A DNA stretch of 64,000 bases from Candidatus Latescibacterota bacterium (GCA_965248265.1 CBDFJF010000001.1:2816001-2880000), one strand, 5' to 3'; counted from the stretch's first letter, positions 1 through 64,000 are shown. Notes: a model not told the origin generated them from the sequence alone. Numbers and translations: made by a program.

Positions 1-2330
1 ATATCCACGGCGTAGCGATTGGAAGCCTCGACGACGACCCCTTCGACGACGACGTACGGGCTCTTGATCACGACCCCAAACTGACCGTTCGGAGGCGCTA
101 TGGTCGGGGACTGACCGGCGGACGGTTGCAGCGTGATCGAGTAGCCGGCCTCCGTCTTCTTGTCGATCGTCACTCGCTCGGCGTAGCGACTGCTGTCCAG
201 AATGTGCACGAAGTAGTACGTCTCGATTGCCGTCAGATCATCCGGTATCGCGTTCACGGCTCGCTGGATGGAGGCCCATGGTTGCGAGCGGTCATCCGGC
301 ACTCCGTCGTTGCTCCCGCTCGTCGCGACGTAGTGCGTGATGGTGTCCAGGCCGGCTGTGCTGAAATCAGCAACCGCTGATCTGACCTCGTTGCCGAACT
401 GGTCTCGCGCGCGCAGCTGGGCGAAATACTCTGTACTGCGAGTGAGTCCGTCGATCGTCGTCGTCCCTGTCTGCATTAACGCCAGGGCCGCGTCCTGCTG
501 CGGACCCCACAGGCTTGCACTGCCGTCGACGACGGCGGCTTGATTGGTCCCGTAGTAGACGGAATACTGATCGAAGTGCGACTCCGTCGATACCGGGGTC
601 CAGCTCCATGTGATCGATTTGGATGTCGAATTCGTGCCGGCGAAACCACCCATGCCGGCGGGAGCCACATTGTCCACGGTCACGGCGACTGCAGCCGGGG
701 TACCCTGGTCTTCGACATCATCGTTAGCGGTCAGCTTCAACCACAGCTCGCCGTCCCCAGCCGGTGCATCTGTTGCACTGAGCCAGTCGAAGGTGACGGT
801 GTTGCTGCCGGAGTCTGTGACGATGCGGGTGTTGTCGCCTGGGCCAACCTGGTACTGGTTGCCGCCATCGATGTTCGGTGGCCCGCCGCTGTCATCGAAA
901 TCAGCGTCGACCGGACCCGATAGCGCAGTCGCTGCGTAGCTACCACGTGGTGCCGTACTCCACTCGACCCGAGCGCGGGTGTCGGCACCCCCCGCATGGC
1001 TGACTTCTATCGACACAGCAACATGGCCCGATCCGTCCGTCGCTTGTGCGGCCTCGTTGAACTCGCCCCACGGCTGCGGTGATGCCGACAAGGAGGCTTG
1101 AGCCGTGGTGCCGTATCTGCCCATGTTGGCGCGACCGCCATTGGGATCGAGCTCCTGGCTCTCGTCAACCGATGGATCGGCTGTGTCAATGCTGGGACTG
1201 TGAGCGCCGTCCGCCGTCCACTCCCCTCCGTGATAACTGCCCACCGTAGACTCCAGGTGAAAATCCTCTGTCACACCGACGAACAGGGGATCCGCCGATA
1301 GACTGTGTGAGTCAACTCCGCTGCCGATTTGCCAGGCATTCAGATCGTCGTAGTCCTCCCTGTCCAACCGGCCAACGATGGCCCCCAAAGCAGCCACATG
1401 CAGGTTGTTGTAGTCGGAAACCGTTGAAGCTGGCAACTCTCCGGGATCATTCTGCCGATCCACCGCGAAACAGGTGCCGTCATTGCCGGCCACCAGGATA
1501 TTGTTGCTGAACTCGTTCCCCTCCCCCGGCTCATCCTTCTTTTTTCCAGTATTGCCCAGATGAATCTCCAGGTCGTTTCCGAAGAAGGTATTGTTGATTA
1601 CCTGGTTGTTTGTACTCTTGCGATAGAGCCACAGACCCCGCACGCGATTCCCGTGAATGAGATTATTGCCAAAGGTGTTTTCGTCCGCTGTGTTGAAAAC
1701 CAGGATTCCGACCTCGTTGTCGGTGATGGTGTTACCCCGATACTGGCCGCGCGTACCACCCTGAACGTAGATGCCTGGTGTGTCTCTATCGCGAGTGCCA
1801 CGCACGACACAGTCACTGACGGTCACGAAGTCGGACCACGCTACGTGCACACCGCTCTGACGAGAACCTCCTTCCAATATCAAACCCTCGAGAGTGACGA
1901 AAGGGGATGAGTCGATTTTACATGCCGGTTTCTTTCTCTTGGACGAGACTATCGTCGGCTGCTGGCCATCCTGTGCACGCACCGTCAAGGTCGCGGACTC
2001 CTTCGTCTTCTTCTTGATCGCGACTGACTCCTCGTAGATCTCGCTGTCCCGGATCTCAATGATGTAATGGGTATCCGGCTTTTTCGGGATTTCGTCGATG
2101 GCGTCGCTGATGCTCGTCAACGCCCCATCAGCGCCGTCCTTACGCACCACGATGATCTCCTGGGCGTACAGCTTGCCCGGAGCGACCCAGCCGGCGGTAA
2201 GCAACAGGATTCCGCTAATCACGGTTGCCAAGGAGGGAACCATCCCGCCTGAAGCTACCGTGCGCTGAGACCGGTTGAGAGGCTGTGCCGACGATGATTT
2301 CTCAGCTACCACCGAGATCCTTTCGGGCAT
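1..2330 (-). CDS. Large secreted right-handed beta-helix (PbH1/NosD/pectin-lyase-like) repeat protein with FN3-like domain; partial, 3' end beyond the window
   Basis: Manual translation is open from ATG 2330 (alternative ATG 2243) to position 1. Signal-like VISGILLLTAGWVAPGKLYAQ; beta-helix repeats (GNTITDNEVGILVF, NNLIHGNRVRGLWLY, NNTFFGND); SLSADPLFV...HSPSID...GGRANMGRYG; FN3-like ITWSWTP...GLTRSTEYFAQLRARDQFGN; a second module begins HYVATSGSND...PWASIQRAVN. Absent from the ORF track because no stop lies inside the window. Confidence 0.85.
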   Translation of the reverse strand, partial: MPERISVVAEKSSSAQPLNRSQRTVASGGMVPSLATVISGILLLTAGWVAPGKLYAQEIIVVRKDGADGALTSISDAIDEIPKKPDTHYIIEIRDSEIYEESVAIKKKTKESATLTVRAQDGQQPTIVSSKRKKPACKIDSSPFVTLEGLILEGGSRQSGVHVAWSDFVTVSDCVVRGTRDRDTPGIYVQGGTRGQYRGNTITDNEVGILVFNTADENTFGNNLIHGNRVRGLWLYRKSTNNQVINNTFFGNDLEIHLGNTGKKKDEPGEGNEFSNNILVAGNDGTCFAVDRQNDPGELPASTVSDYNNLHVAALGAIVGRLDREDYDDLNAWQIGSGVDSHSLSADPLFVGVTEDFHLESTVGSYHGGEWTADGAHSPSIDTADPSVDESQELDPNGGRANMGRYGTTAQASLSASPQPWGEFNEAAQATDGSGHVAVSIEVSHAGGADTRARVEWSTAPRGSYAATALSGPVDADFDDSGGPPNIDGGNQYQVGPGDNTRIVTDSGSNTVTFDWLSATDAPAGDGELWLKLTANDDVEDQGTPAAVAVTVDNVAPAGMGGFAGTNSTSKSITWSWTPVSTESHFDQYSVYYGTNQAAVVDGSASLWGPQQDAALALMQTGTTTIDGLTRSTEYFAQLRARDQFGNEVRSAVADFSTAGLDTITHYVATSGSNDGVPDDRSQPWASIQRAVNAIPDDLTAIETYYFVHILDSSRYAERVTIDKKTEAGYSITLQPSAGQSPTIAPPNGQFGVVIKSPYVVVEGVVVEASNRYAVD

Positions 2331-2451
2331 GACGAAGACGTTTGTTGATCGAACGGATGGGTGGACAGGAGTGACGAAAGGGAAGAGTGATAGACCGATT
2401 GCGACTGTGCGGGGAGTATCTTGTTCAATAAGCTGTCGACCAGCACCACCG

Positions 2452-2673
2452 TCAAGCGGAATCGTCGTTGCCGCCTCGATTGCTTCTGCGCCGCCAATCC
2501 CCGACGAGCACGTAAACGCCCAGGGCAACCGAGGTCATCGCGATCGCGGAGAAAATGATCTTCGGTAGGAGAGCCTCGAAGGTGTCGACTGTCGAAAACA
2601 TGCCGATGCCGATCGCCAACATGCTGATACCCGACATGATTCGAATGATACCGCTTAGCATCGGCACGCCCAC
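2452..2673 (-). CDS. Small two-TM membrane protein, unknown function
   Basis: 73-aa ORF with two hydrophobic segments and a basic tail; GTG start overlaps the stop of the upstream kinase. Confidence 0.55.
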   Translation of the reverse strand: MGVPMLSGIIRIMSGISMLAIGIGMFSTVDTFEALLPKIIFSAIAMTSVALGVYVLVGDWRRRSNRGGNDDSA

Positions 2674-3560
2674 TACCCTTGGTCTAGGTCCAGCAAAAAA
2701 CGCGGAAGACCCAGTGCTTCCAGCACACTCGAAGTCACCGCACGAATCGAGCGCTCGAGATCGAGGCTGCCATCTGAATTGAAAACAGGCTGGTGCGCGT
2801 CTACGAGGGCGACGTGGGCTGTGCCCAACTCCGCCTTCAGATAATCGATGCAGGGCTGCACATGCTCGACGTAGAATTGGTAGCGGCGCTCGAGACCCTC
2901 GTCGGTATCATCACTCCGGCCCCGTCCGCCGGCGCGGGCTTTCATCTCGTCCTTCGTGATTGAAAGGTGAATGACCTTGATCACACCGATATCCAGTTCC
3001 GCGAAGGTACTCAGCAACCGCTGGGCCGCTTCCGTCGTTCGGGGGTACCCGTCGAGGATGAAGATCCGCTCACGCAGATCCGTCGACTCCCGGAGGCGGA
3101 CATCGATGATGCGTTCGGTCCAGTCATCCGGGATGAGCAACCCCTCAGCGACGCAGTATTCCAACCAGTCGAGTTGCGTGATCTGACCCGGCTCACACCC
3201 GAAACGATCACCGAAGCCCGGCTGGTGTCGCTTGACCTTGTCAATTAGATCATGCGTACTGCTCTCGGCCGTCAGCACCGGTTCCACGTCGCTGATCCCG
3301 TACTGCGATCCCAGTCGCTCGCGGAAGTTCGCATCGCTGCGCGCTGCCCGGACAGTGGCCCTCAGCAACTCGCCCATGGAGACGTGCAGCTGCGGCGGCA
3401 TCGACAGGAACCTGCCCAAACCATTGGCGATCTCGCCCTTGCCACAGCTAGAAGGCCCGGTCAGCAGAATGGCCCCTTCACCCTCGACGGCAACTTGCCT
3501 GACGGAAATCTTGATGTGGCCTTCGCGGCGCGTGTCCAATGCCGGGGGATTCAGCGCCAT
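2673..3560 (-). CDS. Atypical adenylate/NMP kinase family protein (short LID, large insertion)
   Basis: P-loop GPSSCGKG, HVSMGELLR, GLLIPDD, ILDGYPRT, RGRSDDT. Start placed at ATG 3560, overlapping the upstream ORF end. Confidence 0.8.
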   Translation of the reverse strand: MALNPPALDTRREGHIKISVRQVAVEGEGAILLTGPSSCGKGEIANGLGRFLSMPPQLHVSMGELLRATVRAARSDANFRERLGSQYGISDVEPVLTAESSTHDLIDKVKRHQPGFGDRFGCEPGQITQLDWLEYCVAEGLLIPDDWTERIIDVRLRESTDLRERIFILDGYPRTTEAAQRLLSTFAELDIGVIKVIHLSITKDEMKARAGGRGRSDDTDEGLERRYQFYVEHVQPCIDYLKAELGTAHVALVDAHQPVFNSDGSLDLERSIRAVTSSVLEALGLPRFLLDLDQG

Positions 3561-3913
3561 GACGACCTCGTCAGATGCCATCCGCTGCCGTACTCGCAGG
3601 CATACACCTGCAGGGTTACGCCCTGCTCCCCGCGCAAGATATCTGCTCTTCGCTGAGCATCTTCTGCGGACCCGTACGACTCCTTCGGTTTGCCATCGCT
3701 GCCGGTGCAATAGCCGCATCGTGAACTAGGGGTCTGCCGGTTGGCCGGAGACAGGTGCCACAGACCGCATTGGTCACATTGGTATGGTACCAGACCCTGG
3801 CCGTAGGTACTGTTGGCATGGTCGGCCCCCTCTTGAGCTTCGTGTCGCGAATCGTACTCCGTGAGCGGCTTCCCGGACTTCTTACCGACACACGTTTCGC
3901 TCTTCTGGCTCAT
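3551..3913 (-). CDS. Small protein with two tandem putative Zn-binding repeats
   Basis: Two repeats C.GxxGKP..Y.S..(E/D)AQ..AD...G..L..Y.C...G.WHL (YQCDQCGLWHLS and YACEYGSGWHLT); purine-rich GGAGAGAGA upstream of the ATG. Confidence 0.75.
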   Translation of the reverse strand: MSQKSETCVGKKSGKPLTEYDSRHEAQEGADHANSTYGQGLVPYQCDQCGLWHLSPANRQTPSSRCGYCTGSDGKPKESYGSAEDAQRRADILRGEQGVTLQVYACEYGSGWHLTRSSWR

Positions 3914-4027
3914 TCTCTCTCTCCGTGTCCCTGGCGGTTACCCGGCGCGGTGACTCTTGCGGATGACGAGTTTCAATCCTGACCAAATATCGTCAACTGC
4001 GCGGACCTTCACATCCATTGTGATTTC

Positions 4028-4888
4028 TTATGCTCTGACCCTTGTCCTGTCGTGGCTCCCTTGAGGGTCGACGACGCACATCACGCGATCCCCCTCGATA
4101 ACGGTGTGACCACGACTCAAGGGCGCCTCCTTCATGCCGGGCCGCCTCAGGAAAATCTGTTGATCCCTCTGATAGTGTGCTATCGCGGATTCGAACAACC
4201 GTGAACCCGTCACCAAGCGTGCCATCGCGTTGCCGATGGTCCCGACCAGGACTCCATTCTCGTCCTCGAGCAGTTGTCCAAGCCGGTTGAAATCGTTACC
4301 GCTGAAGCCCGCCCGCGGCGGCATACTGGTGCTGACGACGCGTTCCAATGCTTCGTTGGGCTGGCGAACGAGCATTTCCACCTCGATCTCTCGGCGGTAC
4401 GGAACTCCCACCCGTGCTTCAACCAGGTGGATGGCGGTCAACCGGGTGTAGGGTACCCCCAACAACAGAAACTGACCCTCGCCGTTGGCTATTCGTCCCA
4501 TCGGACTGTCGTCGTCCCAGGCTGACGGGCTTCGAGTAGCGACGATCTGCTCTGCCATCGGACCGATCGCGGCGATGCTGTGAAACACGTGAATGCTACG
4601 CAGCGCCCCCACCCGCTGTCTCGCTGCCTCCGATATCGCGCCCATTTCTGATGGGGTTCGAGCGGGGTCGAAGATAAACCCGGGTTGACTTGGAGCAGAG
4701 AACGTGAAGGTGGGCACGACCAGTGTTCCCTGCGATCCCAGACTCTCCAGCAGCGCATCAACCACGGCCTCGGCCCCACCCTCCACGGTACCGATACTGC
4801 GCAGCGAACTGTGCACCATCATCACGCCACCGGCGGCAACGCCCAGGCGCGAAAAATCGCTGACGAGATCCTTTATACCCACGGCCAC
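4028..4888 (-). CDS. AAC(3) family N-acetyltransferase (Antibiotic_NAT/YokD-like)
   Basis: MVHSSLRSIG.VEGG, GTLVVPTFT, MGAISE, LLLGV, TAIHLVE motifs. Confidence 0.85.
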   Translation of the reverse strand: MAVGIKDLVSDFSRLGVAAGGVMMVHSSLRSIGTVEGGAEAVVDALLESLGSQGTLVVPTFTFSAPSQPGFIFDPARTPSEMGAISEAARQRVGALRSIHVFHSIAAIGPMAEQIVATRSPSAWDDDSPMGRIANGEGQFLLLGVPYTRLTAIHLVEARVGVPYRREIEVEMLVRQPNEALERVVSTSMPPRAGFSGNDFNRLGQLLEDENGVLVGTIGNAMARLVTGSRLFESAIAHYQRDQQIFLRRPGMKEAPLSRGHTVIEGDRVMCVVDPQGSHDRTRVRA

Positions 4889-4894
4889 GGGGTC

Positions 4895-6031
4895 TTACCG
4901 CGAGGCGACGAGCTCGTCCCCGACGAGCCCATGGAGGAAGGTCACGGCTCGCTCCTTGCTGCCGGTCAATCCAAATGGAAGGTGATCTCCGCCGTCGTAT
5001 TCGAACAACTCACTACCGCTGGCAACGATGGTATCGCTCAAACGTTGAGACTGAGCCAACGGCACGATATCGTCGGCAGTGCCATGATGAATCTGCACCG
5101 GCGGCAGCCGTTCGACGAAGTACAGAGGCGATCGCCGCAGTAACTCACGGCGCATCTCTGCCAGGCTGAGCTCTCCCTGTTGTACCCTGGGAATGAGATC
5201 TTGCTCCAGAAACGAGATACCGGGTAGCTCACGCTGAGGTTCACCCAGCAAGGCGTCTTCCAGAATCTCGATCACGAAGGAACCAAAGAAATCGGTGGGG
5301 GCAAAGAAATCGATCACGCCATCGATACGGGAATCCCTGATCGCCATCAGCAAGGCATTGGATCCACCCCCACTCATGCCGAAGGCGACGATGCGCTCTG
5401 GATCCGCTTGGTGCGTCGTCTCCAGCACTGCGTTCAGGAACGCCAGGCCATCATCAACCTCACCGACCCACGGGCTGGGCTCACCCTCTGACCGATGCCT
5501 GACCCCATCGAAGGTCAACGCCTGTGACCTGAACGAGGGAATTACCAGTATGTATTCGTCCAGGCGCGCGCCGATGACGAGTGGAAGCAGGAACAGAGTG
5601 CCTTCTACCGAGACTCCGTCCTCACCGAAGTGTGAGTAGATGAGTACGGGGAGTTGAGCTGCAGCTTCGGGCACGACCACGGCGCCGACGTGACGCTGGC
5701 CGTCGACGAGGTGGGATAACACTCTGACGACGACCCCACCGTCATCGGAGAGTTCGGCAAGCGCTTCTTCGCGGATGTCAATGGCCGCTACGTCTCGCTC
5801 CTGCCAACTGGCAGCAACCTCGGCGATCTCGGACGCGCTCGGGGCGGCAAATAGTTGAGTGATGTTGATGCCGCCGACGATGCGATCGGTGCTGGGGCTT
5901 TGTGTCCCTGAATCGGAACCACATCCCAAGGTGAATATCGCGGTACCCGCGACCAGAGCACCCGATGTGTAGAGTAAACGCACTCCTGTCAGCTTTCTGA
6001 AATGAGAGGGACACGGGAATTTCCGCGACAT
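4895..6031 (-). CDS. Alpha/beta hydrolase (S9 peptidase-like), probable lipoprotein
   Basis: Lipobox-like TLGC; nucleophile GMSGG; HGTADDIVP; GGDH. Start at ATG 6031 inferred. Confidence 0.8.
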   Translation of the reverse strand: MSRKFPCPSHFRKLTGVRLLYTSGALVAGTAIFTLGCGSDSGTQSPSTDRIVGGINITQLFAAPSASEIAEVAASWQERDVAAIDIREEALAELSDDGGVVVRVLSHLVDGQRHVGAVVVPEAAAQLPVLIYSHFGEDGVSVEGTLFLLPLVIGARLDEYILVIPSFRSQALTFDGVRHRSEGEPSPWVGEVDDGLAFLNAVLETTHQADPERIVAFGMSGGGSNALLMAIRDSRIDGVIDFFAPTDFFGSFVIEILEDALLGEPQRELPGISFLEQDLIPRVQQGELSLAEMRRELLRRSPLYFVERLPPVQIHHGTADDIVPLAQSQRLSDTIVASGSELFEYDGGDHLPFGLTGSKERAVTFLHGLVGDELVASR

Positions 6032-6175
6032 GAGAGCCCCTGTCGAGACCCGCTTTCCCTCGACGGGATCCGCAGCCTGCGTGAGTGAGTTTCGATTGAC
6101 ATTGTTCCTGACCAGAGGTAACGTGGCTAGGAGAATCGTGCACCGCAGCCGTCGACAGCCAGTGCCAGGTCGCCC

Positions 6176-8287
6176 ATGCCTAGATGGTACCGAGAAGTAC
6201 TGACTCAAGAAGCCGACCCCGATCTGCGCGCCGAGATCGGACACTACCTCGAATCACGGCGCCCCCGCTCGCGCAAACTCGACGCTGGCTGCGTCGTCGA
6301 GTTCATGAAGAAGGGTCGCCTCTGCTGCGGCGCCGTCTGGCCAAACGCGGCCAACGGTAGAATGCAGTTCATCATCGACGCCGACGCCTCGCAAACCTGG
6401 ATACGCCGTTCGCGGTTGCTGGATATCTCCTCCGTCAAAGTCTCGATCCGGGGACGCCGGCAGGCTGCGGCTGCCCTGGATCTCATCGATGAACGCCGGC
6501 GCCGACAGGCCGCACAGCTCGACATGGAGACCCTGTGGGCACTGGCCGCTGAGTCCAAGGCTCCCACCGGCTGGACCACGAATTTTTTGACCGACCTGGC
6601 GTTCGGTGATCGCCGTGGCGGCGACAGTCGGGCCGTGCTGCTGCGCGTCCTGCACGCCGGGGAGTGGTTCTCACGACGCGGTGACCGCTGGGTCCCACAC
6701 GACGCCACGATCGTGGACCGGCGCAGACAGTTAGCACGCGACCGTCAGCGCCAGTCAGGTGAGTTGGACGTGTTGGCCGGCTGGCTGCGCGCCGTAGCCG
6801 ACGGCGATACTGAGCGGCGGCTACCCGAGGGACACCAGCGGGCCATCGCCCTGCTTGAGGAAGCGGCACTGGGCACGCCCAAAGGTCACCCCGAGACCAG
6901 GGCAGCTGCGGAATTGATGGCCCGCGCCCATCTGCACGGGGCAGCGGCCGCTTTTGACTTGTTGGTGCGCCTGGGTCGGTGGTCGACCCATGAAAACCTG
7001 GAAATCCACCGCGGACGAGTCCCCATCCACTTCACTGCGGATACACTCACCGCCGCGCAAGATATCCATGATTCTGGTCGACACCGCTGGATGCCGCCTG
7101 CCGATCGCTGCAGCCGCGCTTGGAGTCGACCGCTGGGGTGGGTTCCCGCCGGCAGCATGGGCTGTGAGCGCGCGTTCTCTGCAAGGCAAACCCTTCGAGG
7201 ATTCAAGGTCACCGTTTTTCTCGCCGCTCCGGTACTGCTGTTCGAGAGAGACAGCACGATCGAACAAGAGGCCGCCGTGCGAGGCCGCTCCATCTCCCCC
7301 CCGGACCGTGATATTCCGATGCTGCCACCGTCGGTCGTCGAGGACGCCCGACTGGTCGATGACGAAGGGAGGCCAGCCGTGGCCATCACCGTCGTCATGG
7401 ACCGCAGCTTTACTCTCAAGTCAGTTGAGGTGGGACTGCGTCGTGTACGGCCACGACTGGTTTCCGCGGGCGATGAACCGCGGGCCCAGCGCCAGCACAG
7501 CCTGCTGTCATCGATAGCAACCTCCCTGCGAGACGGACGACTCGAGCGATCTTGCATCCCCGACGCCGATGTTCGCCGGCCTGCAGTACGGCTGATCGAC
7601 GGCCAGCCTTCGTTCCCCGAGCCTGCCTTCACCGAGGGTATGACGATCGATGAAGAGCTCACTCATCTGGCGTGCTGGGCGGCAGCTGCCTGGTGTCGCG
7701 AGCGCGACATACCGACGGTCTACCGAACCCAGGCAGCGCCGGAGTCGCCCGATATAGACTTCAAAGTACCAACACTACCGTCTCGCGTGCGGTATGAGCA
7801 GCTGTGTCGACTGCTGCCGCGACCTTCCGTTCAGACCGACGCGGCCGAGCAATCCGTGCTCGGGTTCCTCGAGTATGCCAGCACTGGAATGCCTTGCTCG
7901 CGCTTTGAGGACCTCATGATGCAGCGCCAGTTGATCAGCGCCGCCACCGGGCAGAGCTCGACCTACAGTAAGGAGGAGCTGGAAGTGGGCCTGGCCGATA
8001 CGGCTTCGGCCCGCGAAGTGGCCTACAGGGTGGAGCGCAGCGGACAACGCTACTGGACACTGATGGCACTGGAAGCCTCGGCCGGGGACCGGCTTCCCGG
8101 CCTGGTCATCGAACGGGCTGGCCTGGGATACCGCGTTCTGCTGGAAGAATCCGGATTTTCCGCCTTCGTGCCGGCTCCGGGCGAGCTCTGGGCCCAACCG
8201 GGCGACCGAATCGTCGTCCGCGTAGCGCAGGTTTCCGCTCACCGCGATCTACTCAAACTGGCCGACCCACAACGGCCAACCAACTGA
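6176..8287 (+). CDS. RNB-domain (RNase II/R family) protein with degenerate catalytic motif and C-terminal S1-like domain
   Basis: EQEAAVRGRSI..PDRDIPMLP, RPAV, IPTVYRTQ, YAST.MP.SRFEDLMMQRQL and ER..QRYW follow the RNB layout. The expected DxxxxxDxDD motif reads PAGSMGCERA. Confidence 0.75.
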   Translation: MPRWYREVLTQEADPDLRAEIGHYLESRRPRSRKLDAGCVVEFMKKGRLCCGAVWPNAANGRMQFIIDADASQTWIRRSRLLDISSVKVSIRGRRQAAAALDLIDERRRRQAAQLDMETLWALAAESKAPTGWTTNFLTDLAFGDRRGGDSRAVLLRVLHAGEWFSRRGDRWVPHDATIVDRRRQLARDRQRQSGELDVLAGWLRAVADGDTERRLPEGHQRAIALLEEAALGTPKGHPETRAAAELMARAHLHGAAAAFDLLVRLGRWSTHENLEIHRGRVPIHFTADTLTAAQDIHDSGRHRWMPPADRCSRAWSRPLGWVPAGSMGCERAFSARQTLRGFKVTVFLAAPVLLFERDSTIEQEAAVRGRSISPPDRDIPMLPPSVVEDARLVDDEGRPAVAITVVMDRSFTLKSVEVGLRRVRPRLVSAGDEPRAQRQHSLLSSIATSLRDGRLERSCIPDADVRRPAVRLIDGQPSFPEPAFTEGMTIDEELTHLACWAAAAWCRERDIPTVYRTQAAPESPDIDFKVPTLPSRVRYEQLCRLLPRPSVQTDAAEQSVLGFLEYASTGMPCSRFEDLMMQRQLISAATGQSSTYSKEELEVGLADTASAREVAYRVERSGQRYWTLMALEASAGDRLPGLVIERAGLGYRVLLEESGFSAFVPAPGELWAQPGDRIVVRVAQVSAHRDLLKLADPQRPTN

Positions 8288-8529
8288 CCGACCGTAGCTA
8301 GCCTTCTTCCTCATCCCACATAGCGCTATCGGAGCCGGCGTATACTCTCGTATCCGTTCGGACCGCCGATTGCCCGCACCCGTCGGCGCAAGGTATATTG
8401 CCAACCATCAAAAACCATGTCTTTCTGTTTGGAGCTTTTATGGTATGTCACCCGATGATCAGCGCCGAGGCCGTGTGGCCCGCGTAATTCGCCTGACACG
8501 GTCGTTTTGTAGACTGCGGAGATGACCCG

Positions 8530-9333
8530 ATGTTGGATGAAGTAACTGGACGACAGATCAACGACTACGAACGGGACGGTTTCGTCGCCATCCCCGAGTT
8601 TGTTACTTCATCCGAGTTGAGAGTTTGGCAACGGGTGACGGACCAGGCGGTGTCAGATCGACTGGAGGCAGGTGGTGAAAATACGAATCAGACTGAAGAG
8701 GACCGCAGCCACTACTCACGGGTGTTCGTCCAGTGCCTGCGTCTGGCGGATACCAACGCTGAGATGCGCGAGCTCATTTACGACAGGCGCATCGGCAAGA
8801 TGGCTGCGCAGCTGGCGGGCATCGACGGCATTCGCGTGTGGCACGATCAGGCCTTGATCAAACAAGCTTTCGGCAACCCGACGGCTTGGCATATAGACAA
8901 TCCGTACTGGTCGTTCAGCTCCCCCGATGCGATCTCGATCTGGGTGGCCCTGGATGATGCCACGCTGGAGAATGGATGCATGTGGTATGTACCCGGATCG
9001 CACAAGAGTGCGACCCACGAGAACGTGGGGATCGGCCAAAACATCGGCGAGCTGTTCGACTTTTATCCACAATGGAAGGAGATCGACCCCGTCGCCGTCC
9101 CCACCTCGGCCGGGACAGCCGTCTTCCATAGTGGATTGACGGCGCATGGGGCAGGGGCCAACATGACCAGACACGCCCGCCGGGCCATGACCTGCGCCTT
9201 CATGCCGGATGGAGCGACCTTCAATGGGAATCAAAACATCTTGCCACAGCCCTACTTCGATTCGCTGTCGGAGGGTGACGTGCTGGACAATGAGGAGCAG
9301 AACCCGCTGATCTGGAGCATGTCGTGGGAGTAG
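8530..9333 (+). CDS. Phytanoyl-CoA dioxygenase (PhyH) family Fe(II)/2OG oxygenase
   Basis: YERDGFV, WHDQALIK, TAWHIDNPYW (HxD), ATLENGCMWYVPGSH, FHSGLTAHGAGAN, RRAMT. Confidence 0.9.
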   Translation: MLDEVTGRQINDYERDGFVAIPEFVTSSELRVWQRVTDQAVSDRLEAGGENTNQTEEDRSHYSRVFVQCLRLADTNAEMRELIYDRRIGKMAAQLAGIDGIRVWHDQALIKQAFGNPTAWHIDNPYWSFSSPDAISIWVALDDATLENGCMWYVPGSHKSATHENVGIGQNIGELFDFYPQWKEIDPVAVPTSAGTAVFHSGLTAHGAGANMTRHARRAMTCAFMPDGATFNGNQNILPQPYFDSLSEGDVLDNEEQNPLIWSMSWE

Positions 9334-9355
9334 TGGCCAAACCGGGAGACCAGAG

Positions 9356-11260
9356 TTGAGATCGGTGCTGGCGCCCAGCTATCGCGCCTTGTTCATCGGC
9401 ATCATAGGCTGCCTCCTGTGTGGTGCCGGCTCCCAGTACACGGACATGATGTTGAAGCGGTCCGGTCTCACCGGATGGTTTTATACACCCGGCGCTCTGA
9501 TTCTTCTCCTGGTCGTCGTCCTCGCGGCTAATCCAATCGTGGGACTGGTGCGCCGCCGTTGGATGCTGTGCCCGGCCGAACTGGCGCAGATCTACGTCAT
9601 GATGATTATCGGCTCGGCCGTCTCCACCGATGGCTTCGTCTCCTATTTCCTTCCCCAGCTCACCAGTCCGACCTATTACGCCACCCCTGAAAACAACTGG
9701 GCCGTGGAGCTGCTGCCGCATGTTCCCCCGTGGTTGATCCCATCCTACCATTTGAAGGAGGTCAAGGACCTCTACGAGGGCACCCCCGGAGGCGTGCCGT
9801 GGAGCCTCTGGCTGCCCCCGATTCTGCGCTGGGTGCCGCTGGCCCTGTCCCTTCACCTGGCCATGATCACGATCATGGTGATCCTGCGCAAGCAGTGGGT
9901 CGAAAGGGAGCGGCTGGTCTTTCCGATGACCCAATTACCCGTCGCCATGATCCAGGACGGCGGGGATGAGTCACTGGTGAAGCCTTTCTTCAAGAACTGG
10001 GTGATGTGGCTCGGCTTTGCCATCCCCTTCCTGATTCAAACCAACAATGGTATGGTCCAGCATTTCGCCTGGTTGCCGCGGATCAACATCGGGGGGTCCT
10101 ACCTCTATTTTTTCGGGGATACGGTCAAGATCCTGATCGGCATGAACTTCATGATGGTCGGGTTCACCTACCTGGTCCGGCGTGAGGTTTCTCTGGGTCT
10201 GTGGGTCTTTGCCATGCTGGGCATGGCCCAAATCGCCATCTTCGCCGCGTTGGGAATCGATAAACACGAACCGATGTTCAGTGGTTTTTCATCCCGGGCC
10301 GGTGTCATCAACTCGCATCAGGGTTTTGGCGCCTTCATGGTGCTGGCCTTGTTCAGTCTGTGGAATGCCCGCGGCCACGTGAAACAAGTGCTGAACCAGG
10401 CGTTGGGCCGGGGGCCAAAGCTGGACGATTCCGACGAGGTGCTCTCGTATCGCGCCGCGGTTGCGGTACTGGCTGGCAGCCTGATTTTCATGTCTGTATG
10501 GATGTGGCTGACCGGCCTGCCGGCGTGGATCGTTCCACCCTTCCTGTTCCTGGCCTTCCTTCTGTTCCTTGGCATCACCCGAATCATCGCCGAGGGAGGT
10601 GTTCCGTACCTGTTCGCGCCGATGATCGCCTCCGACTTCATCGTCGGCGGCTTCGGCACACGGGCGCTGGGAGCAACCGGCATCGTTGCTCTTGCCTTCA
10701 CCTACATGTGGGCCAGCGATATCATCAATTTTGTGATGGTATCCTGCGCCAACGGCCTCAAGGTGGTCGAAGAGAGTGTGACCCGGAATCGCCGCCTGAT
10801 ATTCGGCAGCATGGTCGTGGCCCTGATAGTCTCCTTCGGCAGTTCGGTCTGGGTTTTATTGGAAGTAGCCTACAAGCACGGGGGGCTCAACACGTCGCAC
10901 TACTTTGCCGGTCAATCTTATCAACACTTCGACGACGCGCTTGTGCGGATCCAAGCATCTGTCGGGCCGCAGTGGGATTACTGGGGATACACCGCCATCG
11001 GCGGAGCCATCATGGGCGCGCTCATGCTGGTGCGCAACCACTTTCTGTGGTGGCCCATCCACCCGATCGGCTTTCCCATCAGCCTGGTCATGAACAAGAT
11101 GGTGGTGAGCGTGTTCATTGCCTGGCTCATCAAGAGCATCATTCTGGAGTACGGCGGACCCAGGTTGTTCAAACGGTTGCGACCTTTCTTCCTCGGACTG
11201 ATCCTCGGCGACTTCTTTCCGCTCGGCTTCAACATCCTGCTCGATGTGCTGGTAAGGTGA
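9356..11260 (+). CDS. Multi-pass membrane protein, DUF6785/DUF6784-like putative transporter
   Basis: About 15 hydrophobic segments; LRKQWVERERLVFP, WWPIHPIGF and YGG...RPFFLGLILG are typical of this family. Confidence 0.75.
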   Translation: MRSVLAPSYRALFIGIIGCLLCGAGSQYTDMMLKRSGLTGWFYTPGALILLLVVVLAANPIVGLVRRRWMLCPAELAQIYVMMIIGSAVSTDGFVSYFLPQLTSPTYYATPENNWAVELLPHVPPWLIPSYHLKEVKDLYEGTPGGVPWSLWLPPILRWVPLALSLHLAMITIMVILRKQWVERERLVFPMTQLPVAMIQDGGDESLVKPFFKNWVMWLGFAIPFLIQTNNGMVQHFAWLPRINIGGSYLYFFGDTVKILIGMNFMMVGFTYLVRREVSLGLWVFAMLGMAQIAIFAALGIDKHEPMFSGFSSRAGVINSHQGFGAFMVLALFSLWNARGHVKQVLNQALGRGPKLDDSDEVLSYRAAVAVLAGSLIFMSVWMWLTGLPAWIVPPFLFLAFLLFLGITRIIAEGGVPYLFAPMIASDFIVGGFGTRALGATGIVALAFTYMWASDIINFVMVSCANGLKVVEESVTRNRRLIFGSMVVALIVSFGSSVWVLLEVAYKHGGLNTSHYFAGQSYQHFDDALVRIQASVGPQWDYWGYTAIGGAIMGALMLVRNHFLWWPIHPIGFPISLVMNKMVVSVFIAWLIKSIILEYGGPRLFKRLRPFFLGLILGDFFPLGFNILLDVLVR

Positions 11261-11272
11261 TCGTCCGTAACG

Positions 11273-13795
11273 TCAGTCCTTGAGCGCTGTGTGGACCTTG
11301 GACCAGAGGATCTCGGAGTCGAACGGTTTCTGCAGGAAGCCGGCCAGTCCCTTGCCCGTAAACTGACTTATCGCCTCCTGCTCGTTGAATCCGCTCATCA
11401 GCAGAACCTTGACATTGGGAAATTGCTTGACCATTTCGCGAAGGGTTTCGACACCGTCCATGTCAGGCATCGTCAGGTCAAGGAGGACGACATCGAATCC
11501 GCCTCGCGCGGAGGCCATTTTGTCGAGTGCAACACGTCCGTTTTCGGCAACCACGACGTCGCAACCGCAGGCTTTCAATACTCGGGCCGACACAGTTCGA
11601 ACCGTTTCTTCGTCGTCTACCACCAGGATCGACCCGGTCTCCATGGTTTTCGACTCGAACTCTGGAGTCTTCGCCCCGACTTCGGCCTCCGGTTCTTCGC
11701 TACAGGGCAGGAGGATCTTGAAGGTGCTGCCCTTGTTTACCTCCGAATAGACCTCAAAGGCCCCCCCATGGCCACGCACGATGCCCAGGACGGCGGCGAG
11801 CCCCAATCCACGCCCGGTAAATTTGGTTGTGTAAAACGGGTCAAAGATCTTGGATCTGGTCTCTTCGTCCATGCCGCATCCATTGTCACCGACTTCGAGG
11901 GACACGTAGTCGCCTGCGGCAATGTCGGGCGACATAGCGCTGCCTGACCCGTATCCCTGTTTGGCTCGCAGTAAGCCTGTGCTGACGGTGATGAGACCGC
12001 TCTTGTTGCCGATCGCTTCGGATGCGTTGATAACCAGGTTGAGCACAATCTGCCTGATTTGAGAAGAGTCAGCTCTCACCAGGGGCAAATCCTCCTGCAA
12101 ATCGAACTTCAACGCCGCCTTCTTGCTGATCGACAGCTGCAGCAGGTGGTTCATGTCATCGATCAGAGCGCTCAAGCTAAGGTTGTCGACGATGAAGCGG
12201 CCCCGGCCTGAGTATGCCAGCATCTGCATACACAGGTCAGCGGCATGCCTGGTCGTGGTTTCGATATCTTCCATGTAGTGCAAGACCGGAGAGTCCTTGG
12301 GAAGCTCCATGCGACTGAGACTGGCGTTGCCGAGAATGCCGGTGAGCAGGTTGTTGAAATCGTGGGCGATGCCGCCCGCCAACAACCCGAGGCTTTCCAA
12401 CCGTTGCGTTTCCCGGAGCTTGTTGTCGATGGTCCGCTTTTCCTGCTCAGCGCGTTTGCGGTCAGTGATGTCAATGGACAGGACGAAGAAACCGAGTACC
12501 GTTTCATCAACATCGAAATGGGGTACGTAGCGGACCTCCAGGTGCCGAGCAATATCATCCTTGTCGGTAATAGTAGTCTCGAAGATCGCACTGTGACCTT
12601 GAAGGGCTGCTTCCGCATGTCCGGCGATAGCGTTAAACCCAGCCTCGCCAAGAACCTCACGAATGTGCTTGCCCTTGACCTCGTCTCGCGACAGACCGAA
12701 CCAATCCTCGTAACCTCGATTCGCGAACTGGTACCGTTTTTCCGTGTCCACGTAGGCAATCAGCGCCGGCATGGCATCGGTTATCAAGCGGTATTGCTGG
12801 CTGCCATGCTCCAGCTCTTCCTCCACCCGTTTGCGCTCTGTTATCTCACTCAGCAGTTGCTTGTTCGATGACATCAGCTCCGCAGTGCGCGTTTCGACCC
12901 GCTGTTCTAATTCAGTATGGGCTCGCTGTAGGGCTTCTTCGGCCTGCTTGCGTTTCGTGATGTCGATCCAACTGCCGACGACCTCGAGGGGATTGCCCTC
13001 CTCGTCGCAAATGAAGTTGAGCTCGTCGCGCATCCATCGGTAGGTTCCATCCTGGTGCATGAAGCGGTACTCCACGGAGTAGTTGCCGACCGGCGCGATG
13101 CCGTCCAACTCGGCGAAGATGCGAGTGCCGTCTTCAGGATGGAGGCGGCTGGCCCAGAAATCGGGATCGGCAACGAATTCCGAGGCTTCGTACCCGAGCA
13201 GGGAGGAAACATTCTCGCTGACAAAAGTCGCCGCAAAGTCCCCTGATGGTTTGGCGGTGTACACGGTAGCAGGGCTTGCGCTGAGCAGGTATTGCAGGCG
13301 TGATTGTAACTCTTTGGCCTCTTGCTCGGCTGCCCAGCGCAAAGTGATGTTTTCGAAGCACACAGCCACAGTTCGTTCGTCTAACGGAATGGCCACCACC
13401 GACCAAACAGCACTCGTAACATGCTCGTCGCCGTAGTGGAAATAGGGCAGGGTTTGAGCCTGTCTGGTATCCAGAGCCGTCTTGAAGGAGGCCGGAATAT
13501 CGGTGTCCAGGAGCTCGGGATTACTTTCTCTCATGGTCTTGCCGACCAAGAGTTCATCTGACATACCCGACAGCTGTACGGCGGTCTTGTTTCTGAACAT
13601 GGCGCGAAAGGAACCCAGATCGGACGCGTCAACCAGCTCATATACCGTAACGCCGACGGGAAGTCGGTCGAACAGGGACTGTAGGAATTCGTGGGAGGCG
13701 CTTGGGGAAGGCGAGCTGTCGGATTGCTCAGTCAAATCAGATCTTTCGGGGTTCACGGATTTGCCGAAAATCTGAAACGGGCAACGCACCCTCAC
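11273..13795 (-). CDS. Hybrid sensor histidine kinase (three PAS + HisKA + HATPase + REC), CckA-like
   Basis: LAGGIAHDFNNLL H-box, QIVLNLVINASEA, DNGCGM, FDPFYTTK, GRGLGL; REC domain LVVDDE...LLDLTMPDMDG...FLQKPF. Exact start uncertain. Confidence 0.92.
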   Translation of the reverse strand: MRVRCPFQIFGKSVNPERSDLTEQSDSSPSPSASHEFLQSLFDRLPVGVTVYELVDASDLGSFRAMFRNKTAVQLSGMSDELLVGKTMRESNPELLDTDIPASFKTALDTRQAQTLPYFHYGDEHVTSAVWSVVAIPLDERTVAVCFENITLRWAAEQEAKELQSRLQYLLSASPATVYTAKPSGDFAATFVSENVSSLLGYEASEFVADPDFWASRLHPEDGTRIFAELDGIAPVGNYSVEYRFMHQDGTYRWMRDELNFICDEEGNPLEVVGSWIDITKRKQAEEALQRAHTELEQRVETRTAELMSSNKQLLSEITERKRVEEELEHGSQQYRLITDAMPALIAYVDTEKRYQFANRGYEDWFGLSRDEVKGKHIREVLGEAGFNAIAGHAEAALQGHSAIFETTITDKDDIARHLEVRYVPHFDVDETVLGFFVLSIDITDRKRAEQEKRTIDNKLRETQRLESLGLLAGGIAHDFNNLLTGILGNASLSRMELPKDSPVLHYMEDIETTTRHAADLCMQMLAYSGRGRFIVDNLSLSALIDDMNHLLQLSISKKAALKFDLQEDLPLVRADSSQIRQIVLNLVINASEAIGNKSGLITVSTGLLRAKQGYGSGSAMSPDIAAGDYVSLEVGDNGCGMDEETRSKIFDPFYTTKFTGRGLGLAAVLGIVRGHGGAFEVYSEVNKGSTFKILLPCSEEPEAEVGAKTPEFESKTMETGSILVVDDEETVRTVSARVLKACGCDVVVAENGRVALDKMASARGGFDVVLLDLTMPDMDGVETLREMVKQFPNVKVLLMSGFNEQEAISQFTGKGLAGFLQKPFDSEILWSKVHTALKD

Positions 13796-13940
13796 AGAGG
13801 GCTGAGGCTAAGGCGGGCGCCAGAATATAGCGCCGGGGCGACCATGGCAACAGGCTGCCGGTGGCACGACTGAACCCTGTCTATTGATAGTCGTGCCGCT
13901 GACCCCTACACTCCTCCCCTCACCTCAAGGAGATAATACC

Positions 13941-14246
13941 ATGATCGGACAACTGCGCATATACACCATCAACGCCGGCATGATGGACAGCTGGCTCAAG
14001 GCCTTCGAGGAGGATATCGTCCCCCGCGTCAAGGAAGTCGGCATGGGCGTGCACACGGCCTGGGTCAATGAAGACCGGACCCAGTTCATCTGGATCCGCA
14101 CCTACGACAGCGTTGAGGACATCGAAGTCAAGGAGGCCGCGCTCTACGGAACACAGTGGTGGGCGGAAAACGTCGACCGACTGCGCGCCCACCATGCCCA
14201 CCGCGAGGTCAAAATCATCGAGCCTTTCCTGCCGGATGGAGCCTAG
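13941..14246 (+). CDS. NIPSNAP family protein
   Basis: QLRIYTINAGMMDSW...FIWIRTY; RBS AAGGAG before ATG 13941. Confidence 0.8.
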   Translation: MIGQLRIYTINAGMMDSWLKAFEEDIVPRVKEVGMGVHTAWVNEDRTQFIWIRTYDSVEDIEVKEAALYGTQWWAENVDRLRAHHAHREVKIIEPFLPDGA

Positions 14247-14255
14247 GAGATCGAG

Positions 14256-15360
14256 ATGACGGTGAGTACGGAAGATCGCGGTTCACGCATCCGCATCACC
14301 ACCTTGCGGGCCATCAACGTCGGCGGCAAAGGCTATGTTAAGATCGAGACCAACATGGACGTCGTCGGTTGGGGCGAGATCAATAATATGGACACCAAAG
14401 TCGCCTGCGCTTTGGCCGAGTCGCTGTCTGAGATACTCATTGGCGAAAATCCGACGCGGATCGAGCACCTGTGGCAGCGGATGTTTCGGTCCCATCGCAA
14501 CATCCGCGGAGGTGGCCTCATGGTGCACACGATTTCCGGCATCGACATGGCTCTGTGGGACATCACTGGCAAGCTGTGGGGCGTTCCCGTCTACCGTCTG
14601 ATGGGCGGTCCGGTGCGCGACAAGATCTGGAAGTACCCTTCGCCGAAGGGGATCAAGATAAGTCCCCCTGGTGGACCCCTTTACCATGCCGGCACTCCTG
14701 CTGAGATCGAAACATGTGTCGCCGCCGTGCATGAGGCCCGCAAAAAGGTCGGTCCCGACGGCGCCGTCATGTTCGATGCCCACAGTCGGATGCCGGCCGC
14801 CTTCGTCAAACAGTTTGCGGCACAGCTCAAGCCGGACGACCTGCTGTTTCTTGAAGAGGCCTGGGTGCCCGGCAACATCGAGGTCATGCGCCGGGTGCGG
14901 GAAACGGTGCCGGTGCCACTGGCCACGGGCGAGCGCGACCGCACCATCTGGGAGGTGCGTGAAATCCTCGAAGCCCAGGTCATCGACATCCTGCAACCCG
15001 ATGTCGGCCATACGGGAGGCCTGACGCAATTCAGAAAAATCGGCACTCTGTGTGAGGCCCATCATGTACCGGTGGCACCGCACTGCACCATGTCCTACCT
15101 GGGGCTGACCGCCAGCCTGCACGCCCTCGGCCTGCGTCCCCTACTTCCTCATCCACGAGGGCTACGACGGCGTCCTCCCCGACGGCATCGCCAACAAGAC
15201 CTGGGAGATGGACGACGAAGGATACACCAGTCTGCCCGAGGGACCAGGGCTCGGCGTCGAGATCGACGAAGCCAAGGCGATCGAGCACGGCAAGAATCCC
15301 GCCAACGCCTTCGAGTGGCCGGACCACCGCCTGCGCGACGGCTCCGTGTCGGATTACTAG
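14256..15360 (+). pseudogene. Mandelate racemase/galactonate dehydratase-like enolase superfamily gene with +1 frameshift near 15126
   Basis: SGIDMALWDITGK, MFDAH, FLEE, ATGER, QPD, APH. The family-like C-terminus (SACVPYFLIHEGY...LPEGPGLGVEIDE...RDGSVSDY*) is in another frame, ending TAG 15360 one base before the next ATG. Confidence 0.8.
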
Positions 15361-15361
15361 A

Positions 15362-17044
15362 ATGCGGGTGAAACTCGATCAGGCTGTCGAAGCCCGCGAT
15401 GGGGTACGTCTGTCGGCGGATGTCTACCTGCCAGCTGCCGACGGACCGTTTCCGGTGCTGGCCGCGAGGACGATCCAGGACAATCAAGCGTCTGAGGCGA
15501 TTGAATGGGTGGCGCGGTTCATCAAAGCTGGCTACGCCGTCGTCATCCAGGATTGTCGCGGCCGCTTCCACTCGGACGGCGACTGGGACCCCTACGTGAA
15601 CGAAACGGCCGATGGCCACGACACGCTAGAGTGGATCAGTTCACAACAATGGTGCGATGGCAACGTCGGCATGTTTGGGAGCGGCTACATGGGCTATGTA
15701 CAGACTCGCGCTGCCCTCGGTGATACCAAGGTCCTCAAGGCGATCGCTCCCTCTTCCTCCCAGCAGGACAACTTCGGATACTGGTTCACACACGGACCCT
15801 TTCAATGGCACACTGCGTTGAATTTTCTGGAAACCGCAGGGAGCGCATCGCAGACGGGCGCGCTGTCGCTCGTCAACCGGGAAGAGTTGTGGTCGCGACT
15901 GCCCCTGGCGACTGCCCTCGATGAAGTCGCCGAGGTTCCGTTCTTCAAGAAAGCGCTCGAACACAATCGCTACGACGAATTCTGGAAAGACGACAGCCTG
16001 CTGGATCGCTACGGCCGCATCCAGGTACCGGCTCTGTTCATCACGGGCTGGTACGATGTGTTGTTGAATGAAACCGTGCAGATGTTTCAAGGGTTTACAG
16101 CCAACGCCGGCACCGAGGAGGCGCGCAGCAGGAGCAAGCTCGTCATCGGACCGTGGCACAGCGGCAACCTGGGGTCTGGCCTGCCTTCAGGTGACTTCGA
16201 TTTCGGACCGGACTCGGGCCTTGATCTGGCGGCAGAGCATCTGCGCTGGTACGATCAGCGGCTGCGGGGAGTGAGTACCGGCATCGACGACGAGCCGCCC
16301 GTGCGGATCTTTACGATGGGTGAAAACGTCTGGCGCTTCGAGAACGAGTGGCCGCCCGCCAGCATGAACTACAGGAAATTCTTCCTGCATGGTGATGGAC
16401 ACGCCAATTCCGTGTCCGGGGATGGGTGCCTGGATTTCGAGCGCTGTGGTGACACCGAACGGGTCGACGAATTCATTTACGATCCAGCGAATCCGGTCCC
16501 GACGTTTGGCGGTAACATCGGACAGCTTGCGGGGACTGTGGCGGGCGCAGTGGATCGGCGTTCCATCCAGCAGCGGGATGACATCCTCGTCTACGATACG
16601 GATGTACTGCCGGAGGATCTCGAGGTTACCGGGTCGCCCCTGGTGACGCTTTGGGCCTCCAGTGACTGCACGGATACCGACTTCGCCGCGACGGTCTGCG
16701 ACGTGCACGAGGACGGCCGTGCCATCATCATCTGCGAGGGCATGGTGCGCACCCGCTTCAGCCAGGAGAGACAGGACCCGACCGCCAGTCGTGAGAATCC
16801 CAAGCTGGCCGTCCCGGACCTACCCAGCAAGTACTTCGTGTCTCTGTGGCACACCAGCATGGTGTTCAAGGCCGGACACCGCATCCGCCTGGAGTTGACC
16901 AGCAGTAACTTTCCGCGCTTCGACCGAAATCCCAACACCGGCCACGACCTGGGTGTCGATGCGAAGATGCGTCTGGCCAATAACAAGGTCTATCACAACA
17001 CCGATCACCCGACACACCTAACCTTACCGGTGGTCGAGCGCTAG
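15362..17044 (+). CDS. CocE/NonD family hydrolase (catalytic residues appear altered)
   Basis: RDGVRLSADVYLP, QDCRGRFHSDG, WCDGNVGMFG, GWYD, IGPW, YDPANPVPT, SSNFPRFDRNPNTG. Confidence 0.9.
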   Translation: MRVKLDQAVEARDGVRLSADVYLPAADGPFPVLAARTIQDNQASEAIEWVARFIKAGYAVVIQDCRGRFHSDGDWDPYVNETADGHDTLEWISSQQWCDGNVGMFGSGYMGYVQTRAALGDTKVLKAIAPSSSQQDNFGYWFTHGPFQWHTALNFLETAGSASQTGALSLVNREELWSRLPLATALDEVAEVPFFKKALEHNRYDEFWKDDSLLDRYGRIQVPALFITGWYDVLLNETVQMFQGFTANAGTEEARSRSKLVIGPWHSGNLGSGLPSGDFDFGPDSGLDLAAEHLRWYDQRLRGVSTGIDDEPPVRIFTMGENVWRFENEWPPASMNYRKFFLHGDGHANSVSGDGCLDFERCGDTERVDEFIYDPANPVPTFGGNIGQLAGTVAGAVDRRSIQQRDDILVYDTDVLPEDLEVTGSPLVTLWASSDCTDTDFAATVCDVHEDGRAIIICEGMVRTRFSQERQDPTASRENPKLAVPDLPSKYFVSLWHTSMVFKAGHRIRLELTSSNFPRFDRNPNTGHDLGVDAKMRLANNKVYHNTDHPTHLTLPVVER

Positions 17045-17048
17045 AAAA

Positions 17049-17771
17049 TCAATCCGCTTCGCTGGCCTTCAATCCACCCCAGCTGCCCTCCTCTACCGCC
17101 GTCTCCGAATCGATGGCAAAGCAGTAGAACAACCCATCACCTCCCGTGCCCTCCAGGTCTGACTGGCTACAGCCCCTCGACGCGTGCGCCGAGTTCCACG
17201 ACGTCGGGTCGGCACCTCCACCGGTGCGGTCGTGGTGGCCGAGTTGGGCGCTGCCGACATTGCTGCTCGTCCACCCTTCACAAGTCAGGTCGTCGTCTCC
17301 TTCGAAGGCCGTCCCGTCCTGCCGTGAGCCGGTGAGGATGTCGTGGCGATTGGGACTGTCGCCGCGGCCATTGACGATGCCGCCACCCTCGGTCAGTCCC
17401 GTCTCCTTGTTGAGGTTGTTGTTGTCGCCGTGCAGATCTTCGACGCTGCCGGCGATCAGCACCCCCTCGGCGTTGTACCAGGGGCCCGAGCCAATGCGAT
17501 CACGCGCGTGGGTTACACCGTTCTCGCCCGTGTCGCTCAGGTAAGCACGCCAGGTGAGATCGCCACCACCCACCGGCTCGGCCAATGTCTGACAATAGGC
17601 ATCGGCCCCAGCCAGGCCGCCCAGATCGGCACCGTTGCCGGGACCATCGCTGGTGATGAAGAAGGTCATCCGATTCCCCATCTCATCTTGAGCGAGAACG
17701 GAGATCCCCGCTATCAGCACGGCCATGCTCACGGCGACTGGTACCGGAACAAGAGTATGATTGGATTTCAT
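17049..17771 (-). CDS. Secreted endostatin/C-type-lectin-like fold protein with C-terminal TAVE..SWGxLK motif
   Basis: Signal peptide; FFITS.GPG.GADLGGLAGADAYCQ.LA, WRAYLS, ARDRIG.GPWYN, HDILTGS, SWNSAH.SRGCS, GLFYCFA; RBS GGAG before ATG 17771. Confidence 0.8.
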   Translation of the reverse strand: MKSNHTLVPVPVAVSMAVLIAGISVLAQDEMGNRMTFFITSDGPGNGADLGGLAGADAYCQTLAEPVGGGDLTWRAYLSDTGENGVTHARDRIGSGPWYNAEGVLIAGSVEDLHGDNNNLNKETGLTEGGGIVNGRGDSPNRHDILTGSRQDGTAFEGDDDLTCEGWTSSNVGSAQLGHHDRTGGGADPTSWNSAHASRGCSQSDLEGTGGDGLFYCFAIDSETAVEEGSWGGLKASEAD

Positions 17772-17966
17772 CTCTGAGACTCCATGATTCAAACTGAGTA
17801 TGCACCGATCGTCATCACGCTACCTGGACTTACTTCCATATCCATGCCAAATGCCCGCGCGTAGACGCGCGTGACATCGTTGAGGTTCCCGCACATGGCC
17901 CGCGCCGTGATCGCCAGCAGCGTCCACAGGGTATTCTGGTTCATCGATGATTCGATCAGGCTTGGT

Positions 17967-18833
17967 TCAATCCGAGAATATCTCCTCCAGGAAGCGATCC
18001 AACTCGGCCCAGCTCTTTTGATCCGCGCTCTCATTGTAAGCCAGTGGCATCTTCAGCGCTTCCCCCACCACCGTCGCTCCCGGGTTGGTGAATGAGTGTA
18101 CGGCCCCGGGGTAGGCGATCAGCTTCATGTCGACCTTAGCCTGCTCCATCTCTTTCTTAAAGGTTTCCACTTGCTCGGGGGGAATGAGCGGGTCATCAGC
18201 GCCATGGAGGACGAGAACCCGAGCCTTGACGGCGCCCTGCACGGCTGGCGTCTGCGTCGACAGGTTTCCGTGGAAGCTGGCAACACCGTCGAGGTCGGCA
18301 CCGGCCCGTGCCATGTGCAGGACGACGGCGCCACCGAAACAATAGCCGATTGCTGCCGTCTTGGTTTTGTCCGTGGTAACATGGTCACGCAAAATCTTGT
18401 GCGCTGCTTCGAAGCGAGCCTCGGCCGCAGCGATGTTGCCGAGTACCTCCATCATGAATTTCTGTGCATCCCCGGGATGCTGGGCCAGCTTGCCGTCACC
18501 GTACATGTCCAGGGCGAAGGCCGTGTAGCCCATCTCCGCCAGCATCCGTGCTCGGGTGCGTACGTAGTCGTTGTGTCCCCACCATTCATGCACGACCAGA
18601 ACACCCGGGCGCTTGCCGGGAAGAGTCTGGTCGTGGGCCATGAACCCCTTCAGTTTGACGCCACCGACCTCGTAGGAGACTTCCCTTGTGAGTACCTGCG
18701 ATTCCAACAACCATCCCATCCATCCCTTTAGTTTGACGCCGTCGACCTGATCGGCGGATTCTTCTTCGCTCCAAGCCGTTGTGGCGAAGACCAGTACGAT
18801 CAATTGGTGGAGGATGAAGATCCTGTGAGTCAT
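17967..18833 (-). CDS. Dienelactone hydrolase family protein with signal peptide
   Basis: VLVVHEWWG, AIGYCFGG, SFHG, HGADDP, YPGAVHSFTNP. Confidence 0.92.
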   Translation of the reverse strand: MTHRIFILHQLIVLVFATTAWSEEESADQVDGVKLKGWMGWLLESQVLTREVSYEVGGVKLKGFMAHDQTLPGKRPGVLVVHEWWGHNDYVRTRARMLAEMGYTAFALDMYGDGKLAQHPGDAQKFMMEVLGNIAAAEARFEAAHKILRDHVTTDKTKTAAIGYCFGGAVVLHMARAGADLDGVASFHGNLSTQTPAVQGAVKARVLVLHGADDPLIPPEQVETFKKEMEQAKVDMKLIAYPGAVHSFTNPGATVVGEALKMPLAYNESADQKSWAELDRFLEEIFSD

Positions 18834-18989
18834 GGCTCTTCCCTTTCCTTCAGCTACCCTGCGCGGGTACCGGTTGCAGGGAGAAGACTGTTCGGTTGTT
18901 ATTGACCCTTCTAACTCTGGCCGACAAAGTACCGCGCTGACACGTCAGGGTCCATTTGGTAAATATCAGTCAACCTGGAGGTTTATTTC

Positions 18990-20054
18990 GTGAAAGAGTT
19001 ACGGTGTGTGCTGGTTGGGATCGGCGGTGTCGGCAAGGTCATCCTCCGACATCTTATCGGCCAACCCTGGTTTCGCCCGGTCGCCCTCGTCGATGTTAAT
19101 CCTCTGGCTCTGACGGACGGTCGCGCGTTAATCGCGCCCAATGTCCCAGGCGAGTTTTCCGACCTTGGCGAAGCCCTCACATCCATCGACGCCGATGCCG
19201 TCCTCATCAATACGCCGTCCGAGTTGCACTACGAGCAGTCACTTGCCGCCATCGGCGCCGGGATCCATGTCTGTGTGGCCAAACCCGTTACCAACGACTT
19301 CGCCCAGGCACAGGATTTGGTTAGCCGGGCCGACGCCGCTGGGGTAACCCTTTCGGTCAAACAGCAGATGCGTCACAACCGCCACTACCAGACGGTGGCC
19401 TCTTTCCTGCGGGGCGGGGAAATCGGACAACCGGAGGTTATCGCCTTCAGCAATTCCAAGCCCCGGCATGAACCCTACAACCTGGCAACGGTATCACAGC
19501 CGGCGTTGTTCGAAATGTCCTGTCACCACTTCGACACCCTGATGGCCATGTTCCCCGATCACGCGCCAGTGCGAATCAGCTGCGATGGGTTTCGACCGTC
19601 GTGGTCCGTCTACGGCGGGCCCTGCATGGTGAATGCGCTGATCGAACTGAAGGGTGGAGTGCACGTTCTCTATCACGGAGGCTTCTCATCCCAGAGCAAC
19701 TGGTACGAATTGCGGGTAGAGGGAACGCTGGGTGTGTTGCGCTGCCGCGGCCTGCACATGAGCAAGGACACGATGGAGTACGAGGTGGCGCCTCGCGGGG
19801 GCGAATTCGAGCTTCGTGATCTCGACAAGGGGCGCGAACCCGTCTATGCGTTCGGACCGTTCTTCGATCTCTGGGCCGCCTACGTCAACGGTGGACCGGA
19901 ACCGCCCTGGTCAGGCCGCAACAACCTCAAGGTCTTCGGGCTACTCAGTGCTGCCATTGATTCGATCGAATCAGGCGGCGCGCCAGTGAGTGTTGCCCGC
20001 GATGGTCCCTACGCGGAGGCATATCGAACACCAGGGGAATGGTCGGTAGGCTGA
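18990..20054 (+). CDS. Gfo/Idh/MocA family oxidoreductase
   Basis: GIGGVG Rossmann motif, INTPSELH, HVCVAKP, EMSCHHFD; RBS GGAGG. Confidence 0.85.
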   Translation: MKELRCVLVGIGGVGKVILRHLIGQPWFRPVALVDVNPLALTDGRALIAPNVPGEFSDLGEALTSIDADAVLINTPSELHYEQSLAAIGAGIHVCVAKPVTNDFAQAQDLVSRADAAGVTLSVKQQMRHNRHYQTVASFLRGGEIGQPEVIAFSNSKPRHEPYNLATVSQPALFEMSCHHFDTLMAMFPDHAPVRISCDGFRPSWSVYGGPCMVNALIELKGGVHVLYHGGFSSQSNWYELRVEGTLGVLRCRGLHMSKDTMEYEVAPRGGEFELRDLDKGREPVYAFGPFFDLWAAYVNGGPEPPWSGRNNLKVFGLLSAAIDSIESGGAPVSVARDGPYAEAYRTPGEWSVG

Positions 20055-20074
20055 AGAGACAGTGGCTTGATCAC

Positions 20075-20282
20075 TCACGGATCGACGTCCTTGGTTGTGC
20101 GGTACAACCGAATCGTGACGTCCTCGAGTGTGGCCAACTTCGAGACCGCGGATCACGGTCGCACCCGCCAGACCGCAGTCGCGGGCCTTGTTGACGAGCC
20201 ACTCGAAAAGAGGTCCCCCCTCGAACTGGTCGCTTTCACCGATGAAGATGCGCAACAACTGGCCTTCTTGAAGCACCATCAT
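20075..20282 (-). pseudogene. DUF190 (PII-like, crcB-associated) gene with internal deletion and frameshift
   Basis: N-terminal LLRIFIGESD..EGGPLFEWLV..AR..GLAGATVIRGLE joins out of frame, near 20138, to the family-like C-terminus LATLEDVTIRLYR...* (TGA 20075). The central segment is missing. Confidence 0.75.
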
Positions 20283-20291
20283 GACGTCACC

Positions 20292-20681
20292 TTATAGCGA
20301 TTTGGTCAAGCCGTAGCCGAGCCACACGAGGACGACACCGGCGACGACCTGGATGGCGATGTTGGCCAACGAAGCCAGCAACTCACCCTCTCTGGCAAGG
20401 GTGACGGATTCATATCCAAAGGTCGAGAACGTGGTGAAACCGCCGAGCAGCCCGACCAGAAGAAACATCCTGACTTCTGGTGTGAACAACTGGCGCATCT
20501 CGACGAGACCGCCGCCGACTCCGATGGCGAAGCAGCCGACGAGATTCACCACCATGGTTCCGTAGGGAAACGTACTGTTCTGCAGTACCTGATGCACGGC
20601 CCCGCCCAGCAGGAAACGGCAGATAGAACCGATGAAGCCCCCCAGACCGATCCACAGCAGGGTGGATAACTGCAGGTTCAC
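20292..20681 (-). CDS. crcB: Fluoride efflux channel Fluc/CrcB
   Basis: IGLGGFIGSICRF, FPYGTMVVNLVGCF, GLLGGFTTFSTF. GTG start at 20681 inferred. Confidence 0.95.
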   Translation of the reverse strand: MNLQLSTLLWIGLGGFIGSICRFLLGGAVHQVLQNSTFPYGTMVVNLVGCFAIGVGGGLVEMRQLFTPEVRMFLLVGLLGGFTTFSTFGYESVTLAREGELLASLANIAIQVVAGVVLVWLGYGLTKSL

Positions 20682-20721
20682 GACAGCACGCGCGAAGACA
20701 GGTGTTGAACGAAGTGCCCAC

Positions 20722-21318
20722 TCATGAGGCGACCTGCCGAATGGCACTCGCAACAGCCCGCCCCAAAGCGGCGCTACCCTCATCGGTAAAGTGGACCCCG
20801 TCCTCCTTCAATAGCTGTCCGGGGCCGTTATCGACCACAACCTTGTGAAGATCGTTGATGATAACCCCGTGCTGAGTGGCCACCTCGGTGGCTACCTCAT
20901 TGTAGGCGGCGACATTCTCGTTGGTCCGGTGTATGCCTTTACCCGATTCATGCTGTCGTTGCAGATCGACCGGTGTGGTGAGACCAAAGACAATCTGCGC
21001 CTGTGTTGTGGATGCGATCCTCTTCAGGATTCTGTCCAGGTTCGCGCGGTACTCCCCGATCGGCACCCGGCACTCTCCCGTGGGCGGCATTCCGGGATCG
21101 GGACTGGGATCCTGCGCCATGTCGTGCAAGCCGGCATTGATGTGGACGACATCGAGATCGTCGCTGAGCCATTCGTCGAGGTGCTCGAGAATGACGCGGG
21201 TGTTGCCGCACTGACGGTCTCCCAGCGCCACCACTTCGGCCCAGCCATCGAGCTCCTCCACGACAGTCGGTTCGTAGCCCATGCGAATGGAATCACCGAC
21301 ACAGATAACTTTTTTCAT
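20722..21318 (-). CDS. SGNH/GDSL hydrolase
   Basis: GDSIRMGY, INAGLHD, DGVHF. Confidence 0.9.
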   Translation of the reverse strand: MKKVICVGDSIRMGYEPTVVEELDGWAEVVALGDRQCGNTRVILEHLDEWLSDDLDVVHINAGLHDMAQDPSPDPGMPPTGECRVPIGEYRANLDRILKRIASTTQAQIVFGLTTPVDLQRQHESGKGIHRTNENVAAYNEVATEVATQHGVIINDLHKVVVDNGPGQLLKEDGVHFTDEGSAALGRAVASAIRQVAS

Positions 21319-22832
21319 TCGACCAGCATCATCTTGCGCGTGAGCTCGACACCGTTCGCGCGTAGGCGGTAAAGGTACACTCCCGTTCCTACCCGGCGCC
21401 CATCCTCATCATCGCCTTCCCACAATGCGGATTGACTCCCCGACCGAACATCGTCCGCTAGCAACGACCTCACCCGGCGCCCCAGCAGATCGAATACCTC
21501 CAGCTCTACGGGTCCCTGCACCCCAGGCACCGAAAAAACGATCGTCGTCGACGGATTGAATGGGTTGGGGAAGTTCTGTTGTAGTTCAATCTCCGTGGGT
21601 AGCGGCTGCTCGGCCATTTCGATATTCGTCGGCGTATCATTCGTCGGCATTTCGCCAGGCAGCAGTTCAAAGACATAGATCGGACCGTCGAGACCTACGA
21701 CGTACAACTCGCCGCTTTCATCCTCGCCGAAGCTGGCGATACTGCACGAGCAGGTTGCGATCTGGGTTTGACCCTGCGCTTCACCCTCGATGTAGCGGAA
21801 ACCCCAGATCCTGCGTGAGACGAAGTCACCATAGACGTAGACGCCATGGAGCTCTCCCAGCGTCAGGCCGCGGTAGACGTAGCCTCCTGTCACGGAGGTA
21901 CCCTCATCACGTCCGTAATCGACGACGGGAAGAGCCAGACCGTCCTGATCACAGTTTGTCGATGGGGAAAAACAGCTGAATCCCTCCATGATGTTCCAGC
22001 CGTAGTTACCTCCCCTTTCGATCAAGTCGATCTCTTCCAACCGATTCTGGCCCACGTCCCCTGTCCACAGCTGACCGTTGGCGCGATCGAAGCTGAAGCG
22101 CCAGGGGTTGCGCAATCCGTATGCCCAGATCTCCTCTCTCCAGTCGTCGTCATTGCCCACAAAGGGATTATCGGAGGGGATGCCATAGGCCAGGTCATCC
22201 GTGCGCTCGTCGACATCGATACGCAGAATAGCCGCCAACCAGGTGGCAGGAGTCTGTCCATTGCCGAACCTGTCATTGGCCGCCCCGCCGTCGCCCAGAC
22301 CGATGTAGAGCATGCCGTCAGGACCGAAACTGACCTGGCCTCCGTTGTGGTTCGAGGCCGGCTGCGGCACTTCCCACAATACCCGTTCACTGTCCGCATC
22401 GACCACGTCTGGGTCTCCAGATACCAGGAACTCGGACACGCGCGAGATCAGATTTCCGTGAGTGTAATAGACGTACAGCCGGCGGTTGGTCGCATACTCG
22501 GGATGGAAGGCCAACCCGAGCAGGCCACCCTCCGAAACCGTGTTGACGACGGCCGACAAATCCAGAAAGACAGAGGCGATCACGTCATCCTGGTTCGGCA
22601 TGACCTTGATTCGCCCACCCTTCTCGACGATGAAGATGCGATCACTGCCGTCGCCGGCGTGGGTCAGGAACAGAGGTTGCGAAAAGCTGTTAGCCGCGAA
22701 CACCTGTTTCAGCTCGCGCGAGGCGAGCTCCAGCTCACTTGACTCCAGGTCCTGAGCGCTGGCGGGAATACTCCATGACGACAACAGCAGGAAAGCCACT
22801 ACCCTTTGAAGCGCGACATGCACTATGGCCAT
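21315..22832 (-). CDS. Secreted PQQ-dependent sugar dehydrogenase (GSDH family) with FlgD-Ig/T9SS-type C-terminal domain
   Basis: EGGLLGLAFHP, NHNGGQVSFGPDGMLYIGLGDGG, YGLRNPWRFSFD, GGNYGW; CTD QNFPNPFNPSTTI...VFDLLGRRVR...GVYLYRL...RKMMLVE. Confidence 0.9.
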   Translation of the reverse strand: MAIVHVALQRVVAFLLLSSWSIPASAQDLESSELELASRELKQVFAANSFSQPLFLTHAGDGSDRIFIVEKGGRIKVMPNQDDVIASVFLDLSAVVNTVSEGGLLGLAFHPEYATNRRLYVYYTHGNLISRVSEFLVSGDPDVVDADSERVLWEVPQPASNHNGGQVSFGPDGMLYIGLGDGGAANDRFGNGQTPATWLAAILRIDVDERTDDLAYGIPSDNPFVGNDDDWREEIWAYGLRNPWRFSFDRANGQLWTGDVGQNRLEEIDLIERGGNYGWNIMEGFSCFSPSTNCDQDGLALPVVDYGRDEGTSVTGGYVYRGLTLGELHGVYVYGDFVSRRIWGFRYIEGEAQGQTQIATCSCSIASFGEDESGELYVVGLDGPIYVFELLPGEMPTNDTPTNIEMAEQPLPTEIELQQNFPNPFNPSTTIVFSVPGVQGPVELEVFDLLGRRVRSLLADDVRSGSQSALWEGDDEDGRRVGTGVYLYRLRANGVELTRKMMLVE

Positions 22833-22847
22833 GATTGCCTCGTCCCT

Positions 22848-23114
22848 TCAGGCGAACCGTTTCGCTGACCGGGCTTTCGCTTTGGCAGCCTCGACCTCTC
22901 GATCCAGGCTGGGACGATCCGTCACCAGATTGCTCAGCAGCGTCGTGACCGAGCCAGACACCTCTTCGACGGCCAGATCGAATGCGGCGGCATTCGCCTT
23001 CGATGGTCGCCTGTAGCCGCTGACTTTTCTCACGAACTGCAAACTCGCGGCCTGAATCTCATCCAGCGTCGCCGGTGGCTCGAAGTTGAACAGTATCTTG
23101 ATGTTCCTACACAT
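22848..23114 (-). CDS. DUF2277 family protein
   Basis: MCRNIKILFNFEPPAT..EI.AASLQFVRKVSG signature; RBS GAGGGAGG. Confidence 0.9.
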   Translation of the reverse strand: MCRNIKILFNFEPPATLDEIQAASLQFVRKVSGYRRPSKANAAAFDLAVEEVSGSVTTLLSNLVTDRPSLDREVEAAKAKARSAKRFA

Positions 23115-23198
23115 TGTACTTCCTCCCTCGCTTTCGAATGCATCCCCCCACGGCAGGGCAATAGATTTCCGGGTGCCGTCGATCAGCCGCCATAGCGC

Positions 23199-24089
23199 TC
23201 ATCCTGTTTTTCGCTCTTCCTCTCGTCGCGTATGGTGTGCTTGATAGACCTCGGGTTCCACGTACTTGTAGGCCGCCTTCGCGTTCATCCACCAGTACTT
23301 CTCGAGCGCCGCTTCGCCTTTGGGTTCGAAGAAGCTGCGAACGATCGCCAGCACGGTGTCGTGGTCCGAGTTCATGTCGCAAACTGGCCAGTTGCTACCG
23401 AAGATGAGACGGTCCTCGCCGAAGGCATCCCACAGAACGTTCAGTACGGGTAGATAGTAGTCGAGCTCGGCCGGCGCCGGCGTGATCTGGCTGTATTCAA
23501 CCAGACCCGAAACCTTGCAGAAAATCTGCGGCACTTCGCCGACGGCCTGTATGTAGTCGACCCAGGCGGGGTTCGGCTCCTCGCCGTCGATGCTGGGCTC
23601 ACCGCAGTGGTTGAGCACCCAGCGCAACTCGGGGACGCGACGTGCGAGGGAACACACATCGCCGGGGCGATCCGTCGTCCCGCAGATGTCCACCTGCAGG
23701 TTGTGCTCGGCCATCTTTTCCACGCGCTGCAAGGCACGGCCATCTGCATCGTCGACGAATTCAGCGCCGGCACGAATGCCGCGGTAATACGGATTCGCGG
23801 CCAGGCGGTCGACGTTGTCGCAGAAGTCGTCGTCAGAGCCTATGTGACCGACGACACCGAGTATCCAGGGATCTTCCGGATTCACCAGGTCCAGGACCCA
23901 TTGGTTGTCATCCGGCCAGACGCTGGCTGCCGTTACTACTGTGCCGACTACTCCAGTTGGCGCTGCGACTTCGCGATGATGCACAGGCAATACGGTCCGG
24001 TAGATGAGATCGTCTTCTTTGCCGGGCCAGGGTACACCCTGCGGCCGGAAGGGATCGTAGAAGTGGGTGTGCGTGTCGATGATCTTCAT
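23199..24089 (-). CDS. Amidohydrolase_2 family (sugar lactonase-like)
   Basis: IIDTHTHF, LNHCGEP, CKVSGL, FGEDRLIFGSNWPV. Confidence 0.88.
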   Translation of the reverse strand: MKIIDTHTHFYDPFRPQGVPWPGKEDDLIYRTVLPVHHREVAAPTGVVGTVVTAASVWPDDNQWVLDLVNPEDPWILGVVGHIGSDDDFCDNVDRLAANPYYRGIRAGAEFVDDADGRALQRVEKMAEHNLQVDICGTTDRPGDVCSLARRVPELRWVLNHCGEPSIDGEEPNPAWVDYIQAVGEVPQIFCKVSGLVEYSQITPAPAELDYYLPVLNVLWDAFGEDRLIFGSNWPVCDMNSDHDTVLAIVRSFFEPKGEAALEKYWWMNAKAAYKYVEPEVYQAHHTRREEERKTG

Positions 24090-24102
24090 GTCGTGCTCGA
24101 GT

Positions 24103-24537
24103 TCAGGTCATACAGCATTTCTTGAACTTTCGGCCACTGCCGCACGGACAGGGTTCGTTGCGACCGATTGCCGCCACCGGTTTGCGGATCGTCTCCCCGC
24201 GGAAGGTGCCATCGGCACGAAAGCCCTTTTCGTAGCGTTTTGCTGCATGCTCGACGGCACGCAACCATTGGGGCGCAGCGGCATAATGAGCCGCTTCATC
24301 GAGATAACTCAGGTAAGCCGTCAGTAGCCTCGGGAAACCGCGCCGCTGTTCAACGGGTAGGTCCACCTGGGCCACGGTCTTGAGGGCGCCATCCACCGAG
24401 GCCGGTGAGGCATCGTCGCCGGCCGCTTCGCACCACAACGACAGCAATGACTCGGCGGTCTCCTTCGACTCGGCATCCAGGAGCAGGAAATGCTCGGATC
24501 CGACGTACGCGGGAATCAGGTCGGAGAGTTCGCTCAT
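24103..24537 (-). CDS. SEC-C motif-containing protein
   Basis: C-terminal IGRNEPCPCGSGRKFKKCC. Start uncertain (ATG 24537 or further upstream). Confidence 0.8.
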   Translation of the reverse strand: MSELSDLIPAYVGSEHFLLLDAESKETAESLLSLWCEAAGDDASPASVDGALKTVAQVDLPVEQRRGFPRLLTAYLSYLDEAAHYAAAPQWLRAVEHAAKRYEKGFRADGTFRGETIRKPVAAIGRNEPCPCGSGRKFKKCCMT

Positions 24538-24682
24538 CTTCGGAAATGGCCTCACAGCCTGTTGAAGGCGACGATCGCAGTGGATCAACTCTCGAATATC
24601 AGGCGAGATTCTCACCGGGACAATCGAAGGGGGAAGCGGGAACAGCTTGACACTGCCACGCCTGAATGATATTGAGTATCAC

Positions 24683-27600
24683 ATGACTCAAACATTGGTA
24701 AGACTGGCCTTCCAGCTCGCTCCGGAACGTCACCAGCAACTCGAGTCGCTGTTGCGGGAGCATGGCCTTCCGCTGCTGGCACAACATGGCTTTGGGGCGG
24801 TAACCGAATTGGGACGGCCCACCGTACCGGATGTGTGCTCGACCCTGTTCGCCATCGGTCAGGTATCCGAACTCACTGATCGGCGAGAGGCCCTGCGCAA
24901 CGATGAGGCCTGGCGTCAACTGCTGCAGGACTGGGGCGGCCGCTTCGACCGCGCCGGATCCGATGGCATGATGGAGTACCGTATCGAGCTGTACTCGGCT
25001 CCCGCCGGCCTGGGAACGACCCAGCCGACCCGTGAAACCGGCAACTGGCGGACCTACGACGCCACCGACGGTCTGGGCAGCGGTTTCGTGTGGGACGTGT
25101 TCCAGGACCGGGACGGCTACATCTGGTGTACCTGTTATGGAGGGGGGGTAGCGCGTTTCGACGGACACGCCTTTCAGAAATTCACCACCAAGGAGGGACT
25201 CGCCCACAACGAAGTCGCCTGTGGCTTCGAGGCGGCGGACGGGCGCTTGTGGTTCGGCACCGAAGATGGCATCAGTGTGTTCGATGGCGAGCGCTTTGAA
25301 TCCATGACTACCGAACAGGGGCTGCCCCACAATGAAGTCGCTGACATCTTCCAGGACGCGGCCGGCGACATCTGGCTGTGTACGGAAAACGGCGTCAGCC
25401 GCTACGATGGTACGAACTTTCACAACCTCGACAGCAGTGACGGGTTAGTGGACAACCATGTTTCCTGCGGGCTGCAGGACCGAAACGGCCATTACTGGTT
25501 CGGCACCGAAGGAGGTCTGAGCCGCTACAACGGCAGCATCTTCACCGCTTACACCCGCCGCGAGGACCTTCCCGACAACTGGATTCGCTCTGTGTTCGAG
25601 GACCGGGAAGGCGTCATCTGGGTCGGCACCCATGAAGGCGGAGTATGCCGCTTCGACGGTGACCGCTTTGCCGTGCTGACAGAGAACGATGGCCTGCCGC
25701 ACAACGGCGTTCTCGGCATCATGCAGGACACTGCTGGCGACTACTGGTTCTGCACCTTCAGAGGCATCGCCCGTTATGATGGGCAACACTTCACTGCCAC
25801 CTTCGCTGAAGCGGACGGTCTCGCCAACAACCGTACCTGGTCAGCCATGCAGGATCGCGAAGGCCAGTACTGGTTCGGCACCCTCAGCGGCGTCAGCTGT
25901 TACGACGGCAACACCTTCGCCAGTTTCAGGACCCAGGATCCATCCAAGGAGAACAGCGTCCTCGCCATCGTCCAGGATCGCCAGGGTGACATGTGGTTCG
26001 GCCCCTGGGGAGGCGGCATCACCCGGTACGACGGCGACACCTTCACGACTTTCACCTCGGAGGATGGCCTGACGGAAGACGTCATCTTCTCCGCCATTGA
26101 GGACGACAAGGGCCGCCTGTGGTTCGGCACCTGGGACAGTGGCGCGGCCTGTTACGACGGCGACACCTTCCAGTACTTCACCACCAGTGACGGTCTCATC
26201 AACAATCGCGTTTGGAGCATGCTAGCTGACCGCAAGGGCAACGTCTGGTTCTGCACCGCCCCACAGGCGGCAGGATCCAGGGGCGGCGTCACCCGCTTCG
26301 ACGGCGAATCCTTCCGCTCCTTCACGACTGAGGAAGGACTGGCACACGATCGCGTTCGTCGGGTGATCGAGGACCGGGAAGGCACCATCTGGTTTGCCAC
26401 CTTCTCAGGCCTGAACCGCTACGACGGCACTTCGATCACGACCGTCGATGGGGATCGTGGTGTGCCCAGCGACAGCATTTGGGCGCTTGTGGAGGATAGT
26501 CAGGGCGGTCTGTGGCTGGGAACCAGCGGCGGCGGCGCTTGTCGTTTCGACGGTGAATCGTGCGAATCGTTTACGACCGAACACGGACTCCCGTCAAACG
26601 ATATCTGGACCATGTGTGAGGACCGGGAAGGCACCATCTGGGTCGGCACCAGCGGCGCCGGCGTCGGCCGCTTCGACGGTCGCATCATCCAGACTATGAA
26701 CGCTGCCGACGGTCTTGCCGGCAACATGGTCCAGTCTCTTTGCGCCTGTCACGGCGGCAACGTCTGGATCGGTACCAATGGCGGCCTGACGCGCTACCGT
26801 CCACCGGCGGCCTTTCCGCCGCCCGTCTTCATCGACGCCATCGTCGCCGGACGGCGCTATGAATCCGAGACCCAGATCGAGATCGAATCCAGTGTCGGGC
26901 TGGTGGCCTTCGAGTTTCACGGCATGAGTTTCAAGACCATGCCAGAATCACTCCTCTACCGCTGTCGACTCAGCGGATTCGACGGCGATTGGCGCCCGGT
27001 CCGTGACGGTCGGATCGAGTACCAGGACCTGCCACCGGGGGACTACACCTTCGAAGTGGCAGCCGTAGATCGCGATCTGGTTTATTCAGAGCAAATCGCA
27101 ACGCGTTCCTTGACGGTGACTGCGGACACCCGCGACGAGCAGATCGACGAGCTCGAGCAACGGGTTCGCGAGCGCACGCGAGCGCTCGAAGACAGCCAGA
27201 CGCAGTTGGTGCAGTCGGAGAAAATGGCCGCCCTCGGCAACCTCGTCGCCGGCATCGCCCATGAGATCAACAATCCGGTAGGCGCCATGAGCAGTGCTGC
27301 CGACATCGTAGGTCGAGGCCTCGAGCGTCTGCGCGAACTGTTGGATGAGGGCTCGGGGGAGGACCCCCAGATCAGCAAGGTCCTTGCTCTGTTGGAAGGC
27401 AACAACCAAAACGTCATCATCGCTGGGAATCGAGTCGCCGAGGTTGTGCGCAGCCTCAAAAACTTCGCCCGTTTGGATGAGGCGCCGTTCCAGAAGGCTG
27501 ACCTGCGAGACGGTCTCGACAGCACCCTGACTCTACTCAAGCGGGACATGGGCGTACGAATCTCCGTCGAGCGCAAATTCGGCGACATCCCGCAGATCAT

Positions 27601-27946
27601 GTGCTATGCCAGCGAACTCAACCAGGTGTTCATGAACCTGCTCGCCAACGCGGTTCAAAACACGGTCGGTGAGGGTACGGTGACGGTCGAAACCTTCGCC
27701 CGTGATGCCCACGTGTTCGTCCGCATCAGCGACACCGGCAAGGGCATTCCGTTGCAGAACCTGAAGCGGATCTTCGACCCGGGGTTCACGACCCATGGGG
27801 TCGGCGTCGGAGTAGGTCTGGGGCTATCGACGAGTTACAACATCGTGCGCAAGCACGGCGGTACCATCGAGGTCGAGAGCGAGGTCGGCAAAGGATCGAC
27901 GTTCACGATTCGTCTGCCCGAGCGCGCTTCCAGTCCCCAGACGTAA
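24683..27946 (+). CDS. Sensor histidine kinase with 14 Reg_prop beta-propeller blades + Y_Y_Y + HisKA + HATPase, apparently soluble
   Basis: 14 repeats of D..G.(I/L/Y)W.GT..G..R(Y/F)DG..F..FT..DGL; Y_Y_Y (YRCRLSGFDGDW...YQDLPPGDYTFEV.AVDRDL); EKMAALGNLVAGIAHEINNP; NQVFMNLL.NA; DTGKGI; GLGL. Confidence 0.92.
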   Translation: MTQTLVRLAFQLAPERHQQLESLLREHGLPLLAQHGFGAVTELGRPTVPDVCSTLFAIGQVSELTDRREALRNDEAWRQLLQDWGGRFDRAGSDGMMEYRIELYSAPAGLGTTQPTRETGNWRTYDATDGLGSGFVWDVFQDRDGYIWCTCYGGGVARFDGHAFQKFTTKEGLAHNEVACGFEAADGRLWFGTEDGISVFDGERFESMTTEQGLPHNEVADIFQDAAGDIWLCTENGVSRYDGTNFHNLDSSDGLVDNHVSCGLQDRNGHYWFGTEGGLSRYNGSIFTAYTRREDLPDNWIRSVFEDREGVIWVGTHEGGVCRFDGDRFAVLTENDGLPHNGVLGIMQDTAGDYWFCTFRGIARYDGQHFTATFAEADGLANNRTWSAMQDREGQYWFGTLSGVSCYDGNTFASFRTQDPSKENSVLAIVQDRQGDMWFGPWGGGITRYDGDTFTTFTSEDGLTEDVIFSAIEDDKGRLWFGTWDSGAACYDGDTFQYFTTSDGLINNRVWSMLADRKGNVWFCTAPQAAGSRGGVTRFDGESFRSFTTEEGLAHDRVRRVIEDREGTIWFATFSGLNRYDGTSITTVDGDRGVPSDSIWALVEDSQGGLWLGTSGGGACRFDGESCESFTTEHGLPSNDIWTMCEDREGTIWVGTSGAGVGRFDGRIIQTMNAADGLAGNMVQSLCACHGGNVWIGTNGGLTRYRPPAAFPPPVFIDAIVAGRRYESETQIEIESSVGLVAFEFHGMSFKTMPESLLYRCRLSGFDGDWRPVRDGRIEYQDLPPGDYTFEVAAVDRDLVYSEQIATRSLTVTADTRDEQIDELEQRVRERTRALEDSQTQLVQSEKMAALGNLVAGIAHEINNPVGAMSSAADIVGRGLERLRELLDEGSGEDPQISKVLALLEGNNQNVIIAGNRVAEVVRSLKNFARLDEAPFQKADLRDGLDSTLTLLKRDMGVRISVERKFGDIPQIMCYASELNQVFMNLLANAVQNTVGEGTVTVETFARDAHVFVRISDTGKGIPLQNLKRIFDPGFTTHGVGVGVGLGLSTSYNIVRKHGGTIEVESEVGKGSTFTIRLPERASSPQT

Positions 27947-27963
27947 CACGCGTCTTCGTTACC

Positions 27964-28512
27964 CTAGCACTCGCAGTCAGAGCAATCCCGGCGTGGCTCC
28001 CATTCTGCGGGCATGCCCTGTCGATCGAACTCGATGTGGCAACATGCCAGCAGCATCTGTTTCAACTGGGTTCGACCTCTCTGCACCCGTGACTTCGCTC
28101 CCGAAATGGAAAGGCCGAGCTGCTCGGCCGCCTCACGCTGAGACCTGCCCTCCAACTCGACAAGACGAACAGCATCCCCGTACTTGGCTGGCAGCCCTGC
28201 CATCATCTTTGAGGCGCAGGCACCCAACTCACTTTCGAACTCCTCGTCCCCGTCGATGGCCGGCATGGTCTCTTCGTCGAAGACTTCCACGGGGTTCTGA
28301 CGACCGCGATAGTGATCGCTGATGACATTGCGGGCGATCCGGAACACCCATGCCGTCAGCCGCTCCCGCTCACCCAGGCTGTCGATATGGCGGTGTATGC
28401 GCACGAACACATCCTGCAGCAGGTCCTCCGCCAGGTGCGGGTCGCTGACCCGCCGCAGGATGAAATGCCGCAACGCCGCACCGAGTTCTTCCCAGATTTG
28501 CTGCGTCGTCAC
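27964..28512 (-). CDS. sigZ: ECF RNA polymerase sigma factor, SigZ family
   Basis: AEDLLQDVF, WVFRIARN, LGLSISGAKSRVQRGR..LK..L.ACC.IEFD..G tail. Confidence 0.88.
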   Translation of the reverse strand: MTTQQIWEELGAALRHFILRRVSDPHLAEDLLQDVFVRIHRHIDSLGERERLTAWVFRIARNVISDHYRGRQNPVEVFDEETMPAIDGDEEFESELGACASKMMAGLPAKYGDAVRLVELEGRSQREAAEQLGLSISGAKSRVQRGRTQLKQMLLACCHIEFDRQGMPAEWEPRRDCSDCEC

Positions 28513-28530
28513 TTTGAGATCGATCCTTTC

Positions 28531-28998
28531 TCAGACTGTACAGCATTCGCTGGAGCAGCAGGCTTCTTCTTCGACGCTGTCACCCCGGTACTGCACCGCG
28601 TCATCCAGCGTAACGAATACCTCCCAGCCGTTACCGTCGGGGTCGGCGACCCAGACCTTGTCCTGGACAGCGTAGCAACACTCGGTCTCGTGTTCGATGC
28701 GAACATCTAGCTGTGCGTCGTGTAAACGGGCGGTCATACGTTCAACCTCATCCGTCGATTTCACCTGAATGCCGAAATGGGCCGGGAATGATGAACCGGT
28801 CGCCGTGGGATGTTGGTTCAAGGCCAGGTTCACGGAGGGTTCGATCGGTTCAAATTTCGCGTACGTCGGATGCTCCTTTGTCGGTGGTACGCCCAGCAAG
28901 GTCTGGTAGAATGAAACGGAAGCGGTCAGGTCTTTGACGGCAAGCGCCACATGAATCCGGTGTGTGCCCGCGAAGGATGCTGCTGATTGTTCGGACAT
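28531..28998 (-). CDS. ArsI/CadI family VOC metalloenzyme (putative C-As lyase) with Cys-rich tail
   Basis: IHVALAVKDL..SV.FY..L, YAKF, HFGIQV, ECCYAVQDKVWV.DPDGN.WEVF; tail ACCSSECC. Confidence 0.85.
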   Translation of the reverse strand: MSEQSAASFAGTHRIHVALAVKDLTASVSFYQTLLGVPPTKEHPTYAKFEPIEPSVNLALNQHPTATGSSFPAHFGIQVKSTDEVERMTARLHDAQLDVRIEHETECCYAVQDKVWVADPDGNGWEVFVTLDDAVQYRGDSVEEEACCSSECCTV

Positions 28999-29050
28999 GG
29001 GTCCATCTCCTCATCGTTGCAGTGCATTGCGATACAGCGTTCACCAATGC

Positions 29051-29078
29051 AGACGGAAATGAGAAACGAATGGACGCA
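29051..29078 (-). promoter_or_regulatory. Putative ECF-type promoter for the arsI-sigZ operon
   Basis: Minus strand TGCGTC-N17-CGTCT about 50 nt upstream of the arsI ATG; CGTC is a common ECF -10 element. Confidence 0.4.
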
Positions 29079-29100
29079 AAAAAGTTCTTTGGGGGCCTCT

Positions 29101-29844
29101 TCACGTGATCGACGGTGGACACCCGAAGCGATCGGTGATGGCCCGCGCCGTATTGATGTGACGCTTGCCGTTCTTGAGGCTGAAGTTGAGATGCCCGGGC
29201 AGCAGCGCCTCGAACGAATACTCTGAGAGTCGTTCGATCGACTCGATGGTTTGGGGTACGCTGCAATCGTAGGTCTTCTGCAGGACAACCTTCCCACCGA
29301 AGAAAATGGCGTCTCCACCCACGAGGTAGGTCTTGTCCTTTCCGGTAACCAGGTAGGAGCAGTGGTCGTGGCTGTTGCCGGGCGTGTGGATCATTTCGAT
29401 GTTGAAGTCTCCGATGGTAACAACATCACCGTGGTCGAGGACATGCTCCACCGGGCTGGAACGGTAGACATAGTCGTGTGGGTAGATTCCACCCTCTTTA
29501 GCTGTATCCAGGCTCACGGCCGCTTCGTCACCGCTCACGATGATCTTCGCCGTTGCCTCCGAGGCATAGACCTCGACAGCGACGTGATCGCGCAGATGGG
29601 CGGTACCGCCGCCATGGTCGGCGTGGGCGTGGGTCAGGAACAGGTAGTCGATGCGGTTGGGATCCAGCCCATCGTGGCGACAGATGCCCAAGATCTCTTC
29701 GACACCGAAGCCTGACCCCATGTCGAACACGGCACAGCCTGCTGCTCCCCCATCGAACAGGAAGATGTTGCAGTCATAGCGGTCGGTCATGTCGAAGCCC
29801 ATGACGCCGCTGCCGACGAGATAGACATTGCGGTCGATTCTCAT
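29101..29844 (-). CDS. MBL-fold metallo-hydrolase
   Basis: THAHADHGGG, HTPGNS, GDAIF, LLPGH. Confidence 0.88.
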   Translation of the reverse strand: MRIDRNVYLVGSGVMGFDMTDRYDCNIFLFDGGAAGCAVFDMGSGFGVEEILGICRHDGLDPNRIDYLFLTHAHADHGGGTAHLRDHVAVEVYASEATAKIIVSGDEAAVSLDTAKEGGIYPHDYVYRSSPVEHVLDHGDVVTIGDFNIEMIHTPGNSHDHCSYLVTGKDKTYLVGGDAIFFGGKVVLQKTYDCSVPQTIESIERLSEYSFEALLPGHLNFSLKNGKRHINTARAITDRFGCPPSIT

Positions 29845-30809
29845 GGTGTCTCCTGAAGGATGATCTCGGACAACAGCGCCGCGTCGACGTTGCCGCCGCT
29901 GACGACCGCTACGGCCGTCCCGTCAGCGTCCGCTTCATTGTGGAACAGGGCTGCCGCCACCGCGACGGCGCCGCTGGGCTCGACGACGAGTCGGGCATCC
30001 AGGATCGTGCGCCGCATGGCCTGAGTGATCTCCTGTTCGCTGACGGTGATGATGTCGGCGGCGAATTCACGAATGTGGGCGAAGGTCAGGTCGCCGACGC
30101 GGGTGGCGCGCATGCCGTCGGCGCTTGTGCGGCGAGCATCCTCGAGGGGAATCTCGACAACGCTGCCCGTGTGAAAACTTTGGCGTGCGTCATCGGCAAC
30201 CTCAGGCTCGACACCGATGACCCTTCCTCCAAAACCAGACAGCTTCAGGGCAGCCCCGGTGCCGCTGAGCAACCCTCCACCGCCGACGGGAACGAAGACG
30301 ACGTCCACTTCTGGTTGGTCTTCGAATATCTCCAGGCCGACAGTCGCGGCTCCAGCGATGACGAACTCGTCCTCGAAGGGGGGCACCATCACGAGACCGC
30401 GTTGCTGCGCCAACTCTTCGGCCGCCAGACGCCAATCCTCCTCGCTGCCGCCCTCCAACTCGACGATGGTCGCACCGAGAGCCCTCGTTTTCACCTTCTT
30501 GATCTGCGGAGCAATCGCCGGCATCACAATCGTCGCTTTGATGCTGAGAACCCGGGCCGCGTAGGCGACGCCCTGAGCGTGATTGCCACTCGAGAACGCG
30601 ATGACGCCGCTTGCTTTTTCTTGATCTGATAGGGAGGCAATCTTGTTGTAGGCCCCTCGCAGTTTGAAGGCCCCGATCGGCTGCAGGCTCTCTGGTTTGA
30701 GCCACAGATGGCCGCCTGATTGAGGCTTTGGAAAGGCGATCAGTGGTGTGCGGGTCGCCACCCCTAGGATCCGCTTCTGTGCGGTAACAATGTCCTGGAG
30801 CTCAATCAT
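29841..30809 (-). CDS. PLP-dependent threonine/serine dehydratase (no ACT domain)
   Basis: LKPESLQPIGAFKLRGA, SSGNHAQG, PVGGGGL, VEPSGA, SGGN. Confidence 0.92.
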   Translation of the reverse strand: MIELQDIVTAQKRILGVATRTPLIAFPKPQSGGHLWLKPESLQPIGAFKLRGAYNKIASLSDQEKASGVIAFSSGNHAQGVAYAARVLSIKATIVMPAIAPQIKKVKTRALGATIVELEGGSEEDWRLAAEELAQQRGLVMVPPFEDEFVIAGAATVGLEIFEDQPEVDVVFVPVGGGGLLSGTGAALKLSGFGGRVIGVEPEVADDARQSFHTGSVVEIPLEDARRTSADGMRATRVGDLTFAHIREFAADIITVSEQEITQAMRRTILDARLVVEPSGAVAVAAALFHNEADADGTAVAVVSGGNVDAALLSEIILQETP

Positions 30810-30932
30810 GGGGCTTCGTGATCCTGATTGTGGTCGTCCCGATCGTGGTTGTCCTCCACCTCTATCTTTTCACCCCCTACATAACTAAAAATGCGATGAT
30901 GAGGCGAGTGCCCGGACCCTGGGAACTTTTTG

Positions 30933-30961
30933 TTGACCAATCGGTCCCTAATTACTACATT
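30933..30961 (+). promoter_or_regulatory. Sigma70-like promoter overlapping a palindromic putative TetR operator
   Basis: TTGACC-N17-TACATT upstream of the MMPL gene; GACC-AATC-GGTC palindrome at 30935-30946 overlaps the -35; a TetR gene lies in the same operon. Confidence 0.6.
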
Positions 30962-31012
30962 CGGGTTCATCATTCATCTGTCGCAGTGTTCAACGAGAAG
31001 GAGAATAGCCCA

Positions 31013-33382
31013 ATGTCCACGAGTCCCGAAAATGGTAATGGCAATGGCAACGGCTTAGCCAGCGCCTTCGCCGAGTGGGTCATCCGCTGGCGCTGGCTCG
31101 TCCTCATCGGATCCATCGCAGTCGCCCTGGTCGCCGGTTCCGGTGGAGAGCGCCTGGCGTTCAACAATGACTACCGCGTCTTCTTCGCCGAGGACAATCC
31201 CGAGCTGCTCGCCTTCGAAAAGCTGCAGCGCACCTATACCAAAATCGACAACGTCCTCTTCGCCATTGCTCCGCGCGAAGGAGGAGTCTTCACGCCCGAA
31301 ATTCTGGATGCGGTCGAGTTTTTGACCCTGGAGGCCTGGCAGCTGCCGTTCGTCCTGCGGGTAGACTCCATCACCAACTACCAGCACACCACCGCCACGG
31401 ACGATGATCTGATCGTGGCGGATCTGGTCGAGGGTGGTGTCGATTTCACGCGCGTGATGCTGGACGAAGTCTCGCACATCGCCACTAATGAGCCGACCAT
31501 GCGCGACTTCCTGGTCGCCCATGAGGGACACACCACCGGCGTCAACGTCACCTTCCAGATGCCGCAGCTGGCCATGGATGAAACGCCAGAAGCCGTGGCC
31601 GCCGCCCGCGAACTCGCATCCAGGATCGAAGAGAAGTACCCCGTTGACATCCACCTCACCGGTATGGTCATGCTCAACAATGCCTTTCAGGAAATGAGTC
31701 TGAAGGATATGACCACCATGGTGCCGGGGATGTACATCATCATCATTCTCGCCACCTTGCTACTCGTGCGCTCCTTTACGGCCATGATCGGCACGGTCAT
31801 CGTCATTCTTCTCTCGTTGATGACAGCCATGGGCTTGGCGGGTTGGGCCGGAATCGAACTCACACCGCCGTCATCGATCGCACCCACCATCATCATGACG
31901 CTGGCCGTGGCCGACTCCATTCACGTCCTCATCAGCATGTTGAGTGCCATGCGGCGCGGCCTCACCCGGCGCGAGGCACTCGTCGAGAGCATGCGCGTCA
32001 ATATGTCGCCGGTTTTTCTCACCAGCGTAACGACGGCGATCGGTTTTCTGTCGCTGAACTTTTCCGACTCACCTCCCTTCGGTGACCTGGGCAACATCAC
32101 CGCCGTGGGCATGGTGGCTGCTTTCTTCTACTCGGTCGGATTTCTGCCCGCGTTTATCGCCATCGTCCCGGTCAAGGTACGCGAAGGGCAGTCTGTTCTC
32201 GGCCGCTTCATGGACCAGCTTGGCGACTGGGTCGTCGAGCGCAACAGGCGAATACTCGTCGTGTTCTCGGCGTTCGCCATGCTCCTGCTCGCCTTCATTC
32301 CATCGAACGATCTCAATGACGATTTCGTCGCCTACTTCGACGAGTCGACCTCGTTCCGCAGCGACGTCAATATCACCACGGAACGGCTCACGGGGGCCTA
32401 CCAGCTGCAGTACTCGCTGGAATCCGGCTCCAGCAATGGGGTCAGTGATCCGGTATTCCTGGAGCGGGTCGGCGGCTTCGTCGAATGGCTTCGTTCGCAG
32501 CCCGAGGTCCGGCACGTCAACTCCATCACCGATACCTTCAAGCGCCTGAACATGAATTTGCACGGCGACGACCGCTCCTACTACCGACTGCCGGAGGACC
32601 GCGAGCTCGCCGCCCAGTACCTGCTGCTCTACGAGCTGTCCCTGCCCTACGGCTTGGACCTCAACAATCAACTCAACATCGACAAGTCCAGCACCCAGAT
32701 CGTCGCCACCCTAAACAACCTCGATTCTCGCCGCCTGCGCGACATCGCCCAACGCGGCGAGGCCTGGCTGCGCGACAACACTCCCGAGATGGCAGCGAGC
32801 GGAATCGGCCCCGCCATCATGTTCGCCTATATATCGGATCGAAATATCCGCTCCATGCTGGTCGGTACCTTCCTGGCCGTCTTGCTTATCTCTGCTATTC
32901 TGGTGGGGGTGCTGCGGTCACCGAAACTGGGCACGATATCGCTGGTGCCCAACTTGCTGCCTGCCGGCCTCGCCTTCGGTGCCTGGGGGTTTTTCGTGGG
33001 TGAGCTCAACATGGCCGTGTCCATGGTCAGCGGCATGACCCTGGGCATCGTCGTCGATGATACCATTCACTTTCTGACGAAGTATAAAAGAGGCCGGCTC
33101 GAGCAGGGACTGGACGCACCTGATGCCGTCCGCTATGCCTTTTCCCATGTCGGTCAGGCCATCGTCGTCACCTCGATTATCCTGATCGCCGGGTTCAGCG
33201 TGCTGGCCACCTCGGACTTTGCTCTCAATTCACTGATGGCACTGCTTACCGCCATCGCCATCTTCATGGCCGTTGTTGCCGACTTCCTGCTGCTGCCAGC
33301 CCTCCTCATCATGCTGGACAGCAGGAAGCCCAAAGAGGCTGCCGGACTCGCCGGTGTGCCCAGTCCCGCACCCGCCAGCTGA
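31013..33382 (+). CDS. MMPL/RND family transporter
   Basis: Two repeats of large soluble loop + TM bundle; AVADSIH, LTSVTTAIGF, GIVVDDTIHF; RBS AAGGAG before ATG 31013. Confidence 0.92.
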   Translation: MSTSPENGNGNGNGLASAFAEWVIRWRWLVLIGSIAVALVAGSGGERLAFNNDYRVFFAEDNPELLAFEKLQRTYTKIDNVLFAIAPREGGVFTPEILDAVEFLTLEAWQLPFVLRVDSITNYQHTTATDDDLIVADLVEGGVDFTRVMLDEVSHIATNEPTMRDFLVAHEGHTTGVNVTFQMPQLAMDETPEAVAAARELASRIEEKYPVDIHLTGMVMLNNAFQEMSLKDMTTMVPGMYIIIILATLLLVRSFTAMIGTVIVILLSLMTAMGLAGWAGIELTPPSSIAPTIIMTLAVADSIHVLISMLSAMRRGLTRREALVESMRVNMSPVFLTSVTTAIGFLSLNFSDSPPFGDLGNITAVGMVAAFFYSVGFLPAFIAIVPVKVREGQSVLGRFMDQLGDWVVERNRRILVVFSAFAMLLLAFIPSNDLNDDFVAYFDESTSFRSDVNITTERLTGAYQLQYSLESGSSNGVSDPVFLERVGGFVEWLRSQPEVRHVNSITDTFKRLNMNLHGDDRSYYRLPEDRELAAQYLLLYELSLPYGLDLNNQLNIDKSSTQIVATLNNLDSRRLRDIAQRGEAWLRDNTPEMAASGIGPAIMFAYISDRNIRSMLVGTFLAVLLISAILVGVLRSPKLGTISLVPNLLPAGLAFGAWGFFVGELNMAVSMVSGMTLGIVVDDTIHFLTKYKRGRLEQGLDAPDAVRYAFSHVGQAIVVTSIILIAGFSVLATSDFALNSLMALLTAIAIFMAVVADFLLLPALLIMLDSRKPKEAAGLAGVPSPAPAS

Positions 33383-33415
33383 TTTGAATGAATACTCCAG
33401 GAGATAGATAAAGAC

Positions 33416-34291
33416 ATGAACCTCTACGACATCATCCGCAACAGCTGTGCCCGAGTACCCGCCCTGCTCTCCATCGCGGGAGCCTTGCGGGTATCGGGGC
33501 TCGCCGTCTTCATCATGCTCTCAGCGCCGGTAGTGAGCCTGGCACAAAAACCGCCCGCCCAAATCGACCCCGCCGATGCTGCCCGTGGGTTGGAGATCGC
33601 CGTGGAAGCCGATCGACGCGACACCGGCTTCGGTGACTTCAAGGCCAACATCACGATGGTTCTGCGCAACAAGCATGGCGAAGCGTCCGAGCGGCGCATG
33701 CAGGTGCGGACCCTGGAGCAGAGTGATGACGGCGATAAATCCCTGATCATCTTCGAAAATCCAGGCGACGTGAAGGGGACCTCCTTCCTGTCCTTTACCC
33801 ACAAAACCGGCTCGGATGACCAGTGGCTTTACCTGCCCAAATTGAAACGGGTCAAGCGCATCGCCTCCAGCAACAAGTCCGGCCGGTTCATGGGCAGCGA
33901 GTTCGCCTACGAGGACATCTCCTCCCAGGAAGTGGAGAAGTACAGCTACCGGTTCATCGGCGAGGAGGCCATTGACGGGCGCAACCACTTCGTTGTTGAG
34001 CGCGACCCGGCGGATCCGAAGTCCGGCTACTCTCGGCAGATCGCCTGGCTCGACACCGATGAGTATCGTGTCTGGAAAGTCGACTTCTACGATCGCCGCG
34101 GCTCGCTGGTGAAGACGCTGACGGTCAGCGACTACGACCAGTACCTGGAAAAGTTCTGGCGCGCCAAGAGCTGGAAGATGGTCAACCACCAAACCGGGAA
34201 GGAGACCGATCTTCTGTGGGACGAGTTTGTTTTTGCCAATGGGTTCGAAGACAAGGATTTCAGCAAGAACAGCCTGGCCCGTGCTCGCTGA
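33416..34291 (+). CDS. Outer-membrane lipoprotein-sorting (LolA-like) protein
   Basis: GDKSLIIF..PGDVKGT.FL, DDQWLYLP.LKRVKRI, FMGSEFAYED, DFYDRRG. Confidence 0.88.
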   Translation: MNLYDIIRNSCARVPALLSIAGALRVSGLAVFIMLSAPVVSLAQKPPAQIDPADAARGLEIAVEADRRDTGFGDFKANITMVLRNKHGEASERRMQVRTLEQSDDGDKSLIIFENPGDVKGTSFLSFTHKTGSDDQWLYLPKLKRVKRIASSNKSGRFMGSEFAYEDISSQEVEKYSYRFIGEEAIDGRNHFVVERDPADPKSGYSRQIAWLDTDEYRVWKVDFYDRRGSLVKTLTVSDYDQYLEKFWRAKSWKMVNHQTGKETDLLWDEFVFANGFEDKDFSKNSLARAR

Positions 34292-34340
34292 CGGTCGGGA
34301 CCCACGGGGCTTGAGGAGACCTGAGGTTATTCGTGTGGTG

Positions 34341-35528
34341 ATGCGGGCCGTCCTTGTCGCTTCAGTCACTGCTGTTTCGTTCGTTGCGCAACCGGTCTCG
34401 GCCGGTGAGCTCTCCGGAGAGATCGCGTTCGAGAGTCGTCTCTTCCCGAGTGACGCCCTTGATGCTCGTCAGCAAGACACTGGACTCTCCGTTGCCTTTG
34501 AGCCGGAGTTTTATCACGACTGGGCTGATGGCGACCAGCGTTTCGTCGTCGTCCCCTTCGTGCGCTGGGACCTCGAAGACTCGGAGCGTACCCATGTGGA
34601 TGTGCGCGAGCTCTACTGGCGGCGCTCCTTTGCCAACGAGGATCTCTATATCGGATTTCGAAAGGTGTTCTGGGGGGTGACCGAGTCTGTCCATCTCGTC
34701 GACATCGTCAACCAGACTGATCAGGTCGAAAACCCGGATGGCGAGGACAAGCTCGGTCAGCCCATGCTGCAGCTGACTCTGCTGCGCGACTGGGGCACGC
34801 TGGATCTGTTCCTCATGTCTGGGTTTCGCGAACGCCCCTTCGCTGGGGGCGACGGCAGGCTGAGACCTCCTCTGTCCGTCGACGGAGATGATACGTCCTA
34901 CGAGGCCGAGCTCGATCGGTGGCAGCCCGACCTGGCTGCACGCTGGAGTCAGATCCTCGGCGACTACGACATCGGCATCAGTCACTTTTTCGGCACGTCC
35001 CGAGAACCGGGCTTGATTCCACGCAGCTCCGCCGAGGGTACGCCAGGGGACAGGCTTACTCCCCACTACGATCTTCTGAATCAGACCAGTCTGGACCTGC
35101 AGCTCACCCGCGGCGACTGGCTCGCCAAGCTCGAAGCGGTACACCGCGATGGTGGCGACGGCCGCTCCAGTGCAGCGGTCGCCGGCGTTGAGTATACCCT
35201 GGTCGGCCTGTTCGGTGACGCCGATCTGGGCGTCGTCGCCGAGGGCCAGTACGACAACCGAGATGCGCCCACGTTTTTCGACAACGACATTGCTGTTGGC
35301 GGACGTTTCACCCTCAATGACACCCAGGATACCGATGTTCTCGCCTTCACCTCCATCGACCTGGACAACGGCTCACGCTTTACCTCAGTAGAGACCAACA
35401 GGCGCTGGAGCGACTCCGGTGAGATCAGGCTGGAAGCTCGATTTTTCAGCAACGTGGACCCTGCCGATCCACTGTTCGCGTTGCGGCGAGACGACTACAT
35501 TCAAGTAGAGTACGTGCAATTCTTCTGA
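34341..35528 (+). CDS. Putative outer-membrane beta-barrel protein associated with the MMPL/LolA-like genes
   Basis: Signal peptide; amphipathic beta strands; VFWGVTES.HLVDIVNQTD; terminal aromatic residues (YVQFF). Confidence 0.75.
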   Translation: MRAVLVASVTAVSFVAQPVSAGELSGEIAFESRLFPSDALDARQQDTGLSVAFEPEFYHDWADGDQRFVVVPFVRWDLEDSERTHVDVRELYWRRSFANEDLYIGFRKVFWGVTESVHLVDIVNQTDQVENPDGEDKLGQPMLQLTLLRDWGTLDLFLMSGFRERPFAGGDGRLRPPLSVDGDDTSYEAELDRWQPDLAARWSQILGDYDIGISHFFGTSREPGLIPRSSAEGTPGDRLTPHYDLLNQTSLDLQLTRGDWLAKLEAVHRDGGDGRSSAAVAGVEYTLVGLFGDADLGVVAEGQYDNRDAPTFFDNDIAVGGRFTLNDTQDTDVLAFTSIDLDNGSRFTSVETNRRWSDSGEIRLEARFFSNVDPADPLFALRRDDYIQVEYVQFF

Positions 35529-35545
35529 AGTATTGAGGCATTCGG

Positions 35546-36157
35546 ATGGCCAGGCCACGTGAATTCGACATGGATCAAGCCCTGGATGCGGCTCTGAACA
35601 CATTCTGGACCCAGGGCTATGAGGCGACCTCCATGACCGACCTGATGGAGGCCACCGGGCTGCACAAGGGGTCTCTCTACAAGGCCTTCGAGGACAAGCA
35701 CGATCTGTTCATGAAGTCGCTGACCCGGTACCTGGACGCTACCTGGGCGATGTCTCAGGCGACGTTGACGGAGGCTGAGAGCCCACTCGACGGTCTCCGT
35801 GCCTGGTTGCAGGGGGCCGCTCAGCTGTGTAGCAAGCAGCCGATCCAACGAGGGTGCATGGCCATGAACACGGCCATCGAACTCGGCCCCCACGACAGCG
35901 AAGTTGCCAGACTGCTAAAAGACAATCACGCCCGCGTCTCCCAATTGTTGACCGAAACCATCCAGCGCGGTCAACGTGAGGGCCAACTGCGCACCGACCT
36001 CACCGCCGACCAGCTCGCCAAGTCCCTCTTCGTTTTCACCGCCGGCCTCGTCGGCACGTCTAAGATTCTCGGCGACACCATCGACTCCGAGGAAATGGTG
36101 GCGGCCCACATCCAATGCATCGCCCCGCAGGAAGGTCGGACCCGGCGCGGAGGATGA
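35546..36157 (+). CDS. TetR/AcrR family regulator
   Basis: MARPREFD...FW.QGYEATSM.DL.EATGLHKGSLY.AF.DK; GCMAMNT. Confidence 0.92.
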   Translation: MARPREFDMDQALDAALNTFWTQGYEATSMTDLMEATGLHKGSLYKAFEDKHDLFMKSLTRYLDATWAMSQATLTEAESPLDGLRAWLQGAAQLCSKQPIQRGCMAMNTAIELGPHDSEVARLLKDNHARVSQLLTETIQRGQREGQLRTDLTADQLAKSLFVFTAGLVGTSKILGDTIDSEEMVAAHIQCIAPQEGRTRRGG

Positions 36158-37914
36158 GCGCCGATGCCCTCAGCAAGCTGACCACCGATCACCGCGCCAT
36201 CGCCCGTGCCGTCGCTCAGTTAAAGGACAAAGCTCGCGAGTTCGCCAGGATTCCTCCGGCGACCAAGGCGCTTGTGCTGCGCGAGTGCATGGCGGGATTG
36301 GTGAGGGAAGCACCCGGTTGGGTGGCCGAAGGGGCGAGGGCGCGCAGCGCCAGTCCAGCGGAGGAATGGCTGGCTGGCCCGATAGTGACAGTACGGTTGT
36401 TCCGCTTGATGGCAGAAAGCCTGGACCGCATTGCCGCCGACGGCAACCCCTCACTCGGCCGCGCCATCCGGATTCGTGACGATGGTCGGATCGAGATTAC
36501 CCTGTTTCCGGGCAGCTCACTGGACCGGGTGAGTTTCGCTGGTTTCTCGGGTACCGCGCTGATGGAAGCAGGGGTCAGCCTCGACGACGCGCGCGCGCGG
36601 CAGGCAGCCTTCTACCAGCAGCAGCTCCCCGATGGAGGCCTGTCAGTCATTCTCGGCGCCGGTAACGTCTCCAGCATACCAGCCATGGACGTGGCCACGA
36701 AGATGTTCATCGACGGCAAGGTCTGCATCCTCAAGATGAACCCGGTGAACGAATGGGTTGGGCCGTTCCTGGAGCGAGCCCTGGCTCCCCTGATCTCCCG
36801 TGACTATCTGCGCATCGTCTACGGCGGCGCCGAGGTGGGGGCGAATCTGGTCTACCATTCCCAGGTGGATGAGGTGCACCTCACCGGATCTGCGCAGACC
36901 CACGACCTCATCGTGTGGGGGTCGCCAGGTGACGAACGTGAGCAGCGTCGGGCCGACGGCGACCCATTGCTCAAGACTCCGATCACGTCTGAGCTCGGCA
37001 ACGTCAGCCCGGTTGCCATCGTCCCCGACTACTACAGCGACGACGAACTCCGGTTCATGTCCCGCAACATCGTGACGATGGTTGTCAACAATGCGTCGTT
37101 CAACTGTAACGCTGCTAAGATGATCGTCACGGCTGCCGGATGGCCACAGCGTATCAAGTTTCTCGACATGATAGCGAGCACCCTCGCCGCCGCGCCCACC
37201 CGACGTGCCTACTATCCCGGGGCCTTCGAGCGCTGGCAGGCACTGATGGCCAACCACAACGATGCCGAGCACATCGGAGATGTCGGTGACGACACACTGC
37301 CATGGGCACTCATCCGCGGCCTCGACTCTGGAGATCCAGACGAGCCCCTGTTCTTCGTCGAGCCGTTTTGTGGCATCCTCAGCGAGACCAGCGTCGGCAG
37401 CAACGACGCGGTAGAATTTCTCGAGGCTGCAACCGCCTTCATGAACGGGTGCCTGTGGGGGACGCTCAATGCCACCCTACTGATCCCACCCGCACTGGAA
37501 GCCGACCCGCTTGTGGCCACCGCCCTGGATCGGGCCATCGTGAAGCTTCGATATGGCACCGTGGCCATCAACCACTGGCCGGCCCTCGGTTACGGATTCG
37601 GGTGCATGCCGTGGGGCGGACACCAGAGTTCAACCCTGGACGACATTCAGAGCGGCCTCGGATGGGTCCACAACACCTTCATGCTGGATGGGGTCGACAA
37701 GTCTGTCGTACGCGGTCCGCTGACCGTCAAACCCTACCCGGTGTGGTTCTTCGACAACGAGAAGACCGCCAAGGTGGCACCGCACATAAAAGGTGGCACC
37801 GCACATAATAGGAATAGAAGCGAAGCCCAGCTGGCTCAAGCTGCCTGGACTCTTGAGACGCGTCCTGTTGTAAGTTCACACGGCGTGACGGAGCTGCATG
37901 TCGGTCGAAACTGA
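36154..37914 (+). CDS. Aldehyde dehydrogenase family protein; C-terminus frameshifted by a 19-bp tandem duplication (native stop likely 37873)
   Basis: LGAGN, LKMNPVN, HLTGS, TSELGNVSP, NASFNC, EPFCG, LRYGTVAINHW. ATG 36154 overlaps the TetR stop. Confidence 0.85.
   Translation: MSADALSKLTTDHRAIARAVAQLKDKAREFARIPPATKALVLRECMAGLVREAPGWVAEGARARSASPAEEWLAGPIVTVRLFRLMAESLDRIAADGNPSLGRAIRIRDDGRIEITLFPGSSLDRVSFAGFSGTALMEAGVSLDDARARQAAFYQQQLPDGGLSVILGAGNVSSIPAMDVATKMFIDGKVCILKMNPVNEWVGPFLERALAPLISRDYLRIVYGGAEVGANLVYHSQVDEVHLTGSAQTHDLIVWGSPGDEREQRRADGDPLLKTPITSELGNVSPVAIVPDYYSDDELRFMSRNIVTMVVNNASFNCNAAKMIVTAAGWPQRIKFLDMIASTLAAAPTRRAYYPGAFERWQALMANHNDAEHIGDVGDDTLPWALIRGLDSGDPDEPLFFVEPFCGILSETSVGSNDAVEFLEAATAFMNGCLWGTLNATLLIPPALEADPLVATALDRAIVKLRYGTVAINHWPALGYGFGCMPWGGHQSSTLDDIQSGLGWVHNTFMLDGVDKSVVRGPLTVKPYPVWFFDNEKTAKVAPHIKGGTAHNRNRSEAQLAQAAWTLETRPVVSSHGVTELHVGRN
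37771..37808 (+). repeat. Perfect 19-bp tandem duplication AAGGTGGCACCGCACATAA x2
   Basis: Read directly at 37771-37789 and 37790-37808. Confidence 0.95.
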
Positions 37915-38044
37915 ATGGAATCCTGAGTTGAGTCCTCTTCCTTGACCGACTCCTGACAATTCCCCTTTATGTGCCGTAGATACGTTCCATCCGGAGCGGC
38001 CGAAGAGAACCGGTTTTCAATCACGGCACGAATGAAAGGACCCC

Positions 38045-38821
38045 ATGCCCCCTGACATCACCGACTACGGCAACTCCTACATCCGTTGGACCGGCTCGTT
38101 CAATACTGATGACAAGCGCAAACCCGGACACATGCCCTGGGACAATACCGTGCGCATTCTGCTGGATTCGCGCTGTTGGATCACGGATGCGTCTGGCGAG
38201 ACTCGTGAGTACAACATGATTTCGCCATGCCGAACGGAGTGGATGTACCGCTCGGACATTCTGTGGCAGCAACCCAATTATGAATTCGCCGGCATATGCT
38301 CTTCGACAGAATGGATGGCCGGACACATCAGGGCGGGAGACATGAACGAATTCGGTGGCGACTGGCGAGATGCGCGCCCGATCGAGAATCGCTTTCGGGA
38401 TTTTCAAACCGACGCCAGGTACCATTCGCACGTAGACGAGCTGGAAAACGACGAACAGGTCGTCGAGGCGACGCTGAGTTCCCAACCGATCGTTGCCCGT
38501 ACCGAGGTCTGGAGTTCCGACGAGAAGACCCGGGCGGTAGTCGAGTACCCGATCAAGACCATGAATGTGCAGTTGGATCGCAAGCTTATGCAGGTTGACA
38601 CCGGTCCCTGCATCTACCCTGATCTCGATGCTGACACAGACAGCGAAATCAAGAAGCTCCACTTCGCCTTCGTCTGCTTCAACGCCAACGACGTCGCCGA
38701 GTTCGTCCTGCGCGGACCCACACCGGTTGTACGCGACGGCGAGCAGGTTGGCACCTACATCGATTACTCGGACGTGCGCCGCGTGCCGATCAAGAACACA
38801 TTTTACGTAGCGCGGTCGTAA
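38045..38821 (+). CDS. Hypothetical protein, no family recognised
   Basis: 258-aa ORF with typical codon bias; RBS AAAGGA; first gene of a co-directional run. Confidence 0.8.
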   Translation: MPPDITDYGNSYIRWTGSFNTDDKRKPGHMPWDNTVRILLDSRCWITDASGETREYNMISPCRTEWMYRSDILWQQPNYEFAGICSSTEWMAGHIRAGDMNEFGGDWRDARPIENRFRDFQTDARYHSHVDELENDEQVVEATLSSQPIVARTEVWSSDEKTRAVVEYPIKTMNVQLDRKLMQVDTGPCIYPDLDADTDSEIKKLHFAFVCFNANDVAEFVLRGPTPVVRDGEQVGTYIDYSDVRRVPIKNTFYVARS

Positions 38822-38844
38822 ACAAAGCACAAGGAGACCACACC

Positions 38845-39969
38845 ATGAAGACGTACCGCGCCGCCGTAATCGGCCTCGGGCGTATGGGCAGCACCTTCGA
38901 TGACGAGATGGATCGAGGTTCGTCAATCTATCTGCCTTACTGCCACACCCCTGCTTACGTCGCCTCCCCCAATGTCGAGCTGGTCGCCGGCGCCGACCCG
39001 CACGAAGGGCAGAGGTCCGTGTACGCCGAACGCTGGGGCCTGCCCGCGGAGCGCGTCTATGATGATTACCGGACCATGCTGGAGTCCGAAGATCTCGACC
39101 TCGTCAGCGTCTGCACCAATGCGCGCCATCGCCCCGAAATTGTCGAGCAGGTGGCCAAGTCCGGTGTGCGGGCAATATGGGCCGAGAAACCGATGGCCTT
39201 TACGCTGGCCGAGGCAGATCGCATGGTGAAGATCTGCGCGGACAACTCGGTTGCCCTGGCCGTCAACTGCGCCCGCCGTTACAACCCGCACTTGACCCAA
39301 GCCAGTCGGATGATTCAGGGCGGTGAGTTGGGCGAGATCTACCAGATCACGGCCTTGTTCAACTGTTTCCTGTCCCACAACGGCAGCCACGGCATCGATG
39401 CCATGCGTTACCTGGTCGGTGGTGACGTCGAATGGGTGTTTGGCGAGATGGAATCGGATGATGCCGCAGCCCGTGAAGAGGATCTGGCCGGCAATGGTTA
39501 TTTCGCCTTCGACAATGGAGTGCGCGGGTACTTGCGCTCCACGACCGTCGGCCCCACAGGTGGGGAGTTTGACGTCATTGGCTCACAAGGCCGTTTTCGC
39601 TCACTGGTCGACTGCCAGGTGTTTGAGCTCTACAAGGCCGTGCCCGGCGGGCGTCGCGACTCATTGCAGATGGCGCAGGTGCCGTTTCCACTACCACTGA
39701 ATATTCCCGGCTCTGGCCTGACCATCGTAGCTGATCTGATCGAAGCAGCTGAAGCGGGTCGTCCGCCTCGGTGCTCTGGAGAAGACGGAGGCAAGGCGCT
39801 GGAGATCGCCATAGCTATGCGCGAATCACACCGGCGCGGTGGCGTGCGTGTCGATCTGCCGCTGGCCGACCGCTCACTGCGCATCATCTCGGCCGAAGCC
39901 CGGGGTGATGGGACGCCGGCACGCGTGCTTCGCGAGCGTGCAGCCGCGAAATCAGGGGCGTCCCAATGA
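38845..39969 (+). CDS. Gfo/Idh/MocA family oxidoreductase
   Basis: IGLGRMG, WAEKPMA, VNCARR, HNGSHGID; RBS AAGGAG. Confidence 0.9.
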   Translation: MKTYRAAVIGLGRMGSTFDDEMDRGSSIYLPYCHTPAYVASPNVELVAGADPHEGQRSVYAERWGLPAERVYDDYRTMLESEDLDLVSVCTNARHRPEIVEQVAKSGVRAIWAEKPMAFTLAEADRMVKICADNSVALAVNCARRYNPHLTQASRMIQGGELGEIYQITALFNCFLSHNGSHGIDAMRYLVGGDVEWVFGEMESDDAAAREEDLAGNGYFAFDNGVRGYLRSTTVGPTGGEFDVIGSQGRFRSLVDCQVFELYKAVPGGRRDSLQMAQVPFPLPLNIPGSGLTIVADLIEAAEAGRPPRCSGEDGGKALEIAIAMRESHRRGGVRVDLPLADRSLRIISAEARGDGTPARVLRERAAAKSGASQ

Positions 39970-41306
39970 GTCTGCACCAACGCCTCACTGCTCTGGCTGA
40001 GGCCGGCGAGCCAGTACGGGTCGGGCTGATCGGTGCCGGCAAGTTCGGCAGTATGTTCCTCAACCAGGTGAGATTGACTACCGGCGTTCACCTCGTCGGT
40101 ATTGCTGACCTCGATGTGGAGCGGGCGCGCCAGCGTTGCCTCGATATCGGATGGCCGGACGAACAATTGGCGGCCAGCAGTAGCGACGATGCCCTGCGCT
40201 CGGGGTCGACCTGGTTGACCGACAGCGCGGAAGGCTTGGTCAGCTCGGGCGCCCTGCAGATCCTGATCGAGGCCACCGGTGACCCGGCAAATGGCATCCG
40301 TCATTGTCGCCTGGCACGACAGCACGGCGTTCACATCATCATGGTCAACGTCGAGGGCGACGCCCTCGCCGGACCACTGCTGGCGCGCGAGGCGCAGGCC
40401 GCCGGCCTCGTGTACAGCCTGGCCTGGGGGGATCAACCTGCGCTGATCTGCGAACACGTCGATTGGGCCCGCACCTGCGGCTTCGAAGTAGTTTGCGCCG
40501 GCAAGGGCACTCGATACCTGCCGCGCTTCCATGAATCGACTCCCGAAACCGTGTGGGAGGCATTCGGTATCTCAGCCGAGGACGCCGAGCGTGGCGGCAT
40601 GAACCCGCAAATGTTCAACAGCTTCATCGATGGCACCAAGTCGGCGATCGAGATGACGGCGGTCTGCAACGCCACCGGGCTGCTTCCTCAGGACGAAGGA
40701 TTGCGCTTTCCTCCGGCCTCGTGTTGGGACCTGGCCAACATCTGCAGGCCCAGGTCGGCCGGTGGTCTGTTGTCCCGGACCGGCACCACGGAGGTCGTCT
40801 CTTCCCTGCACCGCGACCAGAGCCCGGTCGAGAACGACCTTCAGTTCGGCACGTATGTCGTCATCGAAGGGGAAACAGAGTACGCACGGCGCTGTTTCAG
40901 AGAATATCGGATGCTCCCGGACGATACCGGACAGTACGCCGCCCTTTTCCGCCCCACCCATATGATCGGCCTCGAACTCGGGCTGTCTGTTGCTTCGATC
41001 GCCCTGCGCGACGAACCGACCGGGGCTCCCACGGGCTTTCGCAGCGATGTGGCCGCGGTCGCCAAGAAATCTCTGAAGGCCGGAGAGACTCTGGACGGCG
41101 AAGGGGGCTATTCGGTCTGGGGAAAACAACTGGCGGCCCGGCGCTCGGTCAGCGAAGGTGCACTACCGATCGGGCTGGCTCATGGGTTATCGCTGGTCAG
41201 TGATGTCGCCCAGGGCGAGACGTTGCGTTGGGATGACGTCGAGATTGACGAGGGATCGGACGTTGTCGGTGCCCGACGGGAAATGGAGTCGGTTTGCCTT
41301 TCATAG
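39966..41306 (+). CDS. Homoserine-dehydrogenase-like NAD(P)-dependent oxidoreductase with C-terminal SAF domain
   Basis: GLIGAGKFG, MVNVEGD, AWGDQPALI, GKGT, MFNSFIDGTKSAIEM, LDGEGGY.VWG, LPIGLAH. Confidence 0.88.
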   Translation: MSLHQRLTALAEAGEPVRVGLIGAGKFGSMFLNQVRLTTGVHLVGIADLDVERARQRCLDIGWPDEQLAASSSDDALRSGSTWLTDSAEGLVSSGALQILIEATGDPANGIRHCRLARQHGVHIIMVNVEGDALAGPLLAREAQAAGLVYSLAWGDQPALICEHVDWARTCGFEVVCAGKGTRYLPRFHESTPETVWEAFGISAEDAERGGMNPQMFNSFIDGTKSAIEMTAVCNATGLLPQDEGLRFPPASCWDLANICRPRSAGGLLSRTGTTEVVSSLHRDQSPVENDLQFGTYVVIEGETEYARRCFREYRMLPDDTGQYAALFRPTHMIGLELGLSVASIALRDEPTGAPTGFRSDVAAVAKKSLKAGETLDGEGGYSVWGKQLAARRSVSEGALPIGLAHGLSLVSDVAQGETLRWDDVEIDEGSDVVGARREMESVCLS

Positions 41307-41349
41307 CGATATGCTGTCGTAACAGTCGGTGTTTTATGAGAGTGTGGTC

Positions 41350-41814
41350 ATGAAAGGCGAGAAGCGGGTTTTGAAACAATTGGTCAAGACCCTGGACCAA
41401 CTCCACGCCACGTCGAGTACGTTCAAGGAGATTGAGGAGGCTGCTGCCCGCGAGGCCGGCGGACAATCGATGGCCCGCTGGCAGGTACTCAACGCTTCAT
41501 CTAGCGGCAAGTGGACAGTACCCGACATCGCCCGCCGGCTCGGTCTGACCCGTCAGTCTGTGCAGCGTGTTGCTCACGCCCTGGTCGAGGACAACCTGGC
41601 GAGCTTCACGCCGAACCCGGAACGGCGCAACTCTCCCCACCTCCAGCTCACCCTGCAGGGTAGCCAGACCTGGGCGTCGATTGCCCACTCGCTGGAGCGG
41701 CGTCTGGTGAAGTCGTCCGCCGGAGTCGACCGCAAGCAGTTGAAATCAGCACGGCAAGACTTGCGCACCTTGCAGACGGCGGCACAGGGCGCAATGGCGC
41801 GTCCTGGTACCTGA
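41350..41814 (+). CDS. MarR family regulator
   Basis: ARWQVL...TVPDIARRLGLTRQSVQRV...NP.RRNS..L.LT..G. Confidence 0.8.
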   Translation: MKGEKRVLKQLVKTLDQLHATSSTFKEIEEAAAREAGGQSMARWQVLNASSSGKWTVPDIARRLGLTRQSVQRVAHALVEDNLASFTPNPERRNSPHLQLTLQGSQTWASIAHSLERRLVKSSAGVDRKQLKSARQDLRTLQTAAQGAMARPGT

Positions 41815-41830
41815 ACGGTGCGGGAGCTAC

Positions 41831-42199
41831 TTACTCACCCATCTCGGCGACGAAACCGGCCTCGACCAACATGCCCGCTTGTAGATCGACACCGTAGCAG
41901 CGGCGATTCACGGGATGGTCGCCCAGGTACTCTGCCCAGACTTTGTTGACTTCGCCGACATCGCGATTGACGTCCTGCAGGTAAATGCGCGCCGAACACA
42001 GGTTCTTCTTCGTCAACCCGGCTTCTGCCAGAATCTCGTCCAGCTGACGGAATATCTCGGTCAGCTCTGCGCCAGGGCCTCCCGCTACCGGCGTCGTTTC
42101 GCCCGGAGGTTGGCCAGTCAGAACAGTTTCGAGCACCTTGCCGCTGTGAATGACGGCGGAGCTGAAGGGGAAATCAGATTTACTGCGGATGAATTGCAT
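41831..42199 (-). CDS. RidA/YjgF family protein
   Basis: FPFSSAV, LTGQ, IYLQD, N.VW..Y....P.RR, LVE. Confidence 0.82.
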   Translation of the reverse strand: MQFIRSKSDFPFSSAVIHSGKVLETVLTGQPPGETTPVAGGPGAELTEIFRQLDEILAEAGLTKKNLCSARIYLQDVNRDVGEVNKVWAEYLGDHPVNRRCYGVDLQAGMLVEAGFVAEMGE

Positions 42200-42268
42200 T
42201 TGTCGCGTTCTCCTATGTGAGTAAGTGTCTGGAATTCCCGAGCGAAATCTGGGTACTCGCCTTCTTCA

Positions 42269-43039
42269 TCACCATGCTGTCCATCCTCCATCGACTAGCA
42301 TGGTGTGTCCGGTGATGAGCTCGGCAGCGTCGCTGGCCAGGAACACGGCAGCGCCGACAATGTCCTCGGGCTGACCGGCTCGGCCCCACGGTATGCGACT
42401 CACCAGTTCTTCACTTTTCTGTGGGTCATCGAAGTAGGGCTGGGTAAGTGGGGTAACGACGAAGGTGGGACCTATGGCGTTGACGTTGATCTTGAAGGGA
42501 GCCCATTCGATCGCCAGCACCCTTGTCAGGTTGACGACGGCCGCCTTACTCGAACAGTAGGCGGCCCGTTGGTAATAGCCGACGACTCCCATGATGCTGG
42601 CCATGTTGATGATCTTGCCACCACCGGCGTCCCGCATGTGGCGGCCTACCTGCTGAGAGAGAAAGAAAAGCCCCTTCAGGTTCACTCCCAGAACCAGGTC
42701 CCAGTCGTCTTCGGTGACATCGAAAGCGTCCTTGGGTCGGTTGACCCCGGCGTTGTTGACGAGAATGTCGATCCTCCCCATCGCCGCCATCGCTTCACGG
42801 ACGTGCTCCTCGATGCTGGACGCATCCGGTAGATGCAATGGCAGCGGTTCGGCTCGCCGCCCATGACCCCGTATGCTTTCGCAGACCGGGTCGAGGTCGA
42901 CCATGCGCTCGGGTTGCTCAGCTACGATGCAGTCAGCGCCAGCCTCGGCGTATGCGGTGGCCACAGCGCTGCCAATGCCACCGGCGGCTCCTGTCACCAG
43001 GGCGACTTTCCCATCCAAACGCATGCTCGGGAGGGTCAT
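42269..43039 (-). CDS. SDR family oxidoreductase
   Basis: TGAAGGIG, NNAG, YCSSK, VDGGW. Start at ATG 43039 inferred. Confidence 0.9.
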   Translation of the reverse strand: MTLPSMRLDGKVALVTGAAGGIGSAVATAYAEAGADCIVAEQPERMVDLDPVCESIRGHGRRAEPLPLHLPDASSIEEHVREAMAAMGRIDILVNNAGVNRPKDAFDVTEDDWDLVLGVNLKGLFFLSQQVGRHMRDAGGGKIINMASIMGVVGYYQRAAYCSSKAAVVNLTRVLAIEWAPFKINVNAIGPTFVVTPLTQPYFDDPQKSEELVSRIPWGRAGQPEDIVGAAVFLASDAAELITGHTMLVDGGWTAW

Positions 43040-43101
43040 CAGAGAGAATCTCCGTTTCGGGTTCAACCCAATAACATATGGGAAGTGGACGGACCTGCCT
43101 G

Positions 43102-43581
43102 TCACAGCCTCATCGCATAGTGGTACTGCGTGGCTACGAGCTCGAAGCCGAGTTTGGGGTAGAAGTGCTTGCCGACTTCGTTCTGCTCCAGGGTTTCGAT
43201 GCGGACGCACTCCATACCGGAGCTTCTGAAGTAGTCGAGGGCGGCTTCGACCAGTCGCTTGCCGATCCCTCGCTGTTGAAACGAAGGCAGCACGGCGTAG
43301 TTGGGGATTCCGCCCATCTTCGCTTCGACGTCGACTCTGGTCGTGATGTAGCCGACCGTTTCGCTGCCGGCGCAGGCCACGAAGATCCCATCGGCATTGG
43401 CCGCAACATCAGCGTCGATGTGTCGGGTCTTTCGCCATTGCCAGTCCCTGGCGGCGACCTGACCGAAGCGCTGCTCGATGTTCTGGTCGATGGAGACCCC
43501 GTCGAAGCAGACTGCCGTTATAGTCTTAAGGATCTTCAGATCCGATTCCCGGTACTTCCTGATCTCGATTGGTTGATTCAT
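43102..43581 (-). CDS. GNAT family acetyltransferase
   Basis: AVLPSFQQRGIGKRL, N.VG.HFYPKLGF. Confidence 0.88.
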   Translation of the reverse strand: MNQPIEIRKYRESDLKILKTITAVCFDGVSIDQNIEQRFGQVAARDWQWRKTRHIDADVAANADGIFVACAGSETVGYITTRVDVEAKMGGIPNYAVLPSFQQRGIGKRLVEAALDYFRSSGMECVRIETLEQNEVGKHFYPKLGFELVATQYHYAMRL

Positions 43582-43684
43582 CTGGATTCGCTGTCGTAAT
43601 TGTCCTGTGATATAGAACGCGTTGAAAACACTCGTAGTCGGCGTTGCGACAAAACGCTGGCCAGTATAAAAAGGGGGGCCTGTG

Positions 43685-44542
43685 ATGCACAAGACATGGC
43701 GGTGGACAGCTTCCGGGGCGGATTTCGTCCTTCCACACGAGGAGATTCAGAAGATCTGCCTCCATGCGGGCATGGCCGGCATCGAGGGCATGCCCCCATT
43801 ATTTCCGAGCCAGGAAGCCAGCACACTGGAGGAAATCGCCGGCAGTTACCGGGCCGCTGGACTGGAGTTCGACAGCTTCCACCTGCCTCTTGGGGCTGAA
43901 AACGATATATCCTCCTTCTATGAGACCCACCGGCAGGATGCCGTGGCGGTCTCCCTGCACTGGATGGAGTGTGCGGCGGCGCTGGGATGCCGGGTCGTCA
44001 TCCAGCACCCGACGACGGACCGCTGCAACGCCGAAGTGGAAGGTGTTGACCGCTATGTCACCCAGTTGGGGAGGAGCCTGGAAACCCTGCTACCTGCGGC
44101 TGCCGGCCTCAACCTGACCGTCGCCCTGGAGAACCTGCCTCCGGGAGCTCGTGGTGGCCGCTTCAGCGCTAGACCGGAGCATTTTGAACGGATGATCGCC
44201 GAGTTTGCCGACCCGAATCTGGGTTTTTGCCTCGATACCGGCCATGCTCTCATGGCCGGAGGACCTGAACGGGCCCACGATTTTCTCAATATCATGGCAC
44301 CGCACATGGCCGCCTTTCACCTGGCGGACAATGCCGGTGACCGGGATTCCCACCTGGCTCCCGGCCACGGATCGGTGGATTGGGGGCCCATATTTCGCAA
44401 GGCAGCCGAGATCGAGCACAGCTACACCATGTGCATAGAAACCCCGCCTTTTGCCCCGGGTAACCATCCCTCGTACAGCCTCGATGCCTGGAAACACATG
44501 ATCGCGGATACCGAGGCGTTGGTGGATTCTGCTTTGAGCTGA
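43685..44542 (+). CDS. Sugar phosphate isomerase/epimerase (TIM barrel)
   Basis: SFHLP, ALENLPP, CLDTGH, FHLADN.G.RDSHLAPG.G.VDW, IETPP. Confidence 0.88.
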   Translation: MHKTWRWTASGADFVLPHEEIQKICLHAGMAGIEGMPPLFPSQEASTLEEIAGSYRAAGLEFDSFHLPLGAENDISSFYETHRQDAVAVSLHWMECAAALGCRVVIQHPTTDRCNAEVEGVDRYVTQLGRSLETLLPAAAGLNLTVALENLPPGARGGRFSARPEHFERMIAEFADPNLGFCLDTGHALMAGGPERAHDFLNIMAPHMAAFHLADNAGDRDSHLAPGHGSVDWGPIFRKAAEIEHSYTMCIETPPFAPGNHPSYSLDAWKHMIADTEALVDSALS

Positions 44543-44564
44543 ACCCTCTTCATCCGGACAGGGC

Positions 44565-44593
44565 TTGCGCAACTTACACAGACACCATATGTT
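44565..44593 (+). promoter_or_regulatory. Possible sigma70 promoter with a long U-rich leader before the DEAD-box helicase
   Basis: TTGCGC-N17-TATGTT about 135 nt upstream of ATG 44729. Confidence 0.4.
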
Positions 44594-44728
44594 ACGTGTA
44601 GTTGAACAATCCTACCTTTTCATTTCTCCGCGATTTTCTGCGTCCCTTTTCGGCATTTCGGACTGTCTTGATGGCTTTACCGGGTGCAAGTCGCTGTAAT
44701 AATCTCGGGTCACCAAGACAGGAGTACC

Positions 44729-45988
44729 ATGCAGTTTAAGGATCTGTATTTGAACGAATCCCTTCTTCGCGCTCTATCAGAAGAGGGGTACGAGAATCCC
44801 ACCCCCATTCAGGAAGCTGCCATTCCGGTGGCTCTGGCAGGAGAGGACCTCCTGGCCACTGCTCAGACCGGAACGGGTAAAACCGCGGCGTTTTCTTTGC
44901 CCATTCTGCAGAATCTTGAGGCGCCGAAAGCGAAGGGTCTAAGACCGATCCGCACTCTGGTATTGGCGCCGACGCGAGAACTGGCGTTGCAAATCGATGC
45001 CAGTTTCCGCACCTACGGCCGCCACATGCCGTTCCGCACGGCCGTGATCCTGGGGGGCGTATCGGCGGTCCCGCAGATCAGCGCCCTGCGCAAGGGCGCC
45101 GACATCGTCGTGGCGACCCCCGGTCGCCTCATCGACCTGTATCGCCAGGGTCACGTGCGCTTGGACCGTGTGGAAACCCTCGTCCTCGACGAGGCCGATC
45201 GCATGCTGGACATGGGCTTCGCCCCGGACGTGCGCAAGATCGTCGCCAAGCTGCCGCGCAAACGGCAGACGATGATGTTTTCCGCCACGCTGTCGGCTGA
45301 GATCGCCGAGTTGTCCTCAGATATGTTGCGGGATCCTTCGATGGTGGCGGTGACGCCTGCCGCGTCCGTGTCCACGAACATCACGCAGCAGGTCATGTTC
45401 GTGGAGCAGATGGACAAACGCCGGCTGCTGTCGGAAATCCTGACAGAAAAGAGTACCCAGAGAGCCCTCGTCTTCACCCGGACCAAACACCGGGCGAATA
45501 GAGTTGTGCGCCAGCTGTTGGGTGAAGGCATTAAAGCCGATGCCATCCACTCCAATAAGAGCCAGGCTGCCAGGCAACGAGCCTTGAGTGCCTTTCATGG
45601 CGGCCGTATCAAGGTCCTAGTCGCCACCGATATCGCGGCCAGAGGCATTGACGTCGAGGGCATCTCTCATGTGATCAACTACGAGATGCCGAACGACCCT
45701 GAGAGCTATGTCCATCGCATCGGCCGCACCGCTCGTGCGGGGACGGCCGGGATGGCCCTGTCGTTCTGTAATGCAGATGAGATTCCACTGCTGGGCGGCA
45801 TCGAGAAACTGACGCGGAGCCCGTTGGTCGCCGTCGATGACCATCCGTTCCACTCCGACGCCATCGCCTCCCTGCACGACCGGCGCACGCCAGTACAAAG
45901 CGGTGTTACACCGGTCAAACCAAACCCTCCTCGTTTCGGACGCAAACGAGTTGTCGAGAGCCCTTCCACCCGCCGAGGGCGGCGCTGA
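44729..45988 (+). CDS. rhlE: DEAD-box RNA helicase (RhlE-like)
   Basis: PTPIQ, AQTGTGKT, PTRELA, TPGR, DEAD, SAT, ARGID, HRIGRTARAG; RBS AGGAG. Confidence 0.93.
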   Translation: MQFKDLYLNESLLRALSEEGYENPTPIQEAAIPVALAGEDLLATAQTGTGKTAAFSLPILQNLEAPKAKGLRPIRTLVLAPTRELALQIDASFRTYGRHMPFRTAVILGGVSAVPQISALRKGADIVVATPGRLIDLYRQGHVRLDRVETLVLDEADRMLDMGFAPDVRKIVAKLPRKRQTMMFSATLSAEIAELSSDMLRDPSMVAVTPAASVSTNITQQVMFVEQMDKRRLLSEILTEKSTQRALVFTRTKHRANRVVRQLLGEGIKADAIHSNKSQAARQRALSAFHGGRIKVLVATDIAARGIDVEGISHVINYEMPNDPESYVHRIGRTARAGTAGMALSFCNADEIPLLGGIEKLTRSPLVAVDDHPFHSDAIASLHDRRTPVQSGVTPVKPNPPRFGRKRVVESPSTRRGRR

Positions 45989-46011
45989 TCTGAAGTCACC
46001 CGGAGACCACT

Positions 46012-46266
46012 ATGATGAATTTTAGCAAAGCCTCTGCAAAGAAGAAGCTAAAGCCTGACAAGGTGCTCGCCGAGATTGTTGGCGCCGAACCCCGTCCTCG
46101 TTCGGAGATCCTCAAGGACTTCTGGCAGTATATCAAGACGCAGGGCCTTCAGGACTCCGATCGGCGTGTCGTCAATGCCGACAGGACCCTTCAGCCGGTA
46201 CTTGGAGGACAAAAACAGGTGAACATTTTCCTGGTAGCCGATCTGGTGACCAAGCACATGAAGTAG
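46012..46266 (+). CDS. Stand-alone SWIB/MDM2 domain protein
   Basis: LAEIVGAEP.PRSEI.K.FWQYIK..GLQD..RRVVNAD..L..V.GG..QVNIF. Confidence 0.88.
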   Translation: MMNFSKASAKKKLKPDKVLAEIVGAEPRPRSEILKDFWQYIKTQGLQDSDRRVVNADRTLQPVLGGQKQVNIFLVADLVTKHMK

Positions 46267-46293
46267 CGCCAGCAGGGCGCCCCTGCCCTGGCG
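46267..46293. terminator. GC-rich hairpin between convergent genes
   Basis: CGCCAG-CAGGG/CCCTG-cc-CTGGCG stem; no clear U-tract. Confidence 0.35.
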
Positions 46294-46313
46294 AGCACCT
46301 ACACAGAGCGCTG

Positions 46314-46973
46314 TCAGCCCTGAGCTGCCAGCGTTCCGCCACTCACATTCAAAGCACTGAGGATGTCCCCATGGACATCTTCCGGCGACTTCGACCCATC
46401 TACCTGCAGCACAAGTTCCTTGTTCATGAACAGTTCTAACACCGGTTCGGTCTTGTCGTGAAAGTCCTTTAGACGAGCCCGCACGGCAGCTTCCGTGTCG
46501 TCGCCCCGGATTGCCAGCTCTCCGTTGCAGACATCACACCTGTTTTCGACCTCCGGTCGATGGTGGATCAGGTTGTAGTCGAGGTTGCAGGCGAGGCACA
46601 GTCGCCGTGACATCACGCGGGTCAGCACCGTGTCGTCCGGCACCTCGATGTGGATGACTGCGTCCACGTCATAGCTCTCCAGGAAGAATTCCGCCTGGGG
46701 TCGATTGCGCGGAAAGCCATCCAGAATGAAGCCATAGTTCCAATCGTGTTCGGCGAGACGGCGTATGACGATTTCCTCGACGATCTCATCGGGCACAAGC
46801 GCACCCGAGTCGACGATGCGGCGTATTCGCGCGGCCAGCTTGGTGTGGGACTGAATGTTCCAGCGAAAAATGTCGCCGACGCTGATGTGGACGATGTCGA
46901 AATCCTGGGTGAGCAGCTTGGCCTGCGTCCCCTTGCCACAGCCCTGAACCCCCATGATGATGTATTTGTGCAT
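46314..46973 (-). CDS. adk: Adenylate kinase with Zn-finger LID
   Basis: GVQGCGKGTQA, HISVGDIFR, G.LVPDE, ILDGFPRN; LID CLAC...CDVC; RGDD. Confidence 0.9.
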   Translation of the reverse strand: MHKYIIMGVQGCGKGTQAKLLTQDFDIVHISVGDIFRWNIQSHTKLAARIRRIVDSGALVPDEIVEEIVIRRLAEHDWNYGFILDGFPRNRPQAEFFLESYDVDAVIHIEVPDDTVLTRVMSRRLCLACNLDYNLIHHRPEVENRCDVCNGELAIRGDDTEAAVRARLKDFHDKTEPVLELFMNKELVLQVDGSKSPEDVHGDILSALNVSGGTLAAQG

Positions 46974-47190
46974 GAGACTGCTCTCCTTTGGTCGTTCGCG
47001 GTGCCGGTCCTCTTCCAGACTGAAAGGTACTGCGCTGTGCGTGCGGCCACCACGCCAGCTCCCGTTGACGACGGTATCGAAGATTCGCTTCTTAGCGCCT
47101 GAGCACTTGGTCGGACAGCGTCTTCCAGCAGCGAGCGGGGACGCCGTGTGATCGAAGACGCTCACCCACCTTGAGAGGAGATCTTTCAAC

Positions 47191-47574
47191 ATGAGCATCC
47201 GTGGCACTGACTTCATCTACTACCAGACCAGCAACGTGGAAAAGGCCATCGAGTTCTACCGCGACACGTTGGGGATGGAATTGTATGGCTACTTCGAGGA
47301 TGTAAAATGGGCCGAGTTCAAAGCCGGCAACGCGACGTTTGCGATAAACGACCCCAGTGCTTTCGATCCCGAAGCCAAGGCCCAGTCTGGAGGGGGGTCG
47401 GTCGCCTTCGCGGTGGACAACCTGGAAGAGTATGTCAACCAGCTAGAGGCAAAAGGGGTGACGGTGACGATACCGACCAACGAGACCCCGGTATGCCACT
47501 TCGCCTGCATCAAAGACCCTGATGGCAACACCATCTGGCTGCACAACCGCAAGGACGGCACCTTCGGCGACTGA
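47191..47574 (+). CDS. VOC/glyoxalase family protein
   Basis: AIEFYRDTLGM, WAEF, VAFAVD, KDPDGN; RBS GAGGAG. Confidence 0.9.
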   Translation: MSIRGTDFIYYQTSNVEKAIEFYRDTLGMELYGYFEDVKWAEFKAGNATFAINDPSAFDPEAKAQSGGGSVAFAVDNLEEYVNQLEAKGVTVTIPTNETPVCHFACIKDPDGNTIWLHNRKDGTFGD

Positions 47575-47588
47575 GGCGGTGCGGAGAC

Positions 47589-47951
47589 TCAACCCCCGGC
47601 GCGCTTGACCGTGAAACCCCGATCTTGCAGCAACCGTACGACGGTGTCTCTGTGATCTCCCTGAATTTCGATGACACTCTGTTTGAGGGTGCCACCAGCG
47701 CCGCACTTCGCCTTGAGCTGTTTTGCCAGGTCGCTGAGTTCACCGTTACTGAGAGGGACGCCGGTTACTGTGGTGACGCCTTTGCCCTTGCGACCCTTGG
47801 TTTCGCGGCCAACGCGAACGATCCCGTCTTTGGCAGCCCCGCCCGATTGCTTGCGCCCACACGAGCATTGGTCTAGTGGTTTGCCGCAATCCGGACAGTG
47901 GCGGCCGTGATCGGAGGAGTAGACGAGGCTTGAGTTGTTTTTGGCCTTCAC
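47589..47951 (-). CDS. yciH: Translation initiation factor SUI1/YciH with N-terminal Cys cluster
   Basis: LVYSSD.G..CPDC.....C.C; RETKGRKGKGVT, LK.KCG.GGT.K...IEIQGDHR, K..GG. GTG start at 47951 inferred. Confidence 0.9.
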   Translation of the reverse strand: MKAKNNSSLVYSSDHGRHCPDCGKPLDQCSCGRKQSGGAAKDGIVRVGRETKGRKGKGVTTVTGVPLSNGELSDLAKQLKAKCGAGGTLKQSVIEIQGDHRDTVVRLLQDRGFTVKRAGG

Positions 47952-48078
47952 GGTACCACTCAGGACTCGATTGCGACCCGTGCCCAACGAAGATGGGGGT
48001 AGTAAGCGGGGTTTGTATTGATGAAAAGAGCGCCGCCATCGACGACACGCAGGGATGGCAAATTCGCTGACCCTTCGG

Positions 48079-48840
48079 TTACAGCAAGGCGACGGAGTAA
48101 CCACCGTCAACGGGGATCGCCGTACCGGTGATGAAGTCGGAACCGGGCCCGGACAGGAATACGGCCAACCCCTTGAAATCAGCAGGATCTCCCCAACGAT
48201 CGGCAGGGCATCGTGCCACGACCTTCTCGTGCAGCCCTTCAAACTGCTCGCGCGCCTGGCGTGTAAGTGGGGTGTCTATCCAGCCTGGAAGAAAGCAGTT
48301 GACCTGTATGTTGTCCTGCGCCCAGGCGGTCGCCAGGGATTTGGTGTATTGGACCATCCCTCCCTTGGAAGCGGAATAGGGAGCACCCCACGGCGCGCCG
48401 AATATGGATAGCATCGACCCGTTGTTGAGAATCTTGCCGCCGCCCGCTTCCACCATCGCCGGATAGCAGGCGTTACTACAGAGAAAGGCGCTGTCGAGGT
48501 TCGTGTTCATGACTGTGCGCCACTCCTCGAAGGTCAGCTCCTCCGGGCGCTTGCGAATGTTGGTGCCGGCGTTGTTGACGAGAATGTCGATTCGTCCGCA
48601 ACGCTGCACCACCGTTTCCGCCATGGCCTTGATGTTCTCACCGTCAGTCACGTCGCATATCACGGCGAACGCTTTGCCGCCTGCGGCTTCCATCTCGGCG
48701 GCGACTCGTTGCGATTTCTCCTCAGTGCGTGCGGCGATGGCGACGGTGGCGCCGGCTTCCGCCAGACCCTGTGCCACGCCCTGTCCGATGCCGCTGTTGC
48801 CGCCGGTGACAATGGCTACCCTACCAGTTAAATCAAACAT
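48079..48840 (-). CDS. SDR oxidoreductase (KduD/gluconate 5-dehydrogenase-like)
   Basis: TGGNSGIG, NNAG, YSASKGG, IPVDGGY. Confidence 0.9.
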   Translation of the reverse strand: MFDLTGRVAIVTGGNSGIGQGVAQGLAEAGATVAIAARTEEKSQRVAAEMEAAGGKAFAVICDVTDGENIKAMAETVVQRCGRIDILVNNAGTNIRKRPEELTFEEWRTVMNTNLDSAFLCSNACYPAMVEAGGGKILNNGSMLSIFGAPWGAPYSASKGGMVQYTKSLATAWAQDNIQVNCFLPGWIDTPLTRQAREQFEGLHEKVVARCPADRWGDPADFKGLAVFLSGPGSDFITGTAIPVDGGYSVALL

Positions 48841-49793
48841 CAGTTGACCACGTTCTGTGGCTTGCCATCGATAAAGGCCTTCGCGTTCTCGACTAGGGTG
48901 TTGAGGAGCCGCGAGCGCGCCGAACGAGTCGCCCAGGCGATGTGCGGTGTGATGTAGCAGTTGTTCGCCTTCATCAGGGGGTTGTCCATGGACGGCGGCT
49001 CCGTGGTAAGTACGTCCAGGCCGGCTCCGGCGAGCGTGCCGGCATTGAGTGCGTCGGCGAGCGCCTGGTCGTCGACCAGAGGTCCGCGACTGGTGTTTAC
49101 GAGAAATGCCGTCTTCTTCATCAGGGCGAGACGTTCGGCGTTGGCCAGTTTTTCCGTCTCCGGCGTAAGCGGACAGTGCAGGGATATGATGTCGCTGCGC
49201 TTGAAGACCTCTTCGACACTGGCAAATTCAGCGTTGGGATGGTCCGCTGGTTTGATGTAATCGTCATGGACGAGCAGCTTCATGCCGAAGGCACTGGCGA
49301 TCTCACCCGTGCGCTGACCGATGCGGCCATACCCGACGATGCCCATCGTCAGGTCCATCAGTTCGAGTAATGGGAAATCCCAGTAGCAGAAATCCCGGTT
49401 GGAGGTCCAGCGACCCTCCTTGACGGTACCGTCGTGATGGGCGACTCGCTGGGTCAGATTGAGCACATGGGCGAACACCATCTGAGCAACCGAAGGAGTG
49501 CCGTAGGTCGGAATGTTCGTGACCACGATGCCGCGCTCGGCTGCGGCCTCGGTGTCAATAATATTGTACCCCGTAGCTTGGACGCCGATATATTTGAGAT
49601 CGACCAGTTGATCTATCACCTCTTTCGAGATAACGGCCTTGTTGGGCATGATCAACTGGGCTCCCTGGGCGCGCGACACAATCTCATCAGGCGCCGAGTA
49701 GTCGTGGATCTCGGCTTCTCCCAGTGCCTCGAGGCCTTCCCAGGACAGGTCTCCAGGATTGAGGGTGTATCCATCCAGGACGACGATCTTCAT
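48840..49793 (-). CDS. D-2-hydroxyacid dehydrogenase (glycerate dehydrogenase-like)
   Basis: MKIVVLDGYTLNPGDLSW, GYGRIG, SLHCPL, NTSRG, LDVL..EPP, TPHIAWAT. Confidence 0.92.
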   Translation of the reverse strand: MKIVVLDGYTLNPGDLSWEGLEALGEAEIHDYSAPDEIVSRAQGAQLIMPNKAVISKEVIDQLVDLKYIGVQATGYNIIDTEAAAERGIVVTNIPTYGTPSVAQMVFAHVLNLTQRVAHHDGTVKEGRWTSNRDFCYWDFPLLELMDLTMGIVGYGRIGQRTGEIASAFGMKLLVHDDYIKPADHPNAEFASVEEVFKRSDIISLHCPLTPETEKLANAERLALMKKTAFLVNTSRGPLVDDQALADALNAGTLAGAGLDVLTTEPPSMDNPLMKANNCYITPHIAWATRSARSRLLNTLVENAKAFIDGKPQNVVN

Positions 49794-49860
49794 CGGGTGG
49801 TTTCTCCTTAGCTTGTTGGATTAGTCAGCGACCAGAATCAAGGCATTGGGCCCAATCGGT

Positions 49861-50817
49861 TCAACCTTCAACGACGCGCCCGTCGCCCGCCAACTCCCGC
49901 TTCCACGCCAGCAGCTTGTCGATGCTCACCCCGGAACCGCCGCAGACGATGACGAGTACCGTTTGCGCTGCCTCGAGGACGGGGGCGCGTTCGTAGACTG
50001 GGGTGAGGGAGGCGCCGCAGGAGGGTTCAACCAGTACCTTGTGATCGTCAGAAAACCTGACGCAGGCCTCGACGGCGGCCGCATCCGAAACGACCCAGGG
50101 CACGATGTTTCTCGTGGTCGCATATTCGTAAGCCTTCGAAGCTACACGCCGGGCTCCTAGAGTCGTCGCGATACTGTCAATCCGGTCCAGGATGACGAGT
50201 TTGCCGGCCGCCACCGAGGACGCCAACGAGTCGGCACCCTCAGTCTCCACCGCTACCACCTGCACCTCATCCCAACCACAGCCCTCCAACCCTTCCATGA
50301 TACCGCACAGCAGGCCACCACCCCCGACCGAAACGACGATGGCATCCGGCCGCTCACACTGCTGCGCCGCTTCTTCTATGATAGTCGCGTGACCACGCCA
50401 GGTGGTCGGGTGCTCGAACGGATGGATGTAAGCGCCGCCCAACTGCTTCGACAGCTTGTTGGCATGGACGTCGGCGACATCCCAGACATCGCCGTGGACG
50501 ATGACCTCTGCCCCCTCCAGTCCGATTCGCTCGCGCACTTCGGCGGAGGTCGTCTCCGGCACCACCACAGTCGCTGCCACGCCCAGCTGTCGGGCGCTGT
50601 AGGCGACGGCGAGGCCCGCATTTCCACCCGATGAACAGACAAGATGCCGGGTACCTGCCTCGACATGCTCGGCACAAACGCGACCGATACCGCGAATCTT
50701 GAAGGATCCGCCGGGCTGGTAGCAGTCCATCTTCAGCAGCACGGTCTTGCCGCATGCGGCGCTCATTTGAACCGACTCGAACACTGGCGTCTGGTGATGT
50801 AATTCGGTGCTGGGCAT
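49861..50817 (-). CDS. PLP-dependent L-serine/L-threonine ammonia-lyase (SDS/Cha1-like)
   Basis: LH..TP, LKMD..QP.GSFKIRGIG, SSGGNAG.A.AY, SVGGGGLL.G, LVEP.CGA, IVCGG. ATG overlaps the upstream stop (TGATG). Confidence 0.9.
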   Translation of the reverse strand: MPSTELHHQTPVFESVQMSAACGKTVLLKMDCYQPGGSFKIRGIGRVCAEHVEAGTRHLVCSSGGNAGLAVAYSARQLGVAATVVVPETTSAEVRERIGLEGAEVIVHGDVWDVADVHANKLSKQLGGAYIHPFEHPTTWRGHATIIEEAAQQCERPDAIVVSVGGGGLLCGIMEGLEGCGWDEVQVVAVETEGADSLASSVAAGKLVILDRIDSIATTLGARRVASKAYEYATTRNIVPWVVSDAAAVEACVRFSDDHKVLVEPSCGASLTPVYERAPVLEAAQTVLVIVCGGSGVSIDKLLAWKRELAGDGRVVEG

Positions 50818-52076
50818 CAATTGTAACATTCCACGACCGCCTGGCTCCTGATCCTGGCGCGCTCCCAGGCGTGGGGATAGCGCGGGTTGGCTATGGTATT
50901 GGTCCCGGGGATGTGTGGGAATCGCGCAGCGAAGTCCGGAACCAGTTCGAGGCCGAAGCCCGGTTTGTCTGATAGCACGATGTGGCCGTCCTGCGGACGC
51001 ATCGGCTCCGTGAACAGGCCGTAGCGAAACTCGTTCGGGTAGAGAAAAAACTCGACCATGTGTCCCGACGGCACGCCGGCGATGTAATGTGCGTTGCACA
51101 TCGTCCCCAGGCCGCTGTTCCAGTTGTGCATGACCATCTTGCGGCCGTAGAAGTCAGCGACACGACCGATGTACCAGTTTTCGGTGACGCCGATGCGATG
51201 GCAGTCGGTTTGCAGAGCGTCGTAGATCCCCTGCACCAGCCAGGGACCCACCTCACTGGCGCTGCGCAGACCCTCCCCTCCCCAGAGCATCACCCGCGGC
51301 ATCCTCTCTTTTAGCCGCAGGTAGTCATCGAACTGAGCCTCGCCGACGTCTCCCATCGGCTGCTCGAAGAAGAGAAATCCGAGGTCGTTGATGATGGGAG
51401 CAATCTCCAGACACTCCTCCAGGGTCCAGGTGTCGTAGCCCTTCTTTTCCAGGCCGAGGTCGAAATCCGGACCCACCGCCTCACGCAGCTGTCGACAGAT
51501 CTCCCCGAGTACGGTCGGCGTGATTCCATCCTCTTCCCAGTCGGTACCGGGGCGCCACTTGAAGGTGTCGAAGCCCATCTCCTTGTAGCTCAGAGCTTCC
51601 TCGATCAGGGCTTCGGCGCCGTAAGCAGAGCCGTCTCCCCTGTCATAGTAAGTCCAGTTGACTCCCCCGCTGGCGTAGGCCTTCACGTTCGGACTGGGGT
51701 CAGTATCCGTGGCCAGCAGTTTGTACACGGGCACTCCCTTGGCCTTGCCGATCAAGTCCCAACAGGCCACGTCGAGACCGGGGGACAGCGCCATCAACTC
51801 GACGTCGAAAGGATTGCGCCCGATGAGGTGATCACAATTCCCAAGCCGGGCCGCTCCCGGAGCAATACCGACCAGTCCCTGGTCGGTGAATACCTCGACT
51901 ACCGTCTCGTCGCATTTGGTCAGCACCACCGGTCCACACTCGTGGACGTAGGATCCGTCCGCTGGCTTGTAGCTGATCGGGTTGATCTTGATCTCCGTGA
52001 TCTTCAGTTCTTCCCTGCCAATACCCTCTAGCAAGTGCGTGAAACTCCCCCTCTTGCCTTGGTGCTCTCTCTCCAT
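50817..52076 (-). CDS. Mandelate racemase/muconate lactonizing enzyme family (enolase superfamily)
   Basis: LDVACWDLIGK, YASGG, FKWR, FFEQP, WGGE, MHNW, PGFG; own ATG at 52076 with AGGA upstream. In frame with the upstream L7Ae-like segment. Confidence 0.85.
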   Translation of the reverse strand: MEREHQGKRGSFTHLLEGIGREELKITEIKINPISYKPADGSYVHECGPVVLTKCDETVVEVFTDQGLVGIAPGAARLGNCDHLIGRNPFDVELMALSPGLDVACWDLIGKAKGVPVYKLLATDTDPSPNVKAYASGGVNWTYYDRGDGSAYGAEALIEEALSYKEMGFDTFKWRPGTDWEEDGITPTVLGEICRQLREAVGPDFDLGLEKKGYDTWTLEECLEIAPIINDLGFLFFEQPMGDVGEAQFDDYLRLKERMPRVMLWGGEGLRSASEVGPWLVQGIYDALQTDCHRIGVTENWYIGRVADFYGRKMVMHNWNSGLGTMCNAHYIAGVPSGHMVEFFLYPNEFRYGLFTEPMRPQDGHIVLSDKPGFGLELVPDFAARFPHIPGTNTIANPRYPHAWERARIRSQAVVECYN

Positions 52077-52451
52077 CGATTGTTCCTGTGGAGGTAGTGG
52101 TTCATTCCCGGACTCCAGCTTGGCGCGGATACCGTCAGCCAGTGAGCCGGCCTTGACTCCCATGATCGAGACGTCGCTGCGTCCCGCGGACACCGTCATC
52201 TGGCTCAGCGGCGAAACTCGAAAGACCCGGGTCCCTCTCTGATGTAGACGCGACACCTCAGCCATCGTCCCGGGGGCGACACCGGCGTCTGCGAAGATGA
52301 ACGCCAATCCGTTACCCGCGCGACGTACCGCTGACAGCCCCATCGCCACATCCCCCGATTGGCAACCTATGCCGACGAGGGAGGCCACACTCGCTGCCGC
52401 CGTGGACGACAGTTCTTCGATTGTGCGTTCATTGTCGTGTTGTACCATCAA
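52077..52451 (-). CDS. L7Ae/L30e-like (YlxQ-type) RNA-binding domain, no stop before the enolase
   Basis: SLVGIG..SG.V.MG..AV......FIFAD.GVAPGT...V...........M....GR.DVSIMGV....LADGI..KL matches the L7Ae pattern by eye. Confidence 0.6.
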
Positions 52452-52588
52452 CCTTAGCCCCTCAAGTCCTGCGCAGACACAGAGACAGCAGCCCGCAAGA
52501 CGACGGTCTGACCTTCCTCAAAACAGGTATATGTGAGCGACGCGGCCCACCATCCTGGGCAGATGGGTGGCGCCAGCGATTGGCCCGC

Positions 52589-53158
52589 CTACTTGAACGC
52601 CCGCGCCGCCGCCAGAATCACTCCGTTATCCAGACGGACACGGAAGTTCGGATCGACGTGCTGGAAAAGGATGTCACCCTTCCGGCTGGTGATGAAGACG
52701 GATGGTGCGGGCAATGGCTGCTTGCCCTCGCTCTGGAAGACGATCCCCATCTGTCGCATTAGGGTCAGATCGGGATCCGCGAGCAGGGTTATGGTGAGGG
52801 CCAGTTTCTCGGCGGTTTCGGCGAGTGCGGAAGGAGCTTCACCGCTGATGGCGAATAGTTGGTAACCAAGTTGAGAAAGCTGACCTGTTATTTTTTCCAG
52901 CTCGACCAGCTGGTTGCGGCAGAATCCTCACCATCCGCCGCGGTAGAAGACCAAGATGGTCGGTTTGGCGGCGACGGCGCTACCGATGTCGAAGTCCTCA
53001 CCTGCTGCCGTCTTCAACTGCGCCGCCGGCACCGACGCCCCAACCATCAACGGCCGTACCTGGCCGGGCGAGTTGGGCAGTGCCTGTCCTTCCACCACTG
53101 CGGCCGTAACCAGGAACGTCAGCGCCGTACAGATGGAGACGAGATGTCGTGTTTTCAC
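52589..53158 (-). CDS. Secreted AhpC/TSA (peroxiredoxin-like) selenoprotein, UxxC active site, 189 aa
   Basis: Signal peptide; KPTILVFYRGGW-UGA(52930-52928)-GFCRNQL; the frame continues QLFAISGE...LLADPD...PAPSVFI...GDILFQHVDPNFRVRL to TAG 52589. UGA replaces the first Cys of the family WCPxC motif. Confidence 0.88.
52897..52913 (-). promoter_or_regulatory. Putative bacterial SECIS element
   Basis: mRNA CCAGCU-GGUCG-AGCUGG: perfect 6-bp stem with a G-initiated GGUC loop, starting 14 nt after the UGA. Confidence 0.72.
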
Positions 53159-53170
53159 AGTACCTCCGGT

Positions 53171-53926
53171 TTAGGTCTCATCCTGCCTCTTGTTGAGCGC
53201 ATCAGGGGCACCCTGCTCAATCTGAATCGTATCAGTCGCTTCCTGAGCACTTCCGGTATCGATAGAGATCTGGCTAAAGAACCACTTGGTCAGCCACGCC
53301 GTCATCCACGGAATCGGAATGACCAGCATGCATCCAAGCATACCCACTACACAGCGCCACAGGATTTCGTGTCCCTTGCCGGAGAATGAGAACGCGGCAT
53401 CGCCGACGACGTTACGACACTGCCAGCGCACCCAAGCGGCCAGTACCCAGGCCCAGCCGATTATGCTGACGATTGAGACAATGTAGAACAGGTAGTACCC
53501 CAGATAGGGCCAGTACGAACCGACGAAGGAGATCCGCCCACTGACATTCAGGCGCATGGAAGAGACGAACCAGCGAAAAACCAGGAGATACAGCAGGAGA
53601 TTGATTGGAAGGAGAATAAGGGGACGCGCCATCATCAGACCCGGCGGCGCAACCTCCGGCCATGGCAAATTGCCAAACCACCCGATAAGAATGATCAGTA
53701 TTATCGGTAGCCAGATCTCGCCTCCCTGGCCCTCGAACTCGAGCTGGGTGCCGTCATCGGCTTCAGTCTGCTCGACGAACCACCTCGAAAACCACGCTGC
53801 CATCCACGGCGCGGGAACCACCAGAATACTGGCGACGAAGGCGAAGAGATATCTCCCGAACAAGGGCAAGGCCTTGCCGGTGAAAGTCAGACGCGCACCA
53901 GTGCTCAACACGGCAGCTTCAGTCAT
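53171..53926 (-). CDS. DUF898/YjgN-like membrane protein
   Basis: Repeated F.G...-TM-PW units (LTFTGK, LEFEGQGGEIW, ISFVGS, FSFSGKGHEILW); RBS AAGGAG. Confidence 0.7.
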   Translation of the reverse strand: MTEAAVLSTGARLTFTGKALPLFGRYLFAFVASILVVPAPWMAAWFSRWFVEQTEADDGTQLEFEGQGGEIWLPIILIILIGWFGNLPWPEVAPPGLMMARPLILLPINLLLYLLVFRWFVSSMRLNVSGRISFVGSYWPYLGYYLFYIVSIVSIIGWAWVLAAWVRWQCRNVVGDAAFSFSGKGHEILWRCVVGMLGCMLVIPIPWMTAWLTKWFFSQISIDTGSAQEATDTIQIEQGAPDALNKRQDET

Positions 53927-54086
53927 GTCCCTCTCCTTTTGCATCGTCCACCGACTACTCCCCAGGACCCATCAGGTGGGTTTGACCCTGACAAGATACT
54001 GCGTGCGAGCAGGGACAGGCAAATGGCTCAAAGTTCTGTGATTGGGTAGGTGGGTGCCGGAGATCGCGGCCGTCGTGCGAGTGGCT

Positions 54087-54695
54087 TCAACCCTGCAGGG
54101 CGTGCGCCGTCCGCAACCAGTCCAGGAGTTCGCCGTCGACCTCGGATGCGGACCGGAGCTTTACCGAGTGGCCGACACGAGAGGGTCCCAGTTCCTGGGT
54201 TTGGACGATGCGGCTGCTGCGAATCGGTTCGTCTGAAACGAAGCCGAGTCTGAGCCCTTCGTCCTGCACGGTGACGCTACCGAAATGATACTTGTGAATG
54301 AGATTGATCGAAGTCTTGACCGCGTCAACGCGAAACTCACCGAATCGACGCAGTTGGGCCACCAGGGCGTTGTAGATCTCCATCGAGACTGGGTTCTTGC
54401 CCTTGAAATGAATTTCGGTCGATGCCGTCTGGCAGGAGTGGGGTTGGTGAGTTTTGGCGAAAGGCCGTTCGCAGTTCGGGCATTTCCACTTGGAGGATTT
54501 CTTCGGAGCTGAGTTTTTGGCCGGGGCTTTGTTCCCAGCTGCCTTGGCCTTCTTGGCTGATGCCTTCTTGGCTGGTGCCTTCTTCGCTGCCGTCTTCTTG
54601 GCCACCTTCTTCACAGTCTTTTTGGCCGCTTTTTTCGCCTTCTTAGCCGCCGGTTTTTTGATCTGTTTTTTGGTCTGAGTCTTCTTTTTTGCCAT
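54087..54695 (-). CDS. DUF5655-like protein with Lys/Ala-rich histone-like N-terminal tail
   Basis: About 65-aa AKK-rich tail; WKCPNCERPF....Q.HSC; VKTSI; H..KL....EVDGEL..WL..A. Confidence 0.75.
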   Translation of the reverse strand: MAKKKTQTKKQIKKPAAKKAKKAAKKTVKKVAKKTAAKKAPAKKASAKKAKAAGNKAPAKNSAPKKSSKWKCPNCERPFAKTHQPHSCQTASTEIHFKGKNPVSMEIYNALVAQLRRFGEFRVDAVKTSINLIHKYHFGSVTVQDEGLRLGFVSDEPIRSSRIVQTQELGPSRVGHSVKLRSASEVDGELLDWLRTAHALQG

Positions 54696-54950
54696 CTCGA
54701 TCGCTTTCTACAGTCCAATCACCCTTCAAACAAGGGGTGCTGACGGATCCGCCAACAGGCGGCTGCGTGAGCGTTTCTACAAAAGCAGCACAGCAAAATG
54801 TAAGGACGATCGCGAGGGGATGCGACTCTCAGGAGGTAGCGCGGTGTCTGAGGAGTCCCTTGCAAGAGAGCGCGTCTTCAGTTTTCTTGCGGGATCAAGC
54901 CGCCTCTCAAGCCGCCTTCATCACAGTTTCCTCAGAGGAAATCGATCCCC

Positions 54951-55883
54951 ATGGAATACCGATCCCTTGGATCCACCGATCTGGAAGTCTCCAGCCTCGG
55001 CCTCGGCTCCGCACAGTTGGGCATCCGCTACGGCGCTGACCCGGTGGAGCCACCGCCTGCCGCCGAATCAATTCGACTTCTGAGACGAGCGGCTGAATTG
55101 GGCATCAACTATTTCGACACCGCGCCCGTCTACGGCGACATCGAACCGGTGGTCGGAGAGGCGCTGGAGCCGATCCGGCCGCGGCCCGTGATAGGCACCA
55201 AGCTGAACATCAGCGATCAGGACGGTCCCTTCACTGGCGATCAGCTGCGCGATCGCCTGCCTGCCTCCGTCGACGAGAGCCTGCGGAAACTGCGCCTGGA
55301 GTGTATCGATCTGATGCAGATCCACAGTGTGGTGCCCCCTTTCGTCACTGACGAGTTGCTCGAAACCATGGACGAGATCTCCAACAGCGGCAGGGTGCGC
55401 TACTGGGGTGTCACCACCTACGGGGAAGAGGCTCCCTCCGAGGCGTTGACAGCAGGAGGCCGTTTCCGGACGGTGCAGATCGCCTACAGTGCTCTCGACC
55501 GCACCCTCGAGCGTCGGGTGATCCCGCGTCTCCACGAGCAGGGGGTGGGCTTGATCCTGCGCTCGATGTTTCTACAGGGGGCTCTGTCACCAGTGTGGAC
55601 TAAACTGCCCGAACAACTGCACGACCTGCGTGATGCTTGCTCACAGGTCGAGGACCTAGCTGAACAGACGGGGGTATCGATGTCGGAGCTGGCTTTGAGA
55701 TACGCTGTCTTTCAACCGCGGCCGGCTGTGGCCGTGTTCGGCACCCTCAACATGGATGAGATCGACGCCAACGTGGCCCGCATCGACGCTGGACCGTTGC
55801 CCGCCGACGTCATCGACGCCCTCGACCGCATCACTGTTGAAGACGAGTCTCAACTCAACCCGGGTACCTGGGGCCATCTGTAA
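54951..55883 (+). CDS. Aldo/keto reductase
   Basis: LG.TDLEVS.LGLG, GINYFDTAPVYG, GTK, SL.KL....IDLMQIH. Confidence 0.9.
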   Translation: MEYRSLGSTDLEVSSLGLGSAQLGIRYGADPVEPPPAAESIRLLRRAAELGINYFDTAPVYGDIEPVVGEALEPIRPRPVIGTKLNISDQDGPFTGDQLRDRLPASVDESLRKLRLECIDLMQIHSVVPPFVTDELLETMDEISNSGRVRYWGVTTYGEEAPSEALTAGGRFRTVQIAYSALDRTLERRVIPRLHEQGVGLILRSMFLQGALSPVWTKLPEQLHDLRDACSQVEDLAEQTGVSMSELALRYAVFQPRPAVAVFGTLNMDEIDANVARIDAGPLPADVIDALDRITVEDESQLNPGTWGHL

Positions 55884-55986
55884 GCCCCATCTGCGGTCGA
55901 TGATTTTGACGGCGGCAAAGAAACGGGGCTAATATGAGAGCCGTGAGTGACTACAGAATGCCCCGTGCTTGGGCGAAAGGTGACGG

Positions 55987-57189
55987 ATGAAAATCACTGG
56001 AGTCAAGACGACCCTCTACCTCTACAACCTCGGCTGGCGCATGGGTGATGCCAATTCACCTGCCGGGCGAACTCGCGGTGCTGGCTGCGTCGTCGAGCTC
56101 GAGACGGATGCTGGACTGACCGGCATCGGCTTGGGCGGGGGCGGTGTGCAGCCTCAGATACGCGCTCTGGTTGAAGGCGTTCTCAAGGGCCAGGATCCGC
56201 GCAGCGCCCAGGGGTTGTGGAAGCGCATGGCCGACAAGCACTTCAAGGGCGGACACGACGGTCTCATCAACGATGCCATCGCCGTCCTCGATATGGCGGT
56301 CTGGGACCTCAAGGCCAAAGCCAATGATGAGCCGCTTTGGAAAACCCTGGGAGGGTCGAAGACCAGAGTTCACAGCTATGCCAGCGGCATCGAAATTCCG
56401 CTTTCCGACGACGCCATGCACGGTTGGTACTCGAACATGGCAACGCAGTACGGCCTGGGTGGTGGCAAACTCAAGATCGGCCTGGATCAGGATGCCGATT
56501 TGCGCCGGGTCGGACTCATGCGCGATGCCCTGAGCAAGGCCAGCGACGAGCCCATGCTGTTGATCGACGCCAACGAGTACTGGTCGCCCAAACAGGCGAT
56601 CCGCAAGGTCCGCGAAATGGAAGAAGAGTACGACATCACCTGGGTTGAAGAGCCGGCCCGCCGGTGGGATTATCTCGGGCTTCGGCGGATCAAGGACTCC
56701 GTACGCACTGCCGTGTGCGCCGGTGAGAATCTGGATACCCTCGGAGACTTCCTGCCTTATTTCCATCATCAGAGCGCCGATATTATTCAGGTCAGCTGCG
56801 GCATGGGTGGGATCACCCCGGCGCTGCAGATTGCGGATGCCGCCTTCGGCTTCGAGCTGCCCATCACCCTGGGCAATGCTCCCGGACTCATCCATACCCA
56901 TCTGGCTACCGTGATGCCCAATTTCATGACCATGGAAATCTGCACCGTCGAGCCGCCCGATGGCGTGTTCACGACGGATGTAGAAGTCAAAGATGGCTGG
57001 GCGATCCCCGGCGATAAACCCGGGCTCGGAATCGAGATCGACGCGGCAGCCCTGGAAAAGCAAACGATAGAGCAGGTACCAGCAGGGGCCGGGCCGAGTC
57101 CTTTTGGCAGACGCCCCGGCGCGGGCCTGTACGAGGTGCCGCCCACTGAAGAAGAGAAGGCCGAAGCGGCCAAGGGCGGGGAGGTTTAG
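55987..57189 (+). CDS. Mandelate racemase/MLE family enolase
   Basis: LDMAVWDLKAK, YASG, KLKIG, IDANE, WVEEP, AGEN, PGLG. Confidence 0.92.
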   Translation: MKITGVKTTLYLYNLGWRMGDANSPAGRTRGAGCVVELETDAGLTGIGLGGGGVQPQIRALVEGVLKGQDPRSAQGLWKRMADKHFKGGHDGLINDAIAVLDMAVWDLKAKANDEPLWKTLGGSKTRVHSYASGIEIPLSDDAMHGWYSNMATQYGLGGGKLKIGLDQDADLRRVGLMRDALSKASDEPMLLIDANEYWSPKQAIRKVREMEEEYDITWVEEPARRWDYLGLRRIKDSVRTAVCAGENLDTLGDFLPYFHHQSADIIQVSCGMGGITPALQIADAAFGFELPITLGNAPGLIHTHLATVMPNFMTMEICTVEPPDGVFTTDVEVKDGWAIPGDKPGLGIEIDAAALEKQTIEQVPAGAGPSPFGRRPGAGLYEVPPTEEEKAEAAKGGEV

Positions 57190-57192
57190 CCC

Positions 57193-58350
57193 ATGAAAAT
57201 CACCGGCTACCGCACCGAGAGCTACACCTTCCGGCTGGACCGTGCCATCGGCGACTGCAACTACCCTGCTGGAATCGACGGCATGGGAGCTGGATTCCTC
57301 TGGATCGACACGGATGAGGGGATTTCCGGTGTTGCTCCCATGGAGGCTGAAGTGGAGTCACTGTTCCGCCTGATCGAGGGGGAGGATCCACGCGAGGTCA
57401 TCGGCCTTTGGCGCCGAATGGTCGACGAAGTCCATAAGGGCGGACTTGTGCTGGCATCCAGTGCCATCGCCGCCATCGACATCGCCCTATGGGATCTCAA
57501 AGCCAAGATTGCCGGCGAGCCCCTGTGGCGGACCTTCGGTGCTCTGGAGGGTCGAGCCAGGGCCTACGCCAGTGGCATCGACTACAACCTTTCGGACGAG
57601 GAGCTGCTCGCCTTCTACCAGCGCATGGCCGAATCCGGCGTCGACGGCGGCAAACTCAAGATCGGGCTCGACCTGGAAGCCGATATCCGTCGCATCGGTA
57701 TCATGCGGGAGGGGCTGTCCAGAGCATCGGACCGGCCTCACCTGTGCATCGACGTCAACGAGTACTGGTCACCGAAACAGACCGTCCGCTACATGGCCGA
57801 GATTGAGAAACACTATGACATCACCTGGATCGAGGAGCCGGCTCGACGCTGGGACCATGAAGGGCTCAAGCTGGTCTCGCAGCAGGTGAAGGCGGCCGTC
57901 GCCACCGGCGAGAACCTGCGTACCATCGGCGAGTTCTATCCGCTGGTGCAGCAGCAGGCCGTCGACATCCTCAGCATCTCCGCTACCCAGGCCGGCTTCA
58001 CTGGCTGCCGCCAGATCGCGCATCTGGCCCATGCCTACGAACTACCGGTGTCGATGATGAACTGCCAGGCCAACTTCATGGCTCACCTGGCAGCTGCCCT
58101 GCCAAACCATGTGTCGATGGAAGTCGTCGATCCTGGCCGTGAGCACTGTATTCGCTTTGACAGCCACGTCGAGGACGGCTTCATCGTTCTCGGCGACTCA
58201 CCCGGCCTCGGCATCGAAGTGGACGAGGAGAAGCTCCGCGAGCTGCAAGCCAAACCACCGGAGTTGTCAGGTCCCTTCCCTTTTCCACGCCGCGAAGGGG
58301 CGGGGCTGTACGTGAAGGGCTTTCAACCCGATGAAGTGAACTGGTCTTGA
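57193..58350 (+). CDS. Mandelate racemase/MLE family enolase (tandem paralog)
   Basis: IDIALWDLKAK, YASG, KLKIG, IDVNE, WIEEP, TGEN, PGLG. Confidence 0.92.
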   Translation: MKITGYRTESYTFRLDRAIGDCNYPAGIDGMGAGFLWIDTDEGISGVAPMEAEVESLFRLIEGEDPREVIGLWRRMVDEVHKGGLVLASSAIAAIDIALWDLKAKIAGEPLWRTFGALEGRARAYASGIDYNLSDEELLAFYQRMAESGVDGGKLKIGLDLEADIRRIGIMREGLSRASDRPHLCIDVNEYWSPKQTVRYMAEIEKHYDITWIEEPARRWDHEGLKLVSQQVKAAVATGENLRTIGEFYPLVQQQAVDILSISATQAGFTGCRQIAHLAHAYELPVSMMNCQANFMAHLAAALPNHVSMEVVDPGREHCIRFDSHVEDGFIVLGDSPGLGIEVDEEKLRELQAKPPELSGPFPFPRREGAGLYVKGFQPDEVNWS

Positions 58351-58441
58351 CGCTGCTCGCACTCTCCCGATTCCCTGGCCGCCAAGCTTAGCAGAGCACA
58401 GTTCGCCGACTCACCGATCCACTCCACCTCTCGCTGTCCAT

Positions 58442-58465
58442 TGTATGTACCTCTGTATGTACCTC
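58442..58465 (+). repeat. 12-bp tandem direct repeat TGTATGTACCTC x2
   Basis: Read directly upstream of the GntR promoter. Confidence 0.9.
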
Positions 58466-58505
58466 AGCCGATGTTTTCTTTCGAATATTTCTGTGTTGTA
58501 ATCTC

Positions 58506-58548
58506 TTGACTTTCCCATTGTCTTAGTGTACTATCTGTCTAAGACAAT
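58506..58548 (+). promoter_or_regulatory. Sigma70 promoter with overlapping inverted-repeat operator (GntR/YtrA type)
   Basis: TTGACT-N17-TACTAT; perfect inverted repeat ATTGTCTTAG-N12-CTAAGACAAT at 58517-58548. Confidence 0.75.
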
Positions 58549-58584
58549 AGTATGCCTCGTGTCTGACCCGGAGCTTTACAGACC

Positions 58585-58953
58585 ATGATCGTCGAATTCG
58601 ATCCGACCCGGCCGATTTACCTGCAGATCATTGAGGCCATTAAGAAAGGTGCTGCACAGGGAAGCTACCCGTGTGGCGAGAGGCTCCCTTCCGTCAGAGA
58701 CATGGCCAAACAGATGCGGGTGAATCCCAACACCATGTCGAGGGCCTATATGGAGCTGGAAAGAGAGGGGTTTATCATGACCCGGCGAGGAGAGGGCTCG
58801 TTCGTTACCGAAGACGCGGGTCGGATTGCCAGAGAGAAACACGCACTTGCACGAGCCGCTCGGGATCGCTTCGTCTCCGAGATACAGTCTCTGGCATTGA
58901 GACCGGGACAGGTAGAAGAGCTGCTGCGCAGCATTGGAGAGGAGACAGGCTAA
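58585..58953 (+). CDS. GntR family regulator, YtrA subfamily
   Basis: PIYLQI, GERLPSVRDMA, VNPNTM.RAY.ELE.EG, RRG.G.FV; short C-terminus; ABC genes follow. Confidence 0.92.
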   Translation: MIVEFDPTRPIYLQIIEAIKKGAAQGSYPCGERLPSVRDMAKQMRVNPNTMSRAYMELEREGFIMTRRGEGSFVTEDAGRIAREKHALARAARDRFVSEIQSLALRPGQVEELLRSIGEETG

Positions 58954-58955
58954 TC

Positions 58956-59645
58956 ATGATCGTCGTCGACAACTTGTGGAAAACCTACCCGGGAGCTACT
59001 GCCCTCCACGGGATTTCATTGCGCGTGGACAAGGGACGCGTCGTAGGCGTGCTGGGAGAAAACGGCAGCGGCAAGAGCACCCTGTTCAAGGTGCTTGCCG
59101 GTGTCGCCCGAGCAAGCGAGGGCACCGTTCTCATCGATGGAATGGAAATCAGCCGGGAAACCCGTAGGATGGTTTCGTATTTGCCCGAAATCAGCCCTTT
59201 CTACGACTGGATGAAGGTCGGTGAGCAACTCGACTTCGTCGCCGCCTTCTACCCGGACTGGCAACCAGACAAAGCAGCAGAGTTGCTGGAGTTGATGCGG
59301 CTGGACGCCGACCGCAAGGTCGGCGCCATGTCCGATGGCCAGAGAGCGCGGCTTAAAGTCGTGGCCGCTTTTGCCCGCCCCAGTGCCGTCGTGCTGATGG
59401 ATGAGCCGCTGGGAAGGATCGATCCGCCGTCACGCAGGCGCATTATCGAAGCGCTGTTGCACGAGTATCGCATGGGCGAGCAGACCATCCTCATCTCGAC
59501 GCATTTGGTAGATGAAATTGAGGAGCTCATCGAGGATGTGGTTTTTCTGCGCGAGGGTGAGATCGCTCTGTCAGGCAACTCGGATGAACTGCGCTCGGAA
59601 CGCAACCAGTCGCTTTGCGACATTTTCGAGGAGGTCGTGTCGTGA
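58956..59645 (+). CDS. ABC transporter ATP-binding protein
   Basis: GENGSGKST, MSDGQ, LMDEP, ISTH. Confidence 0.92.
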   Translation: MIVVDNLWKTYPGATALHGISLRVDKGRVVGVLGENGSGKSTLFKVLAGVARASEGTVLIDGMEISRETRRMVSYLPEISPFYDWMKVGEQLDFVAAFYPDWQPDKAAELLELMRLDADRKVGAMSDGQRARLKVVAAFARPSAVVLMDEPLGRIDPPSRRRIIEALLHEYRMGEQTILISTHLVDEIEELIEDVVFLREGEIALSGNSDELRSERNQSLCDIFEEVVS

Positions 59646-60472
59646 ACGAATGGAAGGCCCTTTATCTGAAGGAAATGCGTGAGCACCGGTCTGTGTTCGT
59701 CTTTTTGCTGGCTGTTACGGTCGTTACTGGCGTCGTGTCCGCGACCTCGGTTGGCTGGAACTCGGTCACATCGACTGTGTCGACAACCATGGACGGCGCG
59801 GGTCAATACGAGTGGTCGCCGCACATGCTGTGGGCGTTGGTCCCCTACATAATCGTCTTCATCCTGCCTTTCATGCTGACTCATTCCTTCGCGCAGGAGA
59901 TCAAGGGCCAGACACACTACTTGCTGTTGTCGTTGCCAGCCAGCCGCGTCGCTGTGTTTTTGTGCAAGATCACCGCGTTGGTATCGGTTGCTGTTGCCGT
60001 TTTCGTGTTGGCGACCGCGGCGACACACATTTTATACCTGCGCCTCGCGGAGCTGGCCGATATGTTCACCGGTTTGTCGATGACGAGAATTGCTCCGCAC
60101 CATCTATGGTTGCTCATCGGGGAGATCTATTTCGCGATGTTGTTTCTGCTGTTGGGAATCGCCAGCGGCATCGCCGGTCTTCGTCTCGTCGTCCGGCGCT
60201 TTCAGGGCCTGATGGCTGCCCTGTTCGTGGGCTGTGTCATTTACCTCTACGTTCGCCTGCTTTCTCCCGCCCGGGAGATTTTCGCCGGCTTGTTCGGCAC
60301 CTACCGGATTCCGCTGATCGAGGACTCTGGGGATTCAGGGTTTGCCATAGTTCGTATAGGCTGTGGCTCAGACATTGCGTCCGGCGTGGACGTTGCCATC
60401 TACACTGCCCTTTTCGGCATGGCCTTGATTGGTCTTGGCGTTTTCTTGTTCGACAGACGCGCTGAAGCCTGA
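59642..60472 (+). CDS. ABC-2 type permease
   Basis: About six TM segments; LYLKE, YLLLSLP.SR...F.CK. GTG overlaps the ATPase stop. Confidence 0.82.
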   Translation: MNEWKALYLKEMREHRSVFVFLLAVTVVTGVVSATSVGWNSVTSTVSTTMDGAGQYEWSPHMLWALVPYIIVFILPFMLTHSFAQEIKGQTHYLLLSLPASRVAVFLCKITALVSVAVAVFVLATAATHILYLRLAELADMFTGLSMTRIAPHHLWLLIGEIYFAMLFLLLGIASGIAGLRLVVRRFQGLMAALFVGCVIYLYVRLLSPAREIFAGLFGTYRIPLIEDSGDSGFAIVRIGCGSDIASGVDVAIYTALFGMALIGLGVFLFDRRAEA

Positions 60473-60544
60473 ACCCTGCGTTGTCAGCCCGTTCTCATCG
60501 ATCGACGACTGTTTTCCGGGGGCCGCCAGGATGCGGCCTGGCCC

Positions 60545-61645
60545 TTAGGAAACGCTCAGGCGGACCCAGCGCGTGTGGGTAACGCCATCGATCGTACACC
60601 AGAAGTAGGTGAGCAAATCCCCATCCGACAGTAACACCCCTCCAGGTCTTCCGAAGGCGATGAGCATGTGTTCGGCCAGGAAATTCTCGTGGTCGGGTTT
60701 GCCCAGGGTGGCCTCGGCGGCGGCATCGAAAACGACCACTTCGTTCTCAGTATCGTAGTTCGCCAGGTCTTCAGTAAGGGCGACGTGAATGCCCTGCGGA
60801 TCGTGGCGGAAGTTGTAGATGGCGGCCACGCGGCCGTCGGACAGCGGGATCGGCGTACAGTTCTGACCGCGCAGGTTGGTCGGTTCAGGATTCGTCCAGG
60901 TGCGGGCTTGATCCTCCGATATCATCCAGTGGTTGTTGAGATCTTCGGAGGTTCCATACCTGTGGGTCCATATGAGGGTGTAGATGCGTCCATCCGGCAT
61001 CACACTGTTCCTCTGATCCCACCACAGCATCTTCCCCGTGGGATCGTCGGCGAACACGGTGAACTCCCCCCACGTCACCCCCTGATCTGCTGAGAAGACG
61101 GCCGCTGCCTTCTGATCAGGCCGTCCCTCGTAGCCCTCCGGTTTCCAGGTTTCCAGCGGGTACATCCAGCGTTGCGGCGTCAGTTGGCGCAGGGCGCCGG
61201 AACTGTTCCAGGTATAGCGCTCAGGTGGCAGGTCGACGGGCACAACCTGGGGTGCCGACCAGGTGGCGCCGTTGTCCTGCGACCAGTGCAGGACCATCTC
61301 CGGACGCTGTAGCCCTTCGGAATCCGGATTGAACAGCACCCCGCCCATCTCGAAGCGGGTCGCCGTCATCACCAGGCGGCCATCGGGAACGACACCGATC
61401 TGCGGACCTCGATAGGTGAATCCGTCCTGAGGCATCCCGCCTCCGGCGTGGATGCTGCCTTGATTGGTCCAGGTGCTAAGGTCTGGGCTGTGCAGAACCT
61501 CAATATGGTTGTCGGGTGAGCCCAGGCTCTCGCCCACGTGCTGGGCGGCGATAAAGGTGCCGTCCGGCAGAGGTGTGATGTAGGCCATGTAGGCTCCGCG
61601 GCCCTGCTGGTGCGAGATGATTCCACCATCGACGATCTTCAGCAT
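60545..61645 (-). CDS. Sialidase-like BNR/Asp-box beta-propeller protein
   Basis: Asp-boxes SQDNGATW, SADQGVTW, SEDQARTW; FGRP near the C-terminus; no signal peptide. Confidence 0.8.
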   Translation of the reverse strand: MLKIVDGGIISHQQGRGAYMAYITPLPDGTFIAAQHVGESLGSPDNHIEVLHSPDLSTWTNQGSIHAGGGMPQDGFTYRGPQIGVVPDGRLVMTATRFEMGGVLFNPDSEGLQRPEMVLHWSQDNGATWSAPQVVPVDLPPERYTWNSSGALRQLTPQRWMYPLETWKPEGYEGRPDQKAAAVFSADQGVTWGEFTVFADDPTGKMLWWDQRNSVMPDGRIYTLIWTHRYGTSEDLNNHWMISEDQARTWTNPEPTNLRGQNCTPIPLSDGRVAAIYNFRHDPQGIHVALTEDLANYDTENEVVVFDAAAEATLGKPDHENFLAEHMLIAFGRPGGVLLSDGDLLTYFWCTIDGVTHTRWVRLSVS

Positions 61646-61687
61646 GTCCAGTTCTCGCTTTCTCTATGACTCATTGATGACCGAAAC

Positions 61688-63877
61688 TCATCGAAAGCAG
61701 CGCAGCTTGCCCTCCCAAGTCGCCACGCAAAGACCTCCGTTGTCCAACACCACGGGTGCGGCCGTGATCGGCGCCTCGAATCCGGTACCTGCTTCGCATT
61801 CTCCGGTCTCCTTGTTCAGCAAATACAGCATGGCGTCGAGACCGCACACGGCCAGGCGCTCTCCGTATAGAACGGGTGGCGCCAGCACCGTGCTGATGCC
61901 GCGGTGCTGGGCGGCCATGTCCAGCACGTTGGGTCCCGATTTGAAGCGCCACAACACCTCGCCCGCATCGAGCTGGCAAGCGATAACGCTGCCGCCGCAG
62001 GATCCGGCGTAGATGCGCCCATCGTTGACGGTGATTCCGGTGACATAGTTGTAGTCGAAGTCTGTCTCTTCCAGGACGCGCTTGTTCCACATATCCTCGC
62101 CGTCGCGCGCGTCAACGGCCAGCATGTAATCGGACTCGCCACTGCTGATGATGCGGTCGCCGACGAGGACGGGTGCCGCCCAGTAGTCCTGGCAGTTGGG
62201 CAGTGGTCTCTCCCATACTATGCGGCCGTCGTCGCGACGCATGGCCACCAAACCGCGGCGTGAAACCAGTGAGATCAACAAATCTTCGAACACCATCGGC
62301 TTGTAGTAGGCGCCCCATTTGTCGCCGATGTGGTCGGCCATCAGATCCAGGGTGCCGCTGAAGCGCCGGAACCACAGCTCCTCACCCGTGGCGATATCGT
62401 GCGCTCCGTACCCGGACTTGGCGCCGACGTAGACGACTCCGTCAGCGACCGTGGGTGAAGTCGCCGTCCAGCGCTCTGGGAAGCCGTGCGTATCGACCTG
62501 CCAAACGGTGTCACCCGTGGCCGCATCCAACCGTGACAGGCGTCCGCAGAAGGACAGGCTGAAAATCCCGCCGTCCGGGGAAGTGGCAACGCTGTTGCGG
62601 ATGGCCGAGTCCGTGTTCGTGCACCAGACCATCGATCCCTCGCTTTGACGCACGCGGCAGACACCGCCGTTGGCACCCTCGTCCTCGTCCTGCATGCTGA
62701 TGATCAGGTCCTCCTCGTACACGACCGGTGCGGCACGATGCACATGAGCTGGCAGCTCGGTCTCCCAGGCCAGTTTCAAACCAGAGGAAGCGGGACCGGT
62801 GCTGAGGATGGCCGGCGCCGGCGTCGTTACCTTGCGTCCGCCGACGGAGCGCAGCTTCACCTCCAACCGATCACCATCGAAATGCAGCGCTCTGTACCCT
62901 CTGGGATTGGTCTCGAGTCCACCCCAGCCGAGCGCCGGGGTCGATGCCACCAGGATATCGCGGTAACTGAATACCTTGCTGGAGTGGGTGTGACCGTGCA
63001 GGACCAGGCGGACGTCATACTCGGCCAACTGGTCCAGCCACTCCCGCCTCGGGGGCATGTGGGTGCCGATGACGATGGGCCGGCCCTGCGGCTGTCGTGC
63101 CAGATCCGCCGCCAACCAGCGCTCCTTGCGGATCTGATCGTACAGCGAGAACGCGTAGTGCTCGTTGGGGTAGATGGTGAAATGCCAGTCGCCGTAGTCG
63201 AAGCTGTAGTGCGTCGGACCGACGATGGTTTCGAAGTAACCGGTCACAGTTTTGCCGAGGGCACTGTCGGTGAACCAGCCGCGGATCTCACCGCCGGGCT
63301 CCGCTGGCTCGTCGGGTTTGCGGTGAAGGAGGTCATTGGCATCATGGGTGCCGAAGCCGGAGTAGATCCTCAGGTCGCATGCATCAATCACCGAGTGGTA
63401 GGCTTTCAATTCAGCGGTCGATCCGTTCTCGGTCAGATCACCGGTGGCGATGACGAAATCCGGGGCCAGATCGTCCTCGACGGCCTGCAGGCCATCGCGC
63501 AGGGTTTCGGGCAGCACGAAGCCGTCGCGCAGCTTTCCCCCTTTGGCGTCCTCTGGAACCTGGACATGCAGATCGGTAATGTGGGCAACCGCGAACTTCG
63601 ATGAAGCGGACTCATGCCGTTGAAGCGTGAAGGTATGGCCGCCCTCGTCGGCGAATTGCAGGCGCCGGTAGTGGCCATCGCTGGTACTGGAATATCCTTG
63701 TGGGACCGTGATCGTCAGAAAGCGGTGAACGCCGGCGCGAACCTCGATCTCATACTGGCCGCTGTCGTTCGTGCATTCGATGAGCTCACCGTTGGCAACC
63801 GCAACTCCGGTGACCCCCTTGCCTTGGGTGTCGACGACGGAACCTGTCAGATGGATTATCTTGCCGAACTCAGCCAT
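61688..63877 (-). CDS. Metallophosphoesterase fused to a PQQ-like (BamB-type) beta-propeller
   Basis: N-terminal GV.V.NG...T..SG.Y module; ITDLH, TGDL, GTHD, THMP, HGHTH; repeated A.D..TG...W blades; RBS AGGAG. Confidence 0.85.
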   Translation of the reverse strand: MAEFGKIIHLTGSVVDTQGKGVTGVAVANGELIECTNDSGQYEIEVRAGVHRFLTITVPQGYSSTSDGHYRRLQFADEGGHTFTLQRHESASSKFAVAHITDLHVQVPEDAKGGKLRDGFVLPETLRDGLQAVEDDLAPDFVIATGDLTENGSTAELKAYHSVIDACDLRIYSGFGTHDANDLLHRKPDEPAEPGGEIRGWFTDSALGKTVTGYFETIVGPTHYSFDYGDWHFTIYPNEHYAFSLYDQIRKERWLAADLARQPQGRPIVIGTHMPPRREWLDQLAEYDVRLVLHGHTHSSKVFSYRDILVASTPALGWGGLETNPRGYRALHFDGDRLEVKLRSVGGRKVTTPAPAILSTGPASSGLKLAWETELPAHVHRAAPVVYEEDLIISMQDEDEGANGGVCRVRQSEGSMVWCTNTDSAIRNSVATSPDGGIFSLSFCGRLSRLDAATGDTVWQVDTHGFPERWTATSPTVADGVVYVGAKSGYGAHDIATGEELWFRRFSGTLDLMADHIGDKWGAYYKPMVFEDLLISLVSRRGLVAMRRDDGRIVWERPLPNCQDYWAAPVLVGDRIISSGESDYMLAVDARDGEDMWNKRVLEETDFDYNYVTGITVNDGRIYAGSCGGSVIACQLDAGEVLWRFKSGPNVLDMAAQHRGISTVLAPPVLYGERLAVCGLDAMLYLLNKETGECEAGTGFEAPITAAPVVLDNGGLCVATWEGKLRCFR

Positions 63878-63904
63878 TCAAAAACTCTCCTGAAAGCACG
63901 CTGG

Positions 63905-64000
63905 CTATCGTTGGGATTGGCATGCGTTGACGGCATGCGCCTCGGCCAGCGGGTCATCCGCCTCCATCACGAGCCCAGGCCAGCCCATAATCACCTCTGG
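63905..64000 (-). CDS. Possible 3' end of an upstream gene (partial)
   Basis: Open frame PEVIMGWPGLVMEADDPLAEAHAVNACQSQR* ending about 28 nt before the next ATG. Confidence 0.3.
   Translation of the reverse strand, partial: PEVIMGWPGLVMEADDPLAEAHAVNACQSQR

Follow-up and report, generated by a model that had tools for sequence, protein, structure and literature searches.

The selenoprotein candidate lies on the minus strand of the window, the term we use for the whole 64,000-nt stretch of Candidatus Latescibacterota DNA analyzed here. A GTG start codon (53158..53156), with a Shine-Dalgarno-like GGAGG that was read from the sequence 4 nt upstream of it (53163..53167), opens a frame of 76 codons that runs to a TGA at 52930..52928, and the same frame remains open beyond the TGA for 112 further codons until a TAG at 52591..52589. 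Both observations agree with the first-pass annotation of this DNA, which had described a 76-aa ORF halting at a UGA exactly at the first Cys site of its motif, and a continuation of 112 codons in the same frame. When the TGA is read as U, the coding sequence (CDS; 52589..53158) comprises 189 codons followed by the TAG stop, and its 189-residue product contains the motif FYRGGW-U-GFC. This CDS is defined by the reading frame, by a domain match across the TGA and by similarity to the loci of 19 other species. The putative Sec codon specifies residue 77, the first position of the UxxC motif, and the TGC codon of Cys80 (52919..52921), the proposed resolving partner in the motif, is invariant in alignments A1, A3 and A5. 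The remaining features on the same strand are a predicted signal peptide or signal anchor (~residues 1-24; 53087..53158), an AhpC/TSA thioredoxin-fold domain (residues 39-163; 52670..53044) and a hairpin inside the CDS (52897..52913) that we interpret as a bacterial SECIS element.

The upstream gene ends with a TAA at 53171, 12 nt ahead of the selenoprotein start. It is a 257-aa ORF (53171-53944, minus strand) with the look of a multi-pass membrane protein and an internal repeat of two P-W-M-x-A-W-x-x-x-W-F stretches; it had no Pfam match at E <= 0.001 and was absent beside the orthologues. Farther upstream, the region 54087-54695 (minus strand) encodes a 202-aa protein that has a Lys/Ala-rich, histone-H1-like N-terminal half and then a DUF5655 domain. 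On the other side of the gene, the listed ORFs of an enolase-superfamily protein (MR_MLE_C; 50817-52451) and of a PLP enzyme of the PALP family (49861-51099), both on the minus strand, share ~280 nt, and their true starts are probably further downstream than those of the longest ORFs. A promoter and terminator scan of 52300..54200 found nothing terminator-like and a single weak promoter-like site, which lies inside the upstream gene. Searching three flanking window proteins by tblastn against 99 homologous loci with 1.5-kb flanks gave no matches, and Pfam profiles on the flanks of three related loci identified unrelated genes (a methylase and an MFS transporter; PhyH; LarA-N and an aminotransferase). 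The neighborhood is not conserved, and therefore the context offers no functional clue as to substrate or reductant.

Were the TGA a genuine stop, it would mark a pseudogene or separate a pair of small, unrelated genes, or else it would stem from a sequencing or assembly error of a TGC or TGT codon. Gene callers do end the ORF at the TGA, and the protein database holds the window gene as two proteins of 76 aa and 56 aa (P0052, P0055), just as the first-pass annotation had foreseen in stating that pipelines would split or drop the gene. Moreover, 7.3% of the stop-to-stop segments in the 64-kb window (60% GC) reach at least 112 codons by chance, and the open continuation is weak evidence by itself for this reason. 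Because such an open frame is no rarity and the hairpin by itself is just moderately unusual, the case for recoding is built on homology and conservation. The Pfam profile PF00578 (AhpC-TSA) matched residues 39-163 in a single match that spans the TGA (75.8 bits against a cut-off of 26; E 3.7e-21), and PF08534 (Redoxin; 61.4 bits) spans it as well. Since both matches cross the TGA, neither half is a complete domain, which argues against a true stop. The homology that continues through the TGA, together with the conservation seen in other genomes, puts the gene far beyond chance.

UGA and cysteine codons at the motif column

A search of 60 related genomes with the read-through protein yielded 21 strong matches (E <= 2.5e-38, 40-54% identity), each with exactly one TGA inside. 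At the column level we examined 19 related-species loci of these 21, and in all 19 the TGA occupies the same FYR..W-U-xxC column (20/20 with the window included), followed by 112-119 conserved codons with no further stop. A separate scan of contigs (genome_contigs) found 98 relatives, 80 of which were kept; many of the Latescibacterota rows among these 80 loci come from the same genomes as the 60-genome search, and the two sets overlap to that extent. The UGA column holds TGA in 23 of the 80 loci and TGC or TGT (Cys) in the other 57. Nineteen of the TGA loci are titled Latescibacterota or Latescibacteria and four Acidobacteriota (two of them titled Multivoradales), and the Cys loci include Balneolota, Verrucomicrobiota, Shewanella and other Gammaproteobacteria. 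In alignment A1, this column is Cys throughout the 13 full-length database homologues, most of the named ones being called 'peroxiredoxin-like family protein' by their source. The U-x-x-C motif is present in all 24 Sec forms. By the aligned sequences, the column is a classic Cys/Sec pair, the pattern that the first-pass annotation had proposed to look for among homologues.

These comparisons bear directly on the possibility of a true stop. An identical TGA column in 19/19 loci of other species, at a protein identity of just 40-54%, is difficult to reconcile with it, as are the intact, conserved stretch of 112-119 codons downstream and the four Acidobacteriota loci that share the arrangement. 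The first-pass annotation had held that relatives all carrying Cys, with no conserved hairpin and a decaying downstream frame, would speak against recoding; the relatives instead carry TGA in an intact frame. It had also pointed to reads with TGC or TGT as a sign of error. The codon lies within assembled contigs of three studies, one of which may be the source of the window and one of which represents a ~95%-identical strain on an 8.5-kb contig; the listed differences, which are all but one of the total, include none at 52928..52930 or in the hairpin. We thus regard a true stop, including its sequencing-error variant, as very improbable.

Short-read contigs from runs X1, X3, X5 and X7 break around FYRGGW-UGA (window 52928-52969), and other, more abundant contigs share just those ~42 nt and then diverge. 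One such contig continues after the UGA into a different sequence, which also has an inverted repeat. This suggests that the contigs sharing the ~42 nt belong to additional Sec-form homologues, carried by different organisms present in these samples.

In a quick-method tree of 81 rows, the Sec/Cys label needs four changes on the best tree, and the well-supported branches force just one change, so that the tree favors neither one origin of the Sec form nor several.

A hairpin downstream of the UGA

The hairpin CCAGCU-GGUCG-AGCUGG starts 14 nt 3' of the UGA and is composed of a 5' arm (52913..52908), the loop GGUCG (52907..52903) and a 3' arm (52902..52897); its perfect stem, its loop and its distance from the UGA are as first described. 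Folded alone, it has an energy of -8.8 kcal/mol and a z-score of -2.65, with 4 of 200 shuffles folding as well, and in its 66-nt context the fold has a z-score of merely -1.69. According to the legend of Fig. 2 in PMC13188914, the bSECIS consensus has a loop of 3-9 nt and a stem of 4-16 bp, with a G in the first two loop positions, a UGA-to-loop distance of 16-37 nt and a minimum free energy of -7.5 kcal/mol or lower. The window hairpin, with 6 bp, the loop GGUCG, 20 nt from UGA to loop and -8.8 kcal/mol, lies within all of these ranges. An Rfam scan of 52400..53400 at E <= 1 returned no SECIS family, its sole match being a chance miRNA.

To follow the hairpin across homologues, we used a gapless alignment of 69 nt around the UGA. 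It contains a 7-pair helix in a single fixed register, located 17-33 nt from the U of the UGA. Among 20 Latescibacterota sequences, 95.5% of the helix cells are paired and two pairs are compensatory, and among 16 sequences that include the four Acidobacteriota, 94.6% of the cells are paired and four of the seven pairs are compensatory. When the 3' partner was slid by 1-3 columns as a control, pairing dropped to 8-41% of the cells. Since most Sec forms are related (Latescibacterota), the compensatory changes represent few independent events. In addition, the stem overlaps the codons of a conserved Q-L-x-x-L peptide, and its conservation is therefore partly driven by the protein. One covarying pair, nevertheless, is between position 1 of a Leu codon (CUG/UUG, a synonymous change) and position 3 of a Glu/Gln codon, which protein constraint does not explain.

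As the Q-L-x-x-L peptide is encoded by Cys and Sec forms alike, the Cys forms provide a natural control for this overlap. All seven pairs are formed in 20 of the 23 Sec forms and six pairs in the other three, as against none of the 57 Cys forms with seven pairs and five with six; the latter five may reflect chance or codon constraint. The difference has a Mann-Whitney p of ~1e-12, a value that is uncorrected for phylogeny and overstates independence because the rows are related.

Selenocysteine machinery and the genetic code

The first-pass annotation had predicted that the genome would carry selA, selB, selC and selD. In the 7.32-Mb genome (2 contigs) we found a tRNA-Sec (68.9 bits), which ARAGORN calls SeC with the anticodon tca, together with selA (560.9 bits), selB (332.8 bits) and selD (352.2 bits), all four above their curated cut-offs. 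The best selA and selB matches are free of internal stops. The selD gene (G000:C2:1010876-1011799, locus L022) contains one in-frame TGA, so that selenophosphate synthetase is probably itself a selenoprotein here. One in-frame TGA is likewise found in 4 of the 13 AhpC/TSA-type matches in the genome. The three further genes of this kind (G000:C1:1291206-1291577, G000:C2:2540469-2540810 and G000:C1:1773297-1773647) are likely additional Prx or Prx-like selenoproteins. With TGA in selD and in 4/13 AhpC/TSA-type genes, this genome clearly invests in selenium. In the related genomes, many paralogous matches contain one TGA too.

The same in-frame TGAs could be taken to mean that TGA is generally a sense codon in this organism, one for Trp or Gly, say, as under NCBI tables 4 or 25, with no Sec-specific recoding. 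Several observations contradict this. First, 29 of the 39 window ORFs of at least 300 codons end in TGA, and selA and selB, as noted, lack internal stops. Second, the in-frame TGAs are single and occur in redox proteins, and at the present gene the TGA pairs with Cys, not with Trp or Gly. Third, the genome holds a complete Sec machinery. A general reassignment of TGA is accordingly the least credible explanation that we considered.

We conclude, from the sequence evidence, that 53158..52589 (minus strand) is very probably a genuine Sec-decoded gene of the AhpC/TSA thioredoxin fold. The original proposal that the UGA is recoded to Sec is upheld by the Cys/Sec pair, by the TGA in 19/19 loci and by a covarying hairpin that is complete only in TGA forms. 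In the proposed mechanism, SelB would bind the in-CDS hairpin 14 nt downstream of the UGA and bring Sec-tRNA(Sec) to codon 77, where the UGA would be read as selenocysteine.

Fold, active site and probable export

An AF2 model built from a 53-row alignment has a mean pLDDT of 93.7 and a pTM of 0.85, and consists of an N-terminal helix (residues 4-17) with low pLDDT, a linker and a thioredoxin-type fold. In the model, U77 is located directly before the helix 78-96, such that the W-U-x-x-C motif stands at the start of helix alpha-1. The best PDB folds are Bcp4, BcpB, AhpE and PrxQ, and ResA and DsbE are also listed; by sequence, the PDB gave weak matches alone, to PDIA4 (2.7e-6) and to the BCP structure 2cx3 (2.5e-4). 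In the alignment to 2cx3, C80 corresponds to the peroxidatic Cys, U77 to the Thr/Ser of the catalytic triad, P152 to the catalytic Arg and R73 to a Pro. Thus, of the canonical Pxxx(T/S)xxC motif and the catalytic Arg, just the Cys (C80) is kept, and C80 is also the sole Cys of the mature part. Pro152 is invariant in alignments A1 and A3, and occupies what we take to be the cis-proline position of thioredoxin folds. On these sequence grounds the predicted active site is thioredoxin-like, not peroxiredoxin-like, with W-C-x-x-C and a Pro at the presumed cis-proline site.

The N-terminus is basic and continues into ~17 hydrophobic residues, with a Kyte-Doolittle maximum of 2.17 over residues 7-22; a VEG/QA sequence follows the hydrophobic core, and the cleavage site of the signal peptide was judged by eye. 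The N-termini of the homologues are similar. Export, or anchoring with the domain outside the cytoplasm, is likely from these features. The earlier claim of an exported protein is therefore plausible as far as its basic start and hydrophobic stretch are concerned, and its periplasmic reading has to share the ground with an uncleaved membrane anchor. Lipoprotein modification through Cys11 was also considered and rejected by eye, as the preceding V-S-I is unlike the lipobox that marks such cysteines.

Proposed chemistry

From the sequence and the model, we somewhat favor a thioredoxin-like selenol/thiol oxidoreductase that acts outside the cytoplasm and is not a canonical peroxiredoxin. The U77 selenolate would attack an oxidized substrate, such as a disulfide or a sulfenate, and Cys80 would resolve the adduct to give an intramolecular selenylsulfide. 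The enzyme would then be re-reduced from the membrane, perhaps through the single DsbD/CcdA-type protein of the genome, in which one DsbD_TM gene was found.

A selenol peroxidase is a possible, less probable alternative. Here, H2O2 or organic hydroperoxides would be reduced directly by Sec77, in the manner of glutathione peroxidase, and Cys80 would resolve the selenenic acid, making the protein a periplasmic scavenger of peroxides. Selenols react fast with peroxides, AhpC/TSA is the best Pfam family, the top structural matches are the peroxiredoxins Bcp4, BcpB, AhpE and PrxQ rather than ResA, and the sources of the Cys homologues label them peroxiredoxin-like or 'antioxidant AhpC'. However, two of the three positions of the peroxiredoxin triad are lost, with Sec in place of Thr/Ser and, in place of Arg, an invariant Pro as in thioredoxin-like proteins, and both the W-C-x-x-C signature and its placement at a helix N-terminus are thioredoxin-like.

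A bolder reading, which we consider unlikely, takes the Sec forms as a distinct exported peroxiredoxin-like-2 subfamily, in which the hairpin and the gene moved as a unit between Acidobacteriota and Latescibacterota. Movement as a unit is proposed because the register of the hairpin is the same, and its arms are near-identical, in both phyla. The subfamily would be characterized by Sec at the peroxiredoxin Thr position, as a periplasmic selenol redox enzyme acting on a substrate outside the range of the Cys forms. If true, it would offer a tractable model for the co-evolution and transfer of an in-CDS SECIS element and its Sec codon.

Representation in databases

In a database of 5.8 billion proteins, we found no full-length Sec form of the clade; the best full-length match is 45% identical and contains Cys. 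Relatives at 69-87% identity are present in the protein database merely as N-terminal fragments, and the fragments of three relatives (P0053, P0056 and P0059) all end at ...FYRGGW. Annotation stops at the UGA both in this gene and in at least 23 orthologues from other genomes, and needs to be corrected. Automatic annotation probably failed to rescue the window gene because its matches to the SelL-related NF040769 and to TIGR00385 fall short of their cut-offs. Since the protein database searched contains just N- and C-terminal fragments, the protein is missing from redox inventories of MAGs from Latescibacterota and Acidobacteriota. With 24 Sec and 57 Cys versions of a single protein, of which just the Sec versions have the complete hairpin, the sequences also make a clean natural set for training or testing bacterial SECIS predictors.

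Comparison with known systems

Among exported redox proteins, ResA/TlpA/DsbE (CcmG) share with the window protein the W-C-x-x-C at the N-terminus of helix alpha-1. They are likewise exported or anchored thioredoxin folds with extra Prx-type elements and have a Pro at the presumed cis-proline site, and the fold matches include structures of ResA and DsbE (TM 0.56-0.64). Membership in DsbE/CcmG was considered and rejected, as the TIGR00385 score of 20.1 bits lies below the cut-off of 123.15. The gene is not flanked by genes for cytochrome c maturation.

The BCP/PrxQ and AhpE peroxiredoxins provide the closest structures, the best being 3hjp Bcp4 (TM 0.76/0.90), then 5epf BcpB and 1xvw AhpE. The window protein differs from canonical peroxiredoxins in having Sec at the Thr/Ser position, Arg73 at the position of the -7 Pro and Pro152 at that of the catalytic Arg.

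The best NCBIfam match is the SelL-related redox protein NF040769. SelL, whose motif is UxxU, resembles the window protein in combining a Prx-like fold with Sec in an xx-spaced redox motif. Assignment to the SelL-related family was rejected at 45.8 bits against a cut-off of 120. PMC2398784 describes SelL as Prx-like.

The Cys-containing 'peroxiredoxin-like family protein' of Bacteroidota, Balneolota, Verrucomicrobiota and Gammaproteobacteria is 33-41% identical over the whole length (A1), and also has FYRGGW-C-P-x-C, an LP-x-P-S-V-F loop and a hydrophobic N-terminus. It differs from the Sec forms in carrying TGY instead of a Sec codon and in lacking the full 7/7 hairpin (0/57), and many of its members have a ~20-residue insertion that is missing from the Sec forms. 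Its NCBI name is presumably based on CDD cd02970 (PRX_like2). That family is described by a CxxC whose second Cys is the Prx peroxidatic Cys, the rest of the triad being absent. The corresponding features, a CxxC-type motif and C80 at the peroxidatic Cys, are seen in the alignment to 2cx3.

Among selenoproteins, the closest counterpart is the Prx-like UxxC family. Table 2 of PMC2398784 lists pfam00578 UxxC as a selenoprotein family, 'Prx-like 1', with 225 sequences from the GOS ocean survey, and a 2022 review (PMC9312934) takes a shared domain and a shared Sec motif as its two criteria for a family. A table in PMC13188914, a 2026 review, gives Prx-like thiol:disulfide oxidoreductase selenoproteins of pfam00578 with UxxC/UxxU, and has a further entry for cd02970 ('peroxiredoxin-like family protein') with the motif UxxS. 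By the rule of domain and Sec motif in the 2022 review, the gene can be assigned to the known Prx-like pfam00578 UxxC/UxxU family. In a full-text literature search, no title or abstract was found to name Latescibacter and a selenoprotein together, and supplements of the cited papers may list related sequences; in one paper with both words in its text, the phylum figures merely as a binned genome, in an unrelated context.

Catalogues of selenoproteins have included Prx-like UxxC members since the mid-2000s. This kind of protein is familiar and no surprise to the specialist, and the gene leaves the knowledge of Sec decoding and of Prx-like selenoproteins unchanged. With that family it has in common the PF00578 domain, the UxxC motif and a hairpin just after the UGA. 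What sets the window copy apart is its origin in Candidatus Latescibacterota and its predicted export signal, by which it adds a probably exported selenoprotein to a poorly studied candidate phylum.
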